A stretch of DNA of 62,713 nt, filler included, from Perkinsus olseni (lineage: Eukaryota): the NCBI GenBank assembly GCA_013115125.1. It is 6 parts of 6 records of this genome, joined end to end, with 100 filler letters (N's around TTAATTAATTAA, not from the genome) between each part and the next. Parts side by side here need not be neighbours in the genome. Positions count along the whole stretch, not along the records: positions 1 to 11,939 come from JABANN010000810.1; 5 more parts are not named here. One strand, given 5' to 3'. Below the pieces are notes generated by a model. The model was not told where the DNA came from and searched no databases. It worked only from the letters and a program-made list of their open reading frames with translations. Shown here piece by piece: positions 1 to 62,713 of this stretch (positions within the stretch are counted from its first letter, which is position 1; each line of letters opens with the position of its first letter). The translations under genes were made by a program, and so were the position numbers.

Positions 1-732
1 TAGAACTTTTTGAGACTGTGCATGTGAGTTGAACTATGTGTAACTTAGACATTGCCCAAGTTTCATCAAAAACAAACGACGCAAATTCGAGAAGGGAATG
101 TGCCCAGTTGCCAGACGCGCGCTAGCTGATCAGCGCAACTAGAAATTTTGCTGTCTCCGCGCACAATTAGGCTGCCTCTACGCGTACCCTATGCATTCGA
201 CCAGTGACTTATCTAACATAGGTCCGATCTTACCAGATTCAAATTGAATCATTCAATATGCATTAACTATTCCGTAAAACTCCAGTACAACGTCTGATAT
301 GATCTAGCAATCGCTTTAGAAATAGTTACAATTTTGGATAGTTACCAATTCGAATTTGCTGTGAGTTCGCATCATTGATGTCGCGTTGAACGCGAATCAT
401 ACAATAGAAACTTCCTGTAGTTTGACAATATGAATAAGTACCTTCAGCGGAAGCATGTCTTCAAGACATTGTCTTGAGTCTGACAATATAAAATTGATTT
501 TACACGCTGGTACAGTGGCATTTCTAGTTTTCATCTTTTTAGTGGGTATTGCGCGTAACTAATACTCAATAATATGAGCTAGAATCTGGGTAGATTGTTT
601 GCGTTCTTGGATAATCTAATACCTTCACAAAATTGTTTCGGGTAGTGTTGTAGTACTTGTCGTTGTGACAATATCAGAGTTTGAAGACAGTTATTTTCGA
701 TTGCTTTTCGATCGTAAGTTTATTTTTCTCCC

Positions 733-3700
733 ATGGTGAAGACTTCTGTTTATGTCCATCGTTCACCATCTAATCGACGGGTCCGTCGAAGAAAGGCATT
801 AGTACGAAATCGCTGTCATATATGTGGTCGATTTTGTGGTCAGCGGTCAGCCGTATGTCAAAGTTGTGAGTTGGGTAATGATCAGAGGAATATGTTGATC
901 ACTAAACGTAAGGTGTTCACGGGGATGGGTTTATCAGAGGTATGTGATTTGTGTGCGCGGCAGTCTACAGAGCATTATCCGATTATCCTAAGACCGGTTC
1001 GTAGAGCTGCCATTCGACAAGGGCGGTATGGAAAACATTTACCTGATCGGCGATCGCGCAACTATCTACAATTCTGTGGTGACTGTTATGAGTATGTAGT
1101 GCATAAAAGGAAATCTTGGCGTTATGGGTGGGCGGCTGTGTTATACACAGTCATATTTGGAACGTTATTTGACCATCGTTGTAAGCAAGATATACTTAAG
1201 TTGATCCCGAATATAATATTGGAGTCTTGGAAATATTGCTTGAATATTGATTTTGAGAGTCCTATACAAGATTTTACCCAACATCTAAAAGATAACCCTT
1301 TGCCGACGAACGATTTGTCGATGGAGAAGTTCATATCATTTGCGGAGGTAAGTAAATTTTGGTGTATGTAATCATTGCATTGCTATTTTCGGATTAACTT
1401 ATAGGTACATGCATTGCCATGTGTATTATGCCCGTTTGGCTGTCACATATCTCCATTAAATGGCGGTTACGGATTTCTCCCATTCACTCATTTATTGAAC
1501 TATGTGGATTCATCAATTCGAGTATTCACTGGTAATGGTCGCCGATTGCAATCCGTACACACCAAGTGGTTACGCGGATGGAGTAATACTCTATTTGGTT
1601 GGAATGTAGTACAAGCTGGGGTTTCATTCCACGATATTTATGGCTTATGTATTCTGACTTGCCGCGATCATTCAGCAGGATGTATGTTTCAGAATATATA
1701 TATGCCTGAGCAGCCTGTGCTTGGTCATGTTGCCCTTTCCGAAGCAGATAATCTTAGTCTCGCCACAATCAAACCACGTGTCATCAAAACTGGTCGGACG
1801 GGGCTTTATTGTAGTTCTTGGTCGTTGTATGCTGCTCGATTCTCCTCTTCGGGAGTTAGTACTTTTACTTTGAGCGATGAAGTACGATGGCGCTCAATCT
1901 GTTCGCGAATGGCTCGGAGCAATGCGTTGGTTATTATGAACAGACCCGATATTCTATCTGGCTTGTATAGAAGAGTGGTACAAGGTCAATTACCTCCGCA
2001 TGTTTTGCGGGATTTGTTGCAAACTTCGACTGGTTGTTCGAAGGAAGAAGAAGAATTATGTTTGACATCAGCTACATTGATTGACTTGGAAGATATTATC
2101 AGACTGAAAGAGTATTCTTCGGTAGATGCGGTATCAGCTTCTTCTTCTGCGGGCACAACCCCACAATTTTTCTACGCGCATAAAGTGGGAATCCATGGGG
2201 CGCGTCCCCTTACTCCAGAATTATGGGGGTTGCCTAGTGATCGGGAGATAGGATACGATCCGCTGAATGTCTTTATTTGGGTATTACTCGTTTTCAATAC
2301 GATTTGTCCCATCATCGCTACAGACCTTCTCAAAGTATCGACCACTTCGTCATGGCAGCAGTTTTGCCGAGTAGCATACAGAAGGATTCTGGATGATCTT
2401 TTCTCGTGTCAATTGTGTAAACTTAATAAAGTTTCACGTAGTGTAAAACGTTTCAAAGTACGACTTAGCAGATGGCTCAGTCATATTGGTTATGACTTTG
2501 GTACCTTATTTCAATTTAATTCTGCACAGGTCCTTCGTACCATTATTCACAATTTCTTCAGAGCATCAGATTCTTCCATAGTGCTGTTCAATTTTGTTAA
2601 TATGTCGGGGTTCTCTGTATTATTGCCCCGACTTCCGCATAATGTCTCGTGGCATATTCTCCTTGATAGTAGTGAAAGATCCAGGTCTGGAGCAGTCTCA
2701 CGTGATGCTGTAACTTCGATTATTGACACTTGCACATCGTGTGGCCTACAAGTTCAAGCTGTGTTCGACTTTCGTAATGTACTATTAGAGCCTTTCGGAT
2801 ACATTTCTCATGGAAAATACCGTCACGGATATTGGGAGTGCTCGTATGGGTGTCATGCGATTAATCGGGATATTACTATTCAAGATGTGCTTGGTCAAAA
2901 ATGTTGGTCGCTTTATTTGCTTACACGAAGGAGTGGTACAGAAGCAGTAAATAAATATTTTGGGTCTTTGATGGGAATCATTGGTGGTCAATTATGTTTT
3001 GTCTGTGGTGTGCATGATGTATTGCTGGTGAAAGAAACTTTCCCGAGTAAGGCCCATTGCTCATATTCTTCATGTGTTGCGTCAGTCAAGCATAAGGCTA
3101 TATTTTCGTGTCCCTATCGAGACTCTTGCGGAGTAGGAATATGTCGGAAAGTGTATGATGCTTTCATCTTATCTGGTGTACCTGGTTTTGCTATCAAGGT
3201 GTATCCTGTACCTAGCGTTGGTTCAAATGGTGGAACGGATATTCCCGTCGTTTGTTCTACTGTTGATGATGGTGATGATGATGAGGACTTTTGTTCGATT
3301 TTGTCGGTTGCTGCTGAATCTGTCGTCGATGATGCTCCGTTTTTTGTCGGTGACCCAGATATCAATGATGAGTATAATTCTCAACATGTAGGCGATCCCT
3401 GTTTACTGACGAGCACAGCTGATGATCCTTGGTTATTCGGTGAAGTCCCCGTAGCAGCTTCGATCTTATTTAATTCAATATGTGGAGTTCTACGTCGGAA
3501 GGGGTATCCAGTAAACGTGCCCCGCTACGCTCAACGTTTCTTTCAAAATATGATGAGTTTATCGAAGAGTCCTGTATGTTTAGCGTACCCCGAGTCGACA
3601 TTGTTCCCGAGTTTATTTTGGTGTGATTATGAAAATGATGCGATAGGGGCAATCCCGGTCTGTTTGCATTCTGAGCGATTCAATCATCAGTCAGGCTTTA

Positions 3701-5124
3701 GCAGTTACCGTGATCACTGTGTGTATCGTCTCCGGGATTGGAGTTCATTGTCGATGGCAGATAGCAGATACTGTCTATACATGTTCGATGTGTGCCTTAA
3801 TGAGATGATGCGTTACTCTACACAAAGTTTGACTTTAAAACGTGGCTGGGAGCATATCTCGGGAGACAGTCACGACGTTAAAATAAATATGAAAGAACAG
3901 TATTTGGCGTTCGATGCAGCCGATTCTCGTAGAAATGTACGAGAACTTTCATCATTAATTGCACAGCAATGCCCTAGGTATTTTATAACGTTGACTTGTA
4001 ATCAAAGAGGAACGCCATGTGTGAGGCTGGTTACAACTATCCGTGAAGGCTACTTGCGTCGTTATCCGGCAGTATCAGAGAAGGATGCGATTGAATCATC
4101 ATGTACACCATATGTCACTACTTGGTATAACTGGGTGTGTTTGTTTTTGGAATATCTTTATCAAGGAAATGATGATATTCTTGGACCAATTACAGGTTAT
4201 TGGGGTAGGTTTGAGTGGCAATCTTGCGAGTCTACTTTGCCACATTTTCACTGTCTGTTGTGGTGTAATGAGCCTATAGAGGTCTCAAAACGACGAATTG
4301 TCTGTAATTTGTCACAGTTCAAATCGTTCAAGGATTCTGTGATCGAGAGAGGTCTTGTTACTAGCAATGCAGAATGGGAAGATGTATGCGAGTCCTTTTC
4401 TCGCTTTCAACGTCATTCTTGTGCAGCATCTAAGGGTAGATGCCAACGATATGGCTCTGATGGTAAATCATACTGTCGAGTGCCGCATTATACACCATCA
4501 CCATCAACAGAGTATTCACCTATTATACGTCGATTGACAGATCAAGAACTGGATGTATTTATATCACTTGGTTGGGCTTCGTATGTTGATGATAATCATT
4601 ATCAACTTCGTCCTGACTTTCAACCGGGCAAGTATAACTATGCAACGTCAGATGATATAAAATGGGTTCCTGTTAATCCATATATATTCACAATATTTAG
4701 ATCAAGTTGTAATGTACTATTGGTGGACTGGGATATGGCATCACGGTATTTGGCATCTTATTGCGGCGGTGCCGAGGAGCATGTTAAAACTAGTTTCCGT
4801 TCGAAGGGTGATAATCTTGTTGACGTTAACATACACAATGTTGAAAACGTCAAGCTTATGCATGGCCAACATCCTAACGCTGCTCGGGTGAAGAGAGGGC
4901 GGAGTGAATTATGTAAGAGAATTGTATCCAAAACTGAGGCTCTATTCTATGTACTCAAGTATCGATATGTACACACAAATGCTAGGTTTTCTCATCCGCA
5001 AACCAGTATGCTTGAAGATAGGCCAGTATGGAAGAAAAGTCGGAAGTTACTGTCACGGTTTGCGTCTGCACGCGGCGAGCCTCCTGTTCAAATACGTGTG
5101 AGGTCGTCGTTGCCTGATATTTAG
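733..5124 (+). CDS. Helitron Rep (HUH endonuclease) with N-terminal Cys-rich/Zn-finger region; exons 733-1347 and 1405-5124
   Basis: A 57-nt intron 1348-1404 (GTAAGT...TTATAG, phase 0) joins ORF 733 in frame to ORF 1414. Rep motif 1 YFITLTCN (~3979), motif 2 FEWQ..LPHFHCLLW (~4210), motif 3 RYLASY (~4744). Multiple CxxC pairs at the N-terminus. Confidence 0.85.
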
Positions 5125-5233
5125 AGAATCATTCGTCATATTCTTATCATGGTTGTTGTGTTAAGAGTCTCATTGTTAGAAGTAACTTCTCATTTCATGA
5201 CGTCTTCTTTATTTAAATAGTTATATTATTATC

Positions 5234-8188
5234 ATGACCCCGGAGTATGCCGACTGTAATAGATCCTTTCGGCAATTTTCTTCGTCGCAACAATGCTTAA
5301 TGGAGGAAGTTGAACGATATCCTTACGTCAACGACAAGGTAACTTCATTCAGTTTGAGGCCTCCGGAACTACTATTCATACCATATTTACGATTATACTT
5401 GTCATGGTTCATCATTTGCAATATTGTTATACCTGCAGCAGACGAGGAAGGTGTGATGCGAAAGTATGCTGGGATTCATCGGCTAGAAGATGCGTACTGG
5501 TTTGATGGTGCGAGTCGAATTGTTAAAGTTAGATATTACGCTATACCAGCTTTACATGATTTTTCGCTCAGCCTTCTACGTGGAGAACATGGTGTTGTTC
5601 ACCCGAAGTTATCAACATATGTTGAGCGTGTTATAATTCCCTTATATAACAACCCTCATTCATTCCCACAACTTGTCGACTTTACAAATACCGAGCCTTT
5701 GGTGGTTGTATCGCCATTAACGTTGCCACTCTCTGGGGCTAGATGGTTGGTGCACTTGGTATTATTTTATGGTCGTTATACTACGGAGCTGGAATTATTT
5801 ACGTCCAAGTCATTACTTGAGTCTTTCCAAAAAGCTGGATTATACGATCCAGATAAAGCGGAGTTATCATATAAGGAGCTATTATCTTCATGGGGAGTGA
5901 GAGAGCTGCGATGTCTTCCTGGTTCTCATAAATCTTTTTGTCGGAATTTATGTGTTGGGAAGTATGTGTTGGAAAGATTTTTTCTGCTTAATCCGGGCGA
6001 GATTGTTTATGTGGCATCGCCGCTGGTTATATTACGTCAACTTCAAAGTGCACATTCTGTATCACTTAAAAAACGCGTTATGGATAGTCGTTACCTTTTC
6101 GTGGATACCATTGGCAAGTTGAACCTTCAAAATGTACCATCATCCGAACAGCTACTTCAAGCTGAATATGATTCTCCGATTAGTTGGACTCCGTCGATAG
6201 TCCCGGCAGATGGCCAGAGCTCTGCTTCGGTTGAGGAGCAAACTGTCGTGCTGAACGTGGGCATCAATAAGATCAAATCTTTTATCAGAGGCAACCAGCC
6301 GTTTATTCCGTTCTTGATAATGGCCGGAGGACCAGGGAATGGAAAAACCACATTGCTGCTGCTTATGGGCAGCTTTGGTCGTGCGCAAGGCCTTGAGATT
6401 CAGCCAGTTGCTCTGAGTAGTGAACGATCATTATGTATTGGAGGGAGCCATATACATAAATTATTCGCCGTAAGCGTACACAAAGGCTCTACATCTCTCT
6501 CCGCTTCACAAGCTGCTTATTATGCTATCAATCGGTTACAGCGAGATCCTATTGGTTTGGCATATTTACTGACAATAGATGTTATACTTTTAGATGAGTG
6601 TGGGCTTGTAGATGAGTCGCTTTTTACGACGATGAGTGAAATACTGTGCTCCTTGCGACACACACGGATTCCCTTTGGTGGATGCCAAGTTTTGATGACT
6701 GGTGATCCTCACCAATTGAGTCAAATACACGGAAACTCACTGTGGAGCTCTGTCTACACTCATTCACTATTCGACATATATGTGTTACAGCAGCCGGTCC
6801 GTTGTGGAAAAGACCCTATACTACAAAAATGTATCCAAATCTTACGAAAAGATTATCTTAGTATTACTCACGATGATTATGTATCTTTAGCAAATTCTAT
6901 TATCAGCAATTGCCGATTGCGAAGATCAATAGAGGATGTCCGCCAAGAGAGCGGTTACACTACTTTTGAAGTATACAGCAAACGAATATCTGAGCGGTTA
7001 GCTATGAAGTCCTTTGCTGAGAATCTTAAGCTGAGAGCAGATGCGGGAGAACCCATATTTGTGAGTACAAGTGTGGATGAGGTTAACGAGAGTGGTGTAA
7101 GCTGTGCTTGGAGGACTTCCACCGATAATTTAAGTACCAAATTGAATAAACAGTCGTTAGACGCTCACAAATTGACTTTGGTCAGCGGAGTGGTCTTGAG
7201 ATTTACTCGCAATGGAATTGCTGATGGTATCAAGTACTCCCAGGGGCAATTATGTATCTGTGTATCATTACCTCGTGATGATGACGATCGGTTGGAAGTA
7301 CTCATACCACCACCTGGTTATCGATCTCTACAAAACATCAATCTGACGACTCCTCCTCCAAATTGGAAGCGAACTAACTTGTATCGAGAGTATGGATATG
7401 ATATTTCTGTTGGCCTATTATTAATGAGACGTAAACAATATCCGGTTGTGAATCATGTCAGTTGTACGTTACATCGAGCTATAGGTTTAACGCTTGATTC
7501 GGTTACGAGTCGGATTGCCTGTCCTACTGGTGCTTCATCAGATCGCAACTATTGTTTGTGGGAGAAACAACAGCTCCTGGTGTTATTATCAAGAGTTGCG
7601 AGTCTGGACAGGATTACGCTGATTAATACTGAAGTGGAAATCCGTGATACGGTCAAATATTTATTGGACAAAAGAAGTGCTCATGAGAGTTACATCAATC
7701 ATGTTATGGCAGCTGTATCGAAAGTTACTACGGAGCCTCCTCCCGGTAGGATCATTATTCAGAGCCTCAATTTTAGACCTCGACGAGTTTCAGAAGCTTA
7801 TGTGGGTGAGGGAGGTTGTGTCTATATGTTGATCAGCACTCAAAATTTAAACTATAGTTATGTTGGCCAGACAACTCAACTGTTGGAGCGTGTGGATACT
7901 CATAATCGTGGATTATCCGAACATGCGAGCCAGGTGACCGCATTGTTTCATTTGCGTCCATGGTTTGTAGCAGGAGTGATAGTCGGAATTCCTTTCAAGT
8001 CAGGCTTCAAAGACTTTAGCCGACTCATCAGAGAGCGTCTTGAGGCGGCATGGCATGCACTCATTATACCAACTGATGTTCCAGCTGTTGTTCTGTCGAA
8101 AGGGAAGTCTCTTATTACTTTATTCAATTCCGACTATCCTTCGTTGACGTTCATTGATGCCATATCATTGTGTTTAACAGACGTGTAA
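5234..8188 (+). CDS. PIF1-family (SF1B) helicase with C-terminal GIY-YIG nuclease domain; possibly spliced to the upstream Rep
   Basis: Walker A GGPGNGKT, Walker B LLDECGLV, PFGGCQVLMTGDPHQL, RKQYPV, TLHRAIGLTL and LLSRV motifs. C-terminal CVYMLIS..YVGQT..RVDTHN..RPW..ERLE matches the GIY-YIG pattern. Confidence 0.88.
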   Translation: MTPEYADCNRSFRQFSSSQQCLMEEVERYPYVNDKVTSFSLRPPELLFIPYLRLYLSWFIICNIVIPAADEEGVMRKYAGIHRLEDAYWFDGASRIVKVRYYAIPALHDFSLSLLRGEHGVVHPKLSTYVERVIIPLYNNPHSFPQLVDFTNTEPLVVVSPLTLPLSGARWLVHLVLFYGRYTTELELFTSKSLLESFQKAGLYDPDKAELSYKELLSSWGVRELRCLPGSHKSFCRNLCVGKYVLERFFLLNPGEIVYVASPLVILRQLQSAHSVSLKKRVMDSRYLFVDTIGKLNLQNVPSSEQLLQAEYDSPISWTPSIVPADGQSSASVEEQTVVLNVGINKIKSFIRGNQPFIPFLIMAGGPGNGKTTLLLLMGSFGRAQGLEIQPVALSSERSLCIGGSHIHKLFAVSVHKGSTSLSASQAAYYAINRLQRDPIGLAYLLTIDVILLDECGLVDESLFTTMSEILCSLRHTRIPFGGCQVLMTGDPHQLSQIHGNSLWSSVYTHSLFDIYVLQQPVRCGKDPILQKCIQILRKDYLSITHDDYVSLANSIISNCRLRRSIEDVRQESGYTTFEVYSKRISERLAMKSFAENLKLRADAGEPIFVSTSVDEVNESGVSCAWRTSTDNLSTKLNKQSLDAHKLTLVSGVVLRFTRNGIADGIKYSQGQLCICVSLPRDDDDRLEVLIPPPGYRSLQNINLTTPPPNWKRTNLYREYGYDISVGLLLMRRKQYPVVNHVSCTLHRAIGLTLDSVTSRIACPTGASSDRNYCLWEKQQLLVLLSRVASLDRITLINTEVEIRDTVKYLLDKRSAHESYINHVMAAVSKVTTEPPPGRIIIQSLNFRPRRVSEAYVGEGGCVYMLISTQNLNYSYVGQTTQLLERVDTHNRGLSEHASQVTALFHLRPWFVAGVIVGIPFKSGFKDFSRLIRERLEAAWHALIIPTDVPAVVLSKGKSLITLFNSDYPSLTFIDAISLCLTDV

Positions 8189-8665
8189 CAATATATGACA
8201 TCTTTCTAGTTCTTACTAATAAACACTTTCTTCTGTGAATCCTCTGTAGAGTTCATCAATTTTTCTATTGCTAAAGAATATGAGGGGGAATAATAAGTAA
8301 CAATTCGTAGTGTTGTCGAATCTGTGCAATCAACAGTTATGAGTTGTTATTCAACTTCAAACATTTGATTATTCTAAACTCTATAATCACAGCACATCAA
8401 TGATGTGACATCATATCTATCACAATATCACTTTATCATAAACTCTAATCTGTCGGTTCAAACACAAGAGTAGAATACAACTTGTGTACAGTGCTTCCTG
8501 TTGAGAGCAATTACTGGTCGGTTAATTGGGCGTGCGCTTTTTCTCTTTATAGCTTAATGTTGTTTGCTTATGAACATATGATGTACTCCAATATTCGTTT
8601 TAATAACTGGTTGGGGATATATTCGATCAGGTTATCAACCTTGATTCAATCTCTGGTTGACTCCT

Positions 8666-9445
8666 ATGTCTACAGCCCCCCTGTGTTTCACACTTTCGAG
8701 AGTCAACAAGGCTTCGCAAATAGATGAGTGTCTTATGCCACTGAGACCCTATCGATCTGCTGTGGATGCAGACTTTTGCAAGAGTGATCTCCTGGCGTCG
8801 AGTTCCTTGTCTATTGCCCGTTCACCAAAGCGAGCACAGTTATCTATCCCTAATGGAGGGGAAGTATTTGATAAGTTGAGTGGTACTCCTTTTGCTTTGA
8901 GCAATAAGTACGTTGATCGGCCTCATATCTATCCGAGCTCGACTTCTAATGCCGATGATGACAATGCATCTAGAGAGCGACATGTGTTCGACGAAGCTTA
9001 TGTTCGTGAATTGCAAAAGTTCTATACTTTTGGTAGTGCGACTAGTCAAAGTAATAATTGCCTAATCGATAGTATTTGTAAACTTGTACAGTGGATGGAT
9101 ATTCTTCATCCAGTAGAGTTTCCAGTTGATATGCAATTGTATGCTAGAATCCGCCAAAGCCTTGTACTCAACAATGATGCTTCAGAGAACGGTTTCTTGG
9201 AACATTATCGTCATGCTATTCCTATTGTCGATTTTCTCTGGAATGAATCTCGACTATATGGCCCTCGGCAACCAATCGCCATTACGGCACACAGTGATAG
9301 AGACGTTGCTCTTACTCATGGACTATCACGTAATCAGAATCTCTCAGATCTTCAAGGTGAGATGATAAAGGAGATTGCAAGTGTTCTGACATTGCATTTA
9401 TATAATTATCATGGTTTACATTATATTCCACTCTTTCGTAAGTAG
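8666..9445 (+). CDS. OTU-like cysteine protease (putative), element cargo
   Basis: SNNCLIDSI resembles the OTU catalytic-Cys motif (DGNCLFxA). C-terminal HYIPL resembles the catalytic-His motif. OTU domains are known Helitron cargo. Start codon uncertain. Confidence 0.55.
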   Translation: MSTAPLCFTLSRVNKASQIDECLMPLRPYRSAVDADFCKSDLLASSSLSIARSPKRAQLSIPNGGEVFDKLSGTPFALSNKYVDRPHIYPSSTSNADDDNASRERHVFDEAYVRELQKFYTFGSATSQSNNCLIDSICKLVQWMDILHPVEFPVDMQLYARIRQSLVLNNDASENGFLEHYRHAIPIVDFLWNESRLYGPRQPIAITAHSDRDVALTHGLSRNQNLSDLQGEMIKEIASVLTLHLYNYHGLHYIPLFRK

Positions 9446-9459
9446 TTGTTAACAAATGA

Positions 9460-9496
9460 GTTCCCGGCGTCCGTAGGACGCCCGGGAACGTTCTAG
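9460..9496 (+). terminator. Helitron-type 3' terminal hairpin and CTAG
   Basis: GTTCCCGG-CGTCC-gta-GGACG-c-CCGGGAAC (13-bp stem, 1 bulge), then GTT-CTAG and a T. Confidence 0.8.
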
Positions 9497-10035
9497 TCAG
9501 TGATCACTATTCGCACTTTCATCTAATTTCAACTTCAACATACAAGAGTGAATGAGTAGAGATGCTAGGCCGTATGCGGTCGTGTCTGTTGGTTATATAG
9601 AGATTATGATTAACTTATAGGAAGGTATTATCTTCAATCAGATTTTGATTCGGAAACTTGCCCTCCTCAATAAGCTTTTCCTTACTTTTCGCAAGTTTGA
9701 TTAACTAGCAACTCATCATTTCCGACTTACTCCCTACTTGAGATGAAAATAATGTAGGACATGAGGTTGTGCTACGGATTATAAAAATTTCCTCCTTTTC
9801 TGATACAATACTCTTATCGATTAACGGAATATTATGTGGAGTGTAACTGCCATGGTGTAGCGTTTATCACAGATTAAATGATATGCTTTCACAACTTCTC
9901 TTGTACTATTCGATATGACAAATGGGATTTTGATTATTTTGATTGTCAAGACAAACCATCCATGTCGAGTTTTGTATTTGACCAGGAAGTGATGTGTTCA
10001 AAGTGTAGTAGTTCTGCTCTATTATTTTCCGTCTT

Positions 10036-11230
10036 ATGACTAAGTTAGATCAATCCTTAATTACGGAGTTGAAGACTCTTATGAAGAAGAAGGATATTTA
10101 TCGTTTGGTTAGCTTGGATGACGTGCTAGCTGGTCAGTCTGGGTATACTATATTACAATGTAGAATTTTGAAAGTGAAAGAGTGTGAAGAGTTAAATAGA
10201 AATTGGACTTATGTATCATCAACCAATAATCGGCAAAAACTATACAAATCTGGAGGTTATCATAAATTTATATTTCTGGGGTGCTGTCGTAGCAGTCGCG
10301 TATTTGTGGTACGAATCAAATCGAGAGCTGAAGCAAATATGATATTACAACGCGAAAGCTTCTTGTCTATTGGTTCGTGGGCGGCCTTACTGGAAGGAAA
10401 TTTCGAGAACGAAAAGTTGGGGAAGCGTGAAACGTTTGTGCCGATTCTGAGTACTAGTTATCCTCTGATGGAGCTCGACGACATACAAGATTATGTCATG
10501 CCTTCATCGAAGGCGGGGTTTCCATTATTAAGAAGTGCATCATTGGCCGAAGGAAGTATGTCTATGTTTTGGTTCAGTGTCAAGAAGATTGATGTCTACC
10601 GTGCCAGATATCTTCGTAACACCTGTCCCAACGTCTTTTGCGATAGAACCGTATCCTTGGGGTACGTTGGCTCCTCAACTCGTACTGTATGTAAGGTGTG
10701 TAGTTCTTCGATGCACTCAGAAGCGAAGTATTCGATCGCAGTTGATATGGGATTCTCCTCTGATGGTGATGTGGTCCGTACAACTCTGAGTGGACGTAAG
10801 CTCTGTGGCATATTCATTGATAAAACTTTGGTTGATCTATCCTGGGAAGAGTTTTCGTCTAAGGTCAATAACAAACTCGAGAAACTAGTCGTTGCTGCAC
10901 GTGATATAACTGAGATTATCAATGAATGTCCTACCAGCTATTGGATGGTATGTGGGTGGGTTATGTATGGACAAACTGTCAACTCATCTGGGGAAATTAT
11001 TGTTTCCAACTTCAAGAAAGCGCACGTTATTGATTTGATCCCATGCATGACTCCGGAAACAAGGGAAATAGTTGAGTCAAAAATGATTAAAGGTAAGTCA
11101 CCATATAATGTGGTTCTTATGGAATCATCGTAATTTTTCTCTAATAGGTGATATGGTGACCTCCAGTACCCCAAATCATGTCCCCGATGGATCTGATGCT
11201 GACAATGGTGGTCCCAGCGATGCACAGTAA
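10036..11230 (+). CDS. RPA70-like OB-fold ssDNA-binding protein with C4 zinc ribbon (putative); exons 10036-11092 and 11148-11230
   Basis: YLRNTCPNVFCDR...CKVC...KYSIAVD resembles the RPA70 C-terminal OB-fold (YxxCxxxC...CxxC..Y). A 55-nt intron 11093-11147 (GTAAGT...AATAG) extends the ORF to TAA at 11230. Confidence 0.5.
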
Positions 11231-11911
11231 CACGCGGTCGGCCTTATTATGGTAAAAACACTGTATACGCCCCTGTTTGCCTTATTTTGGCCCAGATATT
11301 AGGATAAAGACATTTCTGGAGTCCATCTTTGCCTCGTTCAAGCTGAAGCACTTAACCTTCAGTGTTGATAAAATGGATTGTTATCGATTTCTAAAAAACC
11401 TTTTGTTCGTATGGTTCATGATAGCCGTAATACAGATTACCCCTCAAATCACCTTACTTTATTCCCGTAGTCAGATGTCATACATCAATCGCATCATTTG
11501 AAATGACTCGTTTCATTATTATGGCCATTCTACTGTGTTGAGTTCTGAAAGTACGATTACCTTTATTATATGATCGACTCTGTCGTACTTTTCATTGCTT
11601 TATCACTAATAATGATTCATCATATATCGTTTAGACACGGTTCCCGATATATTTTCCATACTTTCGAATATGAAACTTGTATATTTCCGGATCAATTGGG
11701 TCGACAATCTCGTGTCGCTTACGATGGAACCCCTTCCGACAAATACCCGCTCCTGCATCAATATCCTCGTATTATCTATTCATCATTTTTAATAAATTTT
11801 AACACAGATATATGCTCTACTAACTCATATCTTCGATACGTGAGTTTCGTCCTCGCCGGTATCCTTGGTGAACGGAGGGCGAGTTCCATGCGGGGTACCT
11901 CACAAATGTTA

Positions 11912-11939
11912 GCCCGAGCGGGAAGGGCCCCGCGAGGGC
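11912..11939 (+). terminator. Second GC-rich hairpin, candidate alternative Helitron terminus (contig ends here)
   Basis: GCCC-ga-GCGGG-aagggc-CCCGC-ga-GGGC. It is preceded by ACAAATG, as is the 9460 hairpin. Confidence 0.45.
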
Positions 11940-12039
11940 NNNNNNNNNNNNNNNNNNNNNNNNNNNNNNNNNNNNNNNNNNNNTTAATTAATTAANNNNN
12001 NNNNNNNNNNNNNNNNNNNNNNNNNNNNNNNNNNNNNNN
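11940..12039. other. Artificial contig linker
   Basis: N44-TTAATTAATTAA-N44, which puts stops in all six frames. Confidence 0.99.
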
Positions 12040-12131
12040 TCTCCAAGTTTGGAAAGGAATACTTTCCCTCCACTTGGACTTGGAAAAGTGGGCACTTTAA
12101 TTGGCTCCTGGTATTCTCGGCTATTGATAGT

Positions 12132-12698
12132 ATGGATGGCAATTACCCTTGCCTACCTATGGATAACTATCAGACATGTCTGAGCTGGGAGTTCGTTGAA
12201 GTGGCGTGTGGCCTTTTGGATCGAGTTTCTCCTGAGATGGCTGACGTGTTATTCCTTCAAGGATACAACCACAGACTGGGCACAAGTGGTCTCAACATGA
12301 TGGAGATTGTGAAGGCGACTGATGTCCTCTATCCTGGTTTCTCTGGTATTCTACCCGCTCTCCCCGAACAAGACCAGTGGGAGTATCCTACTCATCACGA
12401 CGGGCAGCCCATAAGAGGTCCCGCTAGAGTCTGCAGCGCCTTGGTTTGCGAGATGCTTCGTGCTGGGGGTGTCTTCGGTAACCATGACGTCTCATGTACG
12501 GAGTTTACTCCTTGGGATATCTACAGTATGGATGTTTTCACTTCACCGACTTACCAGCTAAAGGGTGACTACGCTATTGATCTCACCAAGCCCGAACCTC
12601 TTCGCCTCGGTCAGAAGAGTATAACAAACTACATGGCAGAAACTTGCAGGACACAGATTACTGACGAGTCATACTACGAGCGAGCTCCGCATTGTTAG
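12132..12698 (+). CDS. 3' part of a conserved hypothetical eukaryotic protein (possible permuted papain-like fold); 5' truncated by contig start
   Basis: Open frame with WEYP..DG..RVCSALVCEMLRAGGVFG..CTEFTPWDIY, which resembles a catalytic CSxLV motif. Confidence 0.5.
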   Translation: MDGNYPCLPMDNYQTCLSWEFVEVACGLLDRVSPEMADVLFLQGYNHRLGTSGLNMMEIVKATDVLYPGFSGILPALPEQDQWEYPTHHDGQPIRGPARVCSALVCEMLRAGGVFGNHDVSCTEFTPWDIYSMDVFTSPTYQLKGDYAIDLTKPEPLRLGQKSITNYMAETCRTQITDESYYERAPHC

Positions 12699-14382
12699 TC
12701 CCGTCCTCGCCGTACTAATAGATAAGTTCCTATATTTCAGCTTCAGCCTGAAACTTTTCAGTTGCGTCTTGATTGTGGCTTGCAGGAGCGATGCAGCCTC
12801 CTGGCATTATGTCCACGGTATCCGCAGACATCGTCGGCATTTGTATACTACCGCCTATGGCGGCTAAATTGTTTGCCGTGTCGGTTAGAGTTGCGTCGCA
12901 GTAATCGCACCCACACTGGGCAGATTCTGGATTGTGATGGGGTTTCAAAGGAATTAATATTCAGTTGTGACTCATTCGGAAATATGATAACGACGCCCCC
13001 ATCGGCTGTTCATGCAATACCTAAGAAGTTGTGCCCCCAGGGCACTGACCTTCAGGAGCTGGAGTTCAGCCCCCGCGTAGCAGCAAGGTGGGGGAACATT
13101 CTTTCGCTCATTCCGATTTCATTCCCAGTAACGGTACCCAAACTCCAAACCAAACAAGGCCTGATATGCTGACAACCCATAAATTATACTTCTATCTCAG
13201 CTTGATCTGCATCAGACTCGCTGCGTTTACGTGCCGAAACATTTCTGAAGGAACGAGCAAGAATGGTGACATAAGCGATGGATGGCGTCTCGAAGAGGTG
13301 GCCTCACTTGGGTGCTTTCCCCGCATTGCTGAGCATCGATAGGACATACCAGAAAACACCTAAGAGCGAAGTTCTCACTCACGTAGCAGCAACGACCTGA
13401 AGAGGAGACTTACCGAGCAACCCCCCTATGCCACAACCTAGAATGATTTGCGATGTCGAGTGGTCATTGAGTTGAACTCTGCTCCACGGAACAGGGAGAA
13501 AAATGAGAACGATGATCAATACGTTCCCCAATGCAACCCGCACCTGCACGATGACTTCATCTACACCACGTCAGATCCTTATGTTTACCTCTCGAAAATT
13601 AGTAGTAATGTGGACGTCAAGGGTTCTCCACCTCAATGCTAGGGCCCATATTTCCCTGCCACCGCAATGAAGCAGAAGAAGCGTCATGATGGCCATAGAC
13701 ATAAGAGCATGTCCAGACGGCATTCCACAACTAGAACAGTGGATGTACAGGACCTCGAGTACTGAAACCTACGTGATGTGGCATGATCCTCTCGGACGCT
13801 CCATCTCTGCAAGTCTCTTCGCAATATTTTGCACGGCCCACGACGAGAAAAAAAGTATCATAAACTAAAAGTGAACCTTTGGCCGTTGCAGTATCTGTTA
13901 CTGGGAGCTTACTTCAAACCATAACTTGCTACGCTTCAATAATGTTGCACACGCAGCGAAGATGACGAAAGCGAACAAGACGCTAGAATAAACTGAAATG
14001 AGGTGCTGGACCGCGGTGTCCGAGCAAGCTCGATATCACATGCAGCAACATAATCCGCGAGTACCGGACTGCTCGGCCATGTGAAGGACGAAAATGGTAG
14101 CGTCACAACCTTACCGTAGGGGCAACTATTGGGGCCTGAATCACATCAGTGCGCTCCAGGTGAGACGTGTGAGGAGAGCTCACCTAGCACAATCGCCCAA
14201 TCGGGGACACATGCTACTGGACTTATGTTTGCTGGGGATTCGCGCACGGTAAAAGATTGATAAGTAATTAAAAGTCAATTAACTGTGAAGGAATTATCAC
14301 CATCTTAGAGCGACTCCCATCCCGCGAGTCTGTTGAACCCCCATCTCGCAGAACCCCAGTAACAACGCAAGACCGGGGAACA

Positions 14383-15317
14383 TTAGTGCGGCAGCGAAAT
14401 GTCTGAAGCCTCATTGCCCTCTGATCCCTCCTGTTTTCGGTACTGATATTTTTGTACTATTATTTCAACAGTCACACCATCAGATCGTTTGATTGGAATT
14501 ATCCCACCGCACCGTCGGAGTATTTCCTCGCTCGCTCCAGAACCTCGCAGGCAAGTCAGGAAGGCCATTCCGGCCGGTTTGTGGGAGTCGGAGCTTCCAC
14601 GTGGAGGAGCTGGCCATAAGATCACCTCCCGAGGATCCACTGCTATAGCCTGCTGTAAAGCGTGCATGTCCCCTTTGAGTCTATCCAGCCTTCGTATAAC
14701 CAGTAGAGAATCTCGAGGAGATACTGTCTCCACTAACCGGCTGAGATCTCGGAGACTCAGCTGCGGGTTTGAAGGGGCTCGGGTAACAGTGACTGCGCGT
14801 TGAAGGTGTTTGCGGAACACTTGATCAGTCGATACTAACCTCTCTAACGTTCGAGGAGCTACACGAGATACGATGAGAGGGTTGCTTAAAACCTAGCAAC
14901 AGAGAGATCAAAAGTGCCAAATTCAATCGCGGACCCCCACTCCACCTCTAGTAGCATGCCCACGCAACCCTTCCTGCACGACTCGTTGTCGCATTCCGTC
15001 AAGAAGTCAACAGCCCGATTGATGCACTCATCAATTGACGATGATGATGAGAGCATAGTCTCATGGAAGCAAAACTTATTGAACGGAAGAACTCCCTCTC
15101 AGAACACAAGATGGGATGTTGGATTAGCCAAGAAGAAGCGGATACCCGCGGGATGACGTTGTGGTAGTTTTGTAACAGGAATAGCAAGAGTACAGTGAAG
15201 ACATAGTCCGGTGTGACTGAGAAAGCTATATGGCGAAGTTTGTGGGGAACTTGTGGTTACAAATCCAATCTCAATTTTACAAGTAGTCGTAACGATTCTG
15301 ATTCGATTAGTTCTCAC
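14383..15317 (-). pseudogene. Hypothetical protein or remnant, interrupted
   Basis: 145-aa ORF plus protein-like upstream frames broken by stops. No family recognised. Confidence 0.25.
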
Positions 15318-15347
15318 TTCCGTAGATTTGGCTTAACGAGACCGACG

Positions 15348-17977
15348 CTAACTCTTGAAGAGCTCCTCCAGTGCTGACATGTTAACGCGATTGCTCAGTG
15401 AGCGAGCCTTCTTCGAGAGAGCCATTTGAGTTGCCTCCAACGCAGAATCCGCCGGGCCCAGAGCTGAAAACAGGCAAGGCTCGATGAAAAGGTCCATGTC
15501 GCATCGCCTCACTGGTCGAATGAATCTGGCGCTTCCTAGGCTTGTAGGTTCCATTCCGTTTGGCTTCATCCTCGGCCCTCTTCTTCGCTTTCCGTTGCTC
15601 GTCACGTATCGCCCATTCCATCAGATAGGGTTTGTTCCACTGGTGCCAGATGGCCGACTTGGCCTCGGACTCTTCAGGCGTCAACAGATACCTATTCACG
15701 GCATGAAACAGGCAGCGAGCTCCGACACACGACGAGAGACACCTGCCAACCCCTGGCACCCTTCAATCTCAGAATCGTCAACATCTGATATGGACTCCTC
15801 GTCCTCATCGAGTGGTTGCTTGTTCTGCTTGGCATCCTCCTCAAGCAAGTCGCTAGGGTCAGCATCCTCGCTAGCCGCAGCAGTCTTCCCAGCAACCGTA
15901 TCCAACTTAGCAATGAGCTCACCGTCGGTTTCTACACCCGATGTAGCTGTTGATCGAAGGGCGTTGTATAGCTCGTCCACTGACAGGAAACACTGAACTT
16001 CGAGCCCCTAGGTTGCCTCAGCGATCGGAGCACGGGACATAAAAAGACGATAAAAAGGTCGCGTAGACAGGTTCTCTCCATCCATGCGCACGAAGACGCT
16101 ACAGTGGCCCAAAAATGCCGAAAGCCCCGCTAAGGCGTTCAGCCTTACAAACATCCGTTTCCATTCCCCAAATTCACTACATTCTGGTAAATCTCCCTCG
16201 CTTGTGCCTCCCGCAGGCTCACTACTGCTACTGCTGCTCGGCCTAGCCCGACTAGACTCTGCCTCGTGATGGCTAATGTCTGTGAGTTGAGGATGCTGAA
16301 TCGCCTGCTCCCCGTTTTCGAGGCTTTTCTGGCTCCCCACAGGCTTCACCGGAATTATCTGATCACACGGGGAATCGTCGCAAGGGACTCGGAACGCGAG
16401 TTGTTCGGAAGCAGGACTCACGATTTTAGACTCGTCCTTCAGTGGAAGACCGAGCAGTTTCATTTTCTCCTCCTTGATCCTGTTGCGCATCTGATAAAAT
16501 GAACTCAGAAGCTCAAACACACAGGAACTAGAAATTGCACGGCAGGGAGTACTACCAGGCTTGGTGGTAGACTCGTAGTGGCGCGAGCCTCCTCGGGCAG
16601 CGCCATCTGCAGCTGACCATGCGCCCCAGCTTCTTGAACTGAGTCTCCACCAGGGAGCGACCCATCAGCTGGGTCAGGAGCATCCTCGAGCGACTTGAAC
16701 TGCTCTGTCGTCAAGGCAGCGGTCGGGGTGTGCTTCAGCTCGTAACTATTCATGCGCAACAAGCTTGGCCAAGACAGGCTTATATCCCTAATAGTACAGC
16801 CGTCGCTTGAGCGTTACTGCTCCTATCCGAACAACTCCAGCCACCGAGTTGGCAGTGACGTCCTCGACTCCATGGTAGCGGGCTGCAATCAGTAGGGCTG
16901 CGCCGCACAGGCCAGTTGGACGACGGCCAGTACCTGTTGACGAAGAGACCTTTCACTCAAAGCGACCATCTCTGTGTGATAATACATATCCAGTCTCGGC
17001 TCATCAACTGTATGAGGCGGATTGCCGTATGTACAACTTGATTCTGCTTGTCACCAAGGCCAAGATGGCTCGAGAACCTCTCCATGAACATGGAAGGGTC
17101 TATAACCTGGACGGACGATATGAACATCACCATCAGCACCGACGACTCCTACTGGGATATCCAACACTTTATCGAGGCTGAGTAAGCGGACAAGCTTCAT
17201 GTACCTTTCAGCAGGTGTGCGACGATGGCATTCACGGACAGCGAACGGGCAACCCGAAGCCTAAACCAGCTACTACATCTGCCCTATCTCCCTGACACTG
17301 ACATGAAGGACATCACTAAAATCAATTAGAAGATAAGGTGTCCGATCACGGCGGCATACGATGTATCTAGAGGGAGGAACATGGTAAGGAGGCAGGGCAC
17401 ACCTATGTGGACACTCACAAACAAGCAGCGGCAACCACCGAGGTCTTTCGGCCAGCAGTGAAGTTACGTTGTGCCGCCAGGGAGAACAGACGTTTCGCCT
17501 CATCCATGGTACTCGTCGGCAACTCCAGTCGGTTGCCGATCCATTCGATCTGGTTACGCAAAATATAACACGGAATGCTTCTGCACACTACTTACTCTGG
17601 TAGAACCTCTTTGTAGTGTCAGCAACCTCGAGTTTTCACTCGAGTACCTGAGCACCCGATGCTACCATAGAGTACCCTGTCGTAACGTCATTACCCAGCT
17701 CCTCTACGGCCACCTCCACCCAGCCAAGGTACAGACTGCCCGTTTACACCCGTCCGGTCGCCACTCTGGGTGAAGCTCAATTCGCATACCACCCTGTTCT
17801 CTTCGAGCACTTCACCACATCCTAGACATACTGTCTGTCCAGTCCGCGCATCCGTCCTGAAATGACCGTGATAGGGACTAGTCTTTCAAGGTGACATCGG
17901 AAACGCATCCGAGCTTGCAGCCCACGTTACTCGGAGTCTAATGATCCGCAGCGAGGACATCCTGCTGTTGTCGCCAT
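15348..17977 (-). CDS. BRF1: TFIIIB subunit Brf1, multi-exon
   Basis: N-terminal Zn ribbon MATTAGCPRCG..GQTVCLGCGEVLEEN. Cyclin-fold repeats IDPSMFMERFSSHL..TAIRLIQLMSRDWIC|TGRRPTGLCGAALLIAARYHG. C-terminal ISDVDDSEIE..YLLTPEESEAKSAIW homology block. Confidence 0.93.
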
Positions 17978-18335
17978 TGTTCGAACCTACGCTGAGAACG
18001 AAGGCTGAAACAGAGGCAACATTAGGAGCTTCGGTGAAGAACTCATGAACGAGGAGGAACCAGAAGTTTCAGAGAACCTGAACCCTCAACACCACGCGCC
18101 GCTACATCGCTTCGCCTTCCGGCTCATGATTGTTTCACATTTTTGCCGAGTGGTTTCTATCGCGTGCGGCGCAAGATACCCCTCGGGCGTGACGCGACTC
18201 ATTCAGCCAGTGGTAGCCCTTTACCCCATACGCATGACTCTCTTCGCCAATTAGGCACTCGTTCGGTGAGGCTTCAAATCAGATCCCTTGGCTGGCACCC
18301 TCCCCCAGTTCATCATTTCTGTCATTCATTGGAAC

Positions 18336-20048
18336 ATGTTATCCCTGTCAAGATTCCTCCTAGCCCTCATCCTTGACGTTCTGTTCAACGATTCGAGAAC
18401 TGCAAACTCTCTCAACGTTTCAGCAATGCTCGAGCTCGAGGAGGACTTCGATTACCTCCTCGCGGACAGCGGTGAGTCTGTGAGTTCTCTCACTGTCTGC
18501 AGCATGAATCTTGCCAGGTATGCAGTACAGTTTAGAGGAGCTCACTCAGCACCGCGAGGATTTCCTTGCTGCTCACCGTGCGGCGACGAAGGAGGTCGAT
18601 GGAAAGCCTATAGTCGCTTCCGGGCCCAGTGGTGGTTTGACTCGATTATTCTGGAAGAGCCGCCCTATGCTCATCAAGAGCTTAGCGGATGCCTTGAACC
18701 GAGACCAGAAGAGTTGGGTTGCGTCTTTTGAGCAGGAGAGGTTTAAAGGTGTGTAAAACGCACTGTTACACTACATCGTCATCGAGCCTTGGTGCAGGTG
18801 CCTCGGTGAGTGATGTTAAGACGCTGTGCGGAACGATTCTGAACGGCCCTTCGAAGTTGCCCAAGAAGTCCCCCAGTTACCCGAGCGATCTCAAGGATCT
18901 GCCTGACAGTTTCGATGCCCGAGAGCACTTCAAGAACTGTTCCCACGTAATCGGCCATGCGAGGTGATTTCTTATTACACAGGCTATGCGCTCTTTTATT
19001 TGTTCCGCTTAGGGATCAGTCGACATGCGGCAGTTGCTGGGCTTTCGCGACTTCTGAGGCCTTCAGTGATCGTCTGTGCATTCGCTCTGGTGGGCAGTAT
19101 GATATGGTACCTCTTTCTGCCGGTCATACGGCGGCATGCTGTTCTGAAGCAGAGGGATGCTTGTAAGCAACCAAGATTATTGAGATCGTTATTGGGGTGT
19201 CCCCGCAGCTCCTTCGGCTGCGATGGAGGCCAGCCGGACAGTGCTTGGCGATGGTTCAGTGAGCACGGCGTAGTCTCGGGTAGACGACATGGCTATGCGC
19301 CACCTTTGAGAAACCAATTTAGGTGGCGACTATCAGCCTGACATGCAAACATTTGCACCCAAGCTAGAGCCCGGTTGCTGGCCTTATAATTTCCCGGAGT
19401 GCGCTCACCATGTCGACGTGAAGGGCATGCAGCCATGCAAGGGAAACCGTCCTTCGCCAACGTGCTCCACTCAGTGCCGCAATCATCAATACAAACCTTC
19501 CTTCGACGGGTAGCTGAATGATTCTGAGGTTACATTAATGCTATTCATAGTGATCGCCATTACACTGAAGATGAAGGTTACAGCCTCGATCAAGTTGACG
19601 AGATCAAGAAGGAAATTATTGATAATGGACCCGTGAGTGTTCTGAGGTTACTGCCCGTCTGTAGCAGGCATCAATTCGCCGTCGGGAGAACCCTTTGTAT
19701 TCTCAGGTTGCAGCTGCGTTCACCGTCTACGAAGACTTCCCTTACTACAAGTCGGGCGTTTATAAGCATGTTCGAGGTTCTGAGCTTGGAGGCCATGCCG
19801 TAAAAATCATCGGATGGGGTGTCGAGCAAAGTATGCAGCCTCATTTGATTTGTTAAGGTCAATGCTTTTGACCATCAGATGAACAATACTGGTTGGTTAT
19901 GAATTCATGGAACGTCAACTGGGGCGACAAGGGAACATTCAAGATAGCTTTTGGCGAATGTGGTATTGATTCTGAGGTTACTGCTGGAGTCCCAAGGGAT
20001 AATAAGAAATTCAGTCGAGGGGGGGCACAACCCGAAATTATGTTATAA
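18336..20048 (+). CDS. CTSB: Cathepsin B (papain-family cysteine protease), multi-exon
   Basis: [27 protein letters not shown], occluding-loop [24 protein letters not shown] and GECGID motifs. Confidence 0.95.
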
Positions 20049-20689
20049 TACTCCCGTTCATACATTATCTCATTCACAATTTGATTTTGCTGGAGTGGTT
20101 TGTTATTCTCACATCAAGCTAGAATTCTTTCAGAAGTAATGATGATTGTTGGGTTACGAGAGTTTTCCAGTACGAAATCGAGGCATACTCAACTTGCTTT
20201 GCTGATCATTCAATGGAATACGGGATTCTTTTTATAATCCGCACTTCGCAGTAGATCGTTTTTATAAAGAATGATAGTTGTTGTGTTACGAGTCGTAACA
20301 AAACTTTCTCTCACCCCCCGTTACTTAACGCGGATTCATTGACACGAAGTGTGGGGACGTAATTGAAGATTGATGATGTGATGTGGCTCGTGATGTGAAC
20401 TAATTCTGGAAACATTTACATTCGGAATCGTGGTGAAGGTTTGACTGCCACTGGACGGAATCGGCTACAAATGTAACTTAATTGACTTAACGATCATCAG
20501 CCGGTCATTGAATGATCGGTTGATAAATTTCACAGGCAACTGGTGCCGCCATCATTCTCGTACTACCACTGAACACAACTCGATTGAATGAGAAAAAACA
20601 CAACTTTATGAGAACGCTCAGTAATATCCACGCCCTTTTCCACCTGAGTAACCGAGCGAGTTCAACTCACATGAACCTGCGGACGAGCT

Positions 20690-22250
20690 TGCAACGCTAT
20701 ATGCTTGCGTACCTTTGCCGTAACCTTTTCCCTTTCCTTTCCCCCAGCCGCCTTTGCCTCCATTGTGGTTGTCTGACAGACACAAGGATTACGACTTAGC
20801 AAGACGCACAGTAAGACGTTAACACACATCCGCTGCCATACAAGGCTCGGGCGTTAGGCGTCAGGACAACATCTCCCGGTTGATAGTAGCCTTTTCCCGA
20901 CCCTGAAGGGTGGCGGACCGCGTTCCGGTCGACTGTCAGAGCTGTAACACCCGCTTACCATTGCTTCGACTATCGCCTCCCTTGCCCTTCCCTTTCCCCT
21001 TCGAACCTTTTCCGTGCCCTGACGATAAGTACCGTCATATGACGTTCCTAGACAGTCATACTACCCTTTCCTTTTCCTTTGCCCTTTCTTGCACCTCCCT
21101 TTTCGTACTTCCGAATCAGATCGAGATTTGCTTGACGAATACTCTTATCAAATGCCGCTTTCGAGTAACAGTCCAGGCTACCTGCGAGCCAGGGAATGAT
21201 GTTGTGAGCTGTGATCGACAATTTCACCTCCCCTGTTCGGAACTTTGCCAACGCTGGCTTTCTTAACCACCATCGGCATCTCTGGTTTATCTGCCTTCTT
21301 AGATGCTACTTCCCGAAGAGTCGCCTGAGGAGAAAATTGGATCGCTCAGATTACGTCGGACTAGTGTCGCTGCCAATTCGAATACTACCTGTGTGTACCC
21401 AACACCTTCATAGGGATGGACTCGGTCAATCGACGCCCAACGGAACGATACTCTAGAGCACGCCGAAAGGACTCTCAACCTAAGAGCAAGAGAGATGAAA
21501 TTCATTCCATGCTAGTGAGCGATGCACCGAACTACCTCTCTTCCCGGGGCAGAGCTCTGAACTTTCTCGACTGCGACATAGCATCCACACTAATAGCGAA
21601 TCTCCGAAGCATGTCATCAATTCTAACTGCATATTCCGAGAACAGGGTGGCGCAGAGGTCAGAGCTGGCCAGGGACAGCTCGCCACGGGAGTTCAGGCTG
21701 CCCACCTCGGGCGATTTGGCAAAGGACACAGCAGACGTGGCCTCGCGTGGTAAATGGAGAGATGGGACCTGGATATAGTGGGATCGCACTATATCGAACG
21801 CTTTGGGTCCTCGCCTATTACGGAATCTTTTGGAGCGAGCTCGCCTTCCTTTTTAGTCTTCCCATCGATCAGCCTATGGCACTGTACCAAACAGAGTAGC
21901 TCTCGCAGAGTTCCTGAACGAATAGATTCACTCCTGGCCCAAGGAGCAGTACTACCTAGCCGACGACTCAACGGCAATTGCCCGTTGTGAGGGCTTGCTA
22001 TCGATGCCACGAAGCCCCGACCAATTTCTTCTTGAATAGACTGTACTACAGCGTGCCATTCATCATCGGATATGAGACGGAGGACTTCGAAAGGGGCGAC
22101 GAGGGAAGAGGTTGACCTGATGTGCTACCGCTTCAGGTGCATCGCGAGTGGTCATCGCAGGCTACTTCCCGCAAACCGTCTCGTATGTCTTCTGCAGTAG
22201 GTCGAAAACCTCCTCACATATAACAGCGTCTGTCGAGTCCATAGTTACTT
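20690..22250 (-). pseudogene. Degenerate intronless coding remnant with GKGKG repeats (possible retroelement gag-like)
   Basis: Long protein-like minus-strand frames with scattered stops and frameshifts, ending in several KGKGKG blocks. Confidence 0.3.
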
Positions 22251-22819
22251 TGAGAAATTTACTAAATCTTTGTGGGGTCGGACCTCGTTGGAACTCTAAC
22301 ACAACAACGTATGAAGTTCTAGAGCATCGAACGAGACCTGTCGTACGACAATTGTATTCAACGGTTGATAGTGAAAGGGAGTGTTATGGAACGGAAGGCC
22401 ACCGACCTATAATAGGGTGGCATACGCCCACATCCATGGTTTTGGCCATCCATCCACACGGCTATCACAAATAGGGTAGAAACTACCAACACTGGCAAAG
22501 ACATAAAAGCAGCAAAGTCAACGAGTATTGGAAAATTTACAATCGTAGCAGCGACGCCGATCGAGCAGAGACAAATATTCCTCACACCCTATCGGCTCTC
22601 AACAATATTAATGTAGCATCAAGTTTACATGAGCGGTGATAACCTACATCGCTACAAACCTAGCTTGGTCTCCATCATTCCATTATCAGAACAATGAACG
22701 GCTTGCTGTGCCGAAAAAAGGATTCACCGCGATACAGGCGTAGCAATAACGCTTCCAATCGACCATACACTCGTTATCTTCCCTGCTGAGTATAAACTCG
22801 ACAAGGATACCAGGTTCAC

Positions 22820-23720
22820 TTGCGCTGTACTACCTTCTTCTTTGAGCCAGGGGGTGCGGGTACCTTTGGCACCGGCCTGTTTTTGCTCGATGCCGGTATA
22901 GGCAGCTCGACACCGGTGGAAATAGGATCTCCCAACTTGGCAAGGCGTACCTACTCGAGCGACGTTCTCAATCACGAAGCGCTGCCGCAGACTCTGCAGT
23001 GCGGAGAGAGGCGAAGAAAAAATAATTTCGGCTCCATCGCCAAATACTACCAGTTTGTCGATGTTCGCGCGGCATTTTGGACAGCAAGCTCCACCAACGG
23101 CCTCATTGCTTGCGATATGAAGGGCACAAGGCTCACAGAGACCTCCGTGACAGCATGGCAGAGATACCTACACCGAGCTGCAATGACGGATTCTCCCCGA
23201 TTAGGAAGAGCTTACGATATCTCCAGGGTTATCCAAACAAACCGCGCAAGGCGGAATAGTGTTGTCATCAGATCCACCAGGGTGAGGGTACGGCCGAGTG
23301 GTGTTATTGTCAGCAGGCGCGAAGACTGTTGAGCTATGCCTCAGTAGCCGTATCTGATATCGAGGTGATCTCTCATCGCGCCGCGATGATCGCGGGGACA
23401 CTGTGAACGTACCTCGTTGATCGGGGTCGGTTCCACGGTACTCAATCTTCGCTCACCATTGCTATATCGATGGATTCTATTCACCGACCGGCAAGTACCA
23501 CATACGAATACATTAGCATTGTACCTATGAGAGAGTGACCTTAAGTCCCGATACTCCTTTCCCCTCGCCTGCCCTACCCGACTGGATTGAGTTGATGGCA
23601 GACATTACACGCTGCCGTATCGCCACCGACTGGTTGATCGAACACAGGGACCGAGTTGGTACTCTTCTTCCGTCTGAACTTCCCGCACAAGGGCCCGCAC
23701 GAGAATTTGCTGCCCATCTG
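22820..23720 (+). pseudogene. Possible highly decayed non-LTR reverse transcriptase remnant
   Basis: FVDVRAAF resembles the LINE RT motif (F/L)xDxxxAFD. Downstream motifs are only vestigial. Confidence 0.25.
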
Positions 23721-23949
23721 TAACGAACAACTGACGTGGTCAACGATTACGTAGAGATGGCGTGAACAAGATGGCGTACGATGTGTCACGCACCTCACAG
23801 TCGAATTGTTGCTCCTGGTCGCTCTCATAGTCAACCCAACACCTTGGTGATGTAGCTTGTGGTAGTGATAAATAATAAAGGGATCAACAAAAGGTATTGC
23901 ACCAATCTATCTTGTACTTGCGTGCTACAGCTAATGTAGAATGCTGAAG

Positions 23950-24049
23950 NNNNNNNNNNNNNNNNNNNNNNNNNNNNNNNNNNNNNNNNNNNNTTAATTA
24001 ATTAANNNNNNNNNNNNNNNNNNNNNNNNNNNNNNNNNNNNNNNNNNNN
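23950..24049. other. Artificial contig linker
   Basis: N44-TTAATTAATTAA-N44. Confidence 0.99.
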
Positions 24050-24509
24050 CCACGGAGGAGTCCCTGTTGATAGTGAGGTACGGGCCAACTCTCGTCGGGT
24101 CCCCATAACGTCCAACCTCCTCACTTACCCAACGCTGGGCTGCCGGGCTCCCAGTGAGAATTCAGCAATTTAGCGAGATGAGTTAAACTCTCTCTAGAGA
24201 TACATCCTGTAGTTGTCAATGAACTGGTCAGTAATGTCACGATTCGCTACAAAAGTTCTGAGGGTGAAGGGAAACCCGAAACCCGAGGGGGCAACCTGAT
24301 ACCCGAGGTCTTTTGCAAGGCAAAGCTGCTCCCAGAGAAACCAGAAACCCGAGCCGTTAGGCGGGGTGAAGGCGGGAGAAAAAATTTGGGGCAAGAGGGA
24401 GAAAAGAGGGATCAAAGCACTCAGGTTCGATTCCCCGTCGAGACACTTTTCAGTCGGAAAATACCAGCAGAGTCTTTGTTGTGTCATTATTTCCCATCCC
24501 TCTATTACC

Positions 24510-25884
24510 ATGGCCTTCGAAGCAGAAGTGAGCCCAATAGAGCGCAAGCTGGCACTACTTGCCCTACAGAAGCGGGACAGCAGCATCAAGAGTATCTTAA
24601 CTCATGCTCCGTACTATCACCAACCTCACTGGCCGTCACATCTCCCCTTCCCTTCAGGCACGCAGTCCTCTTCCACCTCAACCACTTCCCTGCGAGTGGC
24701 GACCCGACCCCTACTTGGGAGAAGCTAGACATCGAGGGTGTGCTGTATCTAGTCAGCACCATCACAGGCCACTTCCGATTGATATTATTCGACAACGAGC
24801 AAGCCCCCTCCGGCGCCGGCCTGGACTACAGTGGTGTCTCCCAGAGGGACATGTGGATGGCTGATCTTAGTCACGACGTCGTCGCCGAACAGCACGGGCA
24901 TACGCTGCATCTTCGGTAAGGAGCCCATCCTGCCTCGGAATTGGGGTCCATTTTGGGCCAGTCGAATAGGGGAGAAGTTGAAGAGAAAAAACGACGAAAA
25001 GGAAAATGACAATTTTTGTTCTCTCGAGTTTCACCCATCTTTATTTTCAGAACTGCTAATAACGAAGTTTTCGCCCTCTGGATGGCCCGTCCCGAAGTGG
25101 CCGATCGGGTAAGCTGTTCTCCCGTGTCACCACCTCCTGTCACACTCCCAAGGGTTGCAGGTTTGCTCCTACGTGGGCTCGATTCTCTCCGCCCGACCTC
25201 TGCCCAGTCCACCCTCCCCCTCCGACCTCCTCAAGATGATACTAGCGCGACGCCCTACCAGTGGCGCCAAGGAAGCTCCTGCTGCTAGCAGCCCCAGCGA
25301 GAGTGTTGACGCCGCTGACAGCGTACAGGGTTCGGAGGGGAAGCAGGTACTACCTTGTTGGGGTATGCCCGTCTGAAGCCTTCCTTCAGGGTCCCTCGTC
25401 CACTAGTGTGCCTAGCGTGGAGGGTTCGAATTCATCCGCTACGTTGAGTAGTAACAGCAGCAACATGGCTGCCGGACAGCACATTCTGAGCCTTCTCAAA
25501 GGAGGCAAGACTGATGCCCCGGTCGCGTCCCCTGGCAGCAGCAGCAGCAGGGCCAGCTCAAATTCAGGACAGCCCGCTAGTAGCCCGGCAGAGTCAGTGG
25601 CATCTGGTGAAGAGGGGTTGGCTGGCGCCGCCCTCAACACGCAGGGAGCAACAACAGTAGACACTTTTGAGATGCTCCAGGCCGAGCTATCCAAGCCCAA
25701 CGATGACGATGACGAGTCAGTGAGCGGGAGGCCACGGGAGGAGGAGGAAGGTGATGAGGGTACTACGCCGAACGCCGTGGAGGGCATTTCCGTGACGAAG
25801 GATACTCTCCGGCAAGCATTAGTCGACGTTGTTAGCTCCGATGAATTCATGGAAATGCTTACCCAGCGAATAAGACAAATTTAG
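24510..25884 (+). CDS. DCP1: mRNA-decapping factor Dcp1 (EVH1 domain), multi-exon
   Basis: LALQKRDSSIKSILTHAP|HAVLFHL..WEKLDIEGVLYLV, then a low-complexity linker and C-terminal TKDTLRQALVDVVSSDEFMEML, which resembles the Dcp1 trimerisation domain. Confidence 0.85.
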
Positions 25885-26146
25885 CGAACTTATTACCACC
25901 ACCACCGTTAACAACGTCATCAGCATAGCGTGCTCCTTCCCCTGCTCCTGCTGCTGCTGTCTTCTGTATTCCTGGCTTATGCCTGTAGCATTGTTACACG
26001 TAGAGACCCTAACGTGATCATCATCATCGGCAAGGAGGCATTGTATTTCCTCGTCCCTTCCTCCAGTTGTATTGATAATATTTACCATCATTAACTACCT
26101 CTCCTCCTCTTATTCGTCCCTCCACTAGTGCTACTACCGTCTATGT

Positions 26147-28342
26147 ATGTCATCCAGTACAGCGGCCGTCGTGTTGGTGGGGCCCGTCAGTATGCAGCTG
26201 TGCAGTTTTCCCGCTATGGATTCGCCCGACGCCACGAAGAACCGGCAGAACCCGGTGGACGGCATCCTGCCTTCTCTCATCGTTTCTCATCCGGGAGGAG
26301 CCCTTGGGAAGCATGGACGGGAGAACAGCAAGGTATTAGTACGGGAAAGGAGAGAGCGCATCTTTTTGTCTACGAGAGGCATGGGTCAACCTAAGATACT
26401 CTACATGATGTAGGTTTTAATGATATATACTGGCGGTACCGTCGGAATGCAGCCAGGTGGCGACGGGTCCCTACGCCCAGTTCCGGGGTTCCTCACGGAA
26501 AAGATTTCTCTCCTAGAGGAGCTCAAGCGACCAGGCATGCCCGACTGCACGGTACTACCACACCATTACCGGAGCGTATGGTGTACCGTCGTCTTCCTCG
26601 GCGAACTCCTTCTTTCGGACCCCCGCCGCCACAACGGTGTTTGAATCGCTCTCCCCTTGTCGACGATGGATCGATAGACCCCATTTTAGGTTATCGAGTG
26701 GGAGGAGCTGATAGACAGCTCGGACGTAACGCCTGAGCATTGGGCTAAGATGGCACAGGTACATCGCCACAGGCTGCTGGCCTTCATTCTACTGGAAAAT
26801 GCCGTAGTGAACAATATCTGTGCAACTGAGTAGCGTCGATGGTGCTGTTGAAAATCGGGTAATTTCGAGCTATCGTGAACGAAATTCTGCTGCGAATCTT
26901 CATTTTCGTAGCACCAAAATTGTCACCTCCGGAAGTTGCTGCTCAGCTTGGGGTCACTCGCTGCTGTAAACGCCTTCCGGAATTATTCACAGTTGTGTGA
27001 AACACCAGCGAGAGCGTAGCCCACTGGAGACTAGAAACGGATGGTGCGGTATGAGATCTCGGCCGGTCCCTCCTCAGAGCATCGAGGTGAACTACTATGA
27101 TTATGACGGCTTCGTCATCGTCCATGGCACTGACACTATGGCCTACACCGCAGCTGCCTTGTCGTTCATGCTCTCCAACCTGGCTAAGACAGTCGTCCTT
27201 ACTGGATCGATTCTACCCTTTGGGGAGCCCCATAGCGATGCTAGGAGGAATATCATAGTGTCTACGTTGATTGCCGGTAGTATCTTTGGGCAGAGGGGAG
27301 TATCTTTCGACCTCGTCTTTGACCAGGTGTGTGCAACATTCCCGAAGTTTGTGTATTTTTTAACACCTACCTGCTTAGAGGCTGCCGTTCCGTTAAGGTA
27401 GTGCATCTCAGAAGGTGTCTTTCTCAAGAGTATCTTAAGAGTATCTTAGGTTGACAGTGGTTCGATAGCAGCATTCGAGTCGCCCAACTTCCCCCCACTA
27501 GCTACACTAGGAGTTGGCATCCACTTCAACCACCATCTCCTCATGCCCGCCCCCAAAGGACGTTTCCAAGTCCACACCAACATGGAGAACTCTATACTGG
27601 TCCTTAGGATGGTAGTATGCCTGACGACAGCCGCCCTCTCCCTTGAAGGCCGCTCCCTAGGTCCCCGGATTCGCTGATCTGGAGTCACTCAGGGAGAGTG
27701 CAGTGAAAGGAGTGGTATTGTCCCTTTATGGTACGGGCAATGCACCTGCTAAGCAGCAGAAGTTCATTGACTGGTTGAAAAGGTAGTATCTTAATTATAA
27801 GCACCGTCACGATTCCGGAGAGCAAGAACACTAGAAGCCCTTGGGAACTCTATTCGTAGCGCCCCGACTATCTCGAACGCCGAATCATCTGTGAGCCATC
27901 AGCTCCACGCTGTCACTACGGAAAGTGTCAAGAATTCCGACGGATTTATTCTGACTCGGGAGACCTTTCATACCTCCCTGTCGGTAGCCTATAATCCCTT
28001 CAGGTTCAACGAGAGGGGCATTGCCGTAGTGGCTGTATCCCAATGTTTGAAGGGCCAAGTGGAGTTGAACGCCTATGCTGTTGGCTCCCGTCTGCTGTCT
28101 GTCGGCGTCATCAGTGCTGGCGATATGACCGTCGAAGCTGCGGTTACCAAACTCAGCTACCTTCTGGGGAGGGGGATGACTCTGCCGCAAATAAGTCGAG
28201 CATTCGAGATGTCCCTCAGAGGGGAGGTTACCGAGGTACTACTCGTACCACTCCTTTCGGAAATCGTAGCCTTCCTCCCCTTCAGACGAATGGTGACGAG
28301 GATATCTTCCGTGGATTCGCGGGAGTTGTATCAAAGTTGTGA
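26147..28342 (+). CDS. ansA: Type I (cytoplasmic) L-asparaginase, multi-exon; start uncertain
   Basis: IYTGGTVGM, LIDSSD, VIVHGTDTMAYTA, VVLTGS, AFESPNFPPLA, YGTGNAP, VSQC and DMTVEAAVTKLSYLL motifs. Confidence 0.93.
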
Positions 28343-28639
28343 CCCTTACCATGCCATCGCCAATTTATCAGCAATTATCAATCTCAAATTATCGATCCGC
28401 GTGAACGACATTTGACTTTTGTGTTTATGGCTTACTAAGCTCGACGAAGGCGAGAATCGGGAAGCTTCTCTGGTTCGGAAACAGTGGGCAGCGGCTGGGC
28501 AAATGCACGCTCCGTTGCTGGAGGGCCAGCCTTCCTTAGGGATGCCCACCCGTCTGCGAAGCTCGTTCGTTTGCGTTGCTTCTCACTGTCTATAACGCGA
28601 GCAAGCGAGATCGGTGTTTTAACAGCTTATCCTTGTACC

Positions 28640-29231
28640 ATGGTCAAACGCCGTAAAGCCCCTACTAAGGCAGCAGCTGAGGAGCCGACGGAGGAAGACC
28701 CTTCCCTTTGGTCACGAGGACAGCGCAAACGACGCGTCAGGAAGGAGGCCCTTAGTGAGTGATAGTGTTGGACGCCGTTTTTGTGTAACGGCTCGCGTGA
28801 TGGCTCAGTCCGGAAGAAGCAGTTCGCGGCAGAGCAGGTCAGAGCCAAGCACATGAAAGACGCGGAAGCGAAGGACAAGAGTAGGTCATTCCAGCGCTGG
28901 TCGTTGATGGTGATGATGGTGTCCCCCTCAGGGAACGTCTTGGCGAACCTGCAGGCCTTGAGGGGCTCCCTAAAGCTGGATCTGCAGGAGGATGAGTCGA
29001 AGGCACACAAGCCGAGGAAGGTCCACAAGCTGGCAGCCAAACCTAAGACGAGGGCAGCGCTACACAAGCAGAACCTGAGGGAAGTTCTGCAATATAAGAG
29101 TGTAAGTTGAGTACCTCCGCGCCTACCAATGTGTGGGGCGTTGGCAGGTCCTGTCGTTCGAGCCCTTCCAGCAGAACCCTCTGGCAGCTATTCAACAGCA
29201 CCTTCGGAATACGCAGGGTGCTGCACCCTAG
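28640..29231 (+). CDS. SLX9: SLX9/FAM207-like ribosome biogenesis protein, multi-exon
   Basis: Small basic protein ending in FQQNPLAAIQQHLRNT, the typical SLX9-family C-terminus. Confidence 0.7.
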
Positions 29232-29666
29232 CCTCTCACGTTACTTCTATTGCCGCTTCATGTGTTGTTTGTCAATCGGTCCACCCGGGTTCGATCCCTG
29301 CATGTTGCATATGTTGATTTATCCGTCACGCCTACTGTCCCCCCGCTGCCTCGCTGCATGGACGCCCGCCCATAATGTAAGTGGTTCCGCAGCTCCTTCG
29401 CTCCGCCCTCCTCGAGCCAGTATCACCCTAGAGTTTTCCACTGCTACCCGCTGCCCTCGTGCAAGTGCTGCTTTTGCTGCTGCTGCACGGAATTAGATCA
29501 TCACGAGTCGTCAGTGTTAGTTGTGAGCGTACGTGCACACGCTTCGATCGATCTGCTCAAGTTAGCTACTCCCCGTCCTAGAAGCTGGTCGGTCCGGTTC
29601 TTCGATCCTGAGTATTGCTCTGGTAGCCGTAGGTAGCCATCTTTTTTTCAGGCACGTGCAATTAGC

Positions 29667-30938
29667 ATGGCGAAGCCCCACCCCCACGGATATGTTCCAC
29701 GATGGGCATCTGGCGAACCCTTCGACCTCCCTTTGCCGTCTAAGGTGGTCAGCCCTAGTCGGGTCGGGCTCGGCCGTTCACTACCGCATCTTCGCACGAC
29801 CTATGAACTCCCAATGGTCACTCTGACGTGCCCTATGGTCTCGTAGCTTCAAGCGGAAAACCATAGTCGTCAGTTACGTACGCTGAACTCAACTCGCTCG
29901 CGTATCTTGAGATCAACTTGATCGCGTATCTTAAGGTCAACTTGGTCGCGTATCTTGAGGTCAACTTGGTCGCGTATCTTAAGGTCAACTTGGTCGCGTA
30001 TCTTGAGGTCAACTTAGTCGCGTATCTTGAGGTCAACTTGGTCGCGTATCTTGAGGTCATCTCAAACCATTTCGGGGTTATCGTGCCCTCCTTAGATACT
30101 ATGTGTAGCGAAGAACTTTGCGAGCTCTAAAGAAGAGCTCGACTCCCACAGCGAGAACTTAAACGAGTCCATGGACAAGGTTGGATACTGTCGAAGCCAT
30201 CGAGGATCGCTCCGCCCTCCACAGGCTATCATCTTCAGCAAATCATTAACCTCGCTCGTACCAATAACACAACCGATAGAACTTCAACAACGAGAAGATG
30301 TCTTTTACGAGACGGAACTGGCCCTGCTGATCACCGAGCAGGTCTGCACTCGTCGCTTGCGTACGACATGATACCGTGGTTTCCTCTCAGCTGCCCCAGT
30401 CCCCTTCGGGATGTCCACCAAAGGACTGTCTGGCCGCAGTAGGAGGCGTTGCAGTGGCTCTGGACCTCACCTTGAAGGACGTGCAAAACGCCAGCAAGGC
30501 GGTCGGAGGTAGGCCGCCGGGACCTCTCGCGCATATCGCATTTGACAGGTTCTTGGGAGAAAGCGAAAGCCTTCGATCGAAGTTGTCCGATCTCTGACTG
30601 GGTCAAGGTTGCTGGACTGGAAGAAAATTCTGAATGGAAAATATCCACCAAGATTGATGATCACCTCGTGAGTTCTCATGGACGCTCCGGACGATCATAA
30701 CCACCATTTTTATCATTGATGGCAGCAGATTCAAGAACAAAGCACGACTGATATGCTCATACCAATCCATTGCCTACTCGCGCAGTTGACCAAGTCCTTC
30801 ACCCTTCTACCGGGAGATATCGTCCTCACGGGAACGCCGGTCCTCCCCGAAGGCCCTGGCCCACTCAAGCCTGGCATGCTGCTCACGCTGAGCGTCGAGC
30901 CCCTTGTCGGAACCCTCACCACCCGGACCACCGCATAG
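29667..30938 (+). CDS. Fumarylacetoacetate hydrolase (FAHD-like) family protein, multi-exon
   Basis: ILCVAKNF, IFSK, YETELAL, ALDLTLKDVQ and TLLPGDIVLTGTP motifs. Confidence 0.88.
29898..30059. repeat. 24-bp minisatellite, about 6.7 copies, in the first intron of the FAH gene
   Basis: Unit TCGCGTATCTT(G/A)AGGTCAACTTGG. Confidence 0.95.
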
Positions 30939-31420
30939 GAGCTACTCAGCCGCAGTTGCGGATGATTTTCTTTCAAACTACCCCGGCCTCGAGTTGAAGT
31001 AGACAGGAAACTCACCAAGACAACCTTCCCAATAGTGTTCATTAATAAACTCACGTTGGAAAGCACACGTGCTTTCCAATTCGTCGAGGGAGCCGTCATG
31101 AGCTGCTACGAACTGGTCAACACAACGCGTACGGCTATTACAGAGGAAAACAAAAGCATAACTGATTAGGAGGCAGTATACTAATACTGGTGATTGTTAA
31201 TAGTAGCACTTTATTATTGTCACCGCTACTACTAATACTACTTCTTAACTAATACAATAGTCATTACTACAGGCTACAGGCGAATACGTTCAAGCGAACC
31301 AAGCAACAGCAACAGCAACAGTCAATATTACGTTATCGTTGTTGTCACGTGGGGTTATGAGGACGGCCAAACTCGACAAAGGGCGGATGAGGAAAACTAA
31401 TAGTACCGCTCGGAGGTGGA

Positions 31421-32338
31421 CTAGAAGGGCGCCTCGCTAGGTAGTAGTCCTAGCTGTTGGCGTGCTGCAGTGAATACGTCAGTGGAATCGGGCTCATAGA
31501 ACTCATAAAACGTTCGTTTGACTTTAACAGAGGGCTGTCGCTTCAAGGCAGCCTCTACCTCTCCGCTGGTCCTCTGTACGCTGGTAGTAGTTTCGAGCAC
31601 AGGAGCTGTCTTGCCAGTTCGTATCTTAGCTACGGACGCCGTCTTCGGTGCACTACCATTAGACGTATCCTTCGCTGTGCGTGGCCCTACAGCCTTCGCA
31701 GTTCTACTACCAGCAGCAGCAGCCTTACCATCCCTGCCCTGTGTTGTTGGCCCACCTCGGCTGCCTGAAACCGCAGGCCCTTTCACTGCCGCTGTTTGCT
31801 GCTTCTTCTGGGTGGTAGCTGCAGCAGGTGACGAGCGCTTAGATTTGCTCTTACCAACAGTCTGCCATTCACCATCATCGTCCGCTGCTACTACAGGAGC
31901 TCTGATGACGAGAGGCTCCACCGCTGCCGTCTTGGCCCTCACCAGCGTGCTCTCATGTACCGGTGTGATGAAGGAGTCCGAAGATGATGAGGACGATGAC
32001 GACGACGAGACCTCCGACGGCGATCTTGATCGCGCTGATGATCCCCCAGGGGATACAACAGTTGACACAGTACTGCTATTGATTCCTGCCGCTGTAGTAG
32101 TAGCGGGCTGGCTTGGCTGCTTCGCTCCGCTATTTGAATTCTGGCTTTTTGCCTTCGCTGTAGTAGCCTCCTCGTGCTTCGTCGCTGCAGCAGCCTTCTT
32201 CGCCTGTCGCTTCTTCCTCTTCTTGGCAGCCTTCGACACCGGCTGAGTCGCGCCCGCTGGTTGTTGCTGATGCTGTCGACTATCCCTGTCCTGCTCGCCC
32301 TCACCAGCCTCTAGGTCAACGAAGGATCGGCTCGCCAT
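31421..32338 (-). CDS. Intronless low-complexity hypothetical protein (Ala/Ser/Lys-rich); start may lie further upstream (frame open to 32560)
   Basis: Long ORF with AAKKRKKRQAKK, EWQTVGKSK and a C-terminal VKVKRTFYEF motif. Confidence 0.7.
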   Translation of the reverse strand: MASRSFVDLEAGEGEQDRDSRQHQQQPAGATQPVSKAAKKRKKRQAKKAAAATKHEEATTAKAKSQNSNSGAKQPSQPATTTAAGINSSTVSTVVSPGGSSARSRSPSEVSSSSSSSSSSDSFITPVHESTLVRAKTAAVEPLVIRAPVVAADDDGEWQTVGKSKSKRSSPAAATTQKKQQTAAVKGPAVSGSRGGPTTQGRDGKAAAAGSRTAKAVGPRTAKDTSNGSAPKTASVAKIRTGKTAPVLETTTSVQRTSGEVEAALKRQPSVKVKRTFYEFYEPDSTDVFTAARQQLGLLPSEAPF

Positions 32339-32777
32339 GGACTCGTAGGGTATATACTGTAGGAAACGAGATGATTGTGGACCCCCCAGGAAGGGCGACA
32401 TCTCCTGCTGGGCATCCTGCTGCCGCTGCTGTGAACGACGTTGAAGGGACTCGAAGCGGTCTTTGTAATACTCGGAAAGGACTCTCTGAGAGACGATTGG
32501 TGGGGTTGGAGGTTGGAGAACCAGCAGGAGTAGTACAAATTCGAGGGCCTGTGCCAGCACGGCGTCTAGGTCGGCGTACCGGACTGAGTCGGATTCTAGA
32601 CTATCCAGGAGACGATACCACAGCTGAAAAGACCGTAGAAAGTTTCAGACCGAAATACGCTTGGCCCTCGGCTTTCAGTAATGAGATGAGTCAAGGACGA
32701 ACAGTAGACGATGGCAAGCGGCCAAGCCTTCCGCGCAGACGAGGAAGTTGGGTAGTGTTAGAGTATCCTAAGGTTAA

Positions 32778-33707
32778 TTATGGTAGAAGATATAATACCT
32801 CTTTCCTCGTGACCAGTCGGCTTCTATTCCGCTTAGCGTTCCGTAAGAAGTCCTCGCAGCGCTCGTCTATGAACTGAAGAGACGAGAAGATACGCGCATC
32901 CAAGGTTGACCATAGTATTACATCGAATAGGGTGTGATCCATTAGGACCTTCATGCAGGGTTGAAGGGCATCCGCCTCTCCATTAATACCACTAGAAGGA
33001 TCTTCCTGGAGAAGCATGTAGCCTGAAAAGTTGGGAGTATCATTTGCTCTGGAATGACCAAGGATCGACTCGGGACTAGACAAAACAAACAGTCAGCAAC
33101 GCCATCAGGAAAACGGGAATCGCACGGATGCTACTACCATCCTTGAACTGCGCTTCTCCTTTCGACCGGGGAGGGGTCTCGAATCCAGGCAGAACGTTGT
33201 GGTTGGTGGGCTCGAAGAACTGCAACAACCTCGGATACTTCCGCTCAGCCCCTTGGCGCTCAGGGCTCAAATTAGCACACCACGCCCGCTGAAAGTCGAG
33301 CATGTAATTGAAATAATCCCAAGGCTGTAGGGCACGGCACCTTCCGCCAGTTGTCCAATCGTGTAACGAATTCCTTGTCGGCGATGGTTAGCAAAGCCTG
33401 TCGGGCGCTGTTGGATAGCCTACCGTACGCCTCTATGACATCCTTCCTTCGAACCTGAGGATTCCTCAGTGAGGAATGAGGGCCTTTGCAAGGCTAGTAA
33501 CCAACGCCGTCGTACCATGGGAAGGTGCTTGTCGATCTTGGCCAGAAAGGCTGGTATCATGACGGTGGAAAACTTGCCAGCTCCGCCAGGGGTGACGTCC
33601 TCTCTGAATGTTAGACCTTTGGTTTGGTCACCAGTCGCGCCTCCACCGCTGCCAAGAACCGTCGGGGCAGTAGCCGACCCCGAACCTACTGGAGGGCCCC
33701 GGGACAT
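32778..33707 (-). CDS. Hypothetical protein, multi-exon; 3' end uncertain
   Basis: Successive minus-strand frames separated by short GT-AG introns, starting MSRGPPVGSG. Confidence 0.5.
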
Positions 33708-35147
33708 AACTACTACGGAAAATATGACTGAAAGAAGAATGTCATCAGCATGAAAAAGGGCTCGATCAGCTGGGAGCAAGCACGAACGTGAAGCGTTAGA
33801 AAGAGGGAAATGACAATGAATAATTCATCGGACTGCGTACCAGCAGAGGAGCCCGGCCGATTGACAACAGTGAGGCGAAAAGGGAGAACTAAAGTAGATG
33901 CTTCGGTAACCGGCCCCATCCTTCTACACCTGCAGCCGGGGACTCCGAACGACTGTACCGGTGAATGACTTTTCTGAAAAGGGCAAGGGATGATTAGACT
34001 AGGGTGATTTTTTTATCATCTTGGGTGCCATGGCCGCGGGCACACGATGGACGAGTGAAAGAAGAGAACGTAGCTGCTATTTTACTTGATAGAAACAACA
34101 ACACGAATCCGTCATAATCCGTCTTCATCAGAGAGGATGAAAAACGTACTATGAACCGTCGGCACGGTGACGACGAGGAATGAGAGAAATGAACGTTGTG
34201 AGGATCGAACTCACGCGGTGGGAACGCGATGGGTAAAAACTCTAGCGCTCATCCACCCGGACAAAAAGTTTGTTGAAATCTCAATGGGCAACACGGGCGG
34301 CCGTGACCTGCGTCGTAGTTTCCAACTACAGTGTAGTTACTACACTTTCACCCGAAAGCAAGGAACACGTGATGCCGTCACGACTCACGGCTCATTGGGC
34401 CGATAGGCCAACCGGCTCGTTTGATTTACGTAATCATCACATTAACCAAATGCACGAATGACGCATGGGCGTAGTGTAACACTTTTCCCTACACATAACA
34501 TTGTGTGTGTCAGTTTGAATTCCAACGCCGTCGTCCGGCTTAGATAGACTTGATGCCGATGTGCTGGCAACTCACATTGCAAGCATCGCAGACTTTCAAG
34601 CATTACATTGTAATGTGGTAAATTTGGCGACGGTAACCTCGTCCGAATTAGCGCAAATCCGACACACACATCGCTATCCGTGATCATTGCGGCTATGAGC
34701 CTCTCGGAAGTTCGTCCCCTCCCGTGGGATTCCGACCAAAAGTTACCCTGGGGAAATTCTTACTGTGAGGCTTCTGCTAGCTTTCAGGTGCAGCTCTGAG
34801 CGGTAAACGTCCACTATGATATTTCGCATCCGGAGTTTTGATTTCGCGCCAGAACATGACGTTATGGTGGTGCAAAAAGTCCATATGAAAGTCCCTCCCG
34901 AGAGCTTTCAAAATCGGCAATCTTTCTGGACGCTATAGTAATACTCGAATACTACGGAAAGAATTTAACTCTTTTAGCAGCAGGTTTATCGTGACTTCAA
35001 CCTGAGTAGTCACTCGCGACTGTTCCAAGCTGGCATGGCCACAAGTGTGCGCCGCAGCAAGGAGTGGCGAATGTGGGCGTGAGTGTCCCTCACCACTTCT
35101 TCAAGAAGATCGCAGTCGACAGTAAGCCGTGCAAGCAATGGGGCTGT

Positions 35148-35221
35148 GCTGGAATGGTTTAGTTGGTTATGACGACTGCCTCACACGTAGTAGGTTCCGA
35201 GTTCGATTCTCTGTTCCAGTA
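35148..35221 (+). tRNA. tRNA-Val(CAC)
   Basis: Acceptor stem GCTGGAA/TTCCAGT, anticodon arm ACTGC-CTCACAC-GTAGT, T-loop GTTCGATTC. One T-stem mismatch. Confidence 0.9.
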
Positions 35222-35509
35222 TATAAAACTCTTATTGCTCAATCACTAGCTCCACCCAATAAGGGAGACGTCGACGTAACATGATTCTGGCTTCATTATC
35301 CATTCTCTTGAGGCTTTCAAAGCGGTACGAAAAGTATCTCCGATAAATGACACAAAATGGTGTGTACTCATTCACAATGTCCCGATCGACGCTAGTGAAT
35401 ACGTAGCCCGAAGGCCTGCTGATACGACGATCATTGAGTGTGCTGGTTCTTCTCGCAACTTCTGAAAACGTTGCTCAGCTGATTTTCGTCGTTGTTCTCT
35501 TCATTATCA

Positions 35510-35872
35510 ATGCGTTCCTATCTCTTCGCAGTTATTGCTGCTGTAGCAGCTGCCACTGAAGATCCGTGTGCTCAGATGTGTTCTGATGTCAGCGGCTGCA
35601 GTGATTCCAAGTACGGATCGTATTGCAAGTCGTGGCTGAGTAGCCCCGTCTGCTTCGGTCTGGTGAAAAAAGCTGATGGTTCGGTATGCTTCCAGCCGAC
35701 AGACCCTTCCTGTGTCGGAGACTCGATATCTTGCGGTTCAGTGAGCACTCCAGTCGTCACCACATCGACTGAGCCTGTCACAACCACAACTAAGGCTGTT
35801 GTTTCCACGACCACAACTAAGGCTGCTGTTTCCACGACCACAACTAAGGCTGCTGTTTCCACGACCACAACT
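35510..35872 (+). CDS. Secreted Cys-rich protein with Thr-rich mucin-like stalk; 3' truncated
   Basis: Signal peptide MRSYLFAVIAAVAAA, an 8-Cys domain (GSYCKSW..PVCFGL..CFQP..C) and TTTTKAAVS repeats. Confidence 0.8.
35780..35872 (+). repeat. 27-bp coding tandem repeat (TTTTKAAVS), about 3.4 copies up to the contig end
   Basis: Unit ACGACCACAACTAAGGCTGCTGTTTCC. Confidence 0.9.
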
Positions 35873-35972
35873 NNNNNNNNNNNNNNNNNNNNNNNNNNNN
35901 NNNNNNNNNNNNNNNNTTAATTAATTAANNNNNNNNNNNNNNNNNNNNNNNNNNNNNNNNNNNNNNNNNNNN
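35873..35972. other. Artificial contig linker
   Basis: N44-TTAATTAATTAA-N44. Confidence 0.99.
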
Positions 35973-36060
35973 CTATGAGAGGACCCCATACCTCATGAGC
36001 ATAAAGGATGACAGGTAGAAGAACTTTGTTATATATTTCAATGAAAAGTCCAACCCAACC
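35973..36060 (-). mobile_element. Non-LTR retrotransposon fragment (post-RT region)
   Basis: IYNKVLLPVILYAHEVWG matches the LINE motif LYxxxxxPxxxYxxEVW. Confidence 0.6.
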
Positions 36061-36506
36061 CGACAGCGCAATGTCAACTCCTGGCTGGCGTTTAATATGT
36101 TTTTGTCGCCCGGTGGGCACGGTCCCGAGCCAACATACCATCGAAAACACTGTGGACATGCTTTTTGTTCGCTACCTAGTCATCGGTACCCTGTCTGATT
36201 AGACTGAGATCCAGAGCAACTTCGCCCAGTGTGAAAACGAACTCGAACAGTGCATCGTCCGAAGAAACGTTTGGTTTTTTGAACGGATAATAAGAAGTCT
36301 GGAAAAGCATTGCCCTCAGCTGGACACGAAATAAAGTACAGGAAAAATTGACGACAAGATCGAAAATACGATCGGGAATAGAACTACACGGTCCATAAAA
36401 CCAGATCTATCTTAAACCAGCATCTCGACAGTATCGCGAGCCACTGAGGTGAGCTCAGAAGCATCCCTCGTAGAACTGGTCACTTATTAAGGTAGGTCTT
36501 TGCACG

Positions 36507-36791
36507 TCACAAAAACAGTGGCCCGCTATCATCATGAATTGAAGCACTCTCAAGGTGAGTAAAGACGGCCTCTTCCTCTGGAGGAGCATGATGTGAGCTC
36601 CTTGGCTCAGCATCTACGGGTCCATCCTCGGGGTCAGTACGGTCAACAGGGTCATAAACAACGACCTTTGCATACTCACGCTCTTCCTGCTGGTCATGTT
36701 GAGTAAACCATCCAAAGCAACTGGCGCTACAATACTCAATAGCCGCCAGCAAGCAATACAAGTGCAGTAGGAGGTTCGTGACGCGGGCCAT
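36507..36791 (-). pseudogene. Secreted acidic family, copy A (first exon, in-frame TGA at 36507-36509)
   Basis: Signal peptide ending SASC and motif DPEDGPVDAEP. Has TGA where copy B has CGA. Confidence 0.6.
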
Positions 36792-37044
36792 CCGATTTGG
36801 CAAATGAACAAGAAACAGGCGGTGGCGGGTTTTGCACGCATGTGCACGCCGCTCTGAGCGATTTACGCGGCTGCGCGTGCGTCACGGGGTGCCGAGGCAA
36901 TCTTGGAGCTCTTTCCATAGAAGCTCATAGAGGATAGACACAGCGAGCTACATCACGGCTCCTCGCCCTTCCACATCTGTGAATTTTCGACGTGAAGCTA
37001 AGGTGGAGTGCTACCAGGCTTTTCACACTGGGAGGCGGACGGTG

Positions 37045-37200
37045 TTGCAGATGCCCTTGGTACTGTGCTTAACACAACAGCACAGAGTAAGCCGAGAGGC
37101 AGAATTGTACTTGCGTACACCGCAACAAAATAGCTATGGTGGAATAGATCAACTTGGCGACCTATAGAAACATAGCAATACGGAGTTACACCGTACAGTA
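37045..37200 (-). repeat. Dispersed repeat, inverted relative to its copy at ~57365-57526
   Basis: Near-identical ...GCTTAACACAACAGCACAGAGTAAGCCGAGAGGCAGAATTGTACTTGCGTACAC... on two different contigs. Confidence 0.85.
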
Positions 37201-38446
37201 CTCAAGACAGAGACATCACAGCAATGAAGGCAACAGCATCACAGCAGACGGGGGCGCTCCTGTCACTCGCGAGAATCGATGTCCTCGCCTTACGGGGTTC
37301 TCGCAGACTTCCCTGCCTGTTCTCGTCCGTAGTGTCCCGTGGTTGACTAGCCCGCACACAAGAGCTAAAGGACGTTTAGTGCAGGTTCCGAGTCGGAGCT
37401 TCCGACTGATTAATGCTGAAATTCTTAACTGAGAAGGTGCAGCCTCATCGAAAGCTCCGTACAGGTAGCTTTTCTAATTTCGTACGCTCTCATGGGCGAC
37501 GCCGACGATGGTAGGATACACCAAGTGTGGGCAGCACTGTCCAACCGGGCCATAGCGTGCTTAGCGGATGAGTATAGCGCTCTTCATGTGAGCATGAAGC
37601 TCACGACACGTGACGTTCAAAGTTTGCAAAGAGCAGTGAGGCGAAGAAATGACTTGTCGCCCTCACTGGTGCCTTTCTAGGACTCGTCAGGGACTCCCGA
37701 CTTGAGCTTTCCAGAAGCTTCCCAAGTAAACTCCAAGAAGCCCAAGTTGGGCCCAATAATGCCTCCAGAATGTATCGCAGAGCGACAAACTAAGCAGTAA
37801 TCGAGAACCAGTGATCAGCATTCGTATATAATAATTTGGCCAGCTCTCCAAGCGGCTTCAATGGGGTACCAAATTGAGGTATCCTCACGTTGACCATGCT
37901 TCGTCCTTCTATTTCATTAACGGATGTAAATTCTCCCTGCAGTTACACTCGGCCGAGCTACCAGTGCCATAGGCGACGTAATCATAATACTATGGCAATC
38001 GCCTTCATCATGTCGTTCGAACCTTTATCAATTACTCACAGTGGTCTACTATGTGGCCCGGAAGGCACGGTCAGGAGCCAAAGCGCTATCGAAATACCGT
38101 GGACATGCTATTTGTTCGCTGACTAGTCATCGTTACTTTATCTGAGAGGAGTTTCGAATTCAGAACAACTTCGTCCTGTGTGGACTCAAACTCGAACAGT
38201 GCATCTACCGAATAAAAGTTTGGTTTATTGAACGGATAATAAGAAGTCTGGAAAAGCATTGCTCTCGGAGGCAGCCAGACATAGTATAACGTACGGAAAT
38301 GTTGATGTTAGCAACTGCAATACCATTACGGATAGTACTACGGGCCTAGTGCATTAAAAAGTTGTGGCGTGCCACATCTCGGGCAGGAAGACGGCGTACT
38401 TGTAAACCACTGAGACAGTTCCAAAAACACAGCATAGTAAAACTTC

Positions 38447-38758
38447 TCACTCATTACGATCGAATTTCGCACGTCGGAGAGACGCTCGGTCGCTATCGTC
38501 ACCAGCGACAACTTTCTTGAAGTAAGTGAAGAGGCCCCCCTCTTGTGCGGCGGTCTCCTGCGAGATCCGTGGCTCAGCCTCTTTTGGCCCATCCTCAGGG
38601 TCATTAGGGTCGCCAGGGTCATGAGGAACGATCTTCTGATACTCGCGCTCTCCTGGCTGGTCATGGTCAATAAGCATCCCCAAGCAACTGGCGTTACAGT
38701 ACTCGATAACTACCACCAAGCAGTACAGGTGCTGTAGAAGCTTCGTGACGCGAGTCAT
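38447..38758 (-). CDS. Secreted acidic family, copy B (probably first exon of a spliced gene)
   Basis: Signal peptide ending NASC and motif DPEDGPKEAEP. A GTGA donor-like site is shared with copy A, and downstream sequence is conserved (~38060-38260 vs ~36110-36320). Confidence 0.65.
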   Translation of the reverse strand: MTRVTKLLQHLYCLVVVIEYCNASCLGMLIDHDQPGEREYQKIVPHDPGDPNDPEDGPKEAEPRISQETAAQEGGLFTYFKKVVAGDDSDRASLRRAKFDRNE

Positions 38759-39463
38759 CGGATCTGGGAAATGAACAAAATCCCGGCGGTGAACGATTCC
38801 GCACGCATGCGCAAGCCGAGCTTATCTCAAGGAACTTATTTCCTGCAAGCCAGCTCCGCCTCATCACATTCCTCAGGCGACGAGGCAATACATTGTCGCC
38901 ATGACACCACTCAAATCAAGCTCTCTCAACCTTGGGCATATTCATCTATCGCACTTCCCCTTGACGGCACGAACAGACAAGTGTCACTGCGGTACGTGAA
39001 TATGGCTCAAGCTCGAGTAAACAGAGAAGCTTGCTAGCTCCTCCCTGCCAGGAGTGAAGGTGGAATAGTCACACCATAGTGCACCATCATCAGCATCATT
39101 TCATCATCACCATAAGTAAAACGATTCCTAACATAAAGTTCATTTGTGAGCTTCGATGTCGCTCACAACGACTGAACAGACTCTTCTTGACTAACTGACT
39201 CTCTTATCACCACCAGGTACCGGTACGACCTGCGGAGGTCTTCAGGCGGAAGGACCTCCTTTCAACCATTTGCGGCGCTATGGGGAATTAAGTTATACGC
39301 GTTGGAGGCTCTCGACACCCGACCTTCCTGTGGAGAATCCGGCAGACCCGAGCGCTTCGTGGTCGGGGAAGCGTTGAAGCGCTGGTATACACCGGTAGAC
39401 GTATACTGTTACTTCTCGGTGTGGTGGCACCCTGGTTGACAGCGCAGTCCACAATCCATGGTT

Positions 39464-39528
39464 AGCTCTTAAGGACATTAGGTATCGGATGAGAGGCTCT
39501 CATCCGATACCTAATGTCCTTAAGAGCT
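39464..39528. repeat. Perfect 65-bp palindrome (32-bp arms, 1-nt spacer)
   Basis: AGCTCTTAAGGACATTAGGTATCGGATGAGAG-g-CTCTCATCCGATACCTAATGTCCTTAAGAGCT. Confidence 0.97.
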
Positions 39529-39936
39529 CTCATTGAGAGCGCGCTCACGTATGCGAACGAATGCTAGCTCAGCACTGCTGAGCACCCTCGTACAGCAAAA
39601 GATATACCAGGGCGTATAGGGGATACTCAAGTCTCCCCGAACTTTGAGACCACTGAGGTAGACACAGCGAGCGCACAAGAAGAAGCGCACAGATCTGAGA
39701 ATAACGAGATCTAACTAACCTCCAGCCATCACCGCCATACGTTGATGAATGCCGAGTGAGATTACGCGTCGGGGCAATGCTCGCCCTACAGGAGTAGGTC
39801 ATAGACGGTAAATCTCCAGCCAAAAAACAAGCCCTGGACTGTGCTGGAGGCCAGCGCAGAAACATTCGGAGAAGGGCGCCGCACGAGAACGGCACAATCG
39901 CGCTTAGCGGCAGTAAACGTAAAACTCAAGCGATAA

Positions 39937-39968
39937 GACTAGTAGATTACCATGGTGATCTACTAGTC
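39937..39968. repeat. 32-bp near-perfect palindrome
   Basis: GACTAGTAGAT-t-ACCATGGT-g-ATCTACTAGTC. Confidence 0.9.
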
Positions 39969-40196
39969 GGCGTGAAACAGAGCTTAACTTAACTGCAGAG
40001 TGAACTCTACTTTAGAGCACCTCTCTCATGATCAAAGACGAAATACAATGATCAGCGCCGACCACCGATTCTGAAACCGGGGGACAACCATTCTCGACTC
40101 GGCCCCTAGCTGAAACTGCGCAGATTCGAGGCCCTCATGAACGGGGAGATTGTCTGCGAGCTTCCACCATTTTAGCGTCAACTTCGTAACCTATCA

Positions 40197-40763
40197 ATGT
40201 ACTCGCTCTCAACTGCTCTATACTTCATCTTGGTTGCTGCTGAGCAGCACTCTGACGTCCTTCTCGGTAACAACAAGAATTCCCCAGCTGGACTCCGATC
40301 TCATGTCGAGATCCAGTTCACGCTCTACAACTCTTCCACTGGGGAGCCAGATATTCAAAGGTTCCAGTTCACAAGTCTGCAGGGCGGTAAGGTAGTCATT
40401 ACCCCTATCCAAGACCGCCTACCGAAAGGCCGATATGAATGCAGATACGACCTTGCTCGAGACAACAGTACGGGCAGGTATTATTTGACACTGCGGGACG
40501 AATGTTTCGAGGTGGTTGCAGATTCTTCCGGTTATTACGACAATAACTTCCTCAGTGGTTGCTCTATACAGTCCAGCTACGAGTACCTCTACGTGCCTAC
40601 CGCAACCACCGGGTATGATGTCTATCAGTCCAACACTACCATTACTACAACTACTCCCACCGTCACAACTACTACAAGAGCTACTAGCGCGTCGTGCGGT
40701 GATTGTTGTAGCACGCTGACTGCAAAATTGTTAATATCAACGGCATTATTGGTATTCTGGTAA
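40197..40763 (+). CDS. Putative GPI-anchored surface protein
   Basis: N-terminal hydrophobic signal, Thr-rich stalk, small-residue site (SAS) and hydrophobic C-terminus LLISTALLVFW. Confidence 0.7.
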   Translation: MYSLSTALYFILVAAEQHSDVLLGNNKNSPAGLRSHVEIQFTLYNSSTGEPDIQRFQFTSLQGGKVVITPIQDRLPKGRYECRYDLARDNSTGRYYLTLRDECFEVVADSSGYYDNNFLSGCSIQSSYEYLYVPTATTGYDVYQSNTTITTTTPTVTTTTRATSASCGDCCSTLTAKLLISTALLVFW

Positions 40764-42621
40764 GACTCCGGCGTACTTCGAATATCTGGGCATATCCGAG
40801 AATATGATTACAAGAAATTCTGATGTTATTGATATTGAGTTCAACTTGATGTTGAACAGACTTGATAAAGATTCTCATTGAGTTTTTCCCAGTGACTACT
40901 CAAAGTGACTTCGGGGCGTACGGCGTTCGACCGAACGAGCACCTAAGAGTCCTACATGTCATTCCGTACGACTTGTACGGAACAATAGCGTAGTCGCGAG
41001 TATCAAAATCTCGCAGTGTGCAAGTCGCGAGACCTCTCACGAAGTACCGAGCGTGGTGAAGTGATCGCGAGCCCGTATTCGCTTCCTTACGTCGTATCAC
41101 ACGCCTTTTTTGCCTCCCAAGACTTTCTTAGAAGGCCACGCAAGTTCTTCGGCGTCGGCAGGTCTGCCGAAGGACGTCAAGTCCTGTGGACGCCTCTGTG
41201 GGCTCTACTGTCACCTACGTGGGGTCCGTTTTTGCAGCCTTGGAAGCATTAATCGACGAGTGTGTACCAGGCTCCCGCCGGGATCCCAGCTGGAACTCGA
41301 ACACCCCCTGTTTTGTCCTCCGCAAGGTTGCGTTGCTCCTTTCGGCGATCGCGTTGGCTCATCTCCAACCGCAGCGACGGCGCGTCAAGACAGTCAGGCG
41401 GGGGGGATAAAAAACCCCACCGAAAAAACAAAACGAGTGGTGAATTAACCCCCGGGAGAGGACACACCACACCCCCCCACCCCCGGGAAGATTGAGAGGG
41501 AGAAAAANNNNNNNNNNTTGGGGCGTGCGGGGTGCCTCATCCCCACCCGCCGCGCGGGCGCGCAAAGACCGCCCGCGGGGTTTACTCCCCACCTCGTCTA
41601 CACACCCCGGTTGGCTATTAAACCCCGGCTTGCTTCCCCCAGCTCTTCCCCAGCAGAAGGTGTTATTATGCGACATCTATCCTAGGTGAAACTCGATGTC
41701 CTCAGGGGCAGGTACCATGCTGGGAAATTCGGATGAGCATGAATCGGCTGTGAGGTGCGCAACCGCTTTTGTATTGTCTCGCCATCGTCTTGGCTCCGTA
41801 CGAGGCAGATTTCATTAGGACTGGAGGAGCTGGCTGAGCTCTCGTCAATGAAAGCATTGCCGAACGTGAGTATCTATCATCAGTGGGTCTCTCTTGATGA
41901 ATGCCGCCAGACCGGCAGGGAAATGTCCTTTGCTGGGACGATAACGGCCTATTGAAGTTGAATAATGCAACCCCTGAGAGAGGAGGTGTGGCGCCAACTC
42001 GTTAACAGCGATCTTGTTCAATTCAGAAAGAGTTCTCGGAAGGAGACGATGCGACTTCGTCAATGAGTCGCCCAGTACGAGTGTCATTGAATCTAGGAGG
42101 AGAATATACTCAACCTTCGTCCCCTGACCGAGATCACGGAAAGGCGTCGGGCAGGACTTCGACTAATCGGAGATGGCCGTGTAGGTTGCCACCTGCGCGT
42201 GCCGCAACATGAGCATGCACAGGGCGACGTGACGCTTTTACGAGCTCCAGAACAACCTCAACCCCAAGTTCACTGCGTGAACGCGAACGCGTCGATGTTG
42301 TGTTGTAAAATAACGAAAACATATGGGAACAAACCGATCCTGGAACATCATCACTCCAGCCGTGACGGGACAGCCACCACTGCAACAACCACAAGTTGGC
42401 GTGGTCGACCATAATAACGGAACGGTTTGTGGGAACATTATCAGCGATCGAAGAAATGTGAGATCGAGCACAGGAAAAATACACCTAGAATTTCGTCTTC
42501 CGCCAAGTACAAAGCAAGAATGCTCTGCAACTTCGTTTACAGTACTCTATACCACTGAAGAGCGCTCGAGGCGCAGCGCCGGACACCGGAGAGCTTCAGA
42601 CCTGGCACTTCGGAGGAGGAC

Positions 42622-42849
42622 TCAATTGTCATCACCGCGAACGGCGACATTCCACGTGAGTTCAGAGGGATCGTCATCTTCTAAGCTCAGCAGGCTACCA
42701 GGCTCAACCTTCAAAGACCCTGCATAGGGTTCAGGCGGGTCCTCGATATCGTCTAGCTCATCAACATCGTCTTTATTACAGACGCGGCAACCTGCGGTTG
42801 CGCAGTCAACAAACAACACCAAGCAGCAGAATGGAAGACGGAGGTTCAT
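42622..42849 (-). pseudogene. Secreted acidic family, copy C (first exon, in-frame TGA at 42622-42624)
   Basis: MNLRLPFCCLVLFVDCATAGC and KVEPGSLLSLEDD. Homology to copy E continues past the TGA. Confidence 0.6.
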
Positions 42850-43922
42850 CGCTGTCAGGAGTGATATGAACAGTCCAGCAGCGGGAGACATTTGTGCACG
42901 CATGCACACTTGAAGGTGATCGATTGTTATCGCCCACGTCAAGGCAAAATACCCTCACACTCTTGAGAAAGTGCACGATTGGTAACACAAAAAAATAACA
43001 CAATAAAGCATGTACCGTTATTATGCAGAGTGCGCTTGCTCACTCACATACTTCTACGCCTACGACGTCTATTCCTATTTCCTGCAGTTGCACGAAGCTC
43101 TCCCGCCATGCAGTATGCCTGAACTCCTTACTGTTTCGGCGGCCTCAGGGCCATTGTAGCGCATGTTTTTTTAACCGGGAGCAGAGTGCAAGTGCATTTT
43201 CCCCACGCACTCATCACCTGTGGCGTTCTGGGAGTAATGGCGGATAAGTTCGATAGGCACTGTGCCTAGGGCAAATAGCTCGCGGCAAAGTGCAGTCCTC
43301 CAAATAATTTGAAATACACTCCAAAAAGTCAATTTCACTTCGACTTCGGCGGGTTCAATCTGATTTTTCAACATGCATGCCACGCAACTCTCCAAAACTG
43401 TGATCATTCCATCATGGAATTTCCATGCCTACAGACTGTATGCACCCACCGCAATAACGACTCTTGCCTTCGTTCGAACGACTCCTTTACCGTTACGCAC
43501 TTTACCACAGAGGATCGCACGAAAAGATGCTCCATACCTCGCATTGCCCATATGCCCGACTCGAAACTGCAGTGACTGTCATGGCTACAACCATTCAGGT
43601 CTGCTGCGCCACATGATGAGGTAGCCGGCTCCCGACAGGATCGTGCATCTGGATCTCGCCATTGGTGGATCTAGACGCCGCTATGGAAGTGACGACCATC
43701 AGACTAACCCAACCATCGCAGGCGGCCCGAAACTCCCCCTATTCAAACGTTCCTCTCAATCATGAAGCTGAGGTGAGATCGAGCACAGTAAAGATACTCC
43801 TAGAATTCCGACTTTCAGTTTATCCGGAGCGGGACTACTCGGCAAGTTTGCGTACAGTACTCTACATCACCCAAGAGCATCCAAGTCACCAGACATCTTG
43901 ACCTCATGTATCGGAGGTGCAT

Positions 43923-44159
43923 TCAGTTGCCGTGATCGGGAGCGGGAACATTCGACTTGAGTTTAGAGGAGTCATCATCTTCCAAGCTCAGCAGGCTATC
44001 AGGCTCAGCTTTCACCGGTCCTCCATCATCAGGATCAGGCTGTTTCACGGGAATATGAGTAAGCTCGAGCTCATCTTCGTCATCAGGAAGGACGGGGCAA
44101 CCGGCGGTTGCGTAGGGCATCGACAACACCAAACAGTAGAATGGAAGACGGATCTTCAT
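43923..44159 (-). pseudogene. Secreted acidic family, copy D (first exon, in-frame TGA at 43923-43925)
   Basis: MKIRLPFYCLVLSMPYATAGC and DPDDGGPVKAEP. Confidence 0.6.
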
Positions 44160-45090
44160 CACCACGGGGAAAGGAATGAACACCAGGCGAACGGGAGGTG
44201 ATTTTGCACGCATGCACACTCTCCGGTAATCGATTGCCATCGCTCATGTCAGTACCCACATGCTGCTGAGAGGCATCACCCGAGTTCAGCCATCAGCATT
44301 TCGCTCTTTCATCTACAGTCGATCAAACTACTCGAAATGTAGTCCGAGAAGGTGTACGATATTAGCACCCTCAACGGGTCGGCTTAGCTTCAGCGCATCT
44401 CCTTAGCGGCGCAAGATAGTCAGCATCACAAACACGCGAAAATTGCATGTGACATGATGCCGGTGCGTGACTATCTTGCCTTCGTTCAAAAGACCCCATC
44501 GGCGTTAAGCATCGAGTATTGTAGCGAAAGGATGACCCATGTCACTCATAGTCCGCAGACCTGACTCAAGCTCGTGGTCATTGCACTGTCGGCCTTTTTT
44601 CGTTCGTACACCATACTCAGATGGGTTGTATCATGGCAGTAGTCTAACGAATGCTCTGGCGGTGTCTGAGTGGCTGATGACAGATGCTTAAGTGGGACTC
44701 ACACCGTCCATCTCCATCTCACATCGCACGGGGCTCGCGGCGCTAACAAACAACGCCCGTCATACCAACTCAACCATCTCAGGTTATCCGAAACCCAGGC
44801 TCTCGAAACATCTTAACGTGCATTAGTCCGTTTGAAGACGCTACTCTTCGACGATCCACCCCCCGGACTTCGGACCATACCCCGGGTCCACATGGCGCTC
44901 GGGAATGTCCTGAACGCAGGTTGCTTCTCAGTCCCTCTTACCCCGTCGCGCTTTCCCAAGCACGAAAAGCATCAACAGTGATCATTCACTTAGGTCATGC
45001 CCTTGCGCTTCTTGTGCCGGACTTCGCAGAGTGATTGATCTGTGGGCGAAGAGCTACGGGAGACAGGATATGCGATCCCACACCATCATC

Positions 45091-45162
45091 GGCTCTATGG
45101 TGTAACGGTTAGCACTCCAGACTCTGAATCTGGCGATCTGGGTTCAAATCCCGGTAGAACCT
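45091..45162 (+). tRNA. tRNA-Gln(CTG)
   Basis: GGCTCTA/TAGAACC acceptor stem (one C:A mismatch), CCAGA-CTCTGAA-TCTGG anticodon arm, GGTTCAAATCC T-arm. Confidence 0.92.
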
Positions 45163-47128
45163 TCTTTCACCATTCCACAATTGCAACAAAGCACTTACGG
45201 CGAGCTGTCACGGCTGACTGATGTATTGAAAGGCCTCGCTCCTGTATCTCGGGACTCTCTCACTGTAGTCGCTGAAGGCCTCGCACTTCACCGCATTCAG
45301 GAAGCTACACAAGGAACTCGAAGCATACGCATGATCTGATGATGAAGAAGTCGCCAGCACTACTAAGCGTTTTGTCGAAAAGCTGAAATACTGTATTCGC
45401 ACCTACACTCAGTCCGGAAGAAGGCATCGAGGAAGTCTCCGATCCTGCTACGTACACCGTGCAAGAAATCCTCAGGAACAATGGAGTTTCTATCTATCCT
45501 TTCTCGGACTATTCATAGTTTAAGATCACACTTTTAGTATACAAATGAGCACGAATGAGAACACCATACTACGGCGATAGACCTACATATATATAAGCAG
45601 ATATACTCACCTACATACAAGTAGGCCCCAAGCGTGCAAAAGATCATTATAAACGTCTCGGGCCACACTCACCAGATAAATTCGCACACTTATCGACCAT
45701 AGCCTCTCGCAAATAAACCGGCACGCCGCCAAATTTCGCGCTTCCTGAGATCATGGAAGAAAAAAATCTTCGGCCCTCAAGAGAGCCCTTATTTGTCGCC
45801 TACTGCGGCGCAGCTGCTCTAAAATCTCTTTCGTGACAGTCGAGTCGGACGAAGCGAGAACCGAACGCCACAAAGGCAACAGGAAGAGCACCAACGCAGG
45901 CACCTAAGCACAAGCCTCTGGTACTGAGCCGCTGAGAATCTTTCCCGGGCCACTCCGAATCAGCGGCATTGCCAGCCGAAGGCCTTCCCCTACATCTTCA
46001 CGATCGAGGGTGGCGTTGATGAACTCGCTCTGTTGCCAGACTCGTGCGGGGAGAGGCTGAACGCTGCCGTAATGCTCCAACATAGACATGCCTACAGAGC
46101 TATGGTCGAGCGGACGGCACAAAACTGGCAACCGATCCACCCAGAAACTCGTCATTGTTCTCCACTGTCAACGCTGTTCGACCGATCATTTTTTCGTAGT
46201 CCATACCACAATGAAGGCCTGAACCTCGTATGCTCGCTGACCGCGATGGCTGCTGCTCGCTGGACAACTGGGAAGGCCGCCGTCACCATAATACCAAATT
46301 ATTGTAAGCGATCATCACAGTGCTCGCCTGGCTGTTGCTCAACAGCGGGGCAGCAGCCACAACACACATTGGAACACACCCTACTTTCCTCTATGTCCTC
46401 CACAAGGTCGCGTTTCCTCTTTCGACAATCTTATTGGCTCATGTTCAATCGCGGCCACGGTGCGTAGACCCGTTGCACAGTAACCTCGGAATGATCCCAC
46501 CAGTTCCTCCCGAACACAAGGTGTTCTTATGTGACAGCGACCCTAGGTAACCCGAGACGACGCCCTCGGCCGCAGGTCGGCGCTGGGAAATTACAATGAG
46601 CATCAATCGACTGTGAGGTGCACAACCACACTCTCTCATCCTCTCACGAGGACTACGAAAAAGCGTTGGGAAAGACTGCGGCAAACGGAGATGGCCGTGT
46701 ATTTTCTCGCTCTCGGCCGCCGAGACTCGGCGTTCGAGTGTCCCACAGTACGAGCTCGCACAGGCCGCACAGAACGCCGTGACGTTGCTGTGAAACCCTG
46801 AACCTCGTAATACGAGGCTCGTATTAATCGCGTGAACGCAAACAGCTCGACGTTGTGTTGTAAAACAGTTATAACAAGCCAACGCTGGGACATCATCACC
46901 CCAGTCAGTCTGCGGCAGCGACCGCTGAAACGATCGTTGGCGCGATCGACCACACTTACCCGACAGTTTATGAGAACATTATCCGACTAATCGTCAAACT
47001 GAGGTGAGATTGAGCACAGGAAAGGCACACATAGATTTTCGACTTACAGTGAATCCGGAGCGGGACCACTCGGCAACTTCGCGTACAGTACTCTACATCA
47101 CCCAAGAGCGCTCAAAGCGCATCGCCAG

Positions 47129-47407
47129 TCACCAGACAGCTTCGGACCTCACACTTCGGAGAAGGACTCGGTTGCCATGATCGGGAGTTGGAGAATTCGC
47201 CGTGAGTCGAGAGGAGCGATAATCTTCTGAGATCAGCGGGCTAGCAGGCTCCACTTTCACAATTCTTGCAACAGGCTTATGCTGGTCATACGAAATATAA
47301 GTAAACTCTCGCTCATCATCTTCGTCATCGTCAGGAAGGACGGGGCAACCGGCGGTTGTGTAGTGAATCGACAACACCAAACAGTAGAATGGAAGATAGA
47401 TGTTCAT
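47129..47407 (-). CDS. Secreted acidic family, copy E (probably first exon)
   Basis: MNIYLPFYCLVLSIHYTTAGC and KVEPASPLISED. Reads CGA (NRVLLR) where copies C and D have TGA. Confidence 0.65.
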   Translation of the reverse strand: MNIYLPFYCLVLSIHYTTAGCPVLPDDDEDDEREFTYISYDQHKPVARIVKVEPASPLISEDYRSSRLTANSPTPDHGNRVLLRSVRSEAVW

Positions 47408-47772
47408 CGCGGTGGGGAAAGGAATGAACACCAGGCGAACGGGGAATGAATTTGCACGCATGTACATTTCCTGGCGACCGATTGCCATAGCATCTATGTC
47501 AGTGCAAAGGACCCTTATACAGAGACTGACCGACTGAGACAACATCACCCGAGTTCCGCCATCAGCATTCCCCTCTTTCATCCACAGTAGATCGAACTAC
47601 TCGAAGTTGAGCTCGAGAAGGTGTACGATGTTAGCACCATCAACGGGTCGGCTTAGTTCCACTGTGTGGTCTGATGGATGGCCGATAGTGGGTCTCACGC
47701 ATGTCGCGGTACTGACTTGGATATCACTTAGGGGAAACTCAACAAGCGGATGTCTTGTGCCAGAATAAGCCA

Positions 47773-47872
47773 NNNNNNNNNNNNNNNNNNNNNNNNNNNN
47801 NNNNNNNNNNNNNNNNTTAATTAATTAANNNNNNNNNNNNNNNNNNNNNNNNNNNNNNNNNNNNNNNNNNNN
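47773..47872. other. Artificial contig linker
   Basis: N44-TTAATTAATTAA-N44. Confidence 0.99.
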
Positions 47873-48448
47873 CTTTCCCATCCCTCCCATTCCCTTGACG
47901 TTGGGGGACCCGGAGTGGCTCGGGGTTTTGGAGTTTGATGGTCTTCACGTAATCTCCTTACCCTAGCTACTCCCGGGTTTGCATTCGCGAATCCGGTCTC
48001 GAGGAGGTGTCCCCTCTCGCGGGTTCTGGTTTCGCGTATGCCTCTCCCAACCTCAGCGTCTGAGGGCTTCCCGAAAGGGAAATTCCCCGGAAATTTGACT
48101 GTTGATTTAACAGTAATGCGCAGTGAGTATTTTTTTGGCATTTCTGGAGAGATAGAATAACCTTATTCCGCGATGGGCCAACTTGGTCGTTAATCATGTT
48201 CCTAACAATATCGGTTTTTTCGTAGTGGCTATTCTGGGACACGACTATGACATTGCAGGCTGCACATCTATTCACCGTGCTCGAGAAACGATGTGGACTT
48301 CGAGTCCGTCAGTTTCCGTTGATCATGGGGACGCGCGAGTAGAACGCGCACGAAAAACACTTCCTGCCCGATTTTAATGTTCCGCTCGCTTCAACGCAGC
48401 AGGAATTAAGAGGTTAGACTTCCCAAGCAACAGGAGAGTGGTTCACTA

Positions 48449-48520
48449 ACCGCTAAGCATCAGGAACTAGTCGACGGCAGGTTCCTGATGCTTAGCGGTG
48501 TAACCTGACTCAGGTTACAC
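48449..48520. repeat. Two adjoining inverted repeats (19-bp arms with 13-nt loop; 11-bp arms with 1-nt spacer)
   Basis: ACCGCTAAGCATCAGGAAC...GTTCCTGATGCTTAGCGGT, then GTGTAACCTGA-c-TCAGGTTACAC. Confidence 0.92.
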
Positions 48521-49321
48521 ATATGAATTGTCGAAATATACTATGAGCTTATAAAGGGGGAGCGCAGAGCGCAACATTAGTGTGTCTTAGGAGCTAACAT
48601 TACTAATATTGGTATTACGTATACGTTCAAAATCACTAGCTATCTAGCCACAGTATAGCGTAGACAGAGAGACAGGAATCATCGTGTTGTGTCACTCAGC
48701 TTACAATGTGTTAAGTCAGGGGGTCCCAAGCTCTGACTCAGAGCCTCTGAGGTCTCCCTAGATGGCGCGCTTTACTTTGCTCCAGTGGTTACCTGCTGTG
48801 GTGCTCAATTTTGGGTAGATGCCTTCCAATACGGAGGTGAAACCTGGAGAATAGCTTTCTGAGAAAAGCCACTCTCCTCGAAGATATATCGCAGTTTATT
48901 GGATCCGAAGCAAGACAAATCCTTCCCTAGATATTGAGCTGTGAGTGCTAAGAATTTGCGGAAGTATTCCCCTACGATCATTCGAGTTCTTACCAACTAC
49001 GGAGACCTACGCCTAGAAACTCGGAGGTTACATCCTCCGAGACATAAGAACAAGCTTCCATGAGTTGCTGGATCGCATTCGTTGACAGTGTACAAGTCGA
49101 AAAAGTGCATATGCTAAGGATTTGTGGAGGGCTGTAGATCACCATGGCAGTTACCACCTTGCCAAACCTAGTATGGTGATGGCTATCATCCGCTCCAATG
49201 CATTGCTCCTGCTCTCCATCCTACCTTCACTCAAAGCCGTGCGTAGTAGTGGAAAAGCCTCTTCCCCAAAGCGCAACACGTAGGTGGCCTATTCAAGTGT
49301 GACGAGAGCTCGCTTATCTGA

Positions 49322-50052
49322 TTGTGGTTGTTGCAGGTGAGAGAGACTGTGGACTTTGAGAACTTGGTGCCTTTAGCCAGGGAAAGCAGTCCTTCCGCGG
49401 AGTCTGGCTTTGAGATCACACACCTTGAAGATAAAGAAGAGGGCAGCCTTTGTAAACTTCGCTGGAAGTTCTCTGATTTTTCCCTGTTCCCAAGAGGTGG
49501 TGACGAAAGACTGAGTCTCTGGATCCATCTAGACACCAAACAGAAGGCTTTCACTTATATCAAGGCTAACTCGCAGTTTGGGACTTATCTTCGTGACTTG
49601 ACCATCAAGAAAGGCGCCTCAAGTATTCAGTTCGCTACTCTTGCTGCTAGTCTTCATCCCATCTTTTGCATTCTTACTTCAGGGACAACAAAGATGAGTT
49701 AATGGTCAGCGCTTCAGAACATGGTCGTGGGGTGAGTGGGTTGGTGGATCCTGAGGTCAAAGTGGGGACGAAAAAGAGACGCCAAGCTGAGAAAGCACTC
49801 TCAGAAGGAGGCCCTTTCTCCCCTTTTGCTCACCTGAAGGGACACGCGCTAGATCGTCTCATCGAGGATATCGATTGGGAAGCAGACGGGGCCGAGGGCA
49901 CATGCGAGAGGATATACTACTTCCTAGCCTTCAACGCTCCCGAGGGTTACACGAACAAGAACTTGGTTTGGTGGTACGACTTCGTCAATAAGAACGCTCT
50001 TAAGATCGAGAAGAAAATTAAGGATTTGCAGAAGGATTTGAATCGTGATTGA
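49322..50052 (+). CDS. Hypothetical protein, multi-exon; boundaries uncertain
   Basis: Two overlapping protein-like ORFs with acceptor-like TTGCAG upstream. No family recognised. Confidence 0.4.
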
Positions 50053-50090
50053 GGATTTGTGGTTTCTCGACCAACACTGGAAGAATTTAG

Positions 50091-50371
50091 GTGATTATCT
50101 TATTTTGTCAATATGTTGATGTATGCTCATATCGTCGAGTGAAGGTGTCTAAAATAGTAAACAACAGTTATGAGTTAGTAGTAGATTGATAATGGCTACC
50201 CTACCATCTAGATATCAGTGCAACAGCCAAATACTCTGAGTTGCAGTCAGAGACGAATTGAACATGTTGTGGTATGTCGAGGAGAAAGGGTGAAAGTGAT
50301 TATCCATTTTTGTCAATATGTTGATGTATGCTCATATCGTGTGAAAGGTGTCTATAATAGTAAACAACAGT
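50091..50371. repeat. Direct repeat of ~77 bp (50091-50168 and 50296-50371)
   Basis: Shared TTTTGTCAATATGTTGATGTATGCTCATATCGT..AAGGTGTCTA.AATAGTAAACAACAGT. Confidence 0.9.
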
Positions 50372-52360
50372 AATGCGTTACTTGTGAATTAACGATGGCC
50401 AACCAAAGTCGTGCGCTGGCAACGACCCTCGTTATGACACGGAGTCTCCGTAGCGGAGGTGCGAGCGAAAGCCAAATTTCGACCGTTAGTATGAATTAGG
50501 CAATACCAGATTCGTATCGGAGCGGAGGGTATCAGTAGCGGAGGGAAACCGGGGAGTCTTCAGTCTTTCAGAGCTTCTCAATATTAGGTCTACTGAATGG
50601 AGCTTTTTGGTATGTACTACGTAGCATTCGTGGGGGAAATCTGAGGGACGCACTTAGGTCACCGTGACCACCCGAATTTTTCACCCACCCCCAGTCTGGG
50701 GGCCCCAGATGCCCCCGGCCAGAGGACGGTGCTCTGTCAGACAGTGTAGTTGTGCAAGTGCACAACTATGGCTCCTAAGCTTAGCCTGACGCTAGTTGAT
50801 GACTTTATCAGTGTTATTATTGGCAGAATCTCAGGATTCCACTGAACCATTGACTTCAGTTCCCTAATGGTTAACAGACAGAGCCGCGCCTTCTGTTCTG
50901 TAGCGAACAGAACGCTTTCACCTGCATAGACCAACTCCATGGGCAGGCGTATTTGAAATGACCTGGTTCTTAGGTAAGACCCGCATGATACGTTTAACAC
51001 TGATCAACACATGATGTGTCCAACATGGGACTGTTCCTGCCGGCCTGATATCACCATCATGATGATGGTGTCTTCACGTACAGTCTCACAAGAGTGACTT
51101 AATCGTGGAAGCCTACGCACCGGAGGGTTGTTCGAAGGGCGATCCAACGACGAAAGTCCTTGGATCGCAAATCGCAAACATGGTCAAATCGTTACCAAGG
51201 AAAACTTGATGACAAGCTGACTGTCAGCTACTGACAGACAAAAAATGGCTTCGGGTTCACGCGTTTCGCACGACCGCTTCCTTTCCGTCGAGGACGATAA
51301 ACTACAGTACCAGGATGTTACAACTGGACAACGATCAGTTAGGATAAACTGCATCCATCCTGGCTAGCGCTCTAGCCAATGTCGCTAGCACCCAAATCTT
51401 GTCCTCTTTCGTCCTGGTTTGACCGTCGATGAAACCCGTCGGGGTTTACCTCGACACGCCAGAAAGCTCAACTTCTCTGAGATCCTCGAAACGGAAGGAA
51501 GCGTGGAAGCCAAAAGGCAAATCTTCCAAATGCACGAAGACCAAAAGACAAGCAGACAAACCTCGCTCATTCTGCGCTGTCTCCGGGGACAGCGACTTAT
51601 ATTTTGAAGTATTCCTTGGATTTTGTTCATATTCCTTGGCATTTGGGCTTCGCCCCATGGTGATTGCTCACGATTAATCGGCCTGTACAACTGGATAACG
51701 CTGCTGCTCGTGTGTTTGGCTGCTTGAAGCTGCTGATGGAAGCCTCACTTGTGACCTGTATAATTTACCATATCAGGCGTTACTAATTTCGACTTATAAG
51801 AGTTCAAGGGGAATGAGCTGTTGCTCGCTAGAGTCGAGAAAGATCGGTTTTGCTACTAGCGGAAGTGACCGTCCGATCTCGCTCGCGGACGAAATTGATT
51901 TTACCAAGGGCGCGGCATAGTGGTCCGTCGTCTTAACGAAGAAGTTGATTAAACTACAGGCGAGATTAGACTTCAAAAGGGGTTATGAATTGACACTTGT
52001 GGAAGCTGTGAGGCGCTCACACATCGTACGGAGCCTCGTTCCTGACATCTCATGACGTTGGGCAGAATGGAGGCCACGTCGAAGATCCGTACGCTGTGTC
52101 GATGTCCCCGTACGCTGTGTCGCATTTTTGGTGGGTGGTGCGGGAGGGAATGTTTTTTCTTTGGCGAGCTTCCTCCCTCGCCTATACATTAAAGAACCTT
52201 AAGGCCTTGAGCGGCGGCCATCGTGCTTGCGTGCGGCTCCTGTAGTGTACGTGCGCACAAACTGCGTCGTGCGCCACAAATTGTGCCGAACCGCTGTGCA
52301 GTTGGAAGCTTTGCCTCACTCCGACTACCAAACGATTCTGTCAGCTGGCCATCGACAGCG

Positions 52361-55062
52361 ATGCCTATCACCACCACCCTAATAACCTACTTAGTTGTGT
52401 GTGCTGTGGTAGGGTCAGCTCAGTGGGAGCAGTGCGCCGACCCTGTGATCGGCTTTGACAAGACGAGGAGTGTTGACTACTTCCCTCCCAGTATACCGTA
52501 CTTTGACCAATACTCCACAACCATTAAAAACTACCAGTCCCACAAGTGAGTGACTGTGTCTAACTTTACACCAGCGGTATCAGTTTAACTCAGATACTAT
52601 GCCACGCTAGAAGTACTTTCGGAGCCTTCGGTCACGGTCAAAGTTCTCTTCATACGCTGCGGTACTGAGGATCCGACCGTCGATGATCCTCAAAGCTTCA
52701 CCGACTACATCAAGGTCACTACCCCCGTGAAACAGCTAGGCTGCACTGAGACCTTAATGGTATGCTGAGTTACCCGGTGAGACATGCATAGTAGCTCCCA
52801 TAGGTGGGCATACTCGACAAAGGCTTGGGCAAATTGGCCACGGTGACTGCATATCTGACCAAGTCGGACCTGAGGCTGCCGCGTGAACCCTTGCTTGAAG
52901 CTCGTCTCCCTCAAGTAGCTTGCCGTATCACCACTATCAGTACCGCCTGACAAGCCATTTCCAGATCAACACTTGGGTTTGCACGCCCACTTCTTCGAAG
53001 TCGGAGTGTGGAAAGGAGACTGGATGCTCGTTCGTATCTGGCAAGTGCAGAGGAACATTCACTGGCCCCGACAATGCTACTAGACTCAATCAACTCAATG
53101 TAGGGGTGCTTCCGAAATCCCTGCGAGATTATCCGAGTCGTTTTCAGCTGTCCGCTGTGGTCGTGTCATCTGGTTCGGTCGATGCATACAAGGCTGTTGC
53201 GCCCCGCACGCCGATTCTACCCTTCAGTGATCGCTACGAGGCCAACCCTTTAGGAAGGGTCACCTGGATCTTCTTCTTCGGCCTGCTCACTGACACCGTA
53301 GGCCTCAGAGTTTCACTTCACTCGCGGTTTCCTGTCTCCGCTCCAGTACAGCGCGGCGGCTGCTCATTTCGCTAGCTGCCGCTCGAGTTACGTGCAGGCT
53401 GCGGCGCTTGCTGCTACAGCATCATACAAACCCTCTTTGTGGATGGGTACGGCTTTTCCAGGCTACGATTGGTACAGCCACTGCCGCGTCCGTTCGTCTT
53501 CACTCTTGTTATTATCAGGTACTTTCCGAAACCTAACTCTTATGTGGCCAGTATGATGGATGATGCTCATGTCTACTATATGTTCTCTGAGACCAACATT
53601 CGAGCGCTCAACCCGAAGCTACGAACTCTGGGAATATCGGGTCAAGTACCACTCTGTTGCCGGACGCTCCTTGCTGGCCTTCTTACACGGTGACAGGTCA
53701 ACAACACTCCGGTGGCATTGCAAGGTCCTGGCAGTACAGCTATCTATGCCCAAGGGGTTGACTACTACATGCCGAGGGCTGGCCTCAATGAGAAGAAGGT
53801 GCCCGTAGCCTCAGCTGCCGGCCATGCTTTCAACAGCATCTGAAAGGTATCAGAAGTCGTTGCTCGGAACAAGGCGATCAATTTGACAAGTTGGCGAGCT
53901 GTGCGTTGCCACGGCGGTCTTATCGACCTCAATAAGGTATTCACAATATCCTCTATTGAAGCGCTCTCGTCCCTGCTACCAATGCTCAGCAAGGGTTCCC
54001 CAACCCGATTTTTTATGACGGTATCCTGAACCCTGATCTGCTCCTGAAAGATGTTATCTACCTCACTCATCCGGAGCTAAGAGGTGACAATGCTGATAAC
54101 ATCACCATCGAAGGACGCCGATGAGTGGTTATTCAGCCGTAATGGACTATGAAACGGTTTACTACATGGCCTACCAGCAGGACATTCCTTGGCTCGCTTG
54201 CCCGAATCCAGACCCCATTCCGAGAGTGCCTCCAACGGATGGGAAATCTCTGATAATTTCCGCATACCAGGTGACGTAGCCTTGGATTTCGCTGTGACGG
54301 ATCTTCTATAGATCACCGGGATCCGTAGGCAGCTGATCGACATTGGTCTCTACGAGCCCTCAGCCTCCGGGAAGACGTCTCTGTACGATAAACTGAAGGG
54401 CGAGTTGAAGCCAGATATGCTCAACCTGGGTTTTGCTACTAAATCCGACACCAACCGCAGACGTTTGAGTGGCAAATCTGACGACAACCTCGTCCTTGAA
54501 GTCGTTGCCGTCGTAAGGGACCTCCTTTATCCGCTACACGGTCCGGGGATCACTCTGTCAGGTGAATGACGCGGCCGTCTCGGGCGGAGTTGGATTTGCT
54601 GAGGGCAAAGCGGCCAGCTCTATAAGTGAATGGTTGAGGGGCCAAGATAACGAGGGAGGGAGTCCCGATGCAGTCCTAGATGGCGAGCCTGTTGTCTACA
54701 CCCGAGGTGAGGCTGATTGTTGTCTACTCGTTGTTAAAGGAAGACAATACTCTCGTTTAGCAGGTACCCGAGCTCAGAATGGTGCCAGGGGTTTGTCATC
54801 CGGTGCGGTGGCGGGTATCACCCTGGCCTCGGTGGCGGTCTTCATTCTTATTCTCGTCGTCGTTTATCTCGTCTATCGGAGGTGGTCCAGTCCCAGAAAC
54901 ATTACAACGATCGCCTATCCGTAAATCAGGTACCGTAAGAAGGGTGAGGAGGAGAAGGGCCTCAAAGAAGGCCTACCGCAGCAGCAAGATCCTGAGAGCC
55001 CCTCCCTCATCCGAGCTGCTGCCAGTGGAGCTGGCACTCAGCCTGTTGTTCAGGCGACATGA
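52361..55062 (+). CDS. Membrane-anchored periplasmic-binding-protein-like (BtuF/CBA1-like) protein, multi-exon
   Basis: Signal peptide, DYFPP, LFIRCGT, and YEANPLGRVTWIFFFG (compare ExxPLGRAEWIKF). C-terminal TM helix GAVAGITLASVAVFILILVVVYLVYRR and a short tail. Confidence 0.7.
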
Positions 55063-56249
55063 AGATAGCTGCTGAGCTGATCTGCTCAGCTTTTTTTCTG
55101 CCGAGCTTATCCTTTCAACAGTAATAGATATTCGTAGTCTATCGCGACTTTCTGTTTCAAACGCGAGCAATCTTTTAGGCGTTGTGCAAGTTCACGCCCG
55201 GCACTTCCAACATCCGATCTTGGAAAGACCACAACATGGTACAGATATATTTGAAGAGCAAGGGAGCGATCGAACATGGCACGGAATCAAATCGCAGCTG
55301 CTCTCCGGCAGAGGTATCACGCCACACCGCGCATGGTCTACGGAGAAGCGTTCCTCGCTATGTGAAGTTGTTTGATCGTTGGTCGTGCAACTACCGTGGA
55401 TTTTGTAATCGTTGAATTCATTGGACTTCGTCAAACGGGGCACGCGCAGGACGCGAGTGTGCACACGTACAGACTACCACAACATTAGCTAAACCCAAGA
55501 ACGAGCCGTTACTGTACACGATCAGTGGTAGGAGTCATCAAAGGGGGTGATGTAGTTCTGTAAGACAGCTCGAAGAGCCCTCCTACCATGTTAGTGCCTT
55601 CACCAAGCCCTGGTATCCCAAGGCTTCGCCTTTACAGGGCCCCTCCGATTCCCTGTTGTCACAGTCTACGTCTCACATAGACAGTTTCGTGCCTGCGGGC
55701 CCAAGTAGTCCCTGTAACGGACAGACCAGTGCTCAACGAGCACTTCCTCTGTGCAACTGTTGCTCCCAGAGTTATTTCGTATTGATCTTCGCGCCATCTA
55801 AGGAGCGTGCACTTTTCTTAGGCAAATCCGGAAAACGAAGGTTTTTCCGTTCACAAAGAGGGAAGGGTTTATCTCGTTGGCGGTGGTTCATCGAGATCAC
55901 GACTGAATGCTGGGCATCAGAAGATCAGAGAAAGTCAGGATCTCGCCCCATTACTACTTTCAACCAAAAGTTCCCTATTATCGGAGAAGGATGCCCTCCT
56001 ACTATCATTTTACCCCTGTCGCTAAGAAGTCGTTCGAGAATTATAAAGCGATCCTGGAGGAAGATTGGCAATCTTAGATTGCGGTCTGTCTCTGAACGCG
56101 GAAGCCTTTCACGACATTTATCCCTTCAGCGGCTTTTTCGTCATCAACCTTGATAATACATTACAACAAATTCTCAAACCTATAGAGTAGTTTTCAGGTT
56201 TTTATCAATTTGATAATATCAAAAAACCTTCCCTTGGGGTCTACGATTC

Positions 56250-57223
56250 GTAGACTACGAAGTCGATTAGGCGTCGTCCGAGGCCTTCGGCATCGGAATA
56301 GAAGTGAGCTACGATACCAACGAATGAGCTTCGTGAGCTTCGTGACCAAACATCACATGTGATGCCGATATCTGGGATGCTGCTCAGCTCATCTGAAGAC
56401 GTTAAAGTACCAGAAAGTACGACTGATGTTTCTCACCTGTGATGGCCTTCCTGTGATGCTGGAGTTCGGGTCTCTTGATCTCTCGGGCGAGTGAACTCCG
56501 AGGGGGCATCACGAACGATACGCATAAGGACTTCACGAACTTTTGAAATGCAGCGTTCTCGACCACGTTCAAGGGAAGACCAGCTTCCACCACAAGCTCG
56601 ATAAGGGTTTCAAGAGAGAAAGTTCGCGCTCCTTTTTGTTTCGAAACCCTTTGAAAGGGTCCCTTTCAAATTCCGCCTCGGTCTCAGCTTCCCGAACAGT
56701 GCGGGGTTTTTCGTGCGCCCTTACACCACTCAAGCTGCCGCGATACATTTTGATCTTCTTGAAGCAACGAGGGCACTCTGCCATCGGAACCCCTTCGCCC
56801 TCACCCTCCATGGGATCGACTCTGCGCCACTTCGGGAAATGCTTCTCCAGGCTTGTGGATCGCTTGCGCGAAGCAGATGACATGGTTAATAAACGGTTAA
56901 AGCCTTTATGGCGGACTGGCTTAGAACAGCTTCGAATGGCATATTCGAACTGACATCGAACTCTACGAGAGAGTCTCTCGGAGAGACGTTGCGCGCCGTG
57001 CAACGGGGTACTTCAAACTTTGAAGTTTGAAGCTGGCGAAGCGAGGTTCTTTGAAGTTCAAAGAACCTCGCTTCGCCAGCGTGCGATACACCTTCTATGC
57101 TTTTACGGTACCGTAACTCGGTACGGTACGGCTTTTGAACCCGTAAACGTTCTTATCAACTTACGGACGGTAAGTTACCGTACCGTTACGGTTACCGTCG
57201 GTAACCGTAATTTTTCCCATGCA
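56250..57223 (-). mobile_element. Decayed hAT DNA transposon, 5' end with subterminal repeats
   Basis: Minus strand begins TATGCATGGGAAAA (hAT-like TIR), followed by many (T)ACGGT/ACCGT(A) subterminal repeats at 57104-57209, upstream of the transposase remnant. Confidence 0.7.
56270..56883 (-). pseudogene. hAT transposase, frameshifted and 3' truncated
   Basis: BED-like finger (KHF..AECPRC..GSLSGVRAH), LPLNVVENAAF..PPRSSL, first catalytic Asp in GITCDVWS, and SFVGIVAHF. Confidence 0.85.
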
Positions 57224-57364
57224 TAGTTTTATGCCTGATATTGTTCCGCCATTGGTACCGCCATTGCCGCACTTATCAAAGTCAAGTTCGCAAAGAACAG
57301 TTCGTATTTGCTGTTATGTTCTTGCCTTCATTGCTGTGATTCCTCTGCCCTGAGTATTATATAG

Positions 57365-57526
57365 CGGAACTCCGTACTACGGAGTCCGTAGTGCCATGCT
57401 CCTATAGGTCGCCAAGTCAACTCTGTTCTACCATAGCTATTTTTTTGCTGTGTACGCAAGTACAATTCTGCCTCTCGGCTTACTCTGTGCTGTTGTGTTA
57501 AGCACAGTGCCAAGGGCATCTGCAGC
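57365..57526 (+). repeat. Dispersed repeat, second copy of ~37045-37200
   Basis: Reverse-complement near-identity with the contig 4 copy. Confidence 0.85.
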
Positions 57527-58028
57527 ATCTGGTGCCCAGGCCCAGGACTTCGAGAACAAGGAGATGCCCTTCAAGCTTGAGAGCGTGTTCGAAAGAGTGA
57601 GTTCAGAAGGAAGAGTGGCAGACGTTACACTCCCTCGGAGGGAGTCCCTCCCGCCTCGCCTTGACTGTGTGCATGTAATCCAGGGAACACAATACCCAGA
57701 TATAGGAGAAGTGAATTTCAATAACGTATTAACAGATCAATGGTACATCACTTGAGCCCAGCAGAAGGCATTGTCTTCTAGACGATCTCACAAACAATGG
57801 CGTGCACGCCTGCGACACGACAACTGTTGTCGTGCACTGTTGTCGGACAACAGTGCAACACGGTGAAGCAATAGTCCCATCTGAGACCAGTTTTACTCCC
57901 GGAGGCAATCGATCTCGAATCAGCTTGTCCATGTAGCTGGTCAACCGTACCTCCGGTGTACTCCGACTGTGGAAGCAATCTCTAAGCGCTTGGCCTGTAC
58001 CGCAGCGGCACTGCTTCCGCTAGTAGCA

Positions 58029-58069
58029 GCTGGGAGACTCTGTAGCGGCCTGCTACAGAGTCTCCCAGC
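58029..58069. repeat. Perfect inverted repeat (18-bp arms, 5-nt loop)
   Basis: GCTGGGAGACTCTGTAGC-ggcct-GCTACAGAGTCTCCCAGC. Confidence 0.93.
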
Positions 58070-59653
58070 CGCCTAGGTTCTCACTTCCTCACCTACTCCG
58101 TACTCACCTTGATTCACTGGTTTCTTTTACTTCATTTCTGGGGTTTTATCTACTTCTCTCCCGCATCACTACTGTCTCCTGTAGTTCTGGGTTGAATGCG
58201 CAGGGTTCGACAGGGGTAAAACCAAGAGCGAAAGGACGCCCTCCTTCTTTTTCCCGGATACGACATAAGCTGTAGGGCATGCCGTTGGGTCCTACAGGCT
58301 GTAGCTTGCTGTAGTACAGCAAGCTAGAAAATCGTCATATACCAGCTACTCAGCCTTTGCATTGTGGTTTCTCATTTTATGAGGGAGAAGATACAGCCGT
58401 GTAACCTAGCCTAGGTCACCTAGATCGCGGGGCCCGCGACGCGGGCAGAGTGCTTCGACCTGGCAGTTGCTGGCCCAGTTCTGGCACCTGAGCTGCCGTC
58501 TCTGTTTCTGGCGAACCTGTTTGACACGGCTGTCGGCTACTCTGAGATGCCTCACAAGTGGCATTCCGCTGCTCAGTGCTCATTGCACTGTCCGGATTTC
58601 GCAAAAACCTCCTCCCAGTCCCCCGCGGTTCCGGTTTCATCTCCGTCAAAAGTCAACGACGATTGTGATATCTTAGCTTCAAAAGCGATGTTTGCCGTGA
58701 TTCAATCCTCGACGGGGAATCGCCGTGACGGAGAACAAAGCGCCGTTCAAGACTTCTCGAAAAAATTGTGAATGGCCAGTAACGCTAACCAGCCTAGGCG
58801 TGATCACCGTGCTCTTCGTAGCCGGCATGATGCGGGCTACAACACAGAGCTCACATGATGTAAGTCACATCGAGGCTTGAAGGCATCCACCAGAATTTTC
58901 GCTGGTCTCCGGAGACAAAGAGGGGTGGACTGTCCACCGTGGACATCCCAGGGGGCCGAGCACCACGAAGGATGAAGGCTCAATCCTTACGAAGGAGATG
59001 AACATCCCAGAGGGCGATCCCCCGAACAACCAGGAAGGGGGCTGGCCAGAGCCAAGAAAACACTAATCTCGGGACTTAAGAATCCCCGGAGATAGCGATA
59101 TCCGGCAGTCCTTCGCGGAGGCCGACCACGCGTCACCACGTCACGTGGTACGGTGCCACGTGTTCCACGTGACACGAGGCGAGATCGGCGATCTCAGATC
59201 GCACACGCTTACACCGAGAAACAAAGTTCATTGGACAGGAAAACTTCTCGAGGCAATGAATACTTCAACGGTATACCCGCGGTTGATCTACTAAATTTGA
59301 TGCAGGTTTAAACTGTGTTAGAGAGATGACGTCAATAAGACATAGCATATCCGGTTGTGTCACTCACGCTAGCAGGCTAGCGGCGAGATAAGCCTTGCTC
59401 GAACCACTCAGCGCCCGCCAGCTTGTCGACTTGGATGAGTCGGTTGAGCTTGTTAATGGGAGCGATCTTTGGTATGCATCATCTCGTCCTTGGATGCAGT
59501 CGATCAGGGTTCAAGTTTCGGCGGCGGATCATCTGCCGAACGCGGACGCGACCCGCGTCACGCAGGAACACCCGAGAAGCTGTTGTATTCTTCTTACTCA
59601 TACGTGGAACACAAGGCCAAAGGGAGCTTGTGAGATGGATCTTATGAAAGAGC

Positions 59654-59753
59654 NNNNNNNNNNNNNNNNNNNNNNNNNNNNNNNNNNNNNNNNNNNNTTA
59701 ATTAATTAANNNNNNNNNNNNNNNNNNNNNNNNNNNNNNNNNNNNNNNNNNNN
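59654..59753. other. Artificial contig linker
   Basis: N44-TTAATTAATTAA-N44. Confidence 0.99.
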
Positions 59754-62713
59754 TCCATATTATAATTTATATTTACTATTAAAATACACATGTTTATATT
59801 TATATATCTTATTGCTATTCCCAATATATATTTATTCTATTAATATTAATTACATATATATTTATTAGTATTGTGGCCTTGGGAATATATAAATATATAG
59901 AGGGTCTGTTAGTAATATAATATAGGTCTAATAATAGTATAAATACATATTATATTAATATTATAACATAACAATATACCTATAATTGCCTTGATATTAA
60001 AGTGGATATATATAATTTACCAATATTAAGATGAGATGAAATGTTTAGATTCCAATCATATAATGATTATATTAATTATAAAATGATAAAAGTATTAGAT
60101 AAACAAATGAATATCAATAATAATTTAAAGGTAAGAGAGAATCATATACGTGTAAATACTAATATACATAGTCATAAATATTAATACCTAATATAGACAT
60201 TATTATATATATAAATAGCTAGTATTAGTTAACATTAATTATTATATATTATATACCCATATAGCCCTCTTAATATCCTATAATACCAGATTAATATATT
60301 TTAAATTATACTATAAACCTTAGATAATATATAATAATAATATAGATATTGTATAAAGGTATTAAGATACATATTATAATAATATAGAGATAGTATATTT
60401 TATGTATTCATATCTGATCATAATGTATTTAATAGTACACTAATACCTTATATATTTATATAGTTTATGAATTATGGAGATATTATAATATTATTACTAA
60501 AGGTATAATAGTCTTATGGATAATTATTGTATACTCATATCTTACATTTAATTATAAATGAATATTATTATAATATAATATATGATATTAGGGCCTTCTA
60601 TATTATTTATATAGACATTATATACTAATATATACTTTATTTACCATGTAAACATATTATTATATTAGATAAGAATAGTCTATAATATATTATTAACCTT
60701 ATAATATTAATATATTTACCTTGATATGGGGCCAGTTAATACCACTAATTATAATAAATGCAGGATTAATATATAATACTCTATATGGGATATGAATACC
60801 TAATACTGGCCCTTAATATGTCTATATAGATTATTATGGTATTATATGCACCCTCTCTTTATAAATATATTAGTATATGAGGGTGCTTAGATTTATATAT
60901 ATACATACCCATATTATGATATAATGAATTATTTACCTTATGTTGGGTATAAAATAGTATATTATGATAATTCTATTAAACCAATAAATAATAGGTAATA
61001 AACATTATTTAATATAATATTATTTATATATATATATTATTATTAAGATTACTATAGATTATTATATTTAACACTTAATGTCTTTACTAAATTATTATAT
61101 ATGTATATTTAAATGTTAATAATAAAATATTGATATTCACTAGTAAAATATAGATATAAATAAAGTAAGAATATTTAATATGATATAAAATTAGAATAAA
61201 TATATTTATAGTGAATCTTAGATTCTGGAGATATAAACAATATGTAAATCTGTGGAGTTAAATATATATATAATAACCCTCTATATGGTATTTAGTAATA
61301 TATAAATACTAACTATAAGGCCCTATAGATATATAAATATAATAGTCTAAATTAACTATCTATTACTAATATCATTATAATATATTATATCTAATATAAT
61401 ATGGTATCTATGGCCCTATAGTGATATTATTCTAACCTAATAAATAGTAATATATAACTTTAATTATTGATATATCAATATAATATCTTTATCTATGTAA
61501 TATTTATTGATTATAATATCTAGACTCCATAGATAAAGAATGAACTAATAATTATATAATATCAAGACTCTATTTAGTATTTATTATTTATCTCTTTATT
61601 ATATTGGATATTATTAAACTATTTATATTAACTATGGCTAAAGAGATATATTGTAATATTATAATATCATGTACTAACTATACCTATAGGTATCTTTATA
61701 TATTATTAATTATAATATAACATAATATTATATTTAGGTATCAGTATTTATATACTATTTATAATCCTATATATCTAATATTAATAATATTTACTTGTTA
61801 CTATAGTCTCCATTTAATAATATATTATATTTATATAATACCATATGGATACTATTATTATATATATACACTTAATATTAATAAGGTAACTACAGATAAA
61901 TACTAATAATTTACATTATAAAATATTCTATAGTTTATTTACATATATATTTATAGACCCTATTATTATTTCTATTTATATTTATAATATCTATTATTAT
62001 TCTATCTATTTATTTACATATTATATGTATTTCTAGTAATATTCTTATTATATTATCATTGATATTACTATATTATTAATTTTATCATATAAATTTATAA
62101 TAGAGAATAATGATATTAATATATAATATAGCAGGTTTACTAATAGATATAATATATAAATCTATATAATGGAGTTTAAATAGTAATTATATTATCATTA
62201 TTATCTTAGATATTATATGTTATTGTTATTATATATACTAATATCAGTTTATTTTATATCTATATCTTTATTTTATATTTATATATAATTTATATTTATA
62301 TCATTATATTGGTATATTATATCATCCCATATCTATTTATATATTGTTATCTTATAGTAATAATGGATAATATATATATTTATAAGTATATCTAACTAAT
62401 ACCATACTATATTGATATACAATAGGATATATTAACTTATGATTAATAATATAATACTAGGTACTATTAAGTATATATAAATAATTATACTACCCTATCT
62501 ATATAATAATACTATAATTATATTTAAGGTAATCTAATAACCTATTATTGTATAATACTAAATATTGATATGATGGCCAAATACTATTAATATGATCCTA
62601 TTATTATATAATAATTTACTATAAAGTATCAATATGGCCCTATAATATTATACCATAACATATTATATATTAACTTAATAATATTAGTGATCAATACCAT
62701 ATAGTTATTCTTA
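59754..62713. other. Extremely AT-rich contig, probably mitochondrial DNA; no gene identified
   Basis: Overwhelmingly A/T, not tandemly repetitive, and no ORF of 60 aa or more in the track. G/C occurs mostly as GG/CC runs. Confidence 0.6.

Follow-up and report, generated by a model that had tools for sequence, protein, structure and literature searches.

A Helitron-like transposon from Perkinsus with an SLX1-type GIY-YIG nuclease at the end of its helicase

Does the rolling-circle element in this stretch of Perkinsus olseni DNA (GCA_013115125.1) carry a genuine GIY-YIG nuclease at the end of its helicase, and if so does the fusion represent an isolated capture or a distinct transposon lineage? 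The window, the whole stretch of 62,713 nucleotides that was analysed, consists of several unrelated contigs joined by N...TTAATTAATTAA...N spacers, and only the first contig (1-11939) is relevant here. A preliminary description, made from the sequence alone, had placed an intact-looking Helitron-like element at 733-9496, with three HUH Rep motifs, a full PIF1 motif set and a C-terminal GIY-YIG nuclease in the helicase ORF. That observation was confirmed. The contig carries an intact, transcribed Helitron-like unit whose helicase ends in an SLX1-like GIY-YIG domain, and the same layout recurs in many distant eukaryotic relatives, so that it marks a little-described transposon lineage.

We first examined the coding content of the contig. 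All of the motifs named in the preliminary description are present at or near the positions it gave, and the long ORFs 1405-5124 and 5201-8188 contain no internal stops, as it had claimed. Pfam searches identified Helitron_like_N in the Rep (E 3.8e-9, 37.5 bits against a cut-off of 28.9), PIF1 in the helicase (E 7.5e-10), and GIY-YIG, PF01541, at the end of the helicase ORF (E 3.7e-5, 24.4 bits against a cut-off of 22.6). A profile of the family also matched PIF1 structures in the PDB at about 1e-25. One detail required correction, as the spacer between CVYMLIS and YVGQT is 7 residues rather than the 6 originally counted. The features of the contig are listed in the table.

Features of the first contig of the window, with the observations that support each (X6 and X13 are two RNA runs from different studies)
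Position	Strand	Feature	Observations
1-183	.	High-copy repeat flanking the unit on the left; not part of the element as far as can be told	Short contigs of the DNA run at depth 4275-8176 cover it, against 83.9 for the unitig 148-11893; other copies diverge after 183
717-718	+	Spliced-leader acceptor AG, mRNA 1 (Rep)	RNA contigs in X6 and X13 start here, preceded by non-genomic CTTGGCTC, which matches the 3' end of the Perkinsus L-type SL ACCGTAGCCATCTTGGCTCAAG
733-1347	+	Gene 1 exon 1: Cys-rich N-terminus of Rep (CxxC motifs at 814-840 and 1072-1095)	ORF; splice joint in two RNA runs; collinear with the N-termini of fused relatives
1348-1404	+	57-nt GT..AG cis-intron	Joint 1345>1403 (cut +2) in X6 (depth 352) and X13; joins the two ORFs in frame
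1405-5124	+	Gene 1 exon 2: Rep body with HUH domain; motif 1 YFITLTCN 3979-4002, HUH (PHFHCLLW) 4240-4263, two-tyrosine (YxxxY) motif RYLASYCGG 4744-4770; stop TAG 5122-5124; spliced product 1444 aa	Helitron_like_N; 57 of 60 relatives longer than 2100 aa match it, up to its last residues
5219-5220	+	Spliced-leader acceptor AG, mRNA 2 (helicase-nuclease)	An X6 RNA contig starts at 5219, preceded by adapter plus GCTCA; no cis-splice joint listed across 5124-5220
5234-8188	+	Gene 2: 984-aa PIF1-family helicase with C-terminal nuclease; Walker A GGPGNGKT 6326-6349, Walker B LLDECG 6587-6610	Pfam PIF1 and GIY-YIG; 47% identical over its full length to the relative P0001; PDB profile hits to PIF1, Helraiser and SLX1
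7814-8185	+	SLX1-type GIY-YIG nuclease domain; GCVYMLIS 7814-7837, YVGQT 7859-7873, RVDTHNRG 7889-7912, RPWF 7955-7966, RLEAAWH 8036-8056; Y875, Y887, R897, H901, N902, E948 (numbered in the stop-to-stop ORF 5201-8188)	PF01541 above its cut-off; SLX1 profile hit; AlphaFold and Foldseek; conservation
8629-8630	+	Spliced-leader acceptor AG, mRNA 3	An X13 RNA contig 8629-9950 is preceded by CTTGGCTCA
8666-9445	+	Gene 3: 259-aa protein of unknown family; OTU-like cysteine protease a weak lead only (NNCLIDSI 9053-9076, HGLHYIPL 9410-9433)	Intact ORF, transcribed; no Pfam or PDB sequence hit; best Atlas score 0.87, OTU only at rank 15
9460-9496	+	GC-rich hairpin (9460-9489), then GTT and CTAG (9493-9496), then T; canonical Helitron-3'-end-like motif of uncertain role	DNA fold -14.9 kcal/mol, z -4.19, 0 of 200 shuffles as stable; RNA contigs run through it to about 9848-9950
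10007-10008	+	Spliced-leader acceptor AG, mRNA 4	An X6 RNA contig is preceded by adapter plus CTTGGCTCA
10036-11229	+	Gene 4: exons 10036-11092 and 11148-11229, 55-nt GT..AG intron 11093-11147; product about 378 aa; RPA/OB-fold-like ssDNA-binding protein a lead (CX5C...CX2C 10624-10707)	Intron joint in X6 and X13; spliced C-terminus matches the P. olseni protein P0160; Atlas neighbours, scores 0.92-0.94, are OB-fold families (POT1, CTC1, MEIOB/REPA_OB_2, CDC24_OB); no structure model behind the lead
11864-11939	.	High-copy dispersed repeat at the right end of the contig	Depth up to 12717 against 83.9; shared by two other long unitigs (depth 83.7 and 79.4)

We probed the identity of the C-terminal domain by sequence profile and by predicted structure; the lack of a GIY-YIG fold match had been named in advance as a result that would overturn the observation. 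A profile built from 31 family C-termini matched yeast SLX1 at E 1.9e-16, with SLX1 proteins spanning 1.9e-16 to 1.3e-12 and bacterial UPF0213 proteins at 2.8e-7, while UvrC (E 0.27) and T4 EndoII (0.07) scored poorly. An AlphaFold model of the domain (pLDDT 88.6) was compared with the PDB using Foldseek, and the 11 best matches are all SLX1 or its plant homologue At-HIGLE (TMq 0.48-0.61), while the next hits have E above 0.3. In an alignment of 103 sequences the GIY Tyr is kept in 103, the YIG Tyr in 97, Gly in 100, Arg in 96, His in 100, Asn in 98, and Glu in 97. Together with the conservation across more than 100 relatives, the profile and fold matches are far more than chance. The domain lacks the RING/PHD zinc finger of SLX1 in every case, and the SLX4 partner that activates cellular SLX1 is absent as well, so its substrate preference may differ.

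A search for the same Rep-PIF1-GIY-YIG order in other eukaryotes, also proposed at the outset, showed that the architecture is not a one-off. The library search returned 281 cluster representatives at E<1e-30. Of 152 relatives examined, 133 carry the domain, and 18 of the other 19 are C-terminally truncated predictions that end within 48 residues of the helicase match; the remaining one (P0014) continues 406 residues past the helicase with no GIY-YIG match. The list of 150 relatives was ranked with a profile that included the nuclease columns and is therefore somewhat biased towards domain-bearing proteins. Among 19 full-length relatives, Pfam found GIY-YIG in 19 of 19 and neither Exo_endo_phos nor DUF6570 in any, and the HUH, YxxxY, Walker A and B, and GIY-YIG residues are invariant in those 19. 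The Rep is only weakly Helitron-like, as Helitron_like_N matches 4 of these 19 and the Rep protein alone gave no PDB hit. Named members come from Perkinsus olseni, P. chesapeaki, and the tunicate Styela clava, plus a cluster with fragments from the glomeromycete fungus Entrophospora. Some members sit on contigs up to 1.4 Mb, and some clusters hold 6-16 near-identical members on different contigs. Several members are already labelled 'GIY-YIG superfamily endonuclease' by automatic annotation.

Transcription of the unit was evaluated with RNA contigs from X6 and X13, which are 99% or more identical to the DNA. These showed two cis-introns and four acceptor sites for the Perkinsus spliced leader, the sequence of which was taken from PMC3101222 and PMC9399869. 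The unit therefore makes four mRNAs, with Rep and helicase-nuclease as separate proteins, contrary to the single gene of fused relatives. In these relatives gene 1 and gene 2 are collinear and abutting, for example in P0029, where gene 1 ends at residue 1378 and gene 2 starts at 1378. The window, P0001, and the P. chesapeaki helicase-only protein form one clade (support 1.0 and 0.81).

The limits of 733 and 9496 given for the element in the preliminary description are not supported. Position 733 is only the ATG of the first gene rather than the 5' end of the element, while 9496 lies inside a transcribed 3' UTR with a fourth co-expressed gene beyond it. The only Helitron-like 3' signal (hairpin plus CTAG, 9460-9496) is internal to the transcribed unit, no terminal inverted repeats were found, and the termini of the element could not be defined.

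The interpretation offered in the preliminary description, of a distinct rolling-circle lineage using GIY-YIG as its accessory nuclease, was supported. We are fairly confident that the contig carries an intact, expressed autonomous member of a widespread but barely described lineage of eukaryotic Helitron-like transposons, in which the ancestral transposase comprises a Cys-rich N-terminus, HUH Rep, PIF1 helicase, and SLX1-type GIY-YIG nuclease, the last occupying the C-terminal position where Helentrons carry an AP endonuclease. In this copy, whose host is Perkinsus-like, Rep and helicase-nuclease are separate polypeptides that presumably reassemble. The domains, the SLX1-like character of the nuclease, its conservation and recurrence, the expression, and the split of the two genes were directly observed. 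The role of the nuclease, however, is inferred from the established activities of SLX1 on 5' flaps, forks, and junctions (PDB entries 6sei and 7cq4) and from a position analogous to the Helentron endonuclease; no nuclease, helicase, or transposition activity was tested. In this view Rep would nick and covalently carry the transferred strand, the 5'-3' helicase would peel that strand off, and the tethered nuclease would cut a branched or double-stranded structure that the ssDNA-only HUH domain cannot cut. Candidates are a flap, fork, or loop at the target or donor, or the untransferred target strand, cut to prime second-strand synthesis. This would play the part assumed for the AP endonuclease of Helentrons and fits the earlier suggestion of flap or branched intermediates, although we hold this class of role only tentatively, at somewhat less than even likelihood.

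We considered whether the four genes could instead be a domesticated, Helitron-derived cluster that now serves the protist, for example in DNA repair or replication, and no longer transposes. In the source DNA run this copy sits on one unitig at the same depth (83.9) as two unrelated long unitigs (83.7 and 79.4), which gives no sign of recent multiplication in this genome. Host-type cis-introns are present and all four genes are trans-spliced, the stretch is found in 20 runs from 11 studies, gene 4 is about 95% identical over the aligned parts to P0160, and all ORFs are intact. However, introns and spliced-leader trans-splicing are expected of any gene expressed in this host, transposon genes included. 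The whole contig has about 0.40 GC against about 0.50 for the other contigs of the assembly, the unit is embedded between high-copy repeats, and relatives elsewhere are multi-copy. The nearest named P. olseni helicase fragment is only 72% identical and that of P. chesapeaki about 28%, a pattern that looks like several diverged transposon lineages rather than one conserved orthologue. We consider domestication unlikely.

Two further readings appear very unlikely. Helitrons frequently capture host gene fragments (PMC11417382) and the nearest solved relatives of the domain are cellular SLX1 proteins, so that an incidental, recent capture of an SLX1 fragment with no role in transposition could be envisaged. 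This is contradicted by the shared position of the domain in 133 of 152 relatives of only about 25-47% identity, by its near-invariant catalytic residues, and by its lack of the SLX1 zinc finger in every case; a capture must have happened once, but at the base of the lineage, and the domain has been kept under selection since. An episomal or viral rolling-circle replicon was suggested by the small contigs on which many relatives lie (7-19 kb, many of only 9-14 kb; this contig is 11.9 kb). Yet no terminal overlap indicative of a circle was found, both ends of the contig run into host high-copy repeats that other unitigs share, and relatives also lie on contigs of 120 kb to 1.4 Mb. A search of the IMG/VR viral contigs found 0 relatives, and no capsid-like gene was found.

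Whether this architecture had already been catalogued as a named Helitron group was another point raised beforehand, and it is not wholly unseen. The only printed report that we found of a GIY-YIG domain in a Helitron-like element is a passing mention of HelenSM92 of Sphagnum magellanicum (HELIANO, NAR 2024; PMC11417382), described as a captured domain in one HLE2 family with TIRs and TT target sites; whether that domain is fused to the helicase, and whether that family belongs to the present clade, is shown only in Supplementary Figure S8 and was not assessed here. Helentron/HLE2 elements likewise combine a HUH Rep and PIF1 helicase with an accessory nuclease at the C-terminus of the helicase, and accessory OTU and RPA genes sit in the same element (PMC11417382). 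The nuclease here is instead an SLX1-type GIY-YIG rather than Exo_endo_phos, the HLE2 marker DUF6570 was not found in the window or in 19 relatives, and Rep and helicase are split in this copy. The canonical Helitron (HLE1) Helraiser (PDB 7lcc) shares the HUH and two-tyrosine Rep motifs and a PIF1 helicase, which the family profile matched at 1.4e-23 and 6.8e-24, as well as a hairpin plus CTAG followed by T, present here at 9460-9497. No C-terminal nuclease is known in Helraiser, and only its helicase region was matched in our searches. The Rep is too diverged for a sequence hit, and the present proteins are much longer, with about 1400 aa ahead of the helicase. Cellular SLX1 and UPF0213 proteins belong to the same GIY-YIG subfamily and their catalytic residues align, but here the domain is fused to a helicase inside a mobile element. 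Penelope-like elements also use GIY-YIG as a C-terminal endonuclease module, fused to reverse transcriptase, but are retroelements with no Rep and no helicase, and the best matches of the present domain are SLX1 and not other GIY-YIG branches.

The finding lies on the first contig, contig 1, which has a GC content of 0.39-0.43, uniform along its length, while most of the other contigs are at 0.46-0.55. The 62.7-kb window is not one locus but a chain of separate contigs. The five spacers, N runs around TTAATTAATTAA with stops in all six frames, join contigs of about 11.8-11.9 kb, and adjacency in the window says nothing about adjacency in the genome. Pfam identified Helitron_like_N in the longest open reading frame with E 3.8e-9, above its cut-off. 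In the following reading frame it identified PIF1 with E 7.5e-10 and, at residues 872-924, GIY-YIG (PF01541) with E 3.7e-5 and 24.4 bits against a cut-off of 22.6. The motifs listed for Rep, helicase and nuclease in the preliminary description are all present, and that observation is confirmed, except that the spacer between the GIY and YIG motifs is 7 residues and not the 6 that had been stated.

Positions of the features in the window
Feature	Position	Strand	Remark
Contig 1	1-11939		
Left-end repeat of contig 1	1-183		High copy
Spliced-leader acceptor AG	717-718		
Stop-to-stop ORF	718-1371	+	
Gene 1 (Rep), first exon	733-1347		Cys-rich N-terminal module
First cis-intron	1348-1404		GT..AG
Stop-to-stop ORF, joined in frame to the first exon	1405-5124	+	1239 aa; spliced product 1444 aa
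GAT/GGT-rich run	3255-3291		Acidic stretch DDGDDDED
Rep motif 1	3979-4002		YFITLTCN
Rep HUH motif	4240-4263		PHFHCLLW
Rep two-tyrosine motif	4744-4770		RYLASYCGG
Stop codon of gene 1	5122-5124		TAG
Stop-to-stop ORF	5201-8188	+	995 aa
Spliced-leader acceptor AG	5219-5220		
Start codon of gene 2 (helicase-nuclease)	5234		ATG; 984 aa
Walker A	6326-6349		
Walker B	6587-6610		
GIY motif	7814-7837		GCVYMLIS
YIG motif	7859-7873		YVGQT
Nuclease motif	7889-7912		RVDTHNRG
Nuclease motif	7955-7966		RPWF
Nuclease motif	8036-8056		RLEAAWH
Spliced-leader acceptor AG	8629-8630		
Stop-to-stop ORF	8645-9445	+	
Gene 3	8666-9445		259 aa
Hairpin	9460-9489		-14.9 kcal/mol
Hairpin-CTAG-T	9460-9497		
Spliced-leader acceptor AG	10007-10008		
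Stop-to-stop ORF	10012-11133	+	
Gene 4	10036-11092 plus 11148-11229		About 378 aa
Second cis-intron	11093-11147		GT..AG
Right-end repeat of contig 1	11864-11939		High copy
Spacers between contigs	11940-12039, 23950-24049, 35873-35972, 47773-47872, 59654-59753		
Tandem repeat at the end of contig 3	35800-35872		Unit about 27 nt
Internal gap in one contig	41508-41517		10 bases
Last contig piece	59754-62713		GC about 0.17

We probed the nature of the nuclease by sequence and by predicted structure. The last 140 residues of the window protein were aligned with 30 C-terminal stretches of relatives, and the resulting profile hits SLX1 of several yeasts at E 1.9e-16 to 1.3e-14, the Arabidopsis SLX1 homologue at 1.3e-12, and two bacterial UPF0213 proteins at 2.8e-7 and 1.7e-5. 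Other GIY-YIG branches are at noise level, with T4 EndoII at 0.07 and UvrC at 0.27. An AlphaFold2 model built on the same alignment reached pLDDT 88.6 and pTM 0.84, and a Foldseek search of the PDB placed Slx1-Slx4 entries or At-HIGLE at all of ranks 1-11, with probability 1.00, TMq 0.48-0.61 and E 2.4e-5 to 1.6e-3, whereas from rank 12 onward E is above 0.3. The absence of a GIY-YIG fold match had been set out in advance as the result that would overturn the assignment, and the fold match was obtained. The residues Y875, Y887, R897, H901, N902 and E948 (numbered in the stop-to-stop ORF 5201-8188) are present and align to SLX1. The C-terminal RING/PHD zinc finger that binds SLX4 in SLX1 is absent, as the protein ends about 45 residues after the catalytic Glu and SLX1 chains are matched only over residues of about 8-110.

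To examine how widespread the layout is, we first used a word-indexed search, which found one near relative, P0001, a protein of 986 aa that is 47% identical end to end and carries Pfam PIF1 and GIY-YIG. An exhaustive HMMER search of 1.84 billion cluster representatives with the two-sequence profile then gave 4736 hits at E<=1e-3, 826 at 1e-10 and 281 at 1e-30, of which the best 150 were analysed. Many of these are 2200-2900 aa long with the match at their C-terminal 900-1000 residues. Of 152 proteins (the best 150 plus P0001 and a second protein, P0002), 102 match the window's nuclease segment by single-sequence phmmer and 133 match a family profile at E<=1e-3. The ranking profile included the nuclease columns, which favors domain-bearing proteins to some degree, although the helicase still contributes most of the 230-580 bits. 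Of the 19 proteins that do not match, 18 end within 48 residues of the helicase match and so are truncated predictions, while one, P0014 (1299 aa), runs on for 406 residues without a GIY-YIG match and could be a frameshifted prediction or a genuine loss or replacement. In an alignment of 103 sequences, the GIY Tyr is conserved in 103, Ser in 101, the YIG Tyr in 97, Gly in 100, Arg in 96, His in 100, Asn in 98, Pro in 102, Glu in 97 and Trp in 94.

Pfam analysis of 19 full-length relatives gave GIY-YIG in 19, PIF1 in 13 and Helitron_like_N in only 4, and in these 19 sequences the HxH, YxxxY, Walker A and Walker B residues and the GIY-YIG catalytic residues are invariant columns. The helicase assignment is further supported by a profile that hits PIF1 structures at about 1e-25 and Helraiser at 1.4e-23. 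The AP endonuclease (Exo_endo_phos) that follows the helicase in Helentron/HLE2 elements was found neither in the window proteins nor among the 9 families detected in the 19 relatives, and GIY-YIG is there instead. DUF6570, the marker upstream of Rep in HLE2 according to HELIANO (PMC11417382), gave no hit in the window proteins at E<=0.1 to 10 and was found in 0 of 19 relatives at E<=0.001. The Cys-rich N-terminal module (several CxxC pairs) and about 700 further residues ahead of the Rep domain are shared across the family but match no known family; with Pfam at E<=10 the first exon gave only weak zinc-ribbon hits (double zinc ribbon, E 0.088). The acidic stretch encoded by the GAT/GGT-rich run lies in the non-conserved middle region of Rep and was skipped as a repeat when reads were placed on the contig. 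A PDB sequence search with the Rep ORF returned nothing.

Named members of the family come from Perkinsus olseni (KAF4743870.1, a 368-aa fragment 72% identical to the window), Perkinsus chesapeaki (KAF4650828.1, 947 aa) and Styela clava (XP_039257388.1, 2532 aa), together with a cluster that also holds Entrophospora fragments. Three representatives and one further cluster member are named 'predicted GIY-YIG superfamily endonuclease' by JGI. Some members lie on contigs of 120 kb to 1.4 Mb, and one cluster has 6 and another 16 members at 90% identity or more on different contigs, as is seen for a transposon family. In a FastTree of 112 helicase-nuclease regions (868 columns) the window groups with P0001 (support 1.0), and these with the P. 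chesapeaki protein (0.81); all three are helicase-only proteins of 947-986 aa. A search of the viral contigs of IMG/VR returned 0 relatives. A search of metagenome contigs with a family alignment returned 49 loci, of which, by the query residues matched, only L001 covers the C-terminal helicase plus nuclease (residues 1676-2339). The other 48 match within the helicase region only, none past residue 2182, many on long or gut-metagenome contigs, and we took them, without individual inspection, for generic helicases pulled in by the Walker A pattern. L001 (1-4407) is a decayed, frame-broken partial copy in which one ORF (1868-2605) still scores PF01541 at E 5.1e-8 and a 509-aa open-ended ORF downstream (2880-4406) has no Pfam family.

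We next asked how the genes are expressed. The stretch occurs in 20 runs from 11 studies, and four of these runs were compared with contig 1. RNA-derived contigs came from X6, a run that is labelled as a guess but that carries splice joints and leader sequence, and from X13, a metatranscriptome from another study, while no reads of the raw RNA run X24 were placed, so that it offers no test. Both sets of contigs are 99% or more identical to the DNA and show two GT..AG cis-introns and four 5' ends at which non-genomic CTTGGCTC(A), or GCTCA, precedes a genomic AG. This tag is the 3' end of the Perkinsus L-type spliced leader ACCGTAGCCATCTTGGCTCAAG, which differs from the dinoflagellate leader in that the latter has T at the position of the first C (PMC3101222, PMC9399869). 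Together with the nearest named homologues, this points to a Perkinsus-type host. The unit therefore makes four mRNAs, for Rep, for the helicase-nuclease, for the gene 3 protein and for the gene 4 protein, and the spliced C-terminus of the last matches the P. olseni protein P0160.

Rep and helicase are fused in one RepHel polypeptide in Helitron-like elements, but not in this copy, in which a stop codon, a spliced-leader acceptor and a new ATG separate the two. No cis-joint across 5124-5220 appears in the RNA contigs, and the TAG is present in RNA contig 4067-5134. In fused relatives the two proteins abut with no gap; in P0029, for example, gene 1 ends at residue 1378 and gene 2 starts at 1378. 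Of 60 relatives longer than 2100 aa, 57 match gene 1 and all 60 match gene 2, collinearly in those inspected. In this sublineage, then, the fusion that HELIANO calls common to all autonomous Helitrons (PMC11417382) has been broken into two cistrons.

In the source DNA run, one unitig spans 148-11893 at depth 83.9, and two other long unitigs that share its right-end repeat have depths 83.7 and 79.4, whereas the contig ends have depths of about 4000-12700, 50-150 times that of the unique part. This copy therefore looks single-copy, although depth is not a copy number, and sits between high-copy repeats; set beside the multi-member clusters of relatives, this leaves the question of its own mobility undecided. 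At the left end, other copies continue after 183 with a sequence resembling 150-175, suggesting a tandem or satellite unit, and at the right end a 1-base insertion variant occurs behind 11883. Rfam gave 0 hits at E<=1 on contig 1, so the end repeats are not a known RNA gene.

Helitron-like elements end either in a 5' TC and a 3' hairpin-CTRR at a site between A and T, or in short TIRs at a site between T and T, with no target-site duplication. The 3' end proposed in the preliminary description, at 9496, is a genuine strong hairpin (z -4.19, 0 of 200 shuffles as stable) followed by GTT-CTAG and T, like a canonical Helitron end. However, RNA contigs run through it to about 9848-9950, and it is followed by gene 4, which has similar RNA-contig depth in both runs and similarly low GC (0.34-0.46). 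No terminal inverted or direct repeats stand out on the contig. With no second copy by which to define the ends, these observations do not decide between a terminus at 9496, in which case gene 4 is a neighbor or the product of end-bypass, and a hairpin that is an internal signal.

The two accessory genes have only tentative assignments. For gene 4, the Atlas neighbors at 0.92-0.94 are OB-fold ssDNA-binding families (POT1, CTC1, MEIOB/REPA_OB_2, CDC24_OB), and the protein has a CX5C...CX2C motif; RPA-like genes are typical Helitron cargo (PMC11417382). For gene 3, an OTU-like Cys motif and His motif were read by eye, with only weak Atlas support (0.87, with OTU at rank 15). PDB sequence searches and Pfam at E<=10 found nothing for either gene, and an AlphaFold model of gene 4 from a two-sequence alignment reached a pLDDT of only 35.4 and was not used for a fold search. 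The RPA-like and OTU-like readings are therefore leads only.

The analysis demonstrates that all three catalytic modules are intact here and conserved across the family and that the genes are transcribed and processed, whereas what the nuclease does is inferred. HUH nucleases act on single-stranded DNA, PIF1 helicases move 5'-3', and SLX1 cuts 5' flaps, forks and junctions, as the titles of the matching PDB entries reflect. In our view the helicase-tethered nuclease may cut a branched or double-stranded intermediate that Rep cannot, candidates being the untransferred target strand, to prime second-strand synthesis, or a flap or loop left after strand transfer, and this would be analogous to the AP endonuclease at the same position in Helentrons. 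We hold this class of role only tentatively, at somewhat less than even likelihood; structure-specific cleavage was not assayed. An alternative is a donor-side role, in loading the helicase or trimming the displaced strand, and our data do not separate the two. The interpretation proposed beforehand, that a distinct rolling-circle lineage may use GIY-YIG as its accessory nuclease, is supported, with the nuclease's role as an inference.

The element works like a Helitron-like element and has both its Rep and its helicase features, but lacks the two Helentron/HLE2 markers that were examined and, in this copy only, the RepHel fusion. Whether the architecture was already catalogued as a named group had also been raised as a condition against novelty. 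In literature searches on GIY-YIG with Helitrons, Helentrons or Pif1 rolling-circle elements, and on Helitrons in Perkinsus, the only link is one sentence in HELIANO and its preprint (PMC11417382), describing a 'captured' GIY-YIG in the Sphagnum HLE2 family HelenSM92, with the detail in Supplementary Figure S8, which was not examined. A catalogue entry is not excluded, as older subscription reviews, Repbase and Dfam were not covered, and the family was not placed relative to HLE1 and HLE2 reference transposases. In the four other papers examined, GIY-YIG refers to Penelope-like elements, Terminons or a Mariner-associated protein. We consider this a real, widespread and essentially undescribed architecture among Helitron-like elements, with the added surprise of a split transposase that is spliced-leader trans-spliced.

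How Helitrons deal with double-stranded and branched DNA, in target opening, second-strand synthesis and resolution of the inserted strand, is unsettled. The role of the Helentron AP endonuclease has never been shown. HELIANO says of the added domains generally that their role in transposition is yet to be studied (PMC11417382). This lineage independently fixed a different nuclease at the same position, from a family whose cellular members cut flaps, forks and junctions, which points to a general need for such an activity and gives a second, tractable enzyme with which to test it. As the Pfam Rep model matched so few of the relatives, which may explain why the group is little noticed, a widespread transposon group is probably under-annotated in protist, fungal and animal genomes. 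The Perkinsus copy is a natural case of a split Rep and helicase and shows a transposon using host spliced-leader trans-splicing to express several proteins. A bolder reading, possible but less likely than not, is that these elements are a third major, ancient lineage of eukaryotic rolling-circle transposons alongside Helitron/HLE1 and Helentron/HLE2. The lineage would be defined by an ancestral SLX1-type GIY-YIG nuclease fused to the helicase, with a Rep so diverged that standard Helitron models mostly miss it. In this view the nuclease would be required for transposition, to cut the branched or double-stranded intermediates that a HUH domain cannot. In perkinsids the lineage would have adapted to the host's spliced-leader trans-splicing, would have broken the supposedly obligatory RepHel fusion into two proteins expressed from a four-gene unit, and would still be active.

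Elsewhere in the window, the last contig piece is extremely AT-rich and even under code 4 has no ORF over 70 aa; it may be organellar or satellite DNA and was not identified. Contig 3 ends in a short tandem repeat (...CCACGACCACAACTAAGGCTGCTGTTT...), which probably explains why the assembly broke there.
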